DNA from: Coleofasciculus chthonoplastes F2-STO-03
Lineage (GTDB): Bacteria; Cyanobacteriota; Cyanobacteriia; Cyanobacteriales; Coleofasciculaceae
DNA length: 51,074 bases
Reading direction: 5' to 3'
NCBI GenBank assembly: GCA_040222015.1
Contig: JAVJWO010000111.1
Span: 1 to 51,074, forward strand
Shown here: positions 1 to 51,074 of the stretch, one piece after another
Layout: each line of letters opens with the position of its first letter
Numbering within the stretch: position 1 is the stretch's first letter
Notes under the pieces: generated by a model
Told to the model about the DNA's origin: nothing
The model's database searches: none
The model's input: the letters and a program-made list of their open reading frames with translations, nothing else
Program-made: the position numbers and the translations under genes

Positions 1-136
1 CGCTACTAATACCCAATTTAACTCGCTACTAATACCCAATTTAACTCGCTACTAATACCCAATTTAACTCGCTACTAATACCCAATTTAACTCGCTACTA
101 ATACCCAATTTAACTCGCTACTAATACCCAATTTAA
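1..136. repeat. 23-bp tandem repeat (CGCTACTAATACCCAATTTAACT), 5 full copies plus 1 partial, running off the window start
   Basis: Identical units at 1, 24, 47, 70 and 93, and a 21-bp partial at 116. No spacers. Confidence 0.97.
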
Positions 137-184
137 ATGCATTACAGCTTGTTAAAGCTAACATAATTATTCGATAAAGGTCAA

Positions 185-796
185 TTAAGGTTTGATCATC
201 AAAAACACGCCAACAGCAATCATTATACAGCCGGCAATCCTATTTATTCCCTTTCCTATTCTAGAACTGATCAGTAATCTCGCTCTATTCGCCAGGAATG
301 CATAACCGAGTTTGACACCGCCTACAGCTACGGTAGTAATCGCGATAATGATGAGAGTATCAAGATAAGAGATTTGGGAAAGATCAATGAAAGCTGGGAA
401 AAACCCCAGATAAAATAAAGTTGCTTTTTGATCAGCTAATGTAATAGATAATCCGGCGATAAAACTAGACAGCCAAGAAGACTCTACAACTGCCTGCGTT
501 TCCAAATTATTCAATTTTGACCGACATAACCCTATTCCTAACCAGACAAGATAAGCACCACCCAGGTACTTGATCAGGAAAAATAAGCCTCCCATTTTTG
601 CCGCCAGCAGTGATAAACCCCAAATGGCAATGAGAATGAAGATAATGTCACCGACTACTATTCCTAGGGTGGTGAAAACACCATGAATGAAGCCAGATGT
701 AGCGGATCGGGTGGAGACAGTTAATACACTGACACTGGGAATAGAAGCCAGAACAACCATCGCACTGAATAATGCAACAATGGTGCTAAATGTCAT
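185..796 (-). CDS. LysE/RhtB-family amino acid exporter
   Basis: 203-aa hydrophobic protein with GDII, LIKYLGGAYLVWLG and KATLFYLGFFPAF motifs. Confidence 0.9.
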   Translation of the reverse strand: MTFSTIVALFSAMVVLASIPSVSVLTVSTRSATSGFIHGVFTTLGIVVGDIIFILIAIWGLSLLAAKMGGLFFLIKYLGGAYLVWLGIGLCRSKLNNLETQAVVESSWLSSFIAGLSITLADQKATLFYLGFFPAFIDLSQISYLDTLIIIAITTVAVGGVKLGYAFLANRARLLISSRIGKGINRIAGCIMIAVGVFLMIKP

Positions 797-919
797 AAGT
801 AGGTGGACACAATTAAAGTTAACTGTTGAGATTAGGGAACAGGGAACAGGGAACAGTAAGGGTTTTAGGGCGGTTTATAAAACTTAATACAGTGCCGTTT
901 TCTTTTGTCCGACTACTTA
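796..919. mobile_element. ~124-bp MITE-like element with imperfect TIRs (TAAGTAGGTGGACA...TGTCCGACTACTTA) and internal AGGGAAC heptamers
   Basis: Homologous copy of near-identical length at 33027-33149 and a degenerate copy at about 25781-25933. Confidence 0.7.
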
Positions 920-960
920 CTGCTGTTCATAACAATTGAATCGTTAATTGTGGGATAACT

Positions 961-1054
961 TGTAGGTTGGGTTAAGCCACGAAACCCAACAAGGTGAAGA
1001 CGCAATGGGAGCATGGATTTGATAAAGGGCACGATAGATAGTATCGTGCCCCTA
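961..1054. repeat. Two REP-like palindromes (GTAGGTTGGGTT...AACCCAAC and GGGCACGATA...TATCGTGCCCCTAC)
   Basis: GTAG/CTAC-tagged hairpins downstream of sir. Confidence 0.7.
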
Positions 1055-1098
1055 CCCCATCAATCTTAATCAGTTAAGCTCGATTTAGGATGACTGAT

Positions 1099-3003
1099 TT
1101 AGGATGACTGATTTAGAAACGCCTCGATCGCGTCAGCAGCCAGATGGCTAATCGGCTTACCTTGACTGGCGGCGGCATCTTTGAGACGGCTGTACAGATC
1201 ATCGTTGAGGGAAATCCGATGTCGGGTTTTCTTAGTGGGTTTAGGGAAGACGTAATTGGCAGAATACTCCCGAATTGCATCAAATCCCACGCGATCGCAG
1301 AAATCACCGAAACTTTCCCCAAGTTCGCGCTGTTGCTTAAATTGCATGAACATGGGTTCGAGGAAGGATTCGAGTTCTTCAATCGGCAGTTTTTCGATAT
1401 AGGCTCGTGCTAACCTCGTTTGATCCGGTGAACCACCTAACCACATTTGATATTTCCCAGGCGCACTCCCCACAAATCCTAATTCTGCCATGTAAGGTCT
1501 GGCACATCCATTCGGACATCCCGTCATCCGGATGACAAAATGGTCATCCTTTAATCCCAACTTGTCCAACAGCGCCCGAATTCGTGCCGTAATCCCTGGA
1601 ATTGCCCGTTCTGATTCAGTAATCGCTAACCCACAGGTGGGAAGGGCGGGACAAGCCATGGAATAGCGGACTAGGGGTTCAATTCCCTCTGGGGTGATTT
1701 GAACTCCGTGTTGGTTGAGAATCTGTTCGATGGGTTGCTGCTGGTTCTTTTCAATCTCATACAGAATGGCATTGTGATTAGGTGTTAGCCGCATGGGTAG
1801 GTCAAATTGCTTGACAATTTCCCGTAAAGCTGTCTTTAACTGGAAGTTCCCCTCATCTTTGACTCGCCCATTCTCAATGGAAATGCCTAAAAATAACTTA
1901 CCGTCTCCTTGCTCGTTCCATCCCAGATAGTCTTTGTATTTAAAGGCAGGGAGAGGTTTGTAGGGGGCGATAGGCTTACCAAAGTAGTCTTCAACCTTAG
2001 CACGGAACTTATCAACGCCCCAATCATTGATCAGGTACTTCATGCGGGCATGACGACGATTTACGCGATCGCCATAGTCTCGCTGAGTTGCCACAATCGC
2101 TTTGATCAAATCAAAGATATCCTCTTTTGCCACATAACCAATCGGATCAGCCATACGGGCAAAGGTTTCTTCCTTATTATGGGTGCGCCCTAAACCACCA
2201 CCGGCGAGAACATTGAATCCTTCTAATTCTCCCTGCTGATTCATCATCACCACCAAGCTAACGTCTTGGGTGTAGAGATCAACGGAGTTATCGCCGGGAA
2301 CGGTAACACTACACTTAAACTTACGGGGCATATAGTGTTCCCCGTAAATCGGTTCTTCTTTATCCGCGAATATCGTACCGTTACCATTACGTTGACGCGC
2401 CGCTTTCACCTCTGGGGCTTCTTCAGCGCTAATTGCCTTTTCCCCATCCAGCCAAATTTCATAATAAGCGCCCGTCTGAGGGGTTAATAAATCGGCAATT
2501 TTATCGGCATACTCCCAGGCATATTGGTAATCAGGACGAGTCTTGAACGGCGCAGGAGGTGCCATAACGTTGCGATTTAAGTCCCCGCAAGCGCCCAAAG
2601 TTGAACCCAGATTGCGGACAATGGCAGCAATCGTTGCCTTTAAGTTCTTTTTGAGAATACCGTGAAGCTGAAACCCTTGGCGAGTGGTGACTCGCATCGT
2701 ATGGTTCCCGTATTGATCAGAAAGTTGATCGAGTGTCAGATAGAGTTGAGGGGGGATAAACCCGCCAGGAGAACGGGTTCGCAGCATGAACTGATAGTCT
2801 TTTTCTTGCCCTTTAACCCGATTATCGCGGTCATCTTGCTGGTAGGAACCATGAAATTTAAGAATTTGTACGGCATCACCACTGAAATGGGTGGTGTCTG
2901 AGAGCAACTCACTGGCTACGGGTTCGCGTAAGCAGTTACTGCGTTCTTTTATGCCTTCAAGTTTAGACGTTTTCTGTACAGAGGGATTCTGAGATACAAC
3001 CAT
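1099..3003 (-). CDS. sir: Ferredoxin-dependent sulfite reductase
   Basis: [34 protein letters not shown] and [13 protein letters not shown] siroheme/[4Fe-4S] motifs. Confidence 0.96.
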
Positions 3004-3111
3004 GGATGCTATAAGTCCGAACGGATCAGCTATATTACCGTAACTCTATGGGGATTACGTTGAATATTCTGATCCTAATACCTGTTTAATAAGTGTGGGC
3101 GCGACTTTGAT

Positions 3112-3525
3112 GTGACATCCTCCCACACCAAATCAAAGATTCTAGTGTGGGCTTCCAAGCTTCACAACTTGGATTTCCTGCTTTTTCCCCTTCGGCTACG
3201 CGGTAGCTGAGCCTGTCGAAGCTCAGGGGATTTCGACACTTACCTAGACTGAGACGAGTACATTTCAGTCCCCGGTAGACCGTCTGCACAGGCAGTTTCC
3301 ATTCCCGCTAGCCCAGCGGTACTAGTTAGTTTGATTTGCGTTGGTTGTTGTTATCGAATTCGTTACTCAACTCACGGTGCAGCAATTTCAACTAGCTTTG
3401 TGAGCAGATGTATCGAAGTCAATGTCAATTTACCACATTGAGGTTGGGGGAGTCCAGTGTATCCCAACGCCCAATTAAAAATTATGGCGTGGGTCTTATT
3501 GCTCCCCCAAAACCCACAAACAATT
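3112..3525 (-). mobile_element. Non-autonomous miniature IS200/IS605 element: left end plus tnpB 3'/omegaRNA-like region plus right end (left boundary approximate)
   Basis: Right end GTGACATCCTCCCACACC..AAGATT..GTGTGGGCTTCC matches 12078-12122. Segment 3443-3515 matches 13088-13155. No transposase or TnpB ORF. Confidence 0.8.
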
Positions 3526-3719
3526 AGATAAATTCCCGTACCCGTATAGAGGGCGATGGTATAGAGAACCGTTTCCCGGTCTGCTTTCATTGCCGCTTCA
3601 GGGGAAGCGTAACCGGGTCCACAACAAGCATGGGTAATAGGACAACGTTTGATTCTTGATTTTTGATTTTATCCGAATATTTGGCGCTAATTTTTCGCCC
3701 GATCTGCGATGATGGGCTT

Positions 3720-3747
3720 TTGCACGATGACGTGTAAGGTGTATAAT
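3720..3747 (+). promoter_or_regulatory. Candidate sigma70-type promoter of the hsdM operon (TTGCAC-N16-TATAAT)
   Basis: Perfect TATAAT at 3742-3747 with 8 nt between it and the hsdM ATG. Confidence 0.5.
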
Positions 3748-3755
3748 TTTTACTT

Positions 3756-5210
3756 ATGAGTACTGTCACCCATGATATTGTTGCCAAACTCTGGAATCTC
3801 TGCAATATCCTCAAAGACGACGGAGTAACTTACCATCAGTACGTGATCGAACTGACGTACCTGCTGTTTCTGAAGATGGCGAAGGAAACTGGCACCGAGC
3901 GTCAACTTCCGGAGGGTTATCGCTGGGATGATCTAGAGGGACAAACAGAGAAGCCCTTGGAATTCTATAAGGGGCTGTTGAGCTATTTAGGCAGTCACGG
4001 CTCTACGTTGGTTAAAGAAATTTTTACCGATGCCCATTCTTCTATTAAAAAGGACACGACACTTTCCACCCTAGTCACTGAGATTGACAAGCTTGACTGG
4101 TACAGTGCCAAGCGAGAAGGACTGGGTGATATCTACGAAGGGTTGTTAGAGAAAAACGCCAATGAAAAAAAGGCTGGGGCTGGGCAGTATTTTACGCCCC
4201 GTCCGCTAATTGACAGTATGGTACGTGTGATGCGTCCTACCCTGGATGACATCATTCAAGACCCTGCGGCGGGTACAGGTGGATTTTTAATTGCTGCCAA
4301 TCGCTATATCCGAGAACATAGTAATCCGGATGGTTGGACTAAAAAACAAAACAACAAATATCACGGCAATACCTTTTATGGCATGGAGCATGTCCAAGAC
4401 ACCCATCGTCTGGCATTAATGAATTTGATCCTCCATGGGCTAGATTCTGATCCGCAAGGTGCAGGCATAAAGTATGGTGATACGCTTTCACCGGATGGAC
4501 AAGCCTTACCGCAGGCTACACTGATTCTCACCAATCCACCATTTGGTAGCAAAAAAGGTGGAGGCTTGCCTAACCGTTCAGATTTTGAGTTTCCCACCAG
4601 CAATAAACAGTTTTGCTTCTTGCAACACATCTACCTGGGGTTGAAGCCCGGAGGTCGTGCTGCTGCGGTGTTTCCTGACAATGTGCTGTTTGAAAGCAAC
4701 GTGGGACGGCAGATCCGGGCTGCTTTGATGAACAAATGCAATCTGCATACAATTTTGCGTTTACCCTCTGGTATTTTCTATGCTCAGGGTGTTAAGACAA
4801 ACGTGTTATTTTTTACCCGTGGTAAGAAGCAAACAGGCAATACAAAAGAAGTGTGGGTATATGACCTGCGGACTAACACTCCCCAGTTTGGTCGGCGGAC
4901 ATCGCTAAGGCGTGAACATTTGGCTGAGTTTGAAGCCTTCTTTGGCGATGATCCATTGGGTGGTGCTGCTAGTCTGACACAGCGTACTGACACTGGAGAA
5001 GAAGGACGCTTTAGACGATTTTCCCGTGACTGGATTGCTGAACGTGACGACAATTTAGACATCTCCTGGCTCAAGGATGAACGGGAAGAGGAGAACGGCG
5101 AGTTACCTGAACCTGCAATCCTTGCCCAGGAAGCAATCAGTGAACTGGAAGCAGCAATAGCCGAGTTACAGGGCATTGTGCAAGAATTGGGAGAGGAAAT
5201 CAGTTTGTAG
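3756..5210 (+). CDS. hsdM: Type I restriction-modification N6-adenine methyltransferase subunit, EcoKI/type IA-like
   Basis: N-terminus DIVAKLWNLCNILKDDGV..LLFLKM..LPEGYRWDDL, GAGQYFTPR, motif I DPAAGTGGF, motif IV NPPF and LPSGIFYAQGVKTNVLFF. Confidence 0.96.
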   Translation: MSTVTHDIVAKLWNLCNILKDDGVTYHQYVIELTYLLFLKMAKETGTERQLPEGYRWDDLEGQTEKPLEFYKGLLSYLGSHGSTLVKEIFTDAHSSIKKDTTLSTLVTEIDKLDWYSAKREGLGDIYEGLLEKNANEKKAGAGQYFTPRPLIDSMVRVMRPTLDDIIQDPAAGTGGFLIAANRYIREHSNPDGWTKKQNNKYHGNTFYGMEHVQDTHRLALMNLILHGLDSDPQGAGIKYGDTLSPDGQALPQATLILTNPPFGSKKGGGLPNRSDFEFPTSNKQFCFLQHIYLGLKPGGRAAAVFPDNVLFESNVGRQIRAALMNKCNLHTILRLPSGIFYAQGVKTNVLFFTRGKKQTGNTKEVWVYDLRTNTPQFGRRTSLRREHLAEFEAFFGDDPLGGAASLTQRTDTGEEGRFRRFSRDWIAERDDNLDISWLKDEREEENGELPEPAILAQEAISELEAAIAELQGIVQELGEEISL

Positions 5211-5226
5211 GTACAGAGTGAGAACG

Positions 5227-5411
5227 ATGCAGAGCATCACACTAAAATCCCATATCGGTAGTGATGGTCTTTTGAAGGTTCATTTACCTGACATGAAAGA
5301 TACGGATATCGAGGTTGTCATTGTCTATCAAACAATACTGCTCAAAGGAGTTGAAGCTTCCTCTGTTTCACGGTTTTACGGATGTATTCAAGATGACTCA
5401 TTTATTAGACA
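5227..5411 (+). pseudogene. Small antitoxin-like gene, 3' end lost
   Basis: MQSITLKSHIGSDGLLKVHLP..DIEVVIVYQ..FYGCIQDDSFIRH resembles small cyanobacterial partners of PIN toxins and runs directly into toxin fragments. Confidence 0.6.
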
Positions 5412-5551
5412 TTGTCAAGGCAGAACTCTGCTTTGGAGCGATGAAAAGTGGAATGGCTCTGAAAAATAATCTAATGCTAGTGATACATAATACAAGAGAC
5501 TTTGGTTCTGTGGATGGGTTACACATGGAAGATTGGGAGGTTGAAGTGTGA
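5412..5551 (+). pseudogene. VapC/PIN toxin remnant with internal deletions
   Basis: IVKAELCFGAMKS (mid-PIN motif) is joined directly to ALKNNLMLVIHNTRDFGSVDGLHMEDWE (PIN C-terminus). The N-terminus is missing. Confidence 0.75.
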
Positions 5552-8500
5552 ATGAGCTTCCAGAAGGTTGGGCAAGTACATTTTTCGGCGAAATTAACTG
5601 TTTTTCGCCAATAACGCTTAATCCTTCACAATTTGGTGATGAGATATTTGAGTTATTCAGTGTGCCAAGTTTTCAAAACCGTAAACCTGAAATTGTTAGA
5701 GGAAAGGAAATAGGTTCAACAAAACAAATTGTTGAATATGATGATGTCCTTGTCTGCAAGATTAACCCAAGGATTAATCGTGTGTGGCAGGTTACACCGA
5801 AGCGGGAATATCAACAGATTGCATCCTCAGAGTGGATTGTTATGAGATCACCTGAACTGGATGCTAGTTATTTGACGCACTACTTTTCAAGTGCCGAATT
5901 TCGCAAAATGATGTGTGCTGAAGTTTCAGGTGTTGGGGGATCTCTCACACGGGTACAGCCAAAGCGCGTTGCAACATTTCCAGTAAAAATTGCTCCTCTT
6001 AATGAGCAAAAACGTATTGCTGATAAGCTCGATGCATTGTTGGCGCGGGTGAATGCGTGTCGCGATCGCCTAGAGCGTGTATCGTGCATTCTTAAAGATT
6101 TCCGACAAGCTGTTATCGCTGATGCAACATCAGGCAAGTTAACACAGAACTGGCGCACTGAACATATAAATGTCTCTTGGAATAGAGAAATTGAAGATGA
6201 ATTAACCAAGTTTTGCTTTACCGATGCACCTTGCTTTGGTGATTTTAGATTTCCAGTAAGTTGGAATGTAGCTCGATTAGGAGAGATTGCAGAAATTGTT
6301 GGTGGAATCACAAAAGATTCAAAGAAGCAAGATCCAGCAGATGAGGAATTGCCTTATTTAAGAGTTGCTAATGTGCAACGAGGTTTTTTCGATTTAAGTG
6401 AGATAAAAACTATTCGAGTACCCCAGCGACGCATTGAAGAATTGTTGCTCAGTCGAGGGGATATCCTTTTTAACGAAGGTGGTGATATTGATAAGCTTGG
6501 TAGAGGCTGGGTATGGGACGGTGAAATTGAACGCTGTACATTTCAAAATCACGTATTCAGAGTCCGTCTTAAAAACGAACTTTTTGAACCAAAATTCTTT
6601 TCTTGGTATGGCAATTTACGGGGAGCCGCCTACTTTCTTTCTGTTGGCAAACAGACGACAAATCTAGCTTCAATCAATAAATCTCTTTTATCTGCATTAC
6701 CGATAGTTATTCCTCCGGCAGAAGAACAGAGTGAAATTGTTCGCCGTATAGAGGTATTATTTGCTTACGCCGATCGCATTGAATCTCGCTATCAAAATGC
6801 TCTAACACGAGTCGAACAGTTAACACCTACTTTGTTGTCTAAAGCATTTCGTGGTGAATTAGTGTCACAAGATCCCGATGATGAACCAGCCTCTGTACTG
6901 CTAGAGAGAATAAAATCTGAAAAAAGGCGCATGGACTCTAAGCGAAAGACCACACGAACTGTCCGATCTAAAACCAAAGAAAAGCCAACAAGCTCTATGC
7001 CAAAATCATTAGATGATTGTGTAAAAGCTCTTCGCTCTGCATTTCAACAATTGGGAGGTCAAACAGATGCTGACAAGCTTTTTGACCAAGCCGGATTCCA
7101 AGCAGAAGAAGTTGTGCAGTTTTATGAGGCGTTACAGGCAACTCCTGAAGTGCGCGTTGCTTTCGAGAAATCAACGCAAGAATACTCTGTACAAACACAA
7201 AGCTCAATTGCCAAGGGTGGAAACGATCACCCTTCACAGAAAGGCTCTTTTCGATTGATAGAGCTTTGGTTAGAGGATTTCAAGAATCTGACCGATTATA
7301 CAGTACGCTTCGACCCCTCTCACAGCATAGATATCGTTCTTGGCTGGAACGGTACTGGAAAATCCAACCTTTTTGAAGCCTTGGTCATTATCTTTCGTGA
7401 CCTGTACAAATGGTGGGAAAAGAATCAGTGGACAGAGAACCCCATGAAAGGTTATCGACTCCGTTATGTAATGAACGAAAAAATAATAGAGGTTTCTTGG
7501 CAACCAGGTGCGATGAAGCGACCTAAGTTGAAGATGGGTACACTTCAAGCAGGAAAAGACGAGCCTGAGCAATTGAAAAGTATTGCCCGCCAAAAACTCT
7601 TATTACCTCGATTTATATTTGGTTACTATTCAGGACCGACAAATCGCTTGGCTGATCATTTCTTGCCAATGAATCAAGCTCACTACAATAGCTTGCGAGA
7701 TGCAAAATCTGATGATCCAGAGACTCTTGCGAACCTTTTGGAGAAGCGCCGCTTTTTCTGTGCCGAAAACCACCATGCCAAATATGTTTTACTAGCCTTT
7801 TTTCATAAGGAAGATCCTGCTATCAGCCAATTTCTTGAAGAGAGACTGCGAATTGTTGGCTTCGAGTCGGCATTGTTCGTTATTCGTAAGCCTCGCTGGG
7901 CAAAATCTGGGAATGCTGCTGAATTTTGGGGGGCGCGTGGTGTTATGCGACGTGTCATGGAGCGACTCCGGCGATTTGCGATTGCCCCAATGGTGGTTAA
8001 ACAGACTGTGAGAGAGGGTTATAGATCAAGGAGTGAGGAACATTACTACTTCTTCCTGCCTGATTTGCAGAGCTTGCACGCCTTTGCCGCTGAATACCAA
8101 GATGCCCGGACATTTTTCCTAGCTCTTGAAAGTATAGATTTTTCTGAATTGATCTATGACCTAAACATTCAGGTTCGTGTAGAGGCGACGAAAACAGAGC
8201 AAGTGGCAATTACATTTCATGAATTAAGTGAGGGTGAGCAACAATTACTCATGGTATTGGGCTTAATGCGTTTTACAAAATCTCATCAGTCTTTAGTGTT
8301 GCTTGACGAACCGGACACGCATCTCAATCCCCATTGGAGCGTAGATTACCTGAAACTCCTCACTCGTGTAATGAGCGAGAATTCGGGTGAGTCGGAAGAA
8401 CAACAAACAAGCCAAATTCTCATGTCAACTCATGATCCTTTGGTCATAGCAAGTCTCTTGAAGGAGCAAATTCACCTTCTCAAACGGGATTGGCAAACAG

Positions 8501-8898
8501 GTGCTTGTAAATGGGATCAGCCAACTGTTAATCCGCGCGGACTTGGATTCACTGGCATCCTTACGAGTGAGATGTTTGGGATGCGGAGTGATCTGGATGA
8601 GGAAACGCTTGCCGACCTAGATACAAAGGTTCGTCTAGTTGCTAAGGAAGATTCTCTAACTCCAGAGGAAGCTATAGAACTCGAAGAAGTCAACAAACGT
8701 TTAGAAGATGCGGGATTTCAAAAGGCTTTCAGTGATCCATACTATGCAGCTTTTATCCGTGCCTGGAGTCGTAGATACAGTGACTTGATGAGTGGTACTC
8801 GATTCCTCAGTCCAGATCAACGAGAAGAGGTTGATCAGATTGCTGGTGAAGTTCTCGAAGAAATCTTAGCCGAATTGCAGGCAGAGGTCGCTAACTAA
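5548..8898 (+). CDS. hsdS: Fusion of a type I R-M specificity subunit (two TRDs) and a C-terminal ABC/AAA_21-like ATPase (PtuA-like)
   Basis: HsdS part: ELPEGW, PLNEQKRIADKLD..SGKLT, PPAEEQSEIVRRIE..LLSKAFRGEL..DEPASVLLERI. ATPase part: Walker A GWNGTGKS (7342-7365), signature LSEGEQ, Walker B LVLLDEPD, H-loop STHDP. One uninterrupted 1116-aa ORF. Confidence 0.93.
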   Translation: MNELPEGWASTFFGEINCFSPITLNPSQFGDEIFELFSVPSFQNRKPEIVRGKEIGSTKQIVEYDDVLVCKINPRINRVWQVTPKREYQQIASSEWIVMRSPELDASYLTHYFSSAEFRKMMCAEVSGVGGSLTRVQPKRVATFPVKIAPLNEQKRIADKLDALLARVNACRDRLERVSCILKDFRQAVIADATSGKLTQNWRTEHINVSWNREIEDELTKFCFTDAPCFGDFRFPVSWNVARLGEIAEIVGGITKDSKKQDPADEELPYLRVANVQRGFFDLSEIKTIRVPQRRIEELLLSRGDILFNEGGDIDKLGRGWVWDGEIERCTFQNHVFRVRLKNELFEPKFFSWYGNLRGAAYFLSVGKQTTNLASINKSLLSALPIVIPPAEEQSEIVRRIEVLFAYADRIESRYQNALTRVEQLTPTLLSKAFRGELVSQDPDDEPASVLLERIKSEKRRMDSKRKTTRTVRSKTKEKPTSSMPKSLDDCVKALRSAFQQLGGQTDADKLFDQAGFQAEEVVQFYEALQATPEVRVAFEKSTQEYSVQTQSSIAKGGNDHPSQKGSFRLIELWLEDFKNLTDYTVRFDPSHSIDIVLGWNGTGKSNLFEALVIIFRDLYKWWEKNQWTENPMKGYRLRYVMNEKIIEVSWQPGAMKRPKLKMGTLQAGKDEPEQLKSIARQKLLLPRFIFGYYSGPTNRLADHFLPMNQAHYNSLRDAKSDDPETLANLLEKRRFFCAENHHAKYVLLAFFHKEDPAISQFLEERLRIVGFESALFVIRKPRWAKSGNAAEFWGARGVMRRVMERLRRFAIAPMVVKQTVREGYRSRSEEHYYFFLPDLQSLHAFAAEYQDARTFFLALESIDFSELIYDLNIQVRVEATKTEQVAITFHELSEGEQQLLMVLGLMRFTKSHQSLVLLDEPDTHLNPHWSVDYLKLLTRVMSENSGESEEQQTSQILMSTHDPLVIASLLKEQIHLLKRDWQTGACKWDQPTVNPRGLGFTGILTSEMFGMRSDLDEETLADLDTKVRLVAKEDSLTPEEAIELEEVNKRLEDAGFQKAFSDPYYAAFIRAWSRRYSDLMSGTRFLSPDQREEVDQIAGEVLEEILAELQAEVAN

Positions 8899-9809
8899 TG
8901 CGCTGGGTTGATATCGACCAATTACAGCTTCCCGATGGATGGCAGGCACGAGCTGATAAAGCTCTTAATGAGCTACGACAAGAAATAGAACGTGCGGAAC
9001 AAGAAGCTCGCTCCACTGGCAAAGACATTCGTGTCGCAAGAAGGAAGGCAATTTCGGAAGGATTAGATAAGAGTTCACGCAAAAAAAATTGGCGAGAGTT
9101 AGCTCCTTATTTAGCGAAACTCCGTCATGGCAAATGTTGGTATTCAGAGAGTTTAAATCCAGGTTCTAATAAGGACGTTGATCACTTTCGTCCTAAAAAT
9201 CGAGTCTGTGAAGATCCTGACCACGAAGGCTATTGGTGGCTTGCATTTGATTGGCGCAACTATCGCTACTCTTGTCAATGGTGCAATCAGCGTCGTGTTG
9301 ATACAGCAAACAGTACAGATGGAGGAAAGTGGGATCAATTTCCAGTTTCTGGAACTTTCAGAGCTAGGCAAGAAGGAGAAAATTTTGAAATGGAAGACGT
9401 TGATCTTCTTGATCCAATCGATCCAGAAGACTGGAAGCTACTCACTTTTCGCCCTGATGGTCAGCCTACTCCTGCACAACCTCAGGGTACAAGAGAGCAT
9501 AAAAGAGCGGATATTTCTATTCAGATCTATCATCTTCATTACCAAGAATTTGTCCGTGAGCGCAAAAGTTTGGCTACAAGAATTCGTTTGTTGATAGAAC
9601 GTATGGAAATTTTATATTCAAAAATAACAGATCCTACAATGAGAAAACTTTATAAAGATAGCCAAAAAGAACTATTTCGGCTTATTGATCGAGACTCTGA
9701 ATATTCGTCAGCAGCCTTAGCTTATGCAAGGTTTGAAGTTTACAAAATGGAACGTGGTCATCAGGTAAAACGAGAATGGCTCGAAAAAATTTTGAATTTA
9801 AGTCCGTAA
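8898..9809 (+). CDS. HNH endonuclease, Septu PtuB/retron-effector-like
   Basis: KCWYSE..DVDHFRPK..GYWWLAFDWRNYRYSCQWCN..KWDQFPV..LLDP. Its ATG overlaps the upstream TAA (TAATG). Confidence 0.88.
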   Translation: MRWVDIDQLQLPDGWQARADKALNELRQEIERAEQEARSTGKDIRVARRKAISEGLDKSSRKKNWRELAPYLAKLRHGKCWYSESLNPGSNKDVDHFRPKNRVCEDPDHEGYWWLAFDWRNYRYSCQWCNQRRVDTANSTDGGKWDQFPVSGTFRARQEGENFEMEDVDLLDPIDPEDWKLLTFRPDGQPTPAQPQGTREHKRADISIQIYHLHYQEFVRERKSLATRIRLLIERMEILYSKITDPTMRKLYKDSQKELFRLIDRDSEYSSAALAYARFEVYKMERGHQVKREWLEKILNLSP

Positions 9810-10056
9810 GTATAAAATATAACTGGAGAGCGATGCAAGGAAAGTCCTATTTTGACTGGCGCTTCAACTTGGCTGGCTTCGGTGTGCGCCAAAATCATTT
9901 TCACGGCGATAGCGCAGCCGCACCCACAACACTTGGGTAATCTGTCCTTTTTGTTCTTTGGTTAGGACATTGTAAACTGACTTAATAGTTCAATTGTACT
10001 ACAAAGGTGGTAGTCCCACGAGCTATCTTTTTTTGTCAATGTGTCAGTTCTGAAAT

Positions 10057-10530
10057 CTACGGATTCTTATGTTCGCAAGCGCCAATACTCACCCAGGTAC
10101 TGGCACCATCTTGATAGTGTTCTTTTTTCCAGATGGGAGCGTTATGTTTTAAAGTATCAATGGCATATTTACAAGCGGCAAAGGCTTCGGAACGATGGGG
10201 ACAGCCAATGGCAACTAAGACGCTAATTTCGCCAATTTGTAGACGTCCGATGCGATGATGAATAACGACGCGATTGACATCAGCCCAAGTCTGTCGAATG
10301 TCGTGGGCAATGGTGGCAAAGACGCGCAATGCCATGGGTTCGTAGGCTTGATATTCCAGGGACACCACGGGTTTGTCGTCGGTTTGGTTACGGACGGTGC
10401 CACTCATGACGACGACAGCACCATTGGCGGGATCATCGGCGAGGGTATAGACATCGGCGAGGGATAGGGGGGCAAAGGTGATGGCAAAGTTATCATGGGT
10501 TTGCAGTTTTTGGGGAGAGGCTAGAGACAT
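10057..10530 (-). CDS. moaE: Molybdopterin synthase catalytic subunit
   Basis: GAVVVMSGTVRN, LEYQAYEPMA, HHRIGRLQIGE and LKHNAPIWKKEH. Confidence 0.96.
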   Translation of the reverse strand: MSLASPQKLQTHDNFAITFAPLSLADVYTLADDPANGAVVVMSGTVRNQTDDKPVVSLEYQAYEPMALRVFATIAHDIRQTWADVNRVVIHHRIGRLQIGEISVLVAIGCPHRSEAFAACKYAIDTLKHNAPIWKKEHYQDGASTWVSIGACEHKNP

Positions 10531-10700
10531 GGCGACTTTGGGGGTAAATGGAGAACATTTTCTTTTTACCGTACAAGTGCAGGGAGATTCACGCTTCCGG
10601 TCAACAGAAACGACAGATTGCTTGAATTCAGGCAGTTGTAGCTACCACCATAGAGGGTTATCTTGAACGACTCTGGCAACCCCGTACCAGAAGACGCCTT

Positions 10701-10797
10701 CTCAATACTGTTCGGATCAGTCTCTACAGGCTCCCAGACGTAGCATGAAAAGTCTCTACATGGCTCCCTCTGCTTGCCTTAATCGAACAGTATTGAG
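10701..10797. mobile_element. 97-bp MITE-like element with perfect 14-bp TIRs CTCAATACTGTTCG/CGAACAGTATTGAG
   Basis: Inverted repeats read directly. Two internal GTCTCTACA REP half-sites. Confidence 0.7.
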
Positions 10798-11075
10798 GTC
10801 TATTGTGCTACTTAGAGTCACCACAGCTTATACAATTACAATGACCAGAGGATGCATTAAGGGATGCTAAGCGTGATATAACGTTTTGAGGATAGTAGCA
10901 TTCTGAAGGGTTGTGGTGAGTTTGGGGCAATCGATAATAAGCTGTAAACTAATTTAGCTGATCTCTTGCTGACTTACTGATAATTGTGCTTAATGACTAA
11001 TCTATGCGGCATCTCCTCCAAGACTTATTCTCTTATGTCCAATCTGTTGTCTAACAGCTCTATTGCAGGGTTTTA

Positions 11076-11339
11076 ATGGAAACCTATCTAAATCATCCCA
11101 CCTTTGGTTTACTCTTTCGTGTTTGCATGGTTGAAGACAACCAGGAACTGTTCACTACCCTTTACGCCCAGCGTCTATTTTTTTTGGTGACGACAGGCTC
11201 GAATGGTTTGGCGTTTGAACCGATTAGTCGTTCAGATGCTCGTCATTTGGTGGAAAATCGTCTCCGCATTCTCCGTCGTATGGGTGCATCCAAAGATTTT
11301 GAGCAGCTTCAGAAAATTCATAAGCAAACATTCCAATGA
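11076..11339 (+). CDS. pipX: PII-interacting protein X (NtcA coactivator)
   Basis: ETYLNHPTFGLLFRVC..ELFTTLYAQRLFFLV, and synteny with pipY-sepF-proC. Confidence 0.96.
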   Translation: METYLNHPTFGLLFRVCMVEDNQELFTTLYAQRLFFLVTTGSNGLAFEPISRSDARHLVENRLRILRRMGASKDFEQLQKIHKQTFQ

Positions 11340-11409
11340 GCAGTAGCGGTTTGTTTTTGGATGATTCACTCTCTCTCGTGACTCCCTTATTGCTCATCTC
11401 ACATCAATC

Positions 11410-12081
11410 ATGACAGGCTCAATTACAGAACGTATTGCTCAGATTTGCCAACAGCTACCGCCCGACGTGCGGTTAATTGCTGTGACTAAACGAGTGTCGG
11501 TAGAGGCGATGCGCGAAGCCTATCAAGCTGGCGTGCGAGATTTTGGCGAGAGCCAAGTTCAAGAGGCGGCGGCTAAACAGGATGAACTGCAAGATTTGCC
11601 TGACATTACCTGGCATTTGATCGGACATCTTCAGAGCAATAAGGTAAAAAAAGCTTTAACTCAATTTCAGTGGATTCATTCCTGTGACAGCCTCAAGTTA
11701 GCCCAGCGACTGAATCAATTAGCTTGTGAGTTGGCTGTCACTCCCCAAATCTGTCTCCAAGTCAAAATTATGCCTGATCCCCATAAATACGGTTGGACGA
11801 TACCGGAATTGCTAGAGGCTTTACCTGAACTGGATCAGTGTAAGGCGTTGCAAATTCAAGGATTAATGACGATTCCACCGTTGGGATTGTCCCCCCAGGA
11901 GACTCTGGGTGTCTTTGAGCGGACTCGTGATCTGGCGAATGAAATTGGACAGCAAAATTGGTCGAATTTGCGAATTCATCAGCTTTCTATGGGAATGTCA
12001 GAGGATTACGCCCTAGCCATCCAAGCGGGGGCAACGATGGTACGACTCGGGCAGATTATTTTTGGTGAACGTGGGGAGTGA
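11410..12081 (+). CDS. pipY: YggS/PLPBP pyridoxal-phosphate homeostasis protein
   Basis: LIAVTK, WHLIGHLQSNK, GLMTIPP and LSMGMSEDY..GATMVRLG. Confidence 0.95.
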   Translation: MTGSITERIAQICQQLPPDVRLIAVTKRVSVEAMREAYQAGVRDFGESQVQEAAAKQDELQDLPDITWHLIGHLQSNKVKKALTQFQWIHSCDSLKLAQRLNQLACELAVTPQICLQVKIMPDPHKYGWTIPELLEALPELDQCKALQIQGLMTIPPLGLSPQETLGVFERTRDLANEIGQQNWSNLRIHQLSMGMSEDYALAIQAGATMVRLGQIIFGERGE

Positions 12082-13165
12082 CATCCTCCTACACCGAATC
12101 GAAGATTACGGTGTAGGCTTCCTTACCTCACGATAAGGCATTGCTCCCCTACGCCATTTATCTAGGCTCATCGCCCCCGACACCTCGACTTGAGAGCCAA
12201 TTTCTTGCTTTTCCAGAGTCCCTGGATACGTTTCTAGTCCACGATTGAGCAGTTCTTGAGCCGAAGCGATATCTCTGTCCACTTCTTGGAACGCTTCTGT
12301 TTCTTCGCTAACCGACGTTGTAGCACTTTAAGCCGACTTTGTTCGGTTTTGAAGAATTTGCGTCCAGGCTCAGAGTAGCCATCGCTGGTTGCCAAGTAGG
12401 AAAGCAGTCCCACATCAACTCCAATGGCATGACCATGAGGGGAAGGTTCTGGAATCTCGACATCTGAGTACAGACAGATAACTGCAAACCATCCCATCGC
12501 CTTTTTGACCATCCGCACTTGTTTGACTACAAACCCGTCAGGGATAGGTCGATGCAGGTTGATTTCGACTTTCCCTAATTTGGGAAGTTGAATATGCCAA
12601 CCTGTAATCGGGTTGGTTTTGAACTGCGGGAATACCATCGACTTCATTTGTCCTACTTTCTTGAAGCGAGGAAAACCATATCCCCTCTGCCTGAAAAAGT
12701 CCCAAGCGTCATGCAACCTTCTAATGTTAGTCTGCAAAACTTGGGAGGGAACAGATTTGAGCCGAGGAAATTCTTTCTTGGCTGATGGTAGATTGTTTTG
12801 TTGTTGGTGGTAACTAGGGAATGGGTAGTCAGCACTCATAATGTACTCAGATTCCAAGCTACACCGATCTATTGGACACTTGCGAGAAGCAATCCAATCC
12901 TTGAGTTCCCGTAACCCATAGTTATAGGACACCCGCAGCGTTTCCAACCACTCATCGAGAAGTTGGGTTTGCTGTTGGTCGGGTTTGATACGGTAGGTGT
13001 AGTTTAGAATCATGACTAGATTCTACCACTCTTTTCTCAAAATGGTAAACGTCAACTTAGGGGGCATCGAACCCCGCTCAATTGACTTGGGGAGTGAAGG
13101 CATCCCAACGCCAAATCAGAGATTATGGCGTAGGACTTATAGCTCCCCAAACCCCTCGTCAGTTA
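12078..13165 (-). mobile_element. Non-autonomous IS200/IS605-family element carrying a truncated tnpB (left boundary approximate, 13160-13185)
   Basis: Right end ...GGAGGATGTCAC with a subterminal hairpin, a related left-end hairpin at about 13108-13131, and no tnpA. Confidence 0.88.
12234..13013 (-). pseudogene. tnpB: TnpB RNA-guided nuclease, internally deleted
   Basis: YTYRIKP HTH start, GFPRFKK, RuvC-I AIGVDVGL and LQRRLAKKQKRSKKW are present. RuvC-II, the zinc finger and RuvC-III are absent (259 aa). Confidence 0.88.
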
Positions 13166-13502
13166 AGTCGGCGAGGAATGGAGCGATTAATTAGCATCAT
13201 GAGTAAGCAACTGCTGTATAGTGCCAAAATAACTCTTATGATAAGTATTGTCTTGTAAGTAATCCCTGAGTGTTTTCACCGTTATGGGCATAGAACTACC
13301 CGTTTGATTAGAAGCGAGTGTATACTAAGGGCTTACTTTTGACAAGCTCCGGTGGTAGGAAATGTTAGGCGATCGCGGGGTAAGCTAGCCGTTTGCTTGG
13401 GGTTTCGGTCTCAACCCGCAAGAGTTAAAGACTGATACCTCAACGAGGGTCGATTTTAGCGTTTCCCGACAAATCCTAAAGTTGTGATGGAGAGTAGTTC
13501 CA

Positions 13503-14087
13503 ATGAACAATATTTTTAACAAGCTGCGAGATTTTGTGGTCGGTCCCAATGATCCCGAATATGAGTATGAATACGAGGACGTGGATGGAGAGACCTATCA
13601 AAATCTATATCAGCAAGAACCACCTATGCCAGCGCCTGCGGAGGAAGAACGTCCTCCTCGACGTCGGGTTCGGGAACGTCCCGTTGTAGGATCGGATTCA
13701 GGAATGGGAGCGGTAAATATGAACAATGTGATTGGTATGCCGGGAGCGGTAAACGGGATTTCGGAAGTCGCCGTGATTGAGCCGCGTTCGTTTGAAGAAA
13801 TGCCCCAGGTGATTCAAGCCCTGAGAGAGCGCAAGTCAGTGGTTTTAAATCTAACCATGATGGACCCTGATCAAGCTCAACGAGCAGTGGATTTTGTCGC
13901 CGGCGGAACTTATGCGATCGACGGTCATCAAGAACGCATTGGTGAGAGTATTTTCCTATTTACACCAAGCTGTGTACAAGTAAGCACTCAATCGGGTGTC
14001 ATTCACGAAGTTGCTGAACAAACTCGTGCGTCACGTTCAGCGCCTCCTCCCAGTTGGACGTCTGAGCCGGAACGTATGGCTCAGTAA
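13503..14087 (+). CDS. sepF: Cell division protein SepF
   Basis: [43 protein letters not shown]. Confidence 0.96.
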
Positions 14088-14138
14088 TTCAATTGAGATT
14101 GTCGAAAAGCGAATGTCCGTTCACTAAAGGAAGGGTGG

Positions 14139-14960
14139 GTGTCTATCAAACTTGGCATAATCGGCGGCGGGGTAATGGGAGAAGCGATCTTATCCCGCCT
14201 GATCGCACAGCAAGTTTATCGCCCTGATCAGGTGCTGGTTAGTGATCCTCAAGCCCAGCGACGAGAGGATTTAAGCCAACGCTATGGGGTTAATGTCACC
14301 TCAGATAATGGGGTGACGGCGAAAGCTGAGGAGGTTTTACTTTTGGCAATTAAACCTCAAGTGTTTAAGGCGGTAGCGAGTGACTTGGTGTCCAACGATG
14401 ACAATTATTCCCCAGCTTCGGAAAACCTACCCGTAGTGATTTCGATTTTAGCGGGTGTATCTTTAGGGAAGCTCGAAGCCGCTTTTGAGCATCAGCCAGT
14501 CATTCGGGCGATGCCCAATACCCCAGCCACGGTAGGAGCCGGAATAACCGCGATCGCACCTGGAAAAACTGTCACCGCTAATCATCTGGAGGTGGCAAAA
14601 ACCCTTTTGGGTGCAGTGGGCGAAGTGGTAGAGGTGTCGGAATCCTTAATGGATGCTGTCACCGGATTATCGGGCTCCGGACCGGCTTATGTGGCAGTAA
14701 TGATTGAAGCCTTAGCTGACGGGGGTGTCGCCGCCGGATTACCTAGAGCGATCGCGTCTAAATTAGCACTTTCGACGGTATGGGGAACAGCACAACTGTT
14801 GCAGGATAAACAACTTCACCCCGCTCAGCTTAAAGACCAAGTGACGAGTCCAGGTGGCACTACAATTGCGGGAGTGGCTGAATTAGAGCGTTCTGGTTTC
14901 CGTTCGGCACTGATAGAAGCGGTACAAGCCGCTTATCGGCGCTCTCAACAACTGGGCTAA
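14139..14960 (+). CDS. proC: Pyrroline-5-carboxylate reductase
   Basis: IIGGGVMG, RAMPNTP, GLSGSGPAY and VTSPGGTTIAG. Confidence 0.97.
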   Translation: MSIKLGIIGGGVMGEAILSRLIAQQVYRPDQVLVSDPQAQRREDLSQRYGVNVTSDNGVTAKAEEVLLLAIKPQVFKAVASDLVSNDDNYSPASENLPVVISILAGVSLGKLEAAFEHQPVIRAMPNTPATVGAGITAIAPGKTVTANHLEVAKTLLGAVGEVVEVSESLMDAVTGLSGSGPAYVAVMIEALADGGVAAGLPRAIASKLALSTVWGTAQLLQDKQLHPAQLKDQVTSPGGTTIAGVAELERSGFRSALIEAVQAAYRRSQQLG

Positions 14961-15105
14961 TAATCAGGGTAAGCTCATCTAATTGGGTATAAATTATACT
15001 TGACAATGAAAGTTGAGTTAACCAACTATTCGGCTCAGGATTGTTGTTTAATCCCGATAGTCGGTAAAATTATTAAAGAATAATTTAGCTCCAGTCATTT
15101 ACCTA

Positions 15106-16152
15106 ATGCTGAAAAATTATCCGCTCAAGCGCCGGAAATTTATGCAAATTAGCTCCCTGGTTCTTGGGAGTAGTATTTTGGCAGCTTGTACCCCGACAAA
15201 CACGACATCATCCACTTCGGAATCACCGGGAAACCTAGATAAAATTAAATTTAGTCTGAGTTGGAAAGCTGAAGCCGAGTATGGAGGATTCTATCAGGCA
15301 TTCGCGACCGGAATTTATCGCCAACATGGTCTAGATGTCACCATTAAACCAGCAAGTCCTCAAACCAATACTACCCAATTACTCATGGGAGGTGTGGTTG
15401 ATTTTAGTATGGGAAGTGGGGTTAATGCCATCCAAGCCATACAACAAGGAATTCCCAAAGTCACAGTTGCCGCTATTTTCCAAAAAGAAATAAAAGTTTT
15501 ATTAACTCACCCCGGAGTAGGGAATGACTCCTTTGCTGATTTAAAAGGTAAACCAATTTTTATCAGTCCTGGCTCAATTTATTGGCCCTTTTTGAAGGCA
15601 AAGTATGGCTTCACTGATGCTCAAATACGACCGTACAACTTCAATGTTAGTCCATTTTTAGTCGATCAGAATTCAGCGCAACAAGGACTTTTGACATCGG
15701 AACCCTACACAATTGAAAAAGAAGGAGGATTTAAACCCAATATTTTACTTTTAGCCGATGTTGGATACAATCCTTATACATTTACGATCGAAACGACGAA
15801 GAAGTTAGTCGAAACCAATCCAGATTTAGTCCAGCGGTTTGTGGATGCCTCAATTAAGGGATGGTATAGCTATCTAGAAAACCCTGAACCCGCCAATCAA
15901 CTGATTAAACAAGATAATCCCGAAATGACAGATGACTTGATTGCCTATGGTCTAAATAAGCTCAAAGACTATAATATCATTCTCTCCGGGGATGCCGAAA
16001 CCCTGGGAATTGGTGCCATGACTGACAAACGCTGGGAAGGCTTATTTAATGAATTAGCGGCAGTGGGAGTCTTCGACGGGAATACAGATTATCAACAGGC
16101 TTATACCCTAGAGTTTGTGAATAAAGGACTCGATTATTATTTATCACAGTAA
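15106..16152 (+). CDS. ABC transporter substrate-binding lipoprotein (NMT1/THI5-like)
   Basis: Twin-arginine signal KRRKF, lipobox LAAC, WKAEAEYGGFYQA..GLDV. Confidence 0.88.
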   Translation: MLKNYPLKRRKFMQISSLVLGSSILAACTPTNTTSSTSESPGNLDKIKFSLSWKAEAEYGGFYQAFATGIYRQHGLDVTIKPASPQTNTTQLLMGGVVDFSMGSGVNAIQAIQQGIPKVTVAAIFQKEIKVLLTHPGVGNDSFADLKGKPIFISPGSIYWPFLKAKYGFTDAQIRPYNFNVSPFLVDQNSAQQGLLTSEPYTIEKEGGFKPNILLLADVGYNPYTFTIETTKKLVETNPDLVQRFVDASIKGWYSYLENPEPANQLIKQDNPEMTDDLIAYGLNKLKDYNIILSGDAETLGIGAMTDKRWEGLFNELAAVGVFDGNTDYQQAYTLEFVNKGLDYYLSQ

Positions 16153-16186
16153 TTTATCAACAGGTTAAAATCAAGGGAGCGATTGA

Positions 16187-16984
16187 TTGCTGATGAATTC
16201 CCAACCTTTAATTACTCTGAGTCAGGTCAACAAGTTCTTTGAGAATGGAATCCAGGCTTTAAAAAACTTAAATTTGACGATTAGTCCCGGTGAATTTATG
16301 AGTTTAGTCGGACCATCGGGATGTGGAAAAAGTACCTTACTCCGCATAATTGCCGGACTGACGACTCAGAATTCAGGAACAATTCAGTGGCGCGATCAGC
16401 CAAGCTATTCCCCAGGAAATCCCACAGATCAAGAAAGTTTGGCGTTTGTGTTCCAAGAACCGGCACTCATGCCTTGGGCAACTGTCAGGGGCAATGTCCG
16501 TTTACCCCTAAAATTGACAGGAATGCCGAAAAAAGACGCCGATTATGCCATTAAGGAAGCTCTCCAATTAGTCGGACTGGAACGCTTTGCCAAATCCTAT
16601 CCACGTCAGCTTTCGGGTGGGATGAAAATGCGTGTATCAATTGCCAGAGCCCTAGTTACCTCTCCCACAGTCTTGCTTATGGATGAACCCTTTGGTGCAT
16701 TAGATGATATTACCCGAACTCAGTTAAATGTCGAGTTACTTTCTTTATGGCGTCAACAACATTGGACAATTATTTTTGTCACGCACAATATATATGAAGC
16801 CGTTTATCTATCAAACCGGGTAGTGGTGATGGCACCGAGTCCGGGTCGAGTAATCAGCGATATCACCATTGAGGAACCTTATCCACGTTCTGAAGCATTT
16901 CGCACCTCCGTAGATTATGTACAATATTGCCAGCAAGTAGCCAGTGAATTATCGAAAGGCATGATGGCTGAAGGCTCTATTTAA
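16187..16984 (+). CDS. ABC transporter ATP-binding protein (TauB/SsuB-like)
   Basis: GPSGCGKST, LSGGMKMR, LLMDEPFGALD and FVTH. Confidence 0.93.
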   Translation: MLMNSQPLITLSQVNKFFENGIQALKNLNLTISPGEFMSLVGPSGCGKSTLLRIIAGLTTQNSGTIQWRDQPSYSPGNPTDQESLAFVFQEPALMPWATVRGNVRLPLKLTGMPKKDADYAIKEALQLVGLERFAKSYPRQLSGGMKMRVSIARALVTSPTVLLMDEPFGALDDITRTQLNVELLSLWRQQHWTIIFVTHNIYEAVYLSNRVVVMAPSPGRVISDITIEEPYPRSEAFRTSVDYVQYCQQVASELSKGMMAEGSI

Positions 16985-17043
16985 TCGGAAGTTACCTTTA
17001 ATCACGATTTGAACCGATCGAGGATAATCATATAATCAACATC

Positions 17044-17865
17044 ATGAAAAAGGTTGTCGGGAAAAAACTGCGGTTAAACTATTTATTCTCTCTGGAGTTG
17101 ATGGCTCCGGTTGTGGTGGGAATCTTGGTTTTACTAGCTTGGGAAATTTCGGTTAAAATAACTAAAATCCCCCCTTACTTATTGCCAAGTCCTAGTCTGA
17201 TTCTGAAGACATTAATCAGTGATTGGTTATTGTTATTTCCCGCCTTGATCGTTACCTTAAAGATTACCGTGGTGGCTTTTGTCACGGCGGCAGTTTTAGG
17301 ATTATTGATTGCCATGTTAATGGCTCAGAGTAAATGGATTGAAAAAAGCTTATATCCTTATGCGGTAATCCTGCAAACAATGCCGATGGCAGCAATCGCG
17401 CCTTTAATTATTATTTGGCTGAGAAACAATACTTTTGTCGCGTTGGTTCTTTGTGCTTGGATTGTCGCTTTTTTCCCGATTATTTCTAATACCACATTCG
17501 GTCTTAATAGCGTTGATCGCAACTTGCGCGATCTATTTCGCCTCTATAAAGCCTCTCCTTGGCAAACTATGTTATATTTAAGACTGCCAAGTGCATTACC
17601 CTATTTTCTATCCGGCTTACGGATTAGTGGTGGATTATCATTAATTGGTGCCGTGGTGGCTGAATTTGTGGCGGGCACTGGGGGTACTGATTCAGGATTA
17701 GCTTATCAAATGCTGATTGCCAGTTACAATCTAGAAATTCCCCGAATGTTTGCGGCTTTAGTGATGATTAGCGGTCTAGGAATCTTGATTTTTATCCTCT
17801 TGACGACTGGCTCTAACTTACTGCTAGGTAAATGGCATGAAAGTTCTTTGAGAAGAGACCCCTAG
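17044..17865 (+). CDS. ABC transporter permease (TauC/SsuC-like)
   Basis: YLLPSP, LRLPSALPY, LIGAVVAEF and TM helices. Confidence 0.92.
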   Translation: MKKVVGKKLRLNYLFSLELMAPVVVGILVLLAWEISVKITKIPPYLLPSPSLILKTLISDWLLLFPALIVTLKITVVAFVTAAVLGLLIAMLMAQSKWIEKSLYPYAVILQTMPMAAIAPLIIIWLRNNTFVALVLCAWIVAFFPIISNTTFGLNSVDRNLRDLFRLYKASPWQTMLYLRLPSALPYFLSGLRISGGLSLIGAVVAEFVAGTGGTDSGLAYQMLIASYNLEIPRMFAALVMISGLGILIFILLTTGSNLLLGKWHESSLRRDP

Positions 17866-18041
17866 TAAACCCTATTTATCCAGAAACAAGGTTGATCAAA
17901 AAATAACAAATTATTTATCGCTAAAATTTATTAATTTTAAATGTTACCAAAAAATAAAATTAATGACATACATGAAAAGGAGTAATATTCTGCATTGAAT
18001 AATTACGAGTTCCCGGTTTTCCATCCCCTATTTTGTAGACG

Positions 18042-19001
18042 ATGCTGCCAAAGTATTCTTGGATTATTCCCATCTACAACGAAGAAGAAACTCTCAGGGA
18101 AATGTATCGTCGGATCAGCGCTGTCGCCGATCGCATGGATGGGTTGGTGGAATTTATTTTAATTAATGATGGCAGTCGCGATCGCTCCCTACAGATAATC
18201 CGGGAACTCCACCAGCAGGACAAGCGAGTTTGTTATCTTAGCTTAGCACGTAACTTTGGTCACCAGATTGCCGTAACGGCAGGTCTGAAGTTTGCCCGGG
18301 GTCAGGTTATTGTTGTCCTAGATGCGGATTTGCAAGATCCACCGGAGTTGATCCCCGATATGGTGGAAAAATGGCGGCAAGGTTATCAAGTGGTGTATGC
18401 ACAACGCATTAAACGTCGTCAGGAACGTTGGTTTAAACGCTTCACTGCTTATGTATTTTATCGTTTACTCAAGTCTCTAGCCGAGGTGGATATTCCCACA
18501 GATACCGGTGATTTTTGTTTAATGGATCGGCAAGTTGTAGATTTGCTCAATGCTATGCCCGAACAAAACCGCTACATTCGAGGCTTGCGATCGTGGGTAG
18601 GTTTTCCGCAGACTGCCATTCGGTTTGAACGTGATCCCCGTTTTGCTGGGGATGTTAAATACACCTTTCGTAAATCCCTAGGGTTAGCCGTGAACAGTTT
18701 AGTCTCATTCTCTAAAGTACCGTTACGACTATCCACGTATATTGGATTGCTGTCGGCGGCGTTAGCTTTATTCATGTCAGTGTTAGTCCTGTACTGGCGT
18801 TTAGCCTCACCTAATTCTCCCTTAACAGGATTTGCCACGATCGCGATCGCCATTTTCTTTCTGGGATCAGTTCAGCTAATCAGTATTGGCATATTAGGGG
18901 AATATATTGGGCGAATTTATGAAGAGGTCAAAGCCAGACCCCTTTACACCCTAGCAGAAGTAGGTGGTTTCCCTGATCACTCTAGATCCCCAATCCGTTA
19001 A
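18042..19001 (+). CDS. GT2 polyprenol-phosphate glycosyltransferase (GtrB/ArnC-like)
   Basis: [27 protein letters not shown], two C-terminal TMs and [15 protein letters not shown]. Confidence 0.93.
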
Positions 19002-19036
19002 TTTTGTCAACACTCTAGACTCAATAAACATTCAAA

Positions 19037-20653
19037 TTGAGTATGCCAAAAAAGTATAACTATAACTTTAGATTATCTAAAAATTCTTGGCGTCTATTAA
19101 TTATTGCATTATTAGTTCTCGGTATATTCTTTCGATTTGCCAACCTGGAACAAAAACCCTATTGGGGTGATGAAAGCCTCACATCACAACGAATTTCTGG
19201 TTATACCGATCAAGATTTTCAGGCGATAGTCTTACAAGGCGAGGAAATGAAGGTAGTCGAAGTCCAAGACTATCAACTTCCTAGTCCAAAAAGAGGCTTA
19301 ATGGATGCAATAAATGCGTTGGTGAAACATGGCGAACATCCACCCCTCTATTACTTGATGGCGCGATTTTGGATGCAGTTATTTCAAAATATCGTGACTA
19401 CTCCCAGAAGTTTGTCGGCTGTTATTAGCTTGGTGGCAATGCCTTGCATCTATTTACTGTGTTGGGAACTATTTGAGTCGTCATTAGTCGGATGGGTTGC
19501 CATCGGACTTCTAGCTATTTCTCCCCTTCAGATACTCTATGCCCAAGAAGCACGGCAGTACAGCCTCTGGACAGTAACTGTATTATTATCAAGCTGGGCA
19601 TTGCTGCGAGCCATGCGTCTCCACAGTAAACTGAACTGGGGAGTTTATGTTGTAACTCTGGCACTGGGATTCTATACGCATTTGATTTCTGTAATCGTTG
19701 CGATTGGACATGGCATCTACGTACTTGTCAATGAAAGCTTCCGATTTAGTAAAACGCTGATCGCTTACGTGCTGGCATCTTTGGCAGGGTGCTTACTTTT
19801 TCTCCCTTGGATTGGGGTGATGATCGCTGATTCACAAGTCGAAAATCCATCCCCAGGCTGGAGTAAAACACCTACACCACTGCCATCGTTAGTTCAAAGT
19901 TGGTTGGTGAATATTAGTCACATTTTTGTCGATTTAAATGATAGTTTTGTTTATGAGAACTTATGGATTTATGCCCTGACATCCATTCTCGTCTTATACG
20001 CTATTTACTTTTTATGTAATCACACGCCCAAGCGGGTTTGGCTGTTTGTCTGTCTCTTAATCGCAGTCCCCGCGTTATTTTTAATACTACCCGACTTATT
20101 AGGGGGAGGAAGACGCTCGACTCCACTGCGATATTTCATCCCGTCTTCTTTGGGTATTCAGATAGCAGTTGCTTACCTAATTTTTAGTAAAATTAATCCG
20201 GGTATAAATGTTAGTAATTGGCAACAGAAGCTATGGCAGCTAATTACAGTTGTTATCGTTTCAAGTGGAGTTTTTTCTTGCGCCCTCATATCCCAATCAG
20301 ATACATGGTGGACGAAAAGTCAAGAATACTATCATACTGAGGTGGCTAAAATTGTTAATCCAACAGAACAGCCCCTGGTTATAGCAACGTGGTTCGATAT
20401 GCGTACTCTCAGTCATTCACTCGATCCCCATCTTGTTCTGCAAGATATTCGCCCGCTGCAAGAGGTTGATTCTGTAGGCAAGGGTTTCAGTAATGTATTC
20501 GTGTACCAGTCTAAAGCGGCATTGGACTACTTACTTAAAGAAAATCCTAACTATACAATAGACAAAACCTGGAAATGGAAACGGCAAACAACCCCAGTTA
20601 ATACAACTCAAACGACTCTATGGAAATTAAAGATTGGAGAGGTAAATTCTTAA
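19037..20653 (+). CDS. GT-C fold membrane glycosyltransferase (ArnT/PMT-like)
   Basis: YWGDE, EHPPLYY and YAQEARQYSL, multi-TM. Confidence 0.85.
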   Translation: MSMPKKYNYNFRLSKNSWRLLIIALLVLGIFFRFANLEQKPYWGDESLTSQRISGYTDQDFQAIVLQGEEMKVVEVQDYQLPSPKRGLMDAINALVKHGEHPPLYYLMARFWMQLFQNIVTTPRSLSAVISLVAMPCIYLLCWELFESSLVGWVAIGLLAISPLQILYAQEARQYSLWTVTVLLSSWALLRAMRLHSKLNWGVYVVTLALGFYTHLISVIVAIGHGIYVLVNESFRFSKTLIAYVLASLAGCLLFLPWIGVMIADSQVENPSPGWSKTPTPLPSLVQSWLVNISHIFVDLNDSFVYENLWIYALTSILVLYAIYFLCNHTPKRVWLFVCLLIAVPALFLILPDLLGGGRRSTPLRYFIPSSLGIQIAVAYLIFSKINPGINVSNWQQKLWQLITVVIVSSGVFSCALISQSDTWWTKSQEYYHTEVAKIVNPTEQPLVIATWFDMRTLSHSLDPHLVLQDIRPLQEVDSVGKGFSNVFVYQSKAALDYLLKENPNYTIDKTWKWKRQTTPVNTTQTTLWKLKIGEVNS

Positions 20654-20660
20654 CTAAACT

Positions 20661-22352
20661 ATGAATTTACCTTTTACTCATGCTAACCGCAAAACAGCAC
20701 AGATTCATGCTGCCATATTCTTAGCCAGTGTAATTACAGTAATTGCGGCACTGACGCTGCTGATATTTTTGGCTGATACAGTGGCGACGACAACGATTCC
20801 CTTCGATAGCGATGAAGCAGAACACGCGGTTGATGCTTGGCAAGTTTACCATAGCCTAATTAGGCTTAATTTAGGAGACTTGTTCCAAGCGATTACCAGC
20901 CAGTCCTTCTACCCATTTATCAACTCCTTATTCGTCGCGATCTCGTACTTGTTGGCTGGAGCTAGTGTCGTCTCCAGTCGTATACCATCAGTATTATTCT
21001 TCGCACTTACAGTGTTTGGCTTAGGCTGGCTCACCTTTAGGATTGCTCAACGACAAGAAGACGCCGTGAACCCAGCCGATCAATGGTTTCCCTGGACAGG
21101 TGCTATTTTCGCGATCGCCCTCGCTATTACCAGCCCGATTTTTGTCACCAATGCCGTCCTTTGTATGCTGGAAATGACGGGTGCGATGCTAGCCGTTCTG
21201 CTAATACTGATTGGGGATCAGATTGATCAAATCCGCCGCCAACGTTCACGCCTGATCGGGATTGCGATCGCGGCTTTCGTAGTCATGGCAATTGTGTTAA
21301 CCAAATACTCCTTTGGCTTATTCTACATACCTGGACTACTCGCCGCCTTAGTCACCGCCACCAAACCTGGGAAATTGGGTCGTCAAGTCTGGCTAGAAAC
21401 AACTGTAGTCCTGGGTATCTACGCCGCTGTCTTGGTTTTATGGATTCTGGTCACGGATCGACCAACAATGTGGATGTTCTTTACCAATCACCCCAGCTAC
21501 GTGGATGTTTGGTCGGTCGAGAATTTTCTCTACTACCCCATTGTCTGGCTTAACGAATACTCAACCAAAAAGCCAGTCGGACTTCTTTCCCTCACCTTCG
21601 CCGTCATCGGCGCTGTTCGCTATTGGAAACATCTACCGGTGCGGATTGGGGTTTGGTCTGTTTTGGCTGCAACCGTCGTACTCGGGATTTCAACGACCAA
21701 CTCTCAACGACATATACTGGTTATCGCACCTGTAATCTGGATGCTGGCTGGACTTGGACTCGTCAAGGTATTGCAATGGCTTAATCGTAGAATAAAGACT
21801 CGCCCCTTCGTTGTCGGTACAATCGGATTGATTTGGGCTTTACTGATTGTTTGTGCCATAGAACCTGCTTCACAGCTACACGCTCGATTGATAAAAGTGT
21901 TTGAAGGGTTACCCGTCTATGCCGAAATGCAGGAGTTCGGACTGCAAGGCGTTGACCTAAATCAACCTGTTCTGCTACTAGGATTCAATAATGATCAATA
22001 TAATCTATTGGCTATTCGCTGGCGTGCCGCCGTACTTTCTGGCAAACGCTTAGAGGATCTCAACATTGATCAGTTTCCCTTTGAACAGCGTGAAATTTAT
22101 TTGCGACGCACAGGTCGCAAGCCTCAGAAAGTTAGCGTTGATCCCAGTTTTCCCCGCCAACCCTTGGATGCTATTCTCGATAGTGGCTATTATGCTTACA
22201 TTATTGAGACTCGTAATCTGCAAGAGCAATCCAGCATTCTCCATTCTGAGCAACATTCACTCGACAATTATCCTACTGTTGCCCAGCAATTCTATCCCTG
22301 GTTAGTCACGGTCTACAAGATAGAAAATCAAGACCATTCGTTTAATTCGTGA
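20661..22352 (+). CDS. Putative GT-C fold membrane glycosyltransferase, divergent
   Basis: DSDEAEH after TM1, FYPF and LTKY, multi-TM with a soluble C-terminal domain. Confidence 0.7.
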   Translation: MNLPFTHANRKTAQIHAAIFLASVITVIAALTLLIFLADTVATTTIPFDSDEAEHAVDAWQVYHSLIRLNLGDLFQAITSQSFYPFINSLFVAISYLLAGASVVSSRIPSVLFFALTVFGLGWLTFRIAQRQEDAVNPADQWFPWTGAIFAIALAITSPIFVTNAVLCMLEMTGAMLAVLLILIGDQIDQIRRQRSRLIGIAIAAFVVMAIVLTKYSFGLFYIPGLLAALVTATKPGKLGRQVWLETTVVLGIYAAVLVLWILVTDRPTMWMFFTNHPSYVDVWSVENFLYYPIVWLNEYSTKKPVGLLSLTFAVIGAVRYWKHLPVRIGVWSVLAATVVLGISTTNSQRHILVIAPVIWMLAGLGLVKVLQWLNRRIKTRPFVVGTIGLIWALLIVCAIEPASQLHARLIKVFEGLPVYAEMQEFGLQGVDLNQPVLLLGFNNDQYNLLAIRWRAAVLSGKRLEDLNIDQFPFEQREIYLRRTGRKPQKVSVDPSFPRQPLDAILDSGYYAYIIETRNLQEQSSILHSEQHSLDNYPTVAQQFYPWLVTVYKIENQDHSFNS

Positions 22353-24343
22353 ACGGAATCATCAATATGCTGGCTTGCTTACCTTTACTCTCATTATTGC
22401 TTCTACTTCTAATTTTCCAATATCCAGGTCAAGACTGGCGGGGTTCTGTCTTATCCGCAGCGATTGTCTGGGGAGTATTGATCACGGTATTGACTGAGAC
22501 GTTAAGTCTATTTAGAGTCTTGACATTTAGTTCAGTGTTGGTCTTGTGGCTGATTACAGATATCGCACTCTTGTTTATCTATTATCGACTGGTTAAGAGA
22601 GGAAAGCGATCGCTAACTTTCCCTGAACGCCCCAAACTCACCCCAGTCTCACTGGTTTTGCTGGGCGGTGTCGTCTGTATCGTGGCGACAGTGGGTTTAA
22701 TGGCTGTGGTAGCGCCGCCGAATAATTGGGATTCTATGACCTATCATCTGGCACGGGTGGTTCATTGGATACAAAATCGCAGTGTTGCCCATTATCCCAC
22801 CTACTATTCGGCTCAATTAGTTCACCCCCCATTTGCCGAATTTGTGATCATGCACTTACAGATTCTCAGTCGGGGCGATCGCTTGGCTAATTTGGTGCAA
22901 TGGTTAAGTATGATTGGCAGCATTATTGGCGTATCCCTAATTGCTAAACAACTGGGTACAGATCAACGGGGACAAATTTTCGCAGCGATTTTCTGCGCTA
23001 CGATTCCGATGGGAATCCTGCAAGCGTCCAGCACTCAAAATGACTATGCTGTCGCTTTTTGGCTAGTTTGTCTTGCCCATTATATTCTGTTGGCATTGCC
23101 CGAAAAAAAGATTCCGCTTCCCTTAGTTCTAAGTATTGGCGCTAGCTTAGGACTGGCTGTTTTTACCAAGAGTTCAGGCTATATCTATGCCTTTCCTTTA
23201 ATGGTTTGGTTTTTCCTGGCGAAACTAAACCGCCTACGCTGGAAATTATGGAAGCCAATAGGTATCATTACTCTTATATTCTTAAGTCTGAACTTAGGTC
23301 ATTATTTACGCAACTTTGACTTATATAGAAATCCCATATCGGTAGCCGAATATTCAGCCGACTATAAAATAGAAGTGTACAGCCTGCCGACATGGATCTC
23401 CAATATTATCCGGAATCTTTCTCTCCATGTTGATATCGTTAGATACCTAGGACTACAGGATTTTATTACGCCGATTACGGGGATTAGCCACAAATTAATC
23501 AGTATAATTCATTCCGTTTTGGGCGTTGACATGAATGATCCGCGAACGACCTGGCCCCTAAACTCCTATACAGTTCCGGGTCTATCGTTTGATGAAAATG
23601 TTGCCGGAAATCCCCTGCATCTATTACTCATTGCTTTAGCGATTATAGTTTTTGTGTTTAACAAAAAATTGAGGACAAAAAACAATGTAATCGGTTATGT
23701 ATTGGCATTAATTGGTGGCTTCTTACTCCTTTGTTGGATGCTAAAAATTCAGCCTTATCAAAGTCGCCATCATCTTTCGCTATTTGTCCTATTTTCGTCT
23801 TTTGTTGGTTTAGTTTTTAACAAAAGCTGGAATCGTCATGTTTTAATAATTATGGCTGTGATTATGCTCGTAGCATCAATTCCCTTTGTGGTTGGTAATA
23901 AATACCGACCGATTGCTGCCGAGCAAAATATATTTAATACCAGCCGCAATGAACTGTACTTTGCTAATCGTAAATATCTCAAAGAACCCTATTTCGCGAC
24001 CGTTGATTTTCTCAAAAAACAAAGCTGTGAAACGATTGGGTTATCTTTAGGAGGTACAGCCGTACCATCGGGGACGTATTGGGAATATCCATTTTGGGTA
24101 CTTTTACAGGAAAATAATCCTCAAACTATTCGGGTTGAGCATATTTTACATCCGGATAATCGCTCGAATGCCAAATCGAAGATATATCCCCACAATAATT
24201 TTAATCCTTGTGCCATTATTGCGATTAGAAGTAGTAAAGAGGAACTCGTTAAAGAAATGGTGGTTCAGAGTAGCACTTATGTAAGTGCTTGGTCAGCTAA
24301 CTCAGACCAGATAAATGTGTTAGTTAAAGATAGGGGAGAGTGA
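22349..24343 (+). CDS. Putative GT-C fold membrane glycosyltransferase
   Basis: PPNNWDSMTYHLARV, QASSTQND and FTK, multi-TM. The start could be the ATG at 22367. Confidence 0.8.
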   Translation: MNGIINMLACLPLLSLLLLLLIFQYPGQDWRGSVLSAAIVWGVLITVLTETLSLFRVLTFSSVLVLWLITDIALLFIYYRLVKRGKRSLTFPERPKLTPVSLVLLGGVVCIVATVGLMAVVAPPNNWDSMTYHLARVVHWIQNRSVAHYPTYYSAQLVHPPFAEFVIMHLQILSRGDRLANLVQWLSMIGSIIGVSLIAKQLGTDQRGQIFAAIFCATIPMGILQASSTQNDYAVAFWLVCLAHYILLALPEKKIPLPLVLSIGASLGLAVFTKSSGYIYAFPLMVWFFLAKLNRLRWKLWKPIGIITLIFLSLNLGHYLRNFDLYRNPISVAEYSADYKIEVYSLPTWISNIIRNLSLHVDIVRYLGLQDFITPITGISHKLISIIHSVLGVDMNDPRTTWPLNSYTVPGLSFDENVAGNPLHLLLIALAIIVFVFNKKLRTKNNVIGYVLALIGGFLLLCWMLKIQPYQSRHHLSLFVLFSSFVGLVFNKSWNRHVLIIMAVIMLVASIPFVVGNKYRPIAAEQNIFNTSRNELYFANRKYLKEPYFATVDFLKKQSCETIGLSLGGTAVPSGTYWEYPFWVLLQENNPQTIRVEHILHPDNRSNAKSKIYPHNNFNPCAIIAIRSSKEELVKEMVVQSSTYVSAWSANSDQINVLVKDRGE

Positions 24344-24451
24344 GATAGGGCGGGTTTTGTTGTTCATTGATTTCAGCAATAGCTGACTTTAGTTCCTAAA
24401 CCCGCCCCTACAGTTCCTAAACCCGCCCCTACAGTTCCTAAACCCGCCCCT
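24344..24451. repeat. REP-like hairpin with a triplicated 21-bp right arm (AGTTCCTAAACCCGCCCCTAC)
   Basis: Left arm AGGGCGGGTTT at about 24347. Units at 24391, 24412 and 24433 (last one partial). Confidence 0.88.
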
Positions 24452-24629
24452 TGATCCTCCTGAATTTACCCACACCCCATACCCTGTCTCATTTTTAGCT
24501 GTCTTACCCGCCCATTGAGGTGTAAGCCTCTGCGCCTTCAGCCGGGGGAGTGTCAATGATTACTGGCTCGATACTTAGCGGGCATAGTAGTATCAAGATG
24601 AGTGTTTCCCTATCTTTTCCAGATATCCC

Positions 24630-25784
24630 GTGATTACCAACTCCGTTGACGCAATTCTTAACCGTGCCCTAGCTGGTGAAGACATTTCTCCAGAGGAAGG
24701 TGTGATTCTCCTCCAGCAAACTGAACCGACTGCTGTGACAGCGATTCAGGAAACGGCTGACCAATTGCGCCATCACCAAGCAGGCGATCGCGTCACCTAC
24801 GTGATTAACCGTAATATTAACTTTACCAATATTTGTACTCAACACTGTAGTTTCTGTGCCTTCCGCCGCGATGCGGGTACAGAGGGCGCTTATTGGCTAG
24901 ATTGGGGACAAATTCTGGAAAAAACGGAGGATGCAGTACAACGGGGGGCGACGGAAATTTGTATGCAGGGGGGTTTAAACCCAGAGGCAAAAATTCATGG
25001 TGCGGCTTTACCCTATTATCTGGAATTGGTGCAAACGATTAAGCAAGCATTTCCCCAATTACATCTCCATGCATTTTCCCCCCAGGAAGTCCAATTTATC
25101 GCCGAACAAGATGGATTGAGGTATGCTGATGTTATTGCCGCACTGCAAGAGGCTGGGGTTGGTTCAATGCCCGGAACGGCGGCTGAGGTTTTAGATGACG
25201 AAGTGCGGCGCATTCTTTGTCCGGAAAAGACAAATACAGCCACCTGGCTAGATATAGTAGGAACAGCGCATCAATTGGGAATGCCTACAACTAGCACAAT
25301 GCTTTCCGGTCATATTGAAACGAACCAACAGCAAATGGGGCATCTAGCCAAGCTGCGATCGCTCCAGCAACGAACTCGCAATCAAGGTTACTCAGGCTAT
25401 ATTACAGAGTTTATTTTACTGCCGTTTGTTGGTCAAGATGCCCCTAAACCGTTACGTCAGCGTGTGGGGCGAGATCAACCACTTCTTAAAGATGCCCTAT
25501 TATTAACGGCTGTGGCGCGAATTTTCCTGGGCAATTGGATTCCTAACCATCAACCAAGCTGGGTGAAATTAGGTTTGACTGGGGCGAAAGAAGCCCTGAG
25601 ATGGGGCTGTAATGATATTGGCGGTACGTTAATGGAAGAACATATTACCACCATGGCAGGGGCGCAAGGGGGAACCTGTATGGAAGTAGAAACGCTTCAG
25701 GAAGCGATTCGTTCTCTAGGGCGTTCTGATCAGCAACGAGATACACTTTATCGACCTGTACTACAGTCGTTTTCAGTCGTATGA
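24630..25784 (+). CDS. cofH: FO (7,8-didemethyl-8-hydroxy-5-deazariboflavin) synthase subunit, radical SAM
   Basis: [21 protein letters not shown] (CxxxCxxC), [16 protein letters not shown] and [12 protein letters not shown]. Confidence 0.9.
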
Positions 25785-26012
25785 GTGGGCGATAAATATG
25801 AAAGTAAGGGTGGGGAGCGTCATTTGTCATTCGTCATACTCGCTCCCGAAAAGAAGCAAGCTATGTCCTTTGTCAAGGTTTGAGGGTTGTTTACAACACT
25901 TAGTATGAGGCTATTGTTTTGTCTGACTACTTATTGTCATTACACAACTGGTATTCTTTCATTTAAGTCAGAACCATGTCGCCCTCAATCAATTATGGAT
26001 GATTCAACTGGA

Positions 26013-26741
26013 TTACTGGGAAATCGCCACTGATTCAGGTTGTTTAGATAAGCGCCCATCTTCCATATAAATAATCCGATCCGCAATATCCAAAATGCGA
26101 TTATCGTGGGTTACGAGTAAGATTGTACACCCCTGTTGCTTGGCTAAGTCGTGCATAATATCAACCACATCTCGTCCCGATTTTTTATCGAGAGCGGCGG
26201 TAGGTTCATCAGCTAGCACGATTTGGGGACGGCTGACAAGAGCGCGGGCGATCGCGACTCGCTGTTTTTGTCCACCTGATAGATCGGCTGGATAATAATT
26301 GATGCGCTCCTCCAAACCAACCTGCTGGAGCATTTGGGCTGCCCGATGGTGGCGTTCTGGCTTGGAAAAGATGCCATGAACTTCTAACCCCATTTGCACG
26401 TTCTCAAGCGCCGTTAAGCTGCCGTGTAAGTTGTGTGCCTGAAAAATATAACCATTATGTCGTCTTGCCTTTACCAAGTCATTCTGGCTAGCTTGACAAA
26501 GTTCTTGTCCTAACACGTTTAAACTGCCTGACTGAGCCGATCGCAAACCTCCTAATAATGTTAATAGCGTGGTTTTTCCAGACCCCGAAGGACCCGTCAT
26601 AATCACAATTTCGCCCGCGAAAATCTCTAAATTGATATCGAATAATACCTGTTTTCGCAGTTGTCCTGTGCCAAAGTAGTGGTTGAGTTGATGAATAGAA
26701 ATTACGGGTTGATTAGTCATTGGTCTTATGTTATGGGACAC
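26013..26741 (-). CDS. DevA/LolD-type ABC exporter ATP-binding protein
   Basis: GPSGSGKTT, LSGGQKQRVAIARAL, LADEPTAALD and VTHDNRI. Confidence 0.9.
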   Translation of the reverse strand: MSHNIRPMTNQPVISIHQLNHYFGTGQLRKQVLFDINLEIFAGEIVIMTGPSGSGKTTLLTLLGGLRSAQSGSLNVLGQELCQASQNDLVKARRHNGYIFQAHNLHGSLTALENVQMGLEVHGIFSKPERHHRAAQMLQQVGLEERINYYPADLSGGQKQRVAIARALVSRPQIVLADEPTAALDKKSGRDVVDIMHDLAKQQGCTILLVTHDNRILDIADRIIYMEDGRLSKQPESVAISQ

Positions 26742-26823
26742 CCTAGCTGAAAACTAGGATGGGCAAGGTTTATGGCTTAAGTTGACACGGATGTCCCTAA
26801 ACCCGCCCCTACAGATTCAACAC

Positions 26824-27765
26824 TCAACGACTGGTTGCGATCGCTAAACCAACCTGCTGGGCGGATAGGTGAATCAGTTTTAGCTCATCTTCACTCAGTT
26901 TACGCGCCTGTTGTTGCCATTGGAGGGAGAGTAGAGCTAGGAGTTCGCTGCGGTGGACAATTGGAATCAGCAGATGGGCTTTAATGCCAATTTTCTGGTA
27001 ATACTCTGTGGCGTCTTGGGGAGTTGCACCCGGGGTGTTAATCCAGACTTGCAATTGGCGATTAGCGATCGCGTCTGGCAAGAGGAGATCGGATTCTAGG
27101 GGGTTGACAAGGGATTCATCTTGGCTTTGTGTACCTTTTACATCTATCAAATGATCGTCTTCTACCAGTTGCAGGATACAGGTGTCTGTGCCGAAGCTGT
27201 CGCTAAATACTTGGGCGATTTTGGGCAAGCTGGTTTCTAGGCTTTCTGACTCTTGAGCCACTTGCACCAAGGTTTCCATGAGTGCCATTTGAGCATGGGC
27301 TCGCTGCAATTCCTCGGTGCGTTGCTTCAGGAGTTCGTAGGTTTGAACTGCCCGTTCTACCACGGTTTTGAGTTCGTTTGGGTCCCAGGGCTTGGTAATA
27401 TAGCGGTAGACTTGTCCGGCATTAATGGCTTCTACTAAGTCTTCCACATCCGTAAACCCGGTTAAGATAATCCGCATGGTATCCGGAAACTGGGGGACGG
27501 TTTTGCTCAAAAACTCCGTTCCCTTCATTTCTGGCATCCGCTGATCAGAAATAATTACGGCGACTTCTCCTTCATTAGCAAGAACAGAGAGGGCTTGAGC
27601 GCCACTTTCAGCTCTGAATACATTAAAGTGACGCCGGAAGGTGCGGTAGAGGAGATCCAAGTTATCGGGTTCATCATCCACCACAAGCATTTTCGGTTTT
27701 TGCGATCGCTCCAAACTCATGAACTGACGAGTGATATTATCAAAATTAGGGTTCACCTTGTCCAT
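26824..27765 (-). CDS. Response regulator (receiver plus C-terminal GAF domain)
   Basis: VVDDE, ISDQRMP, ILTG and YITKPW, then a GAF-like C-terminus (LLIPIVHRSELLALLSL). Confidence 0.88.
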   Translation of the reverse strand: MDKVNPNFDNITRQFMSLERSQKPKMLVVDDEPDNLDLLYRTFRRHFNVFRAESGAQALSVLANEGEVAVIISDQRMPEMKGTEFLSKTVPQFPDTMRIILTGFTDVEDLVEAINAGQVYRYITKPWDPNELKTVVERAVQTYELLKQRTEELQRAHAQMALMETLVQVAQESESLETSLPKIAQVFSDSFGTDTCILQLVEDDHLIDVKGTQSQDESLVNPLESDLLLPDAIANRQLQVWINTPGATPQDATEYYQKIGIKAHLLIPIVHRSELLALLSLQWQQQARKLSEDELKLIHLSAQQVGLAIATSR

Positions 27766-27981
27766 AACACTACAACAAACTCCAAGCGAGTCAGTTTGAA
27801 CGGGCGAGCCACAAGGAGCAGGCTATTTGAGTCTGTCCTGTTGTTCAATAGATGTCAACGGTCTTAACTTCAGCTTTTTATCTAACCCTAGCTAATTTTT
27901 GCTTTAATCTATTACTATTTAATCACGAGAAATTCAAGACATCTGCTCACTCAAAAAATACGGCAAATTTTCCTTCCCATT

Positions 27982-29076
27982 ATGACTGAAAGATCACCTG
28001 GAAATCCTTACCCTAATCCTCAAGCTAACTCAGAGACAGTAGATGCTGATGCATTGATTCAGTTGCTCAGGCGCAAAGAACGTAACTGGGTGGAGTGGGG
28101 ACAAGCCTGTCAAAAACTCCAAAGTGCTGGCTATAGTTCCCAAGCCGTTTTTGAACAAACGGGGTTTGAGCCAATCCAACAGAATCAAGTCATTGTAGCA
28201 TCTCAGGTATACGAAACGTTAGTCAAATCTGGCGTATCGGAAGCCGTGCGATCGCGCTTTGAGCGGACGGGGAGTGATATCCTCTATGAGTTGCGGATTC
28301 TCACCCAACCGGAACGAGCCGCCGCCGCTGAGTTTATTGTGGCTAGAAATTTGGATGCAGATGGTGCCCGTGAGGTGGCAAAAGCGATGAAAGAGTTGTC
28401 CCGTCGCCGCAGCCTACCAGAAGGATTTTCCGATCACCCAGGGGATGCTGTGGCGTACCAATACTGGAAACTTGCCCAACAACAGCAGAATTTACCAGAG
28501 CGATCGCGTTTAGTCGCACGAGGGTTAATGTTTGCTCATAGCCAATCCTCGCGTCAAGAAATTGAGCAGTTACTCACAGAACCCTTAGGGGGGAACCGCC
28601 GTCGAGCGCCCCGTTTGCCCCTCTATCGCGTGGAAGCGAGTGAACAATTACCGCAACTGATCCCATTGGTGGGTGAGTTTCCGGTAACGACTGCTGAGTT
28701 CCAGCAAGTGGAGGCGGTGAAGACAAAGGGGGCGTTTCAGATTGTGGATTCTGCCCATCAGCAACAGATTGTCGCCATTCCCGGTTGGCAAATCGTGGCA
28801 AAGGCACAAGAGCCTGTGGCAATTTTGGGTAATATTACTCAGCTTCCTAAGCAAGAGAATCAAAAATCAGAAGCGGTGTTGCTAATTGTTGACCGCAAAA
28901 CACCAGAATGGGATGCCGATAATTATTATATGATTGATCAATCGGGGACATTGGCAATTGAGTGGTTTTCGGAACAGCCGGATATACCGTTACTGGGACA
29001 GCTAATTCTGGTGTTACGTCCCAAGAAAATTCTCGATGAACCCTTGAGTCGGGATCTGTGGCAAATTGATGAGTAA
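27982..29076 (+). CDS. raf1: Rubisco accumulation factor 1
   Basis: LRRKERNWVEWG, FEQTGFEPIQQNQVIVASQVY, HPGDAVAY, IPGWQ and C-terminal LVLRPKKILDE..WQIDE. Confidence 0.93.
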   Translation: MTERSPGNPYPNPQANSETVDADALIQLLRRKERNWVEWGQACQKLQSAGYSSQAVFEQTGFEPIQQNQVIVASQVYETLVKSGVSEAVRSRFERTGSDILYELRILTQPERAAAAEFIVARNLDADGAREVAKAMKELSRRRSLPEGFSDHPGDAVAYQYWKLAQQQQNLPERSRLVARGLMFAHSQSSRQEIEQLLTEPLGGNRRRAPRLPLYRVEASEQLPQLIPLVGEFPVTTAEFQQVEAVKTKGAFQIVDSAHQQQIVAIPGWQIVAKAQEPVAILGNITQLPKQENQKSEAVLLIVDRKTPEWDADNYYMIDQSGTLAIEWFSEQPDIPLLGQLILVLRPKKILDEPLSRDLWQIDE

Positions 29077-29292
29077 GGCATTTGTCATTCGTCATTTGTC
29101 TTATGTCATTGGTCTTATGTCATTAGTCATTCGTCAAGTCGGGGCGGGCGCGAGTTACATCTGGGTGTACCTAAACCTCCCCCGCTTGAAATACGAGGGG
29201 AGTTAGAGCTAACCACTGCCCTTTCGATTTACCTCTAATTCGGTCTTACACGATTATGTCCTACCCGAAGTAAACTGAAATATCACTTGATC

Positions 29293-29380
29293 AGGACTTA
29301 CGCAGCTACACTATCTATAGCGGTAAGGGTGCGTTAAGCTTGGTAACGCACCCTACAAATAGAGGCTGTGCGTAAGTCCT
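29293..29380. mobile_element. 88-bp element with 12-bp TIRs AGGACTTACGCA/TGCGTAAGTCCT enclosing a REP-like hairpin
   Basis: Inner AGGGTGCGTTA...TAACGCACCCTAC. Confidence 0.75.
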
Positions 29381-29445
29381 ATTAATATCTATAACCCCAC
29401 TTTCAAAAACGGGATGCTCCAAAAATATTGGCGATTAGCTCCGAG

Positions 29446-30333
29446 TCAAGCCGTAACTTTAAGCAAATCAGAACATTCTTGTGAAATTATCTGAAAAAGC
29501 TTTTGTTGAATGACCACAAACTCTGAAAAACCTTGTAAAGCCCATTGTTGAATTTGCTGATGTGACTCCGGTCTATATTTTGCCACTAAATCAAGGGCTT
29601 CAAGCGCAAGCTGAAAATGTTCATCTTCGACCCCAACACCCTGATGTTTACCGTGAATTACAATCCAATACCAAGGACTAAACTGACCTTGATCAACTTC
29701 AACTTTGCCATTGATTTGACAAAGGTAAGTATCAAAACCCCGATTACGGTTGTCGTATCTGACAACTCTATCAATAATCGAGTATTCACGATTAGCAAGC
29801 ATTTCCGATGCTGCATGAAATCCCATGGCGCGAATTAGTTCAATAACATTATTAGGTTCCCCTTTATATCCTTGAATCGTCTTATCTAAAATTTCTCGCA
29901 TCCAATCTGGGAGGATCGAAAAAGTGTTTCGCTCGTTCACCGTTAGACCAGCATAATCACCTATAGATTTTAGTGTTGCTTGCGCTAAAGTACGATGGGG
30001 TACAAATCTAGCACCTTTATCAGAGTGTTCATCAATGGTTGCCGCGAATACTTTTGCTGCAATTTCTAATCCTCGGTCTGCTTCGTCGACAACAGGAGTT
30101 GAAAAACTATTAAACAGATGACGAGACAAGCCAATTGAACTAGCTAAAAGAGCGACTAAACTCCCTGCATAGCCGTTAAAATGAGTATATCGCTGCATAA
30201 ATAAGTACAGGCACTTCGGATGTTGTACTGCTAATTTTAAAGCTATTTCTACAGATTTATCAATCTGATAAACATCAAATAAATTATCAATTTGGTTGCT
30301 GGACAAAACAGGATGAATACAGGAAATACTCAT
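29446..30333 (-). CDS. Putative heme-oxygenase-like dimetal oxidase (iron-containing redox enzyme)
   Basis: Helical protein with IDEH..PH, FHAASE and IH..VEDEH spaced like HDO metal ligands. AT-rich. Confidence 0.6.
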   Translation of the reverse strand: MSISCIHPVLSSNQIDNLFDVYQIDKSVEIALKLAVQHPKCLYLFMQRYTHFNGYAGSLVALLASSIGLSRHLFNSFSTPVVDEADRGLEIAAKVFAATIDEHSDKGARFVPHRTLAQATLKSIGDYAGLTVNERNTFSILPDWMREILDKTIQGYKGEPNNVIELIRAMGFHAASEMLANREYSIIDRVVRYDNRNRGFDTYLCQINGKVEVDQGQFSPWYWIVIHGKHQGVGVEDEHFQLALEALDLVAKYRPESHQQIQQWALQGFSEFVVIQQKLFQIISQECSDLLKVTA

Positions 30334-30546
30334 AATTCAAAGAAGGTGGTTTTTGGCTATCTAACGGAAGTTTGCCACATTGCCACAAGACATTGCCACA
30401 AGTGACGATCTATAGTTAAATACCAACTGCTGTACAAAGCAAGTGATCGGTATCACAGAGCTACCGGAGGGTTATCACTTTCAGTTTGCAAAATTTGAGG
30501 AAAATTAACATAACTTGACTTGAGCGATGTTATGCGGTAGCTATCT

Positions 30547-31380
30547 ATGCAATCTCCTATTCTTCTTCCGGGCGCTCTCTCGGAACTCTTTGCCCAAGCA
30601 ACCAGTTCGGGTTACATGACGAAAGCTGACCGCTATGGACTGATGGCAGCGATTTTAGGCGAAGATCTCAGTACAGACGAGAAATGCGTGATCGATCGCC
30701 TACTGCGGGCGGTACGGCGAGGACGGCTACATTTGGCAGATGAACTGTCTGCTGTGCTGACGGATTCCCATCTGTCTTTCTCAGCGCTGGTTTTAGCGGG
30801 CGGACAAAGTTCTCGCATGGGTCAGGACAAAGCCTTGATTCCGATCAAGGGTATGCCTTTACTGAGACAGGTCTGTACCATTGCCCTTAAATGTACTCGT
30901 GACGTTTTCGTAGTCACTCCTTGGCCCGAACGATATCGAGATATTCTACCAAAACATTGCCATCTGCTCCAAGAAATGCTCATCCTGGGAGAGGCTCAAT
31001 CTCATGGTCCTTTGGTCGCTTTTGCTCAAGGATTGACTCAAGTGAAACGGGATTGGGTGCTTCTACTCGCTTGTGACTTGCCCCAACTTCAAGTTGAAGT
31101 GTTGCAAAGTTGGGCGAATCACTTGACAAATACTCCTAAAAATGTAATCGCATTGCTGCCCCGAAGTCCTAAAGGATGGGAACCTTTGTGTGGCTTTTAT
31201 CGACGCCAATGTTTACCCCAATTGATTGATTATATTAATCAGGGGGGGCGATCCTTTCAACAATGGCTGGCACAGCATCCTGTCCAAGAACTTCCGGTTC
31301 GCGATCGCCAGGTTTTATTTAATTGTAATACACCCGAAGATTTGCATGTTGTCAATTATTCATTAAAGCCGAGGGTATAG
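30547..31380 (+). CDS. mobA: Molybdenum cofactor guanylyltransferase with an extra ~70-aa N-terminal domain
   Basis: LVLAGGQSSRMGQDKAL, GPL, LLACDLP, WEPLCGFY and FNCNTPED. Confidence 0.9.
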   Translation: MQSPILLPGALSELFAQATSSGYMTKADRYGLMAAILGEDLSTDEKCVIDRLLRAVRRGRLHLADELSAVLTDSHLSFSALVLAGGQSSRMGQDKALIPIKGMPLLRQVCTIALKCTRDVFVVTPWPERYRDILPKHCHLLQEMLILGEAQSHGPLVAFAQGLTQVKRDWVLLLACDLPQLQVEVLQSWANHLTNTPKNVIALLPRSPKGWEPLCGFYRRQCLPQLIDYINQGGRSFQQWLAQHPVQELPVRDRQVLFNCNTPEDLHVVNYSLKPRV

Positions 31381-31462
31381 GTCAGTTTTTTTACTGTTCC
31401 CTGTTAAGCAGTTCCCTGTTAAGCAGTTCCCTCCCCTCACCACAAAACTTATTCAGCAGACC

Positions 31463-33022
31463 CTAACTATTGACATAAAGTCGTTTGTATGAATCAAGCT
31501 GACTCCTCGGTAAACTAACAGTGACTGTAGTACCTTGATTCAGTGTGCTGTCTATGTGAATCTGACCATGATGATTGTCTACAATAGCTTTAGAGATCGC
31601 TAACCCTAATCCAGAACCTGCCGCCGCATCTTTAGTTCTGGCGGGATCGATGCGATAGAAGCGATCAAATATCAGCGGTAATGCGGTTTCGGGAATCCCA
31701 ATACCATTGTCGCGGACTTGAACTTGAATCCAGAAAGAACCCTGTCGTCCACCTTTACTAGGACGCTGGACTAATTCGAGTTTCACCTGCACCCACCCTT
31801 CCTCGTCTTTGTCTGTTTTGGGTTGAGTATATTGCACCGCATTACTGACGAGATTGGTGAATAAACGCGCTAACTGATTCCAGTCGCCGAGAAGAGTGAA
31901 TGGTTCGTCATATAAGGGTTGTAGGGGGGGCTGGGAAGCGCTAAAGCGCTTACTACGAACGGTAAATGCTTTGTCATCTAAAGGTTGTAGGGGAGGCTGG
32001 GAAGCGCTAAAGCGCTTACTACGAACGGTGCGATCGCGTGCGTCTGATTCAGAGGTGGAATCAACTGATAATTCAGCACTTGTATCGTTAGATTTTAAAT
32101 CAAAATCAGGGCTTTCTGGCAAATGCAGCGACAGAAAAATACCCTTTTGATCAGCAATTAACTGTTGTTCTTCAATCACTTCCATCAGCAACGCATCTAG
32201 GGGGACAGGTTGCCATTCGGGTTGTACCATACCACTATCAACCCGCGCCAAAAATAGTAAATCATTCACCAATCGTCCCAAGCGCTGAGTTAATCGTTCC
32301 ACTACTTTAAGTTGGTGACGTTGCCATTGCGGTTCCATATCTGGATCAGCTAACGCCACTTGCACATTAGTTTGAATCGTGGCGATGGGATTTCTTAACT
32401 CGTGGGAAGCATCAGCGGTAAACTGTTTTAACCGTTGGTAGGAGTCGCGCACGGGTTTCATCGCGAGTTCGGAGAGTAACCAACCAATCGCGGCGGTGGA
32501 GAAAATCATTAGCGTTGTTCCCACCGTTAAATCGACGATTAACTGGCGGATAGGTTTAGTGACTTCAAACCAGGGATGACTCACCCGCAAATAGCCTAAA
32601 ACATATCGTCCCAGTTCGACTCGCTTGGTGAACTGACGCAGCAGGTGATCCGGGGATAGATGGACAGTTTCTGCTGTTTGTCGGGGATGCAGAGGAATAT
32701 CCAGGGGTTCTGATAGAGTAGACCAGAGTAACTCACCCGTAGGACTAAACCATTCTAAGTCAATGTGGTCATCTTCTACTGCTTGGGTATTATCGCGAAA
32801 ACTGGCTTCTACGTTAATCTGATAAGGAGTAACCGTTCCCTCAGTTGGCTGAATCACCAGAGAGCGATCGACAACTTCCACCACATGCTTTAAGGTATCA
32901 TCCACCCGTTCAATTAAGGTGCTGCGAACGTATAAGTAAACCCCTGTGGCGAATAGTAATAATAAGATAGCCGTAACCGTTGTATACCAAAGTGCCAGAC
33001 GGCGGCGAGTAGCTTGAAACAT
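31463..33022 (-). CDS. Membrane sensor histidine kinase (possibly ManS/Hik27-like)
   Basis: Two TMs, H-box FTADASHELRNP, N-box NLVSNAVQYT, DNGIGIP, FDRFYR and GSGLGLAI. Confidence 0.92.
   Translation of the reverse strand: MFQATRRRLALWYTTVTAILLLLFATGVYLYVRSTLIERVDDTLKHVVEVVDRSLVIQPTEGTVTPYQINVEASFRDNTQAVEDDHIDLEWFSPTGELLWSTLSEPLDIPLHPRQTAETVHLSPDHLLRQFTKRVELGRYVLGYLRVSHPWFEVTKPIRQLIVDLTVGTTLMIFSTAAIGWLLSELAMKPVRDSYQRLKQFTADASHELRNPIATIQTNVQVALADPDMEPQWQRHQLKVVERLTQRLGRLVNDLLFLARVDSGMVQPEWQPVPLDALLMEVIEEQQLIADQKGIFLSLHLPESPDFDLKSNDTSAELSVDSTSESDARDRTVRSKRFSASQPPLQPLDDKAFTVRSKRFSASQPPLQPLYDEPFTLLGDWNQLARLFTNLVSNAVQYTQPKTDKDEEGWVQVKLELVQRPSKGGRQGSFWIQVQVRDNGIGIPETALPLIFDRFYRIDPARTKDAAAGSGLGLAISKAIVDNHHGQIHIDSTLNQGTTVTVSLPRSQLDSYKRLYVNS
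31917..32029. repeat. 66-bp-period in-frame duplication containing the palindrome AAGCGCTAAAGCGCTTACTAC
   Basis: Encodes TVRSKRFSASQPPLQPL twice and abuts a HIP1 site at 32030-32037. Confidence 0.93.
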
Positions 33023-33026
33023 TGTA

Positions 33027-33149
33027 TAAGTCGTCGGAACAATAAAAGTTGATGGTGAGGATTAGGGAACAGGGAACAGGTAACAGTAAGAGTCTGATAA
33101 ATATTTACAGAGCTTAACATAGTTCGGTTTATTTCCATCAACCTACTTA
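33027..33149. mobile_element. Second copy of the ~124-bp MITE-like family
   Basis: TAAGTCGTCGGAACAATAAAAGTT..ATTAGGGAACAGGGAACAGG..CCTACTTA, colinear with 796-919. Confidence 0.7.
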
Positions 33150-33242
33150 GATGAACAATTTAATCTCTCCATACCAAATGCCGCTGCGCGTCAAAGGTAA
33201 TTTTTCCTTGCTGCTGTAACTGACTGAACAGTCGAGTAATGG

Positions 33243-33452
33243 TTACTCTAGTTGTGCAACAGGCGTTCGCAATTCCATCGCCACTTGCAGTTCTTCTGAA
33301 GCCATACCGAGTTCTTTAAAGGCTGAGGATAGTAGGTGGGATTTGTCGTTTGCAGTATTGACACAGTGGTAAAGCCGATCTAAACGTCCTTGTAATGCCT
33401 CAAATTGCTGCATAAACTGCTTCAAGTCACTGTCAAACGTCCCAGCACTCAT
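33243..33452 (-). pseudogene. Probable truncated N-terminal coiled-coil of a PAS-type signalling protein
   Basis: AFKELGMASEELQVAMEL resembles the leader of cyanobacterial PAS regulators, but the ORF stops right after it. Confidence 0.45.
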
Positions 33453-33790
33453 TTTTCTGTGTAAATATTCACCCATAGATAGATTTTCAAGTGTCTTATA
33501 CAGTGTTGGGAAAGGATGAATGGATTGTGCCCTGCAAATACGTCTGTATTCACGGTAACAAAGCAACTTTACATAAGTCCCTATCTTTAGACAGATGTAA
33601 GAGTATGGTGGAAATTAATATGCTGCTATATGTCAGTAAAGTTAGAGGTTTCAGCGTCATACCGACCAACAAGACAGAAGCCGAGGAGAGGGTTCTAGGT
33701 TTATTCCAATTCAACCTCTATCCATCTAACACTGCTAACCTCCCTGCTGACTCATCGCTACTTCAGACGCCCTTTACAGATAGAATAGAT

Positions 33791-34069
33791 ATGAATTCAC
33801 CAACCACTTCTAATCCAACAGCTTCCGCCCCTAAACCCAGCCAAAATATATCTAATTTCCAAAGTCTCTGCTGTTATACCAATCACACTAGCCATATTCA
33901 AATTATCCGACTTGTGAATAAAACCCATACCAATTGGCAACGAGTTATTTTTCCCGGCGAGCGTTTTTTGTTTGAACCTGACTCAGAATCTAACTTAGAA
34001 CTCCTTGTGAATGAAGGTATTTCTTCTCTGGTTAATTGCCAAAAATTACTGGTAAATCTGTCAGTTTAG
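33791..34069 (+). CDS. DUF1830-family small protein
   Basis: CCYTNHTSHIQIIRL..WQRVIFPGERFLFE..LEL. The ATG at 33791 is preferred over the longer ORF start. Confidence 0.75.
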   Translation: MNSPTTSNPTASAPKPSQNISNFQSLCCYTNHTSHIQIIRLVNKTHTNWQRVIFPGERFLFEPDSESNLELLVNEGISSLVNCQKLLVNLSV

Positions 34070-34124
34070 CAAAGGGTGTAAGGTGATAATTTTAAGGTGA
34101 TTTTTGCTGTTTGATTGGCGCAGG

Positions 34125-34223
34125 AAGCTGTTCGGCATTTAAACCATAATGTCAAGAATTCCGAAATCCTTGTAGCGAGCATCTTGCTCGCGACCCATTC
34201 CGAATTTAAATGTGTGACAGCTT
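34125..34223. mobile_element. 99-bp MITE-like element (AAGCTGT-N4-CATTTAAA / TTTAAATG-N4-ACAGCTT) with inner GTAGCGAGC..GCTCGC hairpin
   Basis: The TIRs are visible and the right half is homologous to 114-150. Confidence 0.75.
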
Positions 34224-34255
34224 AAACACTATCTCTAAAAAAGGAGACCATTATC

Positions 34256-34645
34256 ATGTCAGAGAAAATTGTTAATTTAACCTGTATGCTTGTCATTCAA
34301 GAAGTCAAAGATATCTTGGCAACTTATCCAGAGACTCCTTATCAAGAGGCTTTTACTCAGGCAGAATTATTTAACCAGCTCATTAATCAGGTATTAATTC
34401 AAATTCCGGATCAATCCTATACTATCCTGTACGAATCTGAAAAACTCCCCAAAAACCTTAGACGCTTTTACTCCTCCCTAGAAGAGCGAATGATGGTCGA
34501 ACAACTGATTCATCAGACTATTATTGTTCTAATGAATGGAAACGCAGAGAAAAAAACGTTACATTCCCCTGCGTCAGAAGATAACTCTTCTGCTAATGCA
34601 CCGATAAATTCCAACAAAAAACTCTATAGTTGGTTTGGCTATTAG
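34256..34645 (+). CDS. Hypothetical cyanobacterial protein
   Basis: 129-aa ORF with strong RBS AAAGGAG and motif IVNLT..VIQEV..L..YPETPYQEAF. Confidence 0.7.
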   Translation: MSEKIVNLTCMLVIQEVKDILATYPETPYQEAFTQAELFNQLINQVLIQIPDQSYTILYESEKLPKNLRRFYSSLEERMMVEQLIHQTIIVLMNGNAEKKTLHSPASEDNSSANAPINSNKKLYSWFGY

Positions 34646-34840
34646 GGTTTTGATATCAGGATACAGCACAGGACTTAATATTATGTCGGGCTGGATACTT
34701 ACACGGAGTACCTGGACATAAATTTTGTCCGCCAAACACTCCGGGTCAGAGTCCGATGAAAAATTTGGATGATACAATAGTCGCCAACGCCAAGTCATGT
34801 CTGTTTTGGCTGAGTCACTTGAGGAGTCCCCCTTCACCTG

Positions 34841-35893
34841 ATGTCAAGACGAACGGCGAACCCGGCTAATGTATTCAATCGAATGCCCGGACGCGCTTAT
34901 CTGTTGATTGCGATTGTGATTTTCGCGTCAGCCAATGCGGTAATCCGGATGTTAACAAATTTGGGAGCTCAAAATCTAATCGATGGCAGAAATCCCATCT
35001 CGTTCTGTAATGTTCTGTTTGCAGGAAATCTTTGTGCCTTAATCGCCCTCATCTTAATCCATGGAAAACAATGGAATCTTGAGTCGCTAAAACGTCTCTC
35101 AGCGACAGATTGGCTGGGATTGACGGGGGTGGCAATACTGTCCGGGGCATTAGCTCCGGCTTTAACATTTATGGCACTGGATTTGACAATGGTCAATAAT
35201 GTGGTGCTGATTGGGCGCATTGAATCGCCCCTGATTCTGGCGTTATCCATACTCTTGCTGGGAGAACGGGTGAATAAGTGGGTGATAGCGGGTGCAGTTG
35301 TTTCGTTCATTGGCGTTTCTCTCACTGTATTACTTCAGACTCCCGCCACCGATATGGTGAATATGGGGAAATTCCAAATTGGCACCGGTGAATTATTTGC
35401 CGCAGGCGGTGCCGTGGCGTTAGCTTTCTCCACGATTATTAGTAAGGTAAAGTTACGTCAGATTCCCTTGGGTATTTTCAGCATCTATCGCATGGCAATG
35501 GCAACCGTAGTGTTCTTTGTTGTTGTTCTGATGCTGTTTGAACCCAATCATTTTATGGATGTGTTTTCGCCCTTTCTCTGGCAATGGATGTTGATTTACG
35601 GCATGGTGATTGTCGTCGGGGGTCAACTTTGTTGGTTTAGGGGATTAAAGACAACAGGTGCAGCGGATGTTTCCTTAGCTAGTTCGTTTAGCCCCATTGC
35701 TGGCATTTTAGCGGCATATTTTATCTTGGGAGAAGCACCAACCATGGCGCAATATATCGGTGGGGCGGTGATTATTGGCGGTATTATTCTGAATCAGATT
35801 GGCGTGTTTCGCAAAATGGCTGAAACGGTTACGCCAACTCCTGTGAATTCGGATAAGGAAGCGGATATGGAGGTGGGCTTTAAAGGGGTTTGA
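34841..35893 (+). CDS. EamA/DMT-family transporter
   Basis: About 10 TMs in two repeats, GRNPISFCNVLF, LLLGER and FILGEAP. Confidence 0.88.
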   Translation: MSRRTANPANVFNRMPGRAYLLIAIVIFASANAVIRMLTNLGAQNLIDGRNPISFCNVLFAGNLCALIALILIHGKQWNLESLKRLSATDWLGLTGVAILSGALAPALTFMALDLTMVNNVVLIGRIESPLILALSILLLGERVNKWVIAGAVVSFIGVSLTVLLQTPATDMVNMGKFQIGTGELFAAGGAVALAFSTIISKVKLRQIPLGIFSIYRMAMATVVFFVVVLMLFEPNHFMDVFSPFLWQWMLIYGMVIVVGGQLCWFRGLKTTGAADVSLASSFSPIAGILAAYFILGEAPTMAQYIGGAVIIGGIILNQIGVFRKMAETVTPTPVNSDKEADMEVGFKGV

Positions 35894-35902
35894 ACCACCA
35901 GT

Positions 35903-36042
35903 TAGGCGATAGGCGATAGGCGATTGAAATCGCTGCTACACAAACTTGCGTCCGCCTGCGCGGACTGGGTTATAACGGGGGTAGTTAACCCGGATTTAGC
36001 TTGTTCGGCTCCAAGATATACCGTAGGGTGGGCACTGCCCAC
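35903..36042. repeat. Cluster of short dispersed and REP-like repeats
   Basis: TAGGCGA x3, GCGATTGAAATCGC, GTCCGCCTGCGCGGAC and GTAGGGTGGGCACTGCCCACC. Confidence 0.7.
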
Positions 36043-36294
36043 CAGCCTTAAGTCAGTACCATTCGTCTTAGCTTAGACTATAGGAATAATCAGGAATTTA
36101 AATCATTTCCTGGGAAATGCTCTCTTCAGCCCTCTCTGCCGCTATTACAAAGGATGTAACGCCACCTCAGAAAGTTTGTCAAGTCGTAATACCTCGGCTA
36201 AATCCCAATTGACCTAGAGTTGCAGTTTAAGTTTTATTACAATTAGAATAATTGCTTTGAACAATTGTTAATTCATTGCTGCCCTACTTCCTGC

Positions 36295-36795
36295 ATGATG
36301 CTGATTACAAACCAACTGCCAACCGCAACTCTTGAACTCAAGCCAGCCGTTAACCAAGCGTTTAACGACTTCCAGCGCCTGCCTGTTGATGATCAGTTGG
36401 GGCTGCTATGGGGGATGTACCAAAACCTGGGCTGTTCTCTAGCGCCAACACCTGTCGGTGCCGCACGGTTATTTTTGACCCAAGGGTTGCTGCATCGGAT
36501 CAAGCAAATGCCTGCTGCTGAACAGTTAACGGCGATGCAGGACTTATTAAAGAGGACAGATACGCCCACCAGTCATCAGTACGGATTGTTCACGCTGAAA
36601 ACCAAACTAGCGTTTTGGACTCAGCTATTTGATTGGATGTCCACAGGTGAGGTGAGTCCAGTGGTAATCGCTTCTCCGCTTTCATCCTCAGCCACAACCC
36701 TGTTGAGAGCGATCGCGTTATGGGAACTGAATGAGCAAATTTCCCTATTCCACTCGATCATTGACCAGATGGGTGTTGCTCCTTTAGCTGCTTAA
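36295..36795 (+). CDS. Helical carotenoid protein (stand-alone OCP N-terminal domain homolog)
   Basis: DDQLGLLW, GAAR..GLLHRIKQM..EQL.AMQDL..DTP..YG..TKLAFW and C-terminal MGVAPL. Confidence 0.85.
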   Translation: MMLITNQLPTATLELKPAVNQAFNDFQRLPVDDQLGLLWGMYQNLGCSLAPTPVGAARLFLTQGLLHRIKQMPAAEQLTAMQDLLKRTDTPTSHQYGLFTLKTKLAFWTQLFDWMSTGEVSPVVIASPLSSSATTLLRAIALWELNEQISLFHSIIDQMGVAPLAA

Positions 36796-36816
36796 ATATG
36801 GCGGTTGGGTACAAAA

Positions 36817-37131
36817 TCAAACTTCAACCTCTAAAAGCCCAACTGTTACAGCAGCAAAGGCAAAGGCTACACCCAAAGGCATAGGTGACTGGAAATAAAC
36901 GGTCAATATTGCGGCAACAACAGTAACCAACATTGCTCCAATTGACCACCCTTTTTCTTCGCCACTCCAGCCTTTTTCCGCTTTAATCCATTTCAAGGCG
37001 TCCGTCGGTAGTGGTTCTGGAATTACAGCGCCCGGTGGGAACGCCCAATAGTTATTGCGCTCAACATATAAGTCTGTCCAGCCGTTCTCGTAGCACCATT
37101 CGTTTAACCAAGCTTCACAGAAATGTTTCAT
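36817..37131 (-). CDS. Conserved hypothetical membrane protein
   Basis: EWCYENGWTDL..YWAFPPGAVIPEP plus two C-terminal TMs. Confidence 0.75.
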   Translation of the reverse strand: MKHFCEAWLNEWCYENGWTDLYVERNNYWAFPPGAVIPEPLPTDALKWIKAEKGWSGEEKGWSIGAMLVTVVAAILTVYFQSPMPLGVAFAFAAVTVGLLEVEV

Positions 37132-37266
37132 CGGTTTTGTTAAAATGTGTTAAATTAATCTACCTTAAAGCCTCAATAAGATTAGCAAATCTTTTTCGAG
37201 ACTAAAAGAGGAATAAATACCTAATTTGTCCTTTGTTGTTGGTCAATGAGGGGGTTGGCTTGGATC

Positions 37267-38445
37267 TCAGGACAAAATAGTTTGTAATCCTTGGACTAAG
37301 CGTTCAATACCCTCGGCGACTGTTTCTTTTTGTAGCGCCCCATAAGCAATTCGCAAATAGCAGCCCTCTTCCATACCAAAGGTTGTACCGGGTAACACGG
37401 CGACGCGATGATCGCGAATCAAGCGTTCGACTAACTCGACTGGGTTGATTGAGGTATTTACCTTAAGCCAGAAATAAAACGCGCCATCGGCTGGGGCGAT
37501 CGCACATAATCCATCCAATCGCTGCAACGCCTCTAATATCAACTGTCGCACCGTCGCGATCGCCTGAATGTGGGGTTGGGTATAACTCAATCCCATCTCT
37601 AAGGCGGCTAAGGCGACATACTGAGAGACAACCGGGGGACAGATCAGAATCGTATCCTGAATTTTCTTGACCGCTGCCAGCAGATGCTGGGGAATTACCA
37701 TATAGCCAATGCGCCAACTGGCAAATCCGTAGGTTTTAGACAGGGAATACAGGGAAATCGTATGGGAGTCACTCTGGGGAAAAGCCGCCGGCGAAACGTG
37801 CTTGACGCCGTTATAGGTAAAATACTCATAAGCTTCATCACTAATGTGATAAATTCCTCGTTCCCGACAGAGTTGATTCACCGCCTGTAACGCGGCTTTT
37901 GAATAAACCGCCCCGGTGGGATTATTCGGCGAAATGGTGACTACGGCTTTGGTTTTCTCGGTGATGGCGTTGGCGATCGCCTGGGGACGCAGTTGATAAT
38001 TCTCATCCGTTGCCACAAGTACCGGATGACAACTCGCCATGGTAATTGCCATTTCGTGGTTGAAATAGTAAGGCGTTTGAATAATAATCTCGTCTCCGGG
38101 AGAGGTAATGGCAAGAATGGCATTCATAAACGCCATGTTTGCGCCTGCGGTGACGACGATACAGTTGTGTTGGTTGAGGGTAATTCCGTTATCTGTGTGT
38201 AGTTTGGCGTTAATTGCAGATAATAATGGTGTAATTCCCTGAACTGCCTTGTACTTGTGGTTATCAGGATCAGCCAGAAATTCCGGCAATCGTGCGATCG
38301 CTTCTGGTGGGGGAGGGTAATACACGACACCCTGTCCCAAGGAAATCGTACCCGGATGACGGCGAATCAGTTCCCCAACAATGGGAATCACGGGTGACTG
38401 CACCGCTTCCATGCGAGAAGTTCTATCATGTTTGGTTGAGTACAT
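37267..38445 (-). CDS. PLP-dependent aminotransferase class I/II
   Basis: ISLGQG, SPNNPTG, ISDEAYEYF and SLSKTYGFASWRIGY. Start placed at ATG 38445 because the longer ORF runs into a REP. Confidence 0.9.
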   Translation of the reverse strand: MYSTKHDRTSRMEAVQSPVIPIVGELIRRHPGTISLGQGVVYYPPPPEAIARLPEFLADPDNHKYKAVQGITPLLSAINAKLHTDNGITLNQHNCIVVTAGANMAFMNAILAITSPGDEIIIQTPYYFNHEMAITMASCHPVLVATDENYQLRPQAIANAITEKTKAVVTISPNNPTGAVYSKAALQAVNQLCRERGIYHISDEAYEYFTYNGVKHVSPAAFPQSDSHTISLYSLSKTYGFASWRIGYMVIPQHLLAAVKKIQDTILICPPVVSQYVALAALEMGLSYTQPHIQAIATVRQLILEALQRLDGLCAIAPADGAFYFWLKVNTSINPVELVERLIRDHRVAVLPGTTFGMEEGCYLRIAYGALQKETVAEGIERLVQGLQTILS

Positions 38446-38579
38446 AGACTTGGGCAGAAATAAAGCAGGAAGATCCAGGGTAGAAGGTAGAAGAAAGGAG
38501 TAGCGCACGTCGGTTTGGAAGGGCGCACGCCAGTGCACCCCTACGGAATTCGGGTATTTATATGAAAATCAGCCCGGAA

Positions 38580-39296
38580 CTACATAAAACTCGGTTGATG
38601 GCGAATCAAATTGAGAAACTCTTCACGAGTTTTCTGTTCCTCTTGGAACACACCCACCATGGCGCTAGTTACTGTCCAGGAACCGGGTTTCTGTACCCCC
38701 CGCATAACCATACACATGTGAGTGGCTTCCATGACTACAGCCACTCCCTGGGGTTCTAAAATAGTTTGAATGGCTTCGGCAATCTGACGGGTTAGGCGTT
38801 CCTGAACTTGTAGCCGCCGTGCATACATTTCCACAACACGGGCTAACTTACTCAGTCCCACAACTTTCTGGTTGGGAATATAAGCAACGTGTGCCCGTCC
38901 CATAAATGGCAGCATGTGGTGTTCACACAGGCTAAAGAAATTAATATCCCGCACTAACACCATTTCATTGTGACCTTCATCAAAAATCGCCCCATTCACT
39001 AATTCTTCCAGGGACTGATTGTAGCCACCGGTCAAGAAGCGCATGGCTTCCGCGACTCGTTTTGGGGTTTTCAGTAATCCCTCACGTTCAGGATCTTCGC
39101 CAACGCCTAAAAGTAGCGTCCGCACGGCGTCCATCATGTCTTCGGTTGAGGCGTCTCCAGGAAGCCGCAGATTGGGTTGCTTACCATTTTGGGTATTGCG
39201 ATCGGGGCGGGTTTCTACTTGAGTGGTGGAGGTGTTACGAGTCACGGGTGTCATAGAGTCAGAGCGATTCAAACCATTGGAGGAAGCAATAGTCAT
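38580..39296 (-). CDS. folE: GTP cyclohydrolase I
   Basis: [40 protein letters not shown] and HMCMVMRGV. Start at MTIAS. Confidence 0.95.
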
Positions 39297-39358
39297 AATT
39301 GGGTAGTATTGATAATCTTGACAAGGTTGGATGGGAGGGAGGGTCGGATGGTGCCCTT

Positions 39359-40084
39359 CTAGAGCGTTCCGGCACTGGGCATTAGAGTCAGGGAATCGAT
39401 AACAGCCGCTTGGGGCATTAAAGCGGTATGTAGAATAGATTGGGCAACGATTTCGGGGGTTAACATGGCTGACCGATTCAAGTCGGCTTTTACCGTGTCT
39501 GTATCCCAGATTGGCGTATTCACAGCCCCCGGACATACCGTCACCACCCGGATACCATTGTCGCGTTCTTCATCGGCTAGGGTTTTAGATAGGGCAATCA
39601 ACCCCGCTTTGCTGACGCTATAAGCACCCCAACCAGGAAACGGTTGTTGACCGGCAATGGATGCCACATTAATAATTGTGCCGTGTTGTTGCTGGCGCAT
39701 CGTGGGTAACACACCAAGAATGCATTGCCATACGCTGGTCAGATTGAGATCCATGACCTGCTGCCAGTCGGCTAATGGGGTTTCCGTCAGGGTTCCGGTA
39801 TAACCTATACCCGCATTGTTAACCAAAATATCCAGGGAGACAAATTCAGCCGCGATCGCTTCGATTTTAGTTTTCACCTGATCGAGTTGATTGAGATCAA
39901 GGAGATAGGATTGAGCATTGACTCCAGCTTCTCGGGCGGCGGTGGCTACTGCCTCTAATTTGTCCTGGGAACGACTGACTAATGCCAGATCAATTCCGGC
40001 TTGGGCAAAGGCTAAAGCCGTAGCTTTGCCGATACCACTACTTGCGCCAGTAATCAAGGCACGTTTTTTAACGGAAGAAGTCAT
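39359..40084 (-). CDS. Short-chain dehydrogenase/reductase
   Basis: [18 protein letters not shown] and PGAVNT. Confidence 0.93.
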
Positions 40085-40285
40085 AAAATTTCCAACTGAG
40101 ATGCGGCAAGGGTTCCCCGATTAACTCATCGAAAATTGGGTTGGTAGGGGGACGAATGGCTAGGATGACACTTGGATCAAGCTAGGGTTGACTTGCCGAT
40201 GGATTAACGTCCTGACGCTAAGTTGTGAAGAATTGTTACAGATCTGATTATACGACTATCTGGGTTCCATTGACAAAAGGGCAGA

Positions 40286-40324
40286 AGTGGGAAGGATAAT
40301 TCAGCCCTTATCCTTCTTACTTCA
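40286..40324. terminator. Hairpin downstream of accA (terminator or mRNA-stabilising stem)
   Basis: GAAGTGGGAAGGATAA...TTATCCTTCTTACTTC inverted repeat. Confidence 0.45.
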
Positions 40325-40370
40325 GTTGTATGCCAAATTCCCCTTAATTATTGTAGCGCTCAAACCATCT

Positions 40371-41348
40371 TCAAGCATGTAGCTCAGTAAAAACCCCAAT
40401 ATGGCGAAACTTCTGATAGCGTAACTCCCGACGTTCCTTGGGACTCAACCGAGATAAATCTTCCAGATTTTGCCGGAGGGCGGCTTTAAGCGTTGCCGCA
40501 GCGGTTAAGGGGTCAGAATGAGCGCTGCCTAAGGGTTCTGGCACTAATTGATCCAAAATTCCTAAATCTTTCAGATCCCAGGCAGTTATCCGCAGCGCCG
40601 CTGCGGCTTGGGGGGCTTTTGCCGCATCTTTCCAGAGAATAGCGGCACAGGCTTCGGGAGTAGCAACCGTATAAACGGCTTGTTCCAGCATGAGAATGCG
40701 ATCGCCTACACCAATCCCCAAAGCACCACCCGATCCGCCTTCGCCAATCACCGTACAGATAATCGGCACATCCAGGCGAAACATTTCCCGCAGATTATAG
40801 GCGATCGCTTCCCCCTGACCTAATTTTTCCGCTTCAACACCTGCCCAAGCCCCTGGCGTATCAATAAACGTTAAAATCGGCATCCCGAAGCGGTTAGCAT
40901 GTTCCATCAGCCGCATCGCCTTACGGTAGCCACCGGGCGACGCCATGCCAAAGTTCCGCGCCACATTATCTTTGGTATCCCGTCCCTTTTGATGCCCTAA
41001 CATCACCACCGGACGTCCCCCTAAGCGCCCAATCCCACCGACTAATGCCGGGTCATCACCGCCGCTGCGATCGCCGTGTAATTCCATCCATTCATCACTA
41101 ATCGCCTGAATATAATCCAGCGTACTCGGACGCCGGGGATGACGGGCTAACTGAAGCCGTTGGGCTGGCGATAAACTACTAAAAATTTCTTGACGTAGTT
41201 GTACCGCCCGTGCTTCTAGCTGACGAATTTGGTCAGAGACATCGACATTGTTTTCCTGGGCGAGTTCGCGAATTTGGTTAATTCGGGTCTCTAATTCATA
41301 AAGGGGCTTCTCAAAGTCCAGCAGAAAAATCCGGTTTGCAGTGGTCAT
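40371..41348 (-). CDS. accA: Acetyl-CoA carboxylase carboxyltransferase alpha subunit
   Basis: [34 protein letters not shown] and [10 protein letters not shown]. Confidence 0.98.
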
Positions 41349-41367
41349 GGGTCAGTCGTTTTATCCC

Positions 41368-42390
41368 TTAAACGTTCAGCAGCGGTCTAAATCCATGTTT
41401 AATTGACACCTGTCCAATTTTTTCCATCTTTTCTACCGTAATCTGATTCCGTCCCCAGGAAAAGTTGGTATACCAATGTTCAAATTCTAAGAGCATCGAC
41501 TCCGCAAAGCAGGCAAATAGCTGGCGTCCTGGATCTTTCATTTCCACGATTTGCATAATTTTCCAGTCGATGTCCAATGAATGCTCGACAATCCCCCCAT
41601 TGAGAACATAAATGTCAGGATGTTGTAACTTGGTGGCTAAATTCTTGGGATACCCCCCATCAATCAGCAAACAGGGCTTCTTTAACGCCGAGGCATCAAT
41701 GTCAATGCCCTTGGACATACTCGCCACCCAGACAATAATATCCGCTTGAGGTAGCGCCTCCTCCAATGCCATGATTTTGCCGCGCCCTAATTGGTCTTGT
41801 AAAGCTAGCAATCGTTCCTGGTTACGGGCAGTTAAGAGAATCTCAGCGACATCGGTGCGGGTATTGAGCCAACGACAAACGGCACTGCCAATATCGCCTG
41901 TTGCTCCACAAACTGCCACGGTAGCTTTTGACAGGTCAATGCCCAGCTTTTTCGCCCCTTGTTCGACTTGGGCGCACAGGATGTACGCTGTGTGGGTGTT
42001 ACCTGTGGTGAAGCGCTCAAACTCTAACTTGATATTGCGAACCTGGCTTTTCTCATATAAGTGGAATTCTTCAAAAATAATTGACGAAAATCCACCTAAT
42101 GCGGTGATATCAATGCCGTTTTTTTGGGCATGAGCCATCGCGTTGAGAACTTTACGGATAGCGGCTTTGATGCGGCGCGTGGCTAGCATCTCTGGCAAAA
42201 AGCACGATTCCACATAGCGTCCTTCTATCGTCTCCCCGGTTAGGCTAGTCACCTTAATGGTGTCCACGATTTGGGGAGGGGCGCTGCACCAAAAATCTAA
42301 CCCTTGGTCAGCATATTCTGGGTAGCCTAGATCTCTGGCGACGGCTTGGGCGTGTTGCAAACTGGTGAGGTGACCGATAAGACCAAACAT
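41368..42390 (-). CDS. aar: Long-chain acyl-ACP reductase (alkane biosynthesis)
   Basis: [41 protein letters not shown] and FACFAE..NFSWGRN. Confidence 0.97.
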
Positions 42391-42610
42391 TTACTGCTCG
42401 CTGGTAAGGCTGTTAATCAGGGGAAAATGGGAAATTAGGCTAAGAATTTGTTAAGGACATTTAAAAATATTATCAGGAAGATAGGGAAGATGGGGGTGAT
42501 GGTTTAAGTTTTGACCCTTCGCTTTGCTTGAGGGCATGGCGCGTGATGTTTTTAGGGGCGGGTTTCACTACTATCGTTTCTTGCCTCACCCGGATGTGAC
42601 TAAACTGAGG

Positions 42611-42640
42611 TGTAGAGACGCGCCATGGCGCGTCTCTACA
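42611..42640. repeat. Perfect 30-bp palindrome TGTAGAGACGCGCCATGGCGCGTCTCTACA (REP-like)
   Basis: Read directly. Lies between ado and aar. Confidence 0.92.
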
Positions 42641-42664
42641 TTCGACGATTACATCTAGGTTGAT

Positions 42665-43360
42665 CTAGGCTGCTGTCAATCCGTAGGCGGACATCCGCAT
42701 GATGTCACGGGTGGTAAAGCCGATATTGCTGAGGGCTTCACCGTAGGCGATCATGAAGTCTTCTACGAGAGCATCTTTTTCCATTCCCAGGATATGAGCA
42801 TCCTTCTCTACTTGGTTGAGCATACGCCAAACCAGGGGCAAGTTTTGCTTATTGGCTTGTTCGAGTTCGGTTTTCGAGGCTTCAAAGTTCTCCTTGAGCC
42901 ACTCTTCGCCAAAATTCAGGTGGGTGTACTCGTCTTTGACCACACCTTCGGTGATTTTGCGGGCAAAGGGATCAGCGACGGGAATGTAAATGTTATAGGC
43001 AGCGATCGCGAAACATTCAATAATCAGCGATTGAATCAGCAAGCAGGTGACGATATTACCTGAGGCGGCGGCGGTTTGGAAGTTTTGGTGTAAATTGCTG
43101 AAATACTCCTTGGCAAACTCCATATCCGCTGTGACACTCAAGTTTCGACCACAGGCTTGAAACCCCTTCTTATGGCGGTTTTCCATCTTTGCTAGGCTGG
43201 TTAGCTCATTCTTTTGGTCGGGTAGCAGTTCAGCCAGTTGGATGTAATTCTCTTGAGCTTCTTGTTCCCCTTCGATCACGATCGCGTTGATGCGGCTATA
43301 GGCATCCTTGTATGTTTCACTGTTGAAATCTAGCTCTTGAGTGACTGTAAGCTGCTGCAT
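42665..43360 (-). CDS. ado: Aldehyde-deformylating oxygenase
   Basis: [33 protein letters not shown] and KDEYTH diiron motifs. The start may be 43384. Confidence 0.97.
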
Positions 43361-43592
43361 CAGTAGATTTTCTCCTGTTTGCATGAGTAGACGTGTTTCA
43401 AAAAAGCTTTGAACCTAATCCTAGACCGTTGGCTCAAAACCGCTATATCAAACTTAACCCATCAATGATATATGGTGAGAGGTATTGCCCAATAGTGCTT
43501 TAGACAGAAAATTTTTCCCTCAATCATCAGTATTCACTTATTAAAAGCATAGGATTAAACAAAGATAAATGTCTAAATGGCTACAGATTGTA

Positions 43593-43660
43593 TTGTCATT
43601 TGTCATTTGTCCTTTGCTACCTCTGCTCCCTCTGCTCCCCCTGCTCCCTCTGCTCCCCCC
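43593..43660. repeat. Short tandem repeats (TGTCATT heptamers, CCTCTGCTC nonamers)
   Basis: Read directly downstream of the SLT gene. Confidence 0.8.
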
Positions 43661-43667
43661 CGCGCCA

Positions 43668-46037
43668 TTATCGACGCATTGCCGTAGACTGACTCTGAGA
43701 ATGTTGGGCAACTTGCTGGGCAACATTGGGATCATACAACCGTAAATAATTCCAATAGTTCCCAAACACCTGCTTCACATAATCTCTAGTTTCATCAAAA
43801 GGAATGGATTCAACAAACTCATCCGGATCGCCAGGGCTTTGTTGTTGCAGCCATTTTGATAAATTTCCTTGACCGGCATTGTAACTGGCGATCGCGAGTA
43901 AGGAGTTGTCGTTATAAGACTGGTGAACTTCTCGCAGAAACCAGGTTCCCAATTTAATGTTATCGTCCGGATTTTCCAGAGAATAATCCTCCACATCAAT
44001 ACTTTCTGCCGCCCACTCCCCCGTACTGGGCATCATTTGCATTAAACCGACAGCACCAGCACCGGAACGAATATCAGGTTCAAAGCGAGATTCTTGGCGA
44101 ATCAGGGCAGTCACCAATAGAGGATTGAGTTGACGCTTTTGGGAATAGGTGGCGATCTTATCTGAGAAAGGAAAGGGATAGAGTGCTTGCCAGTAGGTGA
44201 ATTTTTCCCGTAAGTCTTGGTACTGCGCTTGTTCTTTGGGGGTATCCCGATCTTCTAAGCTGGCAATAGTAGAAATGCCGCTCAAGTAATCTCCGATTGC
44301 CAACTGCACCAAGCCATCGGTAAACTGTTCAGCGACGGTGGGTTCGAGGCGATTTTGGAATTCGGCTTTCCAAAGTATCCAAGCCTCTTGGTTTTGACCC
44401 AGTAAATAAAGTTCCTTGAGGGCGGCTGAACCCACCGGTAACAGGGGTCGGGTTTTCGGCAGCACCAGTTTCGGATCAAGTTGACGGACGGTTTTAAAGT
44501 CGCCCACATCCCAACCCAGCTGCACGGCAGAGCGCCACGCATAGTAAGACTGGGGGTGGTTGGTAATCACCTGCTCGAATGCGGCTTGGGCATCCTGTCG
44601 GCGTCCCAATTCCCTTGCCCATTTGCCCACCCAAAAGCCCGCCTGACGTGCTAGGAACCGATGGGGATTTTCCATGGTAATCGGTTTTGCCCATTCCCAA
44701 GCTGCCTCAACATTGCCCGATTTCGCGTGCGATCGCGCCACTTGCCAACGGTAGGCGGCGGCGGCGTCGGATTCGCCATACTCATCAATCAATTGTTTTC
44801 GGGCTTCCTCGGCGGCTTGATAACTCCCTAGGCGTTCCAGAGTTTCAGCTTTAACCAAAAGGGCTTCCCCGGCGCGTTCGGGGAAGCGTTCAATCACTTT
44901 GTCTAGATAGGGAACTGCCTCAATATCCGGTTGCAGTTGCGCCAGTTCAATCAGGGCAGCGGGTGTTTCCTCGGCGTCGGGAAAATCACTCACCATCTGT
45001 TTGTATGCCTGTTTAGCGTCCGCATACTTCTGGGCAAATTTGAGGGCTCTGGCGACTAAATAGGCATTATCGGAAGTCTTGGCAGCTTTGGCATAAGCGG
45101 CGCTGGCTTGACCATATTTCCGATCTCGCCAGTAACCCACCGCGATCGCTTGCCAATCCTCTGGTTTAATTAGAGGTTGATCATCGGAGTCAACCGCCCT
45201 ACCGTAGTTTCCCACCAATTGGTCTAAGAACGGTGTCACATCTGGAGTCACCTCTGGGGTATCAAAGGCATATCGAGCCAACAGCAGCATCAACTCAGGC
45301 TGATCGGGATTCTCTTGGAGGCGCTCTCCTGCTAACTCCAGAATCAACGGATGAGATGGATAGTTAGCGACGGCTTTCTGCCAGTATTTGGGATCGTCAA
45401 CAGGCGGTTCATACATCTGCTGGATTTTCTCTTGCCAACTCGGATTGGCGGACAATGATTTGATCTCGTCTTCCTGATACTGAGACTCCTGGGAGAAAAG
45501 AGCATAAAGCGCATCAGCCGCAACGGGCTGATCCGCGTAACGTTGCAGCAGATTTTGCCATTCTGTGAGGGCTTTGGTTTTCTCACCCATCTGTTCGTAA
45601 GCTTGGGCGCGTTTAACCGCGATATAGCCACCCAGGACAGGATAATCTGACTCCAATCCCTCTAACCAACGCAGCGCCTCCTTGCCCTTGTCTTGTGCAA
45701 TTAAATCCGCTGCCAAAAGATAACGCGCACGAGACTTATCAATGGAATTTTTTCCTTGCGCGATCGCCTCAAGTTTGGCTTTTCGCTGGTTCGCTGGTAA
45801 AGACGCGAGTCGCAAAACCGCCGTGTCGCTCTGTTTTTCTGGGTTAAAGGAATTATGCTGCACAAATGGCAGCCGGATGGTCAATTGACCCAGCCCCCTG
45901 GTATACTTACCCCCGATCAGCGTTCCTCCCCAAATTAGACCAGCGAGTCCGACTCCAGCAACTAGAGCGATTTGTCGTCTTCGTTGTCTACGCCTTGAAC
46001 GGCTGTGGGGGGCGAAAATCTCGCGTCTTTTATTCAT
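43668..46037 (-). CDS. Soluble lytic transglycosylase with TPR repeats
   Basis: N-terminal TM, TPR-like helices, ALIRQESRF, AVGLMQ, ASYNAG and IPFDETRDYVKQV. Confidence 0.93.
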   Translation of the reverse strand: MNKRREIFAPHSRSRRRQRRRQIALVAGVGLAGLIWGGTLIGGKYTRGLGQLTIRLPFVQHNSFNPEKQSDTAVLRLASLPANQRKAKLEAIAQGKNSIDKSRARYLLAADLIAQDKGKEALRWLEGLESDYPVLGGYIAVKRAQAYEQMGEKTKALTEWQNLLQRYADQPVAADALYALFSQESQYQEDEIKSLSANPSWQEKIQQMYEPPVDDPKYWQKAVANYPSHPLILELAGERLQENPDQPELMLLLARYAFDTPEVTPDVTPFLDQLVGNYGRAVDSDDQPLIKPEDWQAIAVGYWRDRKYGQASAAYAKAAKTSDNAYLVARALKFAQKYADAKQAYKQMVSDFPDAEETPAALIELAQLQPDIEAVPYLDKVIERFPERAGEALLVKAETLERLGSYQAAEEARKQLIDEYGESDAAAAYRWQVARSHAKSGNVEAAWEWAKPITMENPHRFLARQAGFWVGKWARELGRRQDAQAAFEQVITNHPQSYYAWRSAVQLGWDVGDFKTVRQLDPKLVLPKTRPLLPVGSAALKELYLLGQNQEAWILWKAEFQNRLEPTVAEQFTDGLVQLAIGDYLSGISTIASLEDRDTPKEQAQYQDLREKFTYWQALYPFPFSDKIATYSQKRQLNPLLVTALIRQESRFEPDIRSGAGAVGLMQMMPSTGEWAAESIDVEDYSLENPDDNIKLGTWFLREVHQSYNDNSLLAIASYNAGQGNLSKWLQQQSPGDPDEFVESIPFDETRDYVKQVFGNYWNYLRLYDPNVAQQVAQHSQSQSTAMRR

Positions 46038-46312
46038 AGAACCTCCTGGTGACGCACATCTATCTTAGATCCGTTTAAACTCATCCCCCGCCAAATCAGG
46101 GGGATTTCCAATTCAGGGTTCATGGCTAACTCACAATTAATTAACGATGATTCTGAACTCGGCGGTAAGTTGTTTTCCCTCCCTCCAAAAGAAGGTGGGC
46201 TTCCCGCCGCTTTTGGTAAAGATCGGCAGAACACGATGGCATTGCCCAGTTTGATTGTACGTTTATCTCTGGTTAAGGTGGGAAAGTTTCCCGAACCGTT
46301 TCTGGATAGGGG

Positions 46313-47557
46313 TTAGCGTTTCGGTCGTTTTTTCAGACCCAATCGTCGAACGATATACTGACGCTGCACCCGATCAAATTTGGTTTTCCTTGTGATCTTC
46401 CATTCTTCAATATAAGCGCCCACCAGACAAGCCCCAATTAGATCGGCACTATCTAAATTGGTGTTTTTTAGCGTCGCCCCCTTTAGGTTAGCCGACTGCA
46501 AATTGGCGTGGCTGAGATCGCTATTGATGAAACTCGCCGCGACTAAATTAGCCCCCCGCAGATTCGTTTCCGGTAAGCGAAGATTGTCAAAGTTTTCCTC
46601 TTGTCCTTCACCCGTCACCACTAATCGCCGAATTTTGGGGTGATCCAAATAGGTTGTTCCCACACGGGACAGTTCCAGTTTTTTGGCTTGAAACCAGCAA
46701 GTGCGCGTCACCTTGGCTTGTCTAAAATTGGTGCTTTTGAGCAGTGCTTGGGTGAAATCCGCGTCCGTTAAATCGGCACCCTGAAAATTTGTTCCCCCAA
46801 TCGCAGCAAAGGCAACCGCAACCCGACGAATCAAGGCGTAGTTTTTATCCCCGATTAAGGCTCGCCAGCTTACATAAGCAGAAAGTCCAGCCACACCCAC
46901 CGCCACAATCACCGCCACTGTTGCGGCACTGGTTGCTGCTACTACGGAGGCTCCCGCTGTAACCACAACCACTGAACCAGCGGCGGCGACGACACCAGCT
47001 CCGGCGGCGACGATGGCGACAGCACTAGCAGCAGCGATAGCTCCGGCGGCGGCTCCGGCTGCCACGACTGCCATACCAATTGCAGCAGCGACGGCGAAAG
47101 CACTGGCAGCTACTAAAGTTACCGCTACCGCTGTGGCTCCTGTCAGAACTGCCACCATTGCCGCCACCACAATTGCCACAACCCAAACTCCTAACGCCAT
47201 AATCAGCCCTTGGCGGATCGTCAGGCTGACAAAAACGCCCAAAGCGATTAGAATAAACGCACCCGCTAATATTTCGATCAGGTTCTGACTAATCAGCGCC
47301 GCTCCGGTGATTACACCCGCCAAGGCGGAAACAAAACCCGATAGGGTGGATAGAAATAGAGCAACCAGCAATAGAATCATTGCCCAGTGTTGCTGTAATC
47401 CAGCTTGGCAATAGCTAAAATTTGCCCCTGTTAGGATAGCATTGCTAAAATCTGCGCCTCGGATGTCGGCGTGGCTGAAATTAGCACCTGCCAAGTCAGT
47501 TCTGCCTCGAAACGAGCGACCTTGCAGATTTTGACCGGAGTAGTCCTGAGCCATCAT
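46313..47557 (-). CDS. Pentapeptide-repeat membrane protein
   Basis: A(D/N)(L/F)xx repeats flanking Ala/Val-rich TM segments. Confidence 0.88.
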   Translation of the reverse strand: MMAQDYSGQNLQGRSFRGRTDLAGANFSHADIRGADFSNAILTGANFSYCQAGLQQHWAMILLLVALFLSTLSGFVSALAGVITGAALISQNLIEILAGAFILIALGVFVSLTIRQGLIMALGVWVVAIVVAAMVAVLTGATAVAVTLVAASAFAVAAAIGMAVVAAGAAAGAIAAASAVAIVAAGAGVVAAAGSVVVVTAGASVVAATSAATVAVIVAVGVAGLSAYVSWRALIGDKNYALIRRVAVAFAAIGGTNFQGADLTDADFTQALLKSTNFRQAKVTRTCWFQAKKLELSRVGTTYLDHPKIRRLVVTGEGQEENFDNLRLPETNLRGANLVAASFINSDLSHANLQSANLKGATLKNTNLDSADLIGACLVGAYIEEWKITRKTKFDRVQRQYIVRRLGLKKRPKR

Positions 47558-47820
47558 AACCTCCGAATGGATGGGGCAACCATAAGACAACGGGCGTTGG
47601 TGGAATAGAAATTTGCATTCAGCAAGGTTTCGACTTGACCAACTCTTATGCTGTAGAATAAAACATTTAGTGGAACAATTGAACGAGAATAGCGACGGCT
47701 TATGCTTTTAGATTAGCCGCAAGATGGTATCAATCACAATGTTTTCTATGCTCTATTGCCTATTTTCTGTTCCCCGTTTTTCGTGATCAGCAATTTCTAA
47801 TTACAAGTCACCATTTATCA

Positions 47821-47985
47821 ATGAATCGTTCAAAAATTGTGGCAATTATTACTGGAGCCATTTCCATACTTCTGGCACTGGCATACCTTCTTCTGGTTCA
47901 GCTTTTGGACTTTCGCGGAGAAATGATTCCCGCCCCGGTAAGTCACTTACCACAGGGCGTTCAAGTGATGAATTATGAATTGTAA
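47821..47985 (+). CDS. 54-aa small membrane protein (not in the ORF track)
   Basis: MNRSKIVAIITGAISILLALAYLLLVQLLDFRGEMIPAP..., one TM, resembles a conserved cyanobacterial small protein. Confidence 0.75.
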   Translation: MNRSKIVAIITGAISILLALAYLLLVQLLDFRGEMIPAPVSHLPQGVQVMNYEL

Positions 47986-48019
47986 ATTATGAATTTTCTG
48001 TTCCCCGTATCCTGTTCTC

Positions 48020-48060
48020 TGACAAATGACAAATGACAAATGACAAATGACAAATGACAA
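48020..48060. repeat. STRR-type heptamer tandem repeat (TGACAAA) x~6
   Basis: Read directly. A degenerate complement array lies at about 29079-29135. Confidence 0.9.
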
Positions 48061-48062
48061 AC

Positions 48063-49613
48063 TTAATGTTCCCAGTCGTCCTGTTGAGAATCTCTTAAAT
48101 CTTTCACCTCTGAAGCATCTCTCAGGGGCATAACCACTCGTGCGATCGCGTCTTGGATAAATGCTTTCATAAATTCATCCTTACGGTTTAGCTGAAATTG
48201 CTGCTGCACAACTTCTGTTATCCCCCCATCGCCCCAGTCTTGATCATGACGGAAGTATTCAATAAAACTCTTCCCAGCAATTCGGATTAAATACGCCGCC
48301 GTTACCCCTTGAATCGCTTTGCCAACTAAATAGGTAGCGATGTGAAATTGTAGCGCCCTTGATAGAAGTTGTATCGCCCCTTGAACAATTCCCAAACTGG
48401 CTAAGGTTTTCCCCAGAGACAGCGCTAATTCTCTCCCCCGTTCCATATTCAGATCACAGCCGTAAATTCGACCAATTTCTACCACCATCTGGGCGTTAAC
48501 CGCCGCCGTTGCTAATAAATCGACGACAGGTAACGGCGTCACCGCAATCACCCCAGCGCCAATCCACTGAAACCGTTCCACCACTTTCTCCGCCTGTCGC
48601 CGCCGTTGCTGATCAATCAGACGACGGGCGTCTTCGCCTAAACGCTGAGACTGGAGTAAGATATTATCCGCAATCAAATCTTGCCCTTCAGCGCGTAGCA
48701 CCGCCGCCAGACGGCGGATTAAGGGTATGATGTCAGGGTCAGGTTGGACGTCTTCCCCATTGTCTAATCGTACAGATTGGGGATTGGCGGCAATGGCTAC
48801 CACATCTGATGCAGCAATAAAGCCACGTACCTGATGGCGTAACCGGGCTAGAATCGTTTCTTTATCCGTATCGGTATAGAGATCCACTTTATTGAGAACC
48901 AACAGCGATCGCTTACCAATATCAGCGAGACGACGTAACGGTTCATATTCCGACTGTCGCAAATCATTATCCACCACAAACACTAATAAATCGGCTTCCG
49001 TGGCAAGCTGTCGCGCCAGTTGTTCTCGTTGGGTACCCACCACACCCGCTTCTAAAATACCGGGTGTATCGGTAATCAAAATCTGTCGTTCTACTCCCTT
49101 CAACCTTAGCGTATACGTTTGTCCCTGATCCGTGGTTCCCATCGGTGCGCCCACTTGACCCACCATCTGCCCAATGAGAGCATTAATCAGAGAGGTTTTC
49201 CCCGATGAACCCGTGCCAAAGATGACAACCAACAGTTCCCCACGGGCTAACGTCGCCTCAATCTCACGCGATCGACTCAACAGGGCTTGCTGGGCTACCT
49301 CATCTTGAATTTTCTGCACCTGCTGTCGCACCGCTTTGAGGGTTTCAGAAGCCGCTTCTGATTTTTCCTGCGGTACTTTTGGCGTCGGGCGGCGTCGGCG
49401 AGAGGATTTGGGGCGGCTGAATGTCCAAACGTAGTAGACAAATGTGGCAATTAACAGGATCAGGAGGACAATCAGCAATAAAACCAGCAAATTTGCCAGT
49501 AGAGGCGAATTTAACGACCAATAGAGTCGATTAATCGAGTCAATCAGCCACAGGATTAGCCCCAGAATGATACTGAGACCGATAATGAGCGTCAGTAGGC
49601 GGGGTAGGGGCAT
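48063..49613 (-). CDS. Membrane-anchored Era-like GTPase with DUF697/YcjF-like C-terminus
   Basis: GTGSSGKTS, DTPG and NKVD, then VTPLPVVDLLATAAVNAQMV. Confidence 0.88.
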   Translation of the reverse strand: MPLPRLLTLIIGLSIILGLILWLIDSINRLYWSLNSPLLANLLVLLLIVLLILLIATFVYYVWTFSRPKSSRRRRPTPKVPQEKSEAASETLKAVRQQVQKIQDEVAQQALLSRSREIEATLARGELLVVIFGTGSSGKTSLINALIGQMVGQVGAPMGTTDQGQTYTLRLKGVERQILITDTPGILEAGVVGTQREQLARQLATEADLLVFVVDNDLRQSEYEPLRRLADIGKRSLLVLNKVDLYTDTDKETILARLRHQVRGFIAASDVVAIAANPQSVRLDNGEDVQPDPDIIPLIRRLAAVLRAEGQDLIADNILLQSQRLGEDARRLIDQQRRRQAEKVVERFQWIGAGVIAVTPLPVVDLLATAAVNAQMVVEIGRIYGCDLNMERGRELALSLGKTLASLGIVQGAIQLLSRALQFHIATYLVGKAIQGVTAAYLIRIAGKSFIEYFRHDQDWGDGGITEVVQQQFQLNRKDEFMKAFIQDAIARVVMPLRDASEVKDLRDSQQDDWEH

Positions 49614-49814
49614 AATGGTTTCAGAAGGCTCCAGGGCAGAGGGCAGACGGCAAAGGAGTGATAACTATAGTTTAGCGATGGGCGGAGAGTGTCAATGAGA
49701 GCTGGCAGCACGGGTAATAGATCCCACGTTACCGTGTGGTAAGCCAAGAGCAACGAACTATACTTAATGGATAATGCTGATCATTTAGAGACATTCTTTA
49801 CAGCCTAAAAAACG

Positions 49815-50336
49815 ATGAGTCTATTCAATCAAATTCTCGGTGCGATTAATAACCCCTCTCAGGAAGCTAGTTCTGGTCAATTAGCTGGCATTCTCAGTAC
49901 CGTGCAAAACCTCAGCCAAAGCGCCGAGGCTGACCCCTCTACGATTCAATCGGTTTTATCTATCGTTGGCAAATATGCCCGTCCCGCGTTGCAACAAAAG
50001 CGAGAAGCGGAAGGAGAACAGGAGACACAATCCTTTATTAACCAATTCAGTGGTACAGGTGCTAACAATCAAGCAGTCAACTTACTCTTTAATACACCAC
50101 AAATCCAACAGTTAGTAGAGGAAGCCGAACAACGGACAGGACTTAATGCGGCTACCATTCAATCCCTGTTACCCATGTTGGTTCCCTTGGTGCTGAACTT
50201 ACTTAAAACTGGAACCAATAACCAAAATCCTGAAGGATCGAATCCTGTGTTGAACTCATTCCTCGATACAGATGGTGACGGCGATGTGGATATTGCTGAT
50301 GCGATGCAAATGGCGTCTCGTTATCTGAATCCTTAG
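49815..50336 (+). CDS. DUF937-like protein
   Basis: MSLFNQILGAINNP..LLPMLVPLVLNLL..FLDTDGDGDVDIAD. Confidence 0.78.
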   Translation: MSLFNQILGAINNPSQEASSGQLAGILSTVQNLSQSAEADPSTIQSVLSIVGKYARPALQQKREAEGEQETQSFINQFSGTGANNQAVNLLFNTPQIQQLVEEAEQRTGLNAATIQSLLPMLVPLVLNLLKTGTNNQNPEGSNPVLNSFLDTDGDGDVDIADAMQMASRYLNP

Positions 50337-51074
50337 TTTGTATGTATGTAGTAGGCACTTTAGTGCCTTAAAAGGCTTGATTTCCCGGACTACGAAAAGG
50401 CTCATACAAGTCCGATACTAGCGGACATCATATTACAGGTGTTTCGGGCGCACGTCGGTCATCCGTGTCAACTTAAGGTAGAAAACCAATGCTGGCAAGG
50501 TTTTAAGCTGTGTCTATCTACTCCTCGACATTTTCCCCCTCATCCCCTAACCCCAACTCCGGCCCCCCTCGTTCCCCCAGGGGGTTTTCATTTTCAAAAA
50601 ATATACCACAATATAGCGCTTCGCGCTGATCTATTTACACTTTGGATTCAGAAACATCTTACCTGGACTAAGTTTCAGCTACGAGAGTTGTAAATACACG
50701 CCTAGCGACTTGCTATAAAAGCAAAATCTTTGCTGATCAAAACCGTTTTTTTGCGAGTTTCAATTCTCTCTATTCAAAAATATTTTTAAGCCCAACTCTT
50801 TGCTTAATTTATAGCTGCAAAAAAGCTGAATCTCTTGCCGATTCGTCATTCCCAGGTTTGGCTTGTCTTTTTTTGAGCTTTCTTTTTTATTAAAATTAGT
50901 GGCATTGAATCTATTAATCGTTAAATTAGCAACATTTTTTGCTACTTATATAATATAAGGTCTCATTCCATTCTTTTTTGTCCCGCCATCCTTTTCTTTT
51001 TACACGAATTACACGGTGAAGATTGGGATGCTTTTGATTCCTCAAATTTTCTGGATTAAATACAGATACTGTTC

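Follow-up and report, generated by a model that had tools for sequence, protein, structure and literature searches.

The stretch of DNA analysed here (the window; 51,074 nucleotides of Coleofasciculus chthonoplastes F2-STO-03) carries three genes on the plus strand between positions 3756 and 9809. They encode an EcoKI-like HsdM, a 1116-aa fusion of HsdS with PtuA and the HNH nuclease PtuB (Table 1), and all catalytic motifs of the operon are intact. The locus lies between sir (NIR_SIR) and moaE by Pfam, in agreement with the core-gene flanks named in the original prediction. The junction of the fusion gene and ptuB is GCTAACTAATGCGC, in which the stop codon TAA and the ATG of ptuB overlap by one base (TAATG), the coupling that had been proposed for the HNH gene. 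One co-oriented operon had also been described. A gap of 337 nt (5211-5547), overlooked earlier, parts hsdM from the fusion, so that the fusion and ptuB are the only translationally coupled pair in the window. The spacer is absent or replaced among near-identical strains. In sequencing run X1, positions 5243-6001 are swapped for 550 other letters, and contigs from RNA libraries depart from the window sequence at 5412-5509. Unlike in the window, hsdM and the fusion overlap directly in four Microcoleus loci.

Table 1. Features of the hsdM, HsdS::PtuA and ptuB locus in window coordinates
Feature	Position	Strand	Details
hsdM, type I (EcoKI-like) m6A DNA methyltransferase	3756..5210	+	484 aa; Pfam, PADLOC and PDB profile match
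Variable spacer with decayed small ORF (5227-5469) and ribosome-binding site of the fusion	5211..5547	+	No Pfam match
HsdS::PtuA fusion ORF	5548-8898	+	1116 aa; GTG start, GGGAGG upstream
HsdS TRD1, hypervariable	5548..6000	+	Fusion aa 1 to ~151; alignment, median pairwise identity 20%
HsdS central conserved region (CR1)	6001..6074	+	Alignment; ~93% identity in run X1
HsdS TRD2, hypervariable	6075..6789	+	Pfam Methylase_S best stretch aa 236-420
HsdS distal conserved region (CR2), then basic predicted-disordered tether	6790..7008	+	Alignment; model pLDDT
Small four-helix domain, HsdS C-terminal extension, predicted PtuA-docking adaptor	7009..7188	+	Fusion aa 488-547; pLDDT ~90
PtuA ABC-type ATPase part	7252..8898	+	Fusion aa 569-1116; PADLOC, PDB profile, Foldseek
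ptuB, HNH nuclease	8898..9809	+	303 aa; CWYSE ... DHFRPK ... CNQRR

Domains of the three proteins

HsdM matches N6_Mtase (6e-74) and HsdM_N in Pfam and MTase_I PDLC03026 (4e-202) in PADLOC. Its nearest solved structure is the M subunit of EcoKI (2ar0_A, 7e-148), and the earlier description as type IA-like stands. As expected of a type I HsdM, it has the SAM-binding motif I (DPAAGTGGF, aa 169) and the NPPF/Y motif IV (NPPF, aa 260). Each of these is found in 30/30 HsdM of related loci, across deep HsdR-less clades. The N-terminal half of the fusion is a type I HsdS whose two TRDs are set apart by conserved regions, as seen by alignment, Pfam (Methylase_S, 2e-18 in two stretches) and PADLOC (aa 1-546, Specificity_I PDLC03127, 3e-108). 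Its TRDs are turning over. TRD1 is replaced in runs X1, X4, X5 and X8. In X1, from a ~99% identical strain, both TRDs are replaced (TRD2 by 621 other letters) and CR1 between them is kept at ~93%. TRD2 of the window is 87-89% identical to that of loci L008 and L011, with a different TRD1, and single TRDs are swapped between loci whose PtuA is 92-95% identical. Within cyanobacteria the whole module of M and S core is exchanged and the fusion kept (HsdM 40% and CR1 36% identical, against 74% for PtuA). From the invariant HsdM motifs, the TRD swaps and the module exchange, we infer that methylation and specificity remain under selection where hsdR is gone.

The tether is poorly ordered in the structure model (pLDDT <50 for model residues 1-15). 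The four-helix domain behind it has no Pfam match; unfused HsdS proteins end in the same domain in 11/80 metagenome loci, and it is visible in L040. Complex prediction docks this C-terminal domain of HsdS on PtuA, with a score of 0.73 against 0.07 for the best control, which expresses the confidence of the model and is no measurement. The score mark was reached by 116/157 solved pairs and 2/215 mismatches, counts that are only approximate because our own alignment was used as input. The docking runs share at least 60% of contacts, with partner pLDDT of at least 68. We know of no comparable solved complex.

On the ATPase side, the fusion matches AAA_21 (8e-18), SMC_N and AAA_15 in Pfam, and aa 569-1110 cover profile positions 2-524 of 527 of PADLOC PtuA PDLC00293 (4e-162). 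The motifs previously noted as intact are Walker A GWNGTGKS at aa 599, signature LSEGEQ(Q) at 893, Walker B LLDEPD at 918 and the H-loop STHD at 960, and all four are conserved in relatives. Sequence identity to solved PtuA is only 12-14%. Profile search against the PDB finds PtuA 8ee4_A (2.4e-8) and 9n69_A (1e-12), and every top Foldseek match is a PtuA chain, including 8eea_C (7e-11) and 8ee4_D. Over the PtuA and PtuB searches together, the type I-A retron structures 9n69, 9l7p and 9nnb match best. The third protein, directly downstream as in Septu, has no Pfam match. It is assigned to PtuB by PADLOC (PDLC00330, 3e-81) and by PDB profile search (22bv_F, 4.9e-6; 8ee7_C, 0.029), and its top 11 Foldseek matches, all weak, are PtuB chains. 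DH[FY]RPK is present in 28/28 PtuB of related loci. The annotation suggested earlier, with MTase_I, Specificity_I, PtuA and PtuB all matched by PADLOC, and the profile and fold matches bear out the Septu-like ATPase and HNH pair as true relatives of PtuA and PtuB.

Occurrence of the fusion and absence of HsdR

The in-frame joining of the ATPase to a full two-TRD HsdS recurs well beyond this assembly, to which it might have been unique. Both domains (PF01420 and PF13304) are present in 114 of the 120 best database relatives listed, and fused genes lie in 35 genome loci from at least eight phyla. The PtuA parts of the fusions group in a single clade (support 100/100) and are 66-95% identical between phyla. 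Contigs of four independent sequencing runs cross positions 7252 and 8898 without indels. On these grounds the fusion is real and ancient, not an artefact. Of the 35 fused loci, 31 have hsdM next to the fusion on the same strand, and ptuB is adjacent in 32/32 whose contig continues.

Copies of the fusion are broken in seven loci (L024, L026, L029, L030, L032, L034 and L041) and in a Kovacikia pair, as would be expected of a decaying remnant, an orphan methylase beside a Septu of independent function, the fusion being an inconsequential accident. Some of these breaks may be assembly errors, since five of the seven loci (L029, L030, L032, L034, L041) share the label of one project. Against decay, 23 genome loci and the window have an uninterrupted fused ORF, its motifs are kept and the clade spans at least eight phyla, and we regard this explanation as very improbable.

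The locus had been predicted to have no HsdR. The window has 38 ORFs of 110 aa or longer, none of them with an HsdR-type Pfam match, and a purpose-built HsdR profile finds nothing in the 51-kb window. The same profile has no match in 29/32 fused loci holding ptuB, and the hsdM, fusion and HNH synteny without hsdR is accordingly recurrent. Within the fused clade hsdR is kept in two loci (L027 and L038) and as a remnant in one. Homologous loci with hsdR and separate genes throughout, the pattern named as evidence against a new system, are not what is observed. The search for a cognate hsdR elsewhere in the genome gives three intact hsdR, each beside its own hsdM, and a fourth, decayed locus. The three neighboring HsdM share no more than 31% identity with the HsdM of the window, and an HsdR encoded with or dedicated to its M and S subunits, as in type I R-M, is not found.

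A classical type I enzyme could borrow one of these HsdR in trans, with PtuAB a mere linked passenger, and 16/25 host genomes searched do have an hsdR. The low HsdM identity speaks against borrowing; type I families do not cross-complement. A further 9/25 host genomes have no TIGR00348 match at E<=1e-20 (weaker matches are unlisted, and many hsdR-less genomes are MAGs), including one isolate genome without any match. Functional coupling is suggested instead by the fusion itself and by the conservation of the adaptor domain, and borrowing seems hardly credible. By these comparisons hsdR is dispensable for the fused system.

Unfused relatives and known systems

Unfused ptuA-ptuB adjoins hsdS and hsdM in 80 metagenome loci and five plasmids, usually behind hsdR. 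The ptuAB subfamily is beside hsdS in 74/80 metagenome loci; the other six comprise three cut contigs, one fused ORF, one locus with hsdM in between and one without recognizable hsdS. Where the upstream flank is informative, hsdR is directly upstream in 32/39 unfused loci. The order is hsdR-hsdS-ptuA-ptuB-hsdM in 26/80 loci and hsdR-hsdM-hsdS-ptuA-ptuB in 5/80. A complete type I operon with nested ptuAB is also present on plasmid NZ_CP098525.1, and all plasmid matches that reach PtuA (5/5) are beside hsdS and hsdM. Judged from gene order, the window operon is a derived, fused and mostly HsdR-less branch of a larger family of type I-nested ptuAB. The new defence system of the original prediction is in this respect a distinct fused operon without HsdR, but not an isolated system. 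In the ancestor, ptuAB would have been nested between hsdS and hsdM of a complete type I R-M operon; in the window lineage hsdS and ptuA would have fused and hsdR been lost. The operon family is widespread and apparently undescribed, as we found no account of it in print.

The pair shares with Septu (E. coli 8EE4/8EEA) a translationally coupled ABC ATPase and HNH nuclease matched full length by PADLOC. Septu is further marked by a PtuA6:PtuB2 assembly and anti-phage activity. The difference is that PtuA of the window bears a whole HsdS at its N-terminus, and that the subfamily, fused to or beside hsdS and hsdM, is not a two-gene system standing alone. In type I-A retrons (Ec78/Eco7, Ec83) PtuAB is likewise subordinate to a separate sensor module. 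There the sensor is a reverse transcriptase with msDNA, whereas in the window it would be a DNA methyltransferase core, and no RT domain is present in the 38 window ORFs scanned. Classical type I R-M of the EcoKI family has a similar HsdM, a two-TRD HsdS with conserved regions and TRD shuffling, but the window has no HsdR motor-nuclease and its HsdS is extended by the adaptor domain and PtuA. MADS, too, joins ATPase-nuclease modules in place of HsdR to an m6A methylase and a subunit resembling HsdS (PMC13662399), but it has eight genes (mad1-mad8). Scores fall far short of the NCBIfam cut-offs for MAD2 (91 bits vs 720), MAD5 (42.8 vs 400) and MAD3 (21.4 vs 420), and membership was rejected. 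The second-best NCBIfam match on the fusion is TIGR04435, 'restriction system-associated AAA family ATPase' (3e-38). This assignment was also rejected (131.7 bits, below the curated cut-off of 300). The name of the model indicates that a restriction-locus-linked ATPase family is already recognized in annotation.

The unfused relatives are laid out like PrrC in EcoprrI (type Ic), where the hsd operon encloses the gene of an ABC-type ATPase effector. PrrC is kept inactive by the R-M proteins and released by T4 Stp (10.1101/2024.01.29.577857). PrrC depends physically on R-M proteins, and PtuA of the window is covalently joined to HsdS. In the window, however, hsd genes flank the effector without hsdR, the covalent coupling is to HsdS, and the nuclease is a separate HNH PtuB rather than an anticodon-nuclease domain at the C-terminus of the ATPase polypeptide, where the fusion has PtuA only. 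Because unfused ptuAB is found in type I loci that mostly bear hsdR, a PrrC-like guard origin is likelier than the original prediction implied. The operon could still be a guard with integrated bait, similar to PrrC or PARIS: an anti-restriction protein, which may be a DNA mimic (Ocr, ArdA) or a Stp-like peptide, would bind M2S and free PtuAB for abortive infection, with DNA methylation not the trigger. The commonest form of the family, ptuAB in complete type I operons, argues for this. So does PARIS, a related ABC ATPase-nuclease pair that is triggered by Ocr (PMC12839542), and so do type I-A retrons, where PtuAB can be held by the sensor module and then released. Repeated loss of hsdR with the rest retained also fits a bait relieved of restricting. 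On the other side, a bait needs its fold and not catalysis, yet HsdM motifs are intact throughout. New specificities would be useless to it, yet TRDs turn over between ~99% identical strains, and a trigger protein is known for no family member. We consider such a guard, the main rival to the reading preferred below, unlikely, if worth serious attention.

Possible control of PtuAB by the methyltransferase

We lean, at somewhat less than even confidence, to a defence gated by methylation and independent of HsdR, with PtuAB under the control of M2S. The conserved methyltransferase motifs and the ongoing TRD swapping without hsdR are the reasons for this choice, which sequence cannot decide. The proteins would form one assembly, an M2S m6A methyltransferase with HsdS covalently tied to PtuA and PtuB bound to PtuA as in Septu. 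HsdM would methylate the bipartite sites of the host. On meeting an unmethylated site in incoming DNA, M2S would relay its state through the HsdS-PtuA link, and PtuA-PtuB would be switched on, standing in for HsdR as effector. Nearby DNA may then be nicked or cut, or tRNA-Tyr may be lost with abortive infection, as has been reported of Septu and retron-Eco7.

Several observations weigh against methylation gating. Upstream hsdR in most unfused relatives, as with PrrC, fits an ancestral guard and not restriction. Motifs and TRD turnover could persist for reasons besides self-protection, and help in trans from the three other type I systems of the genome, though unlikely, would also count against it. 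The characterized PtuAB effectors act as abortive-infection toxins, with tRNA-Tyr the target in vivo and only DNA nicking in vitro (PMC12819146, PMC13096335, PMC12673091). Whether the operon is moreover a new class of R-M enzyme, M2S reading the methylation of bipartite sites and PtuAB replacing the SF2 translocase-nuclease HsdR, is doubtful. In such an enzyme ATP-driven dimerization of PtuA heads may join two site-bound M2S before PtuB cuts. Unmethylated sites and anti-restriction proteins might each activate PtuAB, as both would disturb the resting, product-bound M2S. Every line of evidence suits one half of such a dual trigger, and L027 and L038, the fused loci that keep hsdR, show the same fusion working beside a classical restriction subunit; a dual trigger is less parsimonious, and we judge it improbable.

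After none in Septu and RT-msDNA in type I-A retrons, a type I methyltransferase core is a third setting for the Septu pair, here with a covalent link. Annotation pipelines, to go by the PADLOC result, would most likely call the locus an incomplete type I R-M system and a Septu and overlook the coupling. The family forms a series that runs from unfused pairs with hsdR, through fusions that still have hsdR or a remnant of it, to fusions that lack it. This series makes it testable whether an effector embedded in an R-M system guards or extends that system, and what follows the loss of the guarded nuclease. If PtuAB does replace HsdR, a type I methylase would become a restriction enzyme free of a translocase, with a specificity reprogrammable by TRD swaps. 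It would be a case of host-controlled modification that needs no DNA translocation, and an example of an embedded back-up effector taking over a restriction system.

Gene content and family assignment

The operon comprises hsdM, a gene for an HsdS::PtuA fusion and ptuB (Table). In Pfam, the hsdM product matches N6_Mtase and HsdM_N, the fusion matches Methylase_S in two stretches together with AAA_21, SMC_N and AAA_15, and the 303-aa third protein matches no family. The PADLOC annotation that the original prediction had called for is sharper. HsdM is assigned to MTase_I (4e-202), fusion aa 1-546 to Specificity_I (3e-108), aa 569-1110 to PtuA (PDLC00293, 4e-162, entire profile covered) and the third protein to PtuB (PDLC00330, 3e-81). 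The closest match to HsdM is EcoKI M (7e-148). NCBIfam gives sub-threshold matches only, including the retron Ec78 PtuA and PtuB models; TIGR04435 ('restriction system-associated AAA family ATPase') reaches 131.7 bits on the fusion against a cut-off of 300. Single-sequence searches against solved structures returned nothing for PtuB and weak matches only for the PtuA part. Profiles built from relatives match solved chains 22bv_F (4.9e-6), retron I-A PtuB (1e-5) and 8ee7_C (0.029) for PtuB, and 9n69_A (1e-12) and 8ee4_A (2.4e-8) for PtuA. The best Foldseek matches of an AlphaFold model of fusion aa 470-1116 (pLDDT 79) are PtuA chains throughout, from 9n69_B (1.3e-13) to 8eea_C (7e-11), and the top 11 of the PtuB model (pLDDT 82) are PtuB chains throughout, at weak values (5e-3 to 1.9). 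The N-terminus of the fusion, MNELPEGW, agrees with those of its relatives in the alignment. This ptuB is the sole one found in a search of the genome.

Features of the window and of related loci
Feature	Sequence	Position	Strand	Description
hsdM	window	3756-5210	+	484 aa
Spacer hsdM/fusion	window	5211-5547	+	337 nt; contains the decayed small ORF
Decayed small ORF	window	5227-5469	+	80 aa
Fusion ORF	window	5548-8898	+	1116 aa; GTG start 8 nt after GGGAGG
ptuB ORF	window	8898-9809	+	303 aa; start ATG overlaps the upstream TAA by one base
Truncated IS605/TnpB-type gene	window	12237-13013	-	259-aa ORF; HTH_OrfB_IS605 and partial OrfB_IS605, amid housekeeping genes
Two adjoining large ORFs	window	20661-24340	+	563 and 664 aa; beside glycosyltransferase genes
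Type III-like Mod and Res	L015/L019	1960-6546		N6_N4_Mtase; ResIII and RE_endonuc; 3.4 kb upstream of triad
HEPN_Swt1 and DUF499 protein	L029	6651-9989		1113 aa; directly upstream of frameshifted triad copy
HsdR remnant	L036 (fused)	2975-3604		210 aa; immediately before fusion
NERD-domain protein	L036 (Opitutus)	9465-10367		begins at hsdM stop; WYL regulator upstream
HTH and Peptidase_M78 (ImmA/IrrE-like) gene	L038	4292-5386		between hsdR and fusion
Decayed type I locus	L048 (own genome, contig C4)	5524-10088		fourth hsdR locus of the genome
SoFic protein	L049 (NZ_CP012741.1)	4058-5134		1e-109; defence candidate just upstream of cassette
FRG-domain protein	L050 (NZ_CP045722.1)	4707-6107		matches PDC-S15 (6e-98); defence candidate just upstream of cassette
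ImmA/IrrE gene and HigB toxin gene	L053 (NZ_CP098525.1)	11564-13054		flank hsdR-bearing plasmid cassette
Unfused locus	L096	286-9019		hsdR-hsdS-hsdM-ptuA-ptuB, then hsdM fragment
Unfused locus	L111	3183-7710		hsdR then ptuA directly; no recognisable hsdS

Pfam finds no match for the small ORF in the spacer; at its 3' end it looks like the tail end of a PIN-type toxin, and it may be a toxin-antitoxin remnant. In near-identical strains the spacer is missing or replaced, and contigs from RNA libraries differ in letters at 5412-5509. The spacer is possibly the scar of a small cassette once inserted into the operon. Elsewhere the window contains housekeeping genes (LysE, sir, moaE, sepF, proC, transporters, Raf1 and others) and the one IS605 OrfB fragment. 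For the 563- and 664-aa ORFs, Pfam at 1e-3 gives no family except a weak DUF2142 match. A domain scan of the window ORFs found no reverse transcriptase, and a promoter and terminator scan of 3000-10200 gave counts not above those of shuffled sequence. An empty insertion site was sought in three same-family genomes; sir and moaE are not neighbours in any of them, so no empty site can be defined. Three RNA libraries yield contigs that span the operon; as such libraries can contain DNA, this does not prove expression.

Distribution of the fusion and absence of hsdR

The fusion is not unique to this assembly. One DNA run and the three RNA libraries contain contigs 96-99% identical to the window that span the linker-PtuA (7252) and fusion-ptuB (8898) junctions unbroken, with no insertions or deletions listed at either. 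A protein database search at E<=1e-3, in which only the 8000 candidates with most common words were scored, returned at least 399 matching proteins of 613-1953 aa. The 120 best of these include 114 with both PF01420 and PF13304, most of them 1065-1160 aa long. A scan of species-representative genomes gave 35 fusion loci in Cyanobacteriota, Acidobacteriota, Dormibacterota, Verrucomicrobiota, Planctomycetota, Lentisphaerota, Desulfobacterota and Alphaproteobacteria. Other HsdS+AAA_21 fusions, which the original prediction had proposed to seek, are thus found, and these relatives, loci and independent contigs rule out a lost stop or an assembly artefact. Of 401 genomes sampled from the phylum of the window, three carry the fusion, this genome included, and the other two belong to one genus; it is therefore rare and patchy there. 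No relative was found in a phage collection searched with the linker-plus-PtuA part. A pair of ORFs in Kovacikia, considered as a natural split form, has pieces of 552 aa (to fusion aa 548) and 519 aa (from aa 598), and is judged a broken copy because about 50 residues are missing between them.

Synteny of the fused loci was read by tblastn and our own profiles, and the context counts rest partly on these small profiles. ptuB directly follows the fusion in all 32 loci where the contig continues. hsdM adjoins the cassette on the same strand in 31 of 35; the remaining four are three contig-end cuts and one degraded locus. The order is hsdM-fusion-ptuB in the window and in the eight cyanobacterial loci with hsdM seen, and fusion-ptuB-hsdM in the other 23. 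Five of the seven loci classed as broken carry one project's label and may contain assembly errors. L015 and L019 are 100% identical despite their origin in different MAGs. The NERD protein of L036 may be an added effector.

The absence of hsdR claimed by the original prediction holds in the 51-kb window, by Pfam scan of the ORFs and by our own HsdR profile. The same synteny recurs elsewhere: no hsdR is in view in 29 of 32 fused loci holding ptuB, several of which have little flank, so the homologues do not always carry hsdR with separate genes. The Pfam screen covered 40 of 44 flank ORFs of at least 550 aa (three L019 ORFs that duplicate L015 and one duplicate in L011 were dropped) and 14 more hand-picked ORFs. 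Our profile was applied to every ORF of 80 aa or more. It was made from five sequences; L038 and L040 supplied two of these, so their matches are built in. Among the fused loci, L038 has a complete hsdR (ResIII and EcoEI_R_C), L027 has the C-terminal end only, at the contig start, and L036 has the remnant. L040 carries hsdR and is not fused: a stop codon closes hsdS, and ptuA begins 4 nt downstream in the same frame.

TIGR00348 was searched through 25 host genomes. One isolate genome has no match whatsoever, two have weak partial matches only (best 6.5e-16 and 4.7e-11), and six more have none at E<=1e-20; nine of the 25, many of these being MAGs, therefore lack a credible hsdR. The search for a cognate hsdR in the window's own genome (99.99% complete) found three intact copies, each a few kb from its own hsdM, which is at most 31% identical to that of the operon. 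The decayed fourth locus holds a 375-aa HsdM-N/HsdS chimera, the C-terminal half of HsdR and an embedded 671-aa protein (Schlafen/AlbA_2, HATPase_c_4 and Fic-like_C), a further case of a gene lying inside a type I locus.

Origin of the HsdS-PtuA link

In the model, the distal conserved region of HsdS (CR2) is connected to PtuA by a basic low-confidence tether, a confident four-helix domain (aa 488-547) and a second low-confidence tether. The four-helix domain has no Pfam family, and a protein atlas gives two clusters without names at 0.80, a value within chance. The domain is not confined to fusions, since the Specificity_I model PDLC03127 (571 positions) spans it, unfused HsdS ORFs of the family have a median of 589 aa stop-to-stop (n = 64), its profile marks the C-terminal end of unfused HsdS in 11 of 80 loci, hsdR-bearing ones included, and it is visible in the unfused L040. 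Pairwise BLASTP against plasmid HsdS gave a weak match in L049 (5e-4) and none in L050. When predicted as a separate chain with the PtuA part, the domain scores 0.73 against a best control of 0.07 ('supports binding'). Of 157 solved pairs, 116 attain this score, as do 2 of 215 mismatches, a calibration that is only rough as our own alignment was used. Runs agree in at least 60% of contacts, with partner pLDDT of at least 68, and the contacts join fusion aa 506-550 to aa 774-873, a beta-rich insert of PtuA. The four-helix domain is thus predicted to dock on PtuA, and we infer that the fusion covalently fixed an older HsdS-PtuA contact.

Five plasmid records carry an unfused PtuA relative, with hsdS immediately upstream in all five. 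Four (Vibrio, Pseudoalteromonas, Pantoea and Roseomonas) have hsdM, hsdS and ptuA in either order and no visible hsdR; three of these have an annotated ptuB, and Roseomonas has an unannotated gap at its expected place. The fifth (NZ_CP098525.1) reads hsdR, an Abi gene, hsdM, hsdS, ptuA, ptuB. An ImmA/IrrE-type gene, seen there and in L038, is possibly a recurrent regulator. PADLOC on L049 and L050 again finds the window's sub-models PDLC00293 (1e-207, 3e-196), PDLC00330/343 and PDLC03026. A metagenome scan queried with unfused relatives about 40% identical to the window PtuA gave 80 loci, whose genes were identified with our own profiles. The loci are kin, and their counts are given without statistical test. 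hsdS immediately precedes ptuA in 74. The six exceptions comprise three loci truncated at the contig start, one fused ORF of 1157 aa, one locus with hsdM between the two genes and one without a recognisable hsdS. In 73 loci ptuB comes after ptuA, and the remaining seven contigs break off within 96 nt. hsdM was identified in 65 loci and hsdR in 37; where the upstream flank is informative, 32 loci carry hsdR and 7 lack it although at least 2.5 kb of flank is to spare. From these counts and the plasmids, members of this PtuAB subfamily lie, practically without exception, inside type I loci, most of which are complete. Within the family, the fused clade is the portion that has largely lost hsdR.

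The PtuA tree was midpoint-rooted, and its long branches were flagged with a warning by the tool. The fused PtuA sequences group in a single clade (100/100), which a long stem separates from the unfused proteins. L038, with hsdR, pairs with L036, with its remnant; a second branch holds alphaproteobacterial loci without hsdR; in a third, L027, which has hsdR, is the sister of a group of 15 rows that lack it, within which the cyanobacterial loci are nested beside a Geobacteraceae locus. The tree is compatible with one fusion event followed by several hsdR losses. Against their nearest non-cyanobacterial relative, L022, the cyanobacterial proteins are 40% identical in HsdM, 36-49% in the HsdS conserved regions, 74% in PtuA and 64% in PtuB, whereas L022 and L015 share 84% in HsdM and 78% in PtuA. 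From this contrast, the M and S-core module was exchanged in cyanobacteria and the PtuA fusion kept. The central conserved stretch of HsdS is shorter in cyanobacteria.

Motifs were counted on intact copies, leaving out rows of <440, <1050 or <280 aa or with stops. HsdM keeps motif I (30/30, two with one conservative change) and NPPF (30/30). PtuA keeps Walker A (23/24, one GAGKS), SEGEQQ, LLDEPD and THD (24/24 each), and PtuB keeps DH[FY]RPK (28/28). The target-recognition domains (TRDs) of HsdS are hypervariable, with a median pairwise identity of 20% against 69% for PtuA (276 pairs), and are exchanged singly between loci. L010 and L011 share 95% in PtuA, 28% in TRD1 and 17% in TRD2; L011 and L016 share 94%, 95% and 18%, and L009 and L016 share 93%, 18% and 98%. 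A contig of the independent DNA run differs from the window at 13 of 1544 nt of hsdM and 21 of 3062 nt of CR2-PtuA-PtuB; in it both TRDs are replaced (550 and 621 other letters) and the central conserved region CR1 between them is retained. The RNA-library contigs have TRD2 in common with the window, but not TRD1.

Possible modes of action

The nearest statement in print, as far as its text goes, is the preprint of Payne et al. (10.1101/2024.01.29.577857), which reports Septu embedded in Hma, frequent embedded genes in type I R-M loci, and PrrC almost always embedded there. No description of an HsdS::PtuA fusion, or of an HsdR-less M-S-PtuA-PtuB cassette, was found in full-text literature searches or in the text of the preprint. 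In the available text of PMC8565338, PMC11555353, PMC12255303 and PMC13764132, which mention both Septu and HsdS, no link is drawn between them. The two terms also occur together in a Staphylococcus aureus host-range study and its preprint. MADS, as described in the text of PMC13662399, offers a precedent: there an m6A methylase acts together with ATPase-nuclease modules.

The products would form an M2(S::PtuA)-PtuB assembly, with PtuAB governed by the state of the methyltransferase core. Phage anti-restriction proteins might act on M2S as bait, by the logic of PrrC and PARIS; the ancestral nesting of the family in complete type I operons speaks for such a trigger, as does the behaviour of PrrC (10.1101/2024.01.29.577857) and PARIS (PMC12839542) in the published text. 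Abortive, tRNA-Tyr-directed action of PtuAB, with DNA nicking alone observed in vitro, as reported in the available text of PMC12819146, PMC13096335 and PMC12673091, points the same way. We consider this trigger, the main rival, rather unlikely, and think it improbable that both it and unmethylated sites operate. Unmethylated sites, switching on PtuAB by R-M logic, are our tentative first choice because the HsdM motifs are kept, the TRDs turn over and the M and S modules were swapped, all in lineages without hsdR. PtuA is dimeric in solved Septu and retron complexes, as far as described, so a fused dimer would carry two M2S modules; two-site sensing is conceivable, if speculative. In the fused clade hsdR is dispensable, and the operon, judged from its genes, would have a role in methylation and defence.
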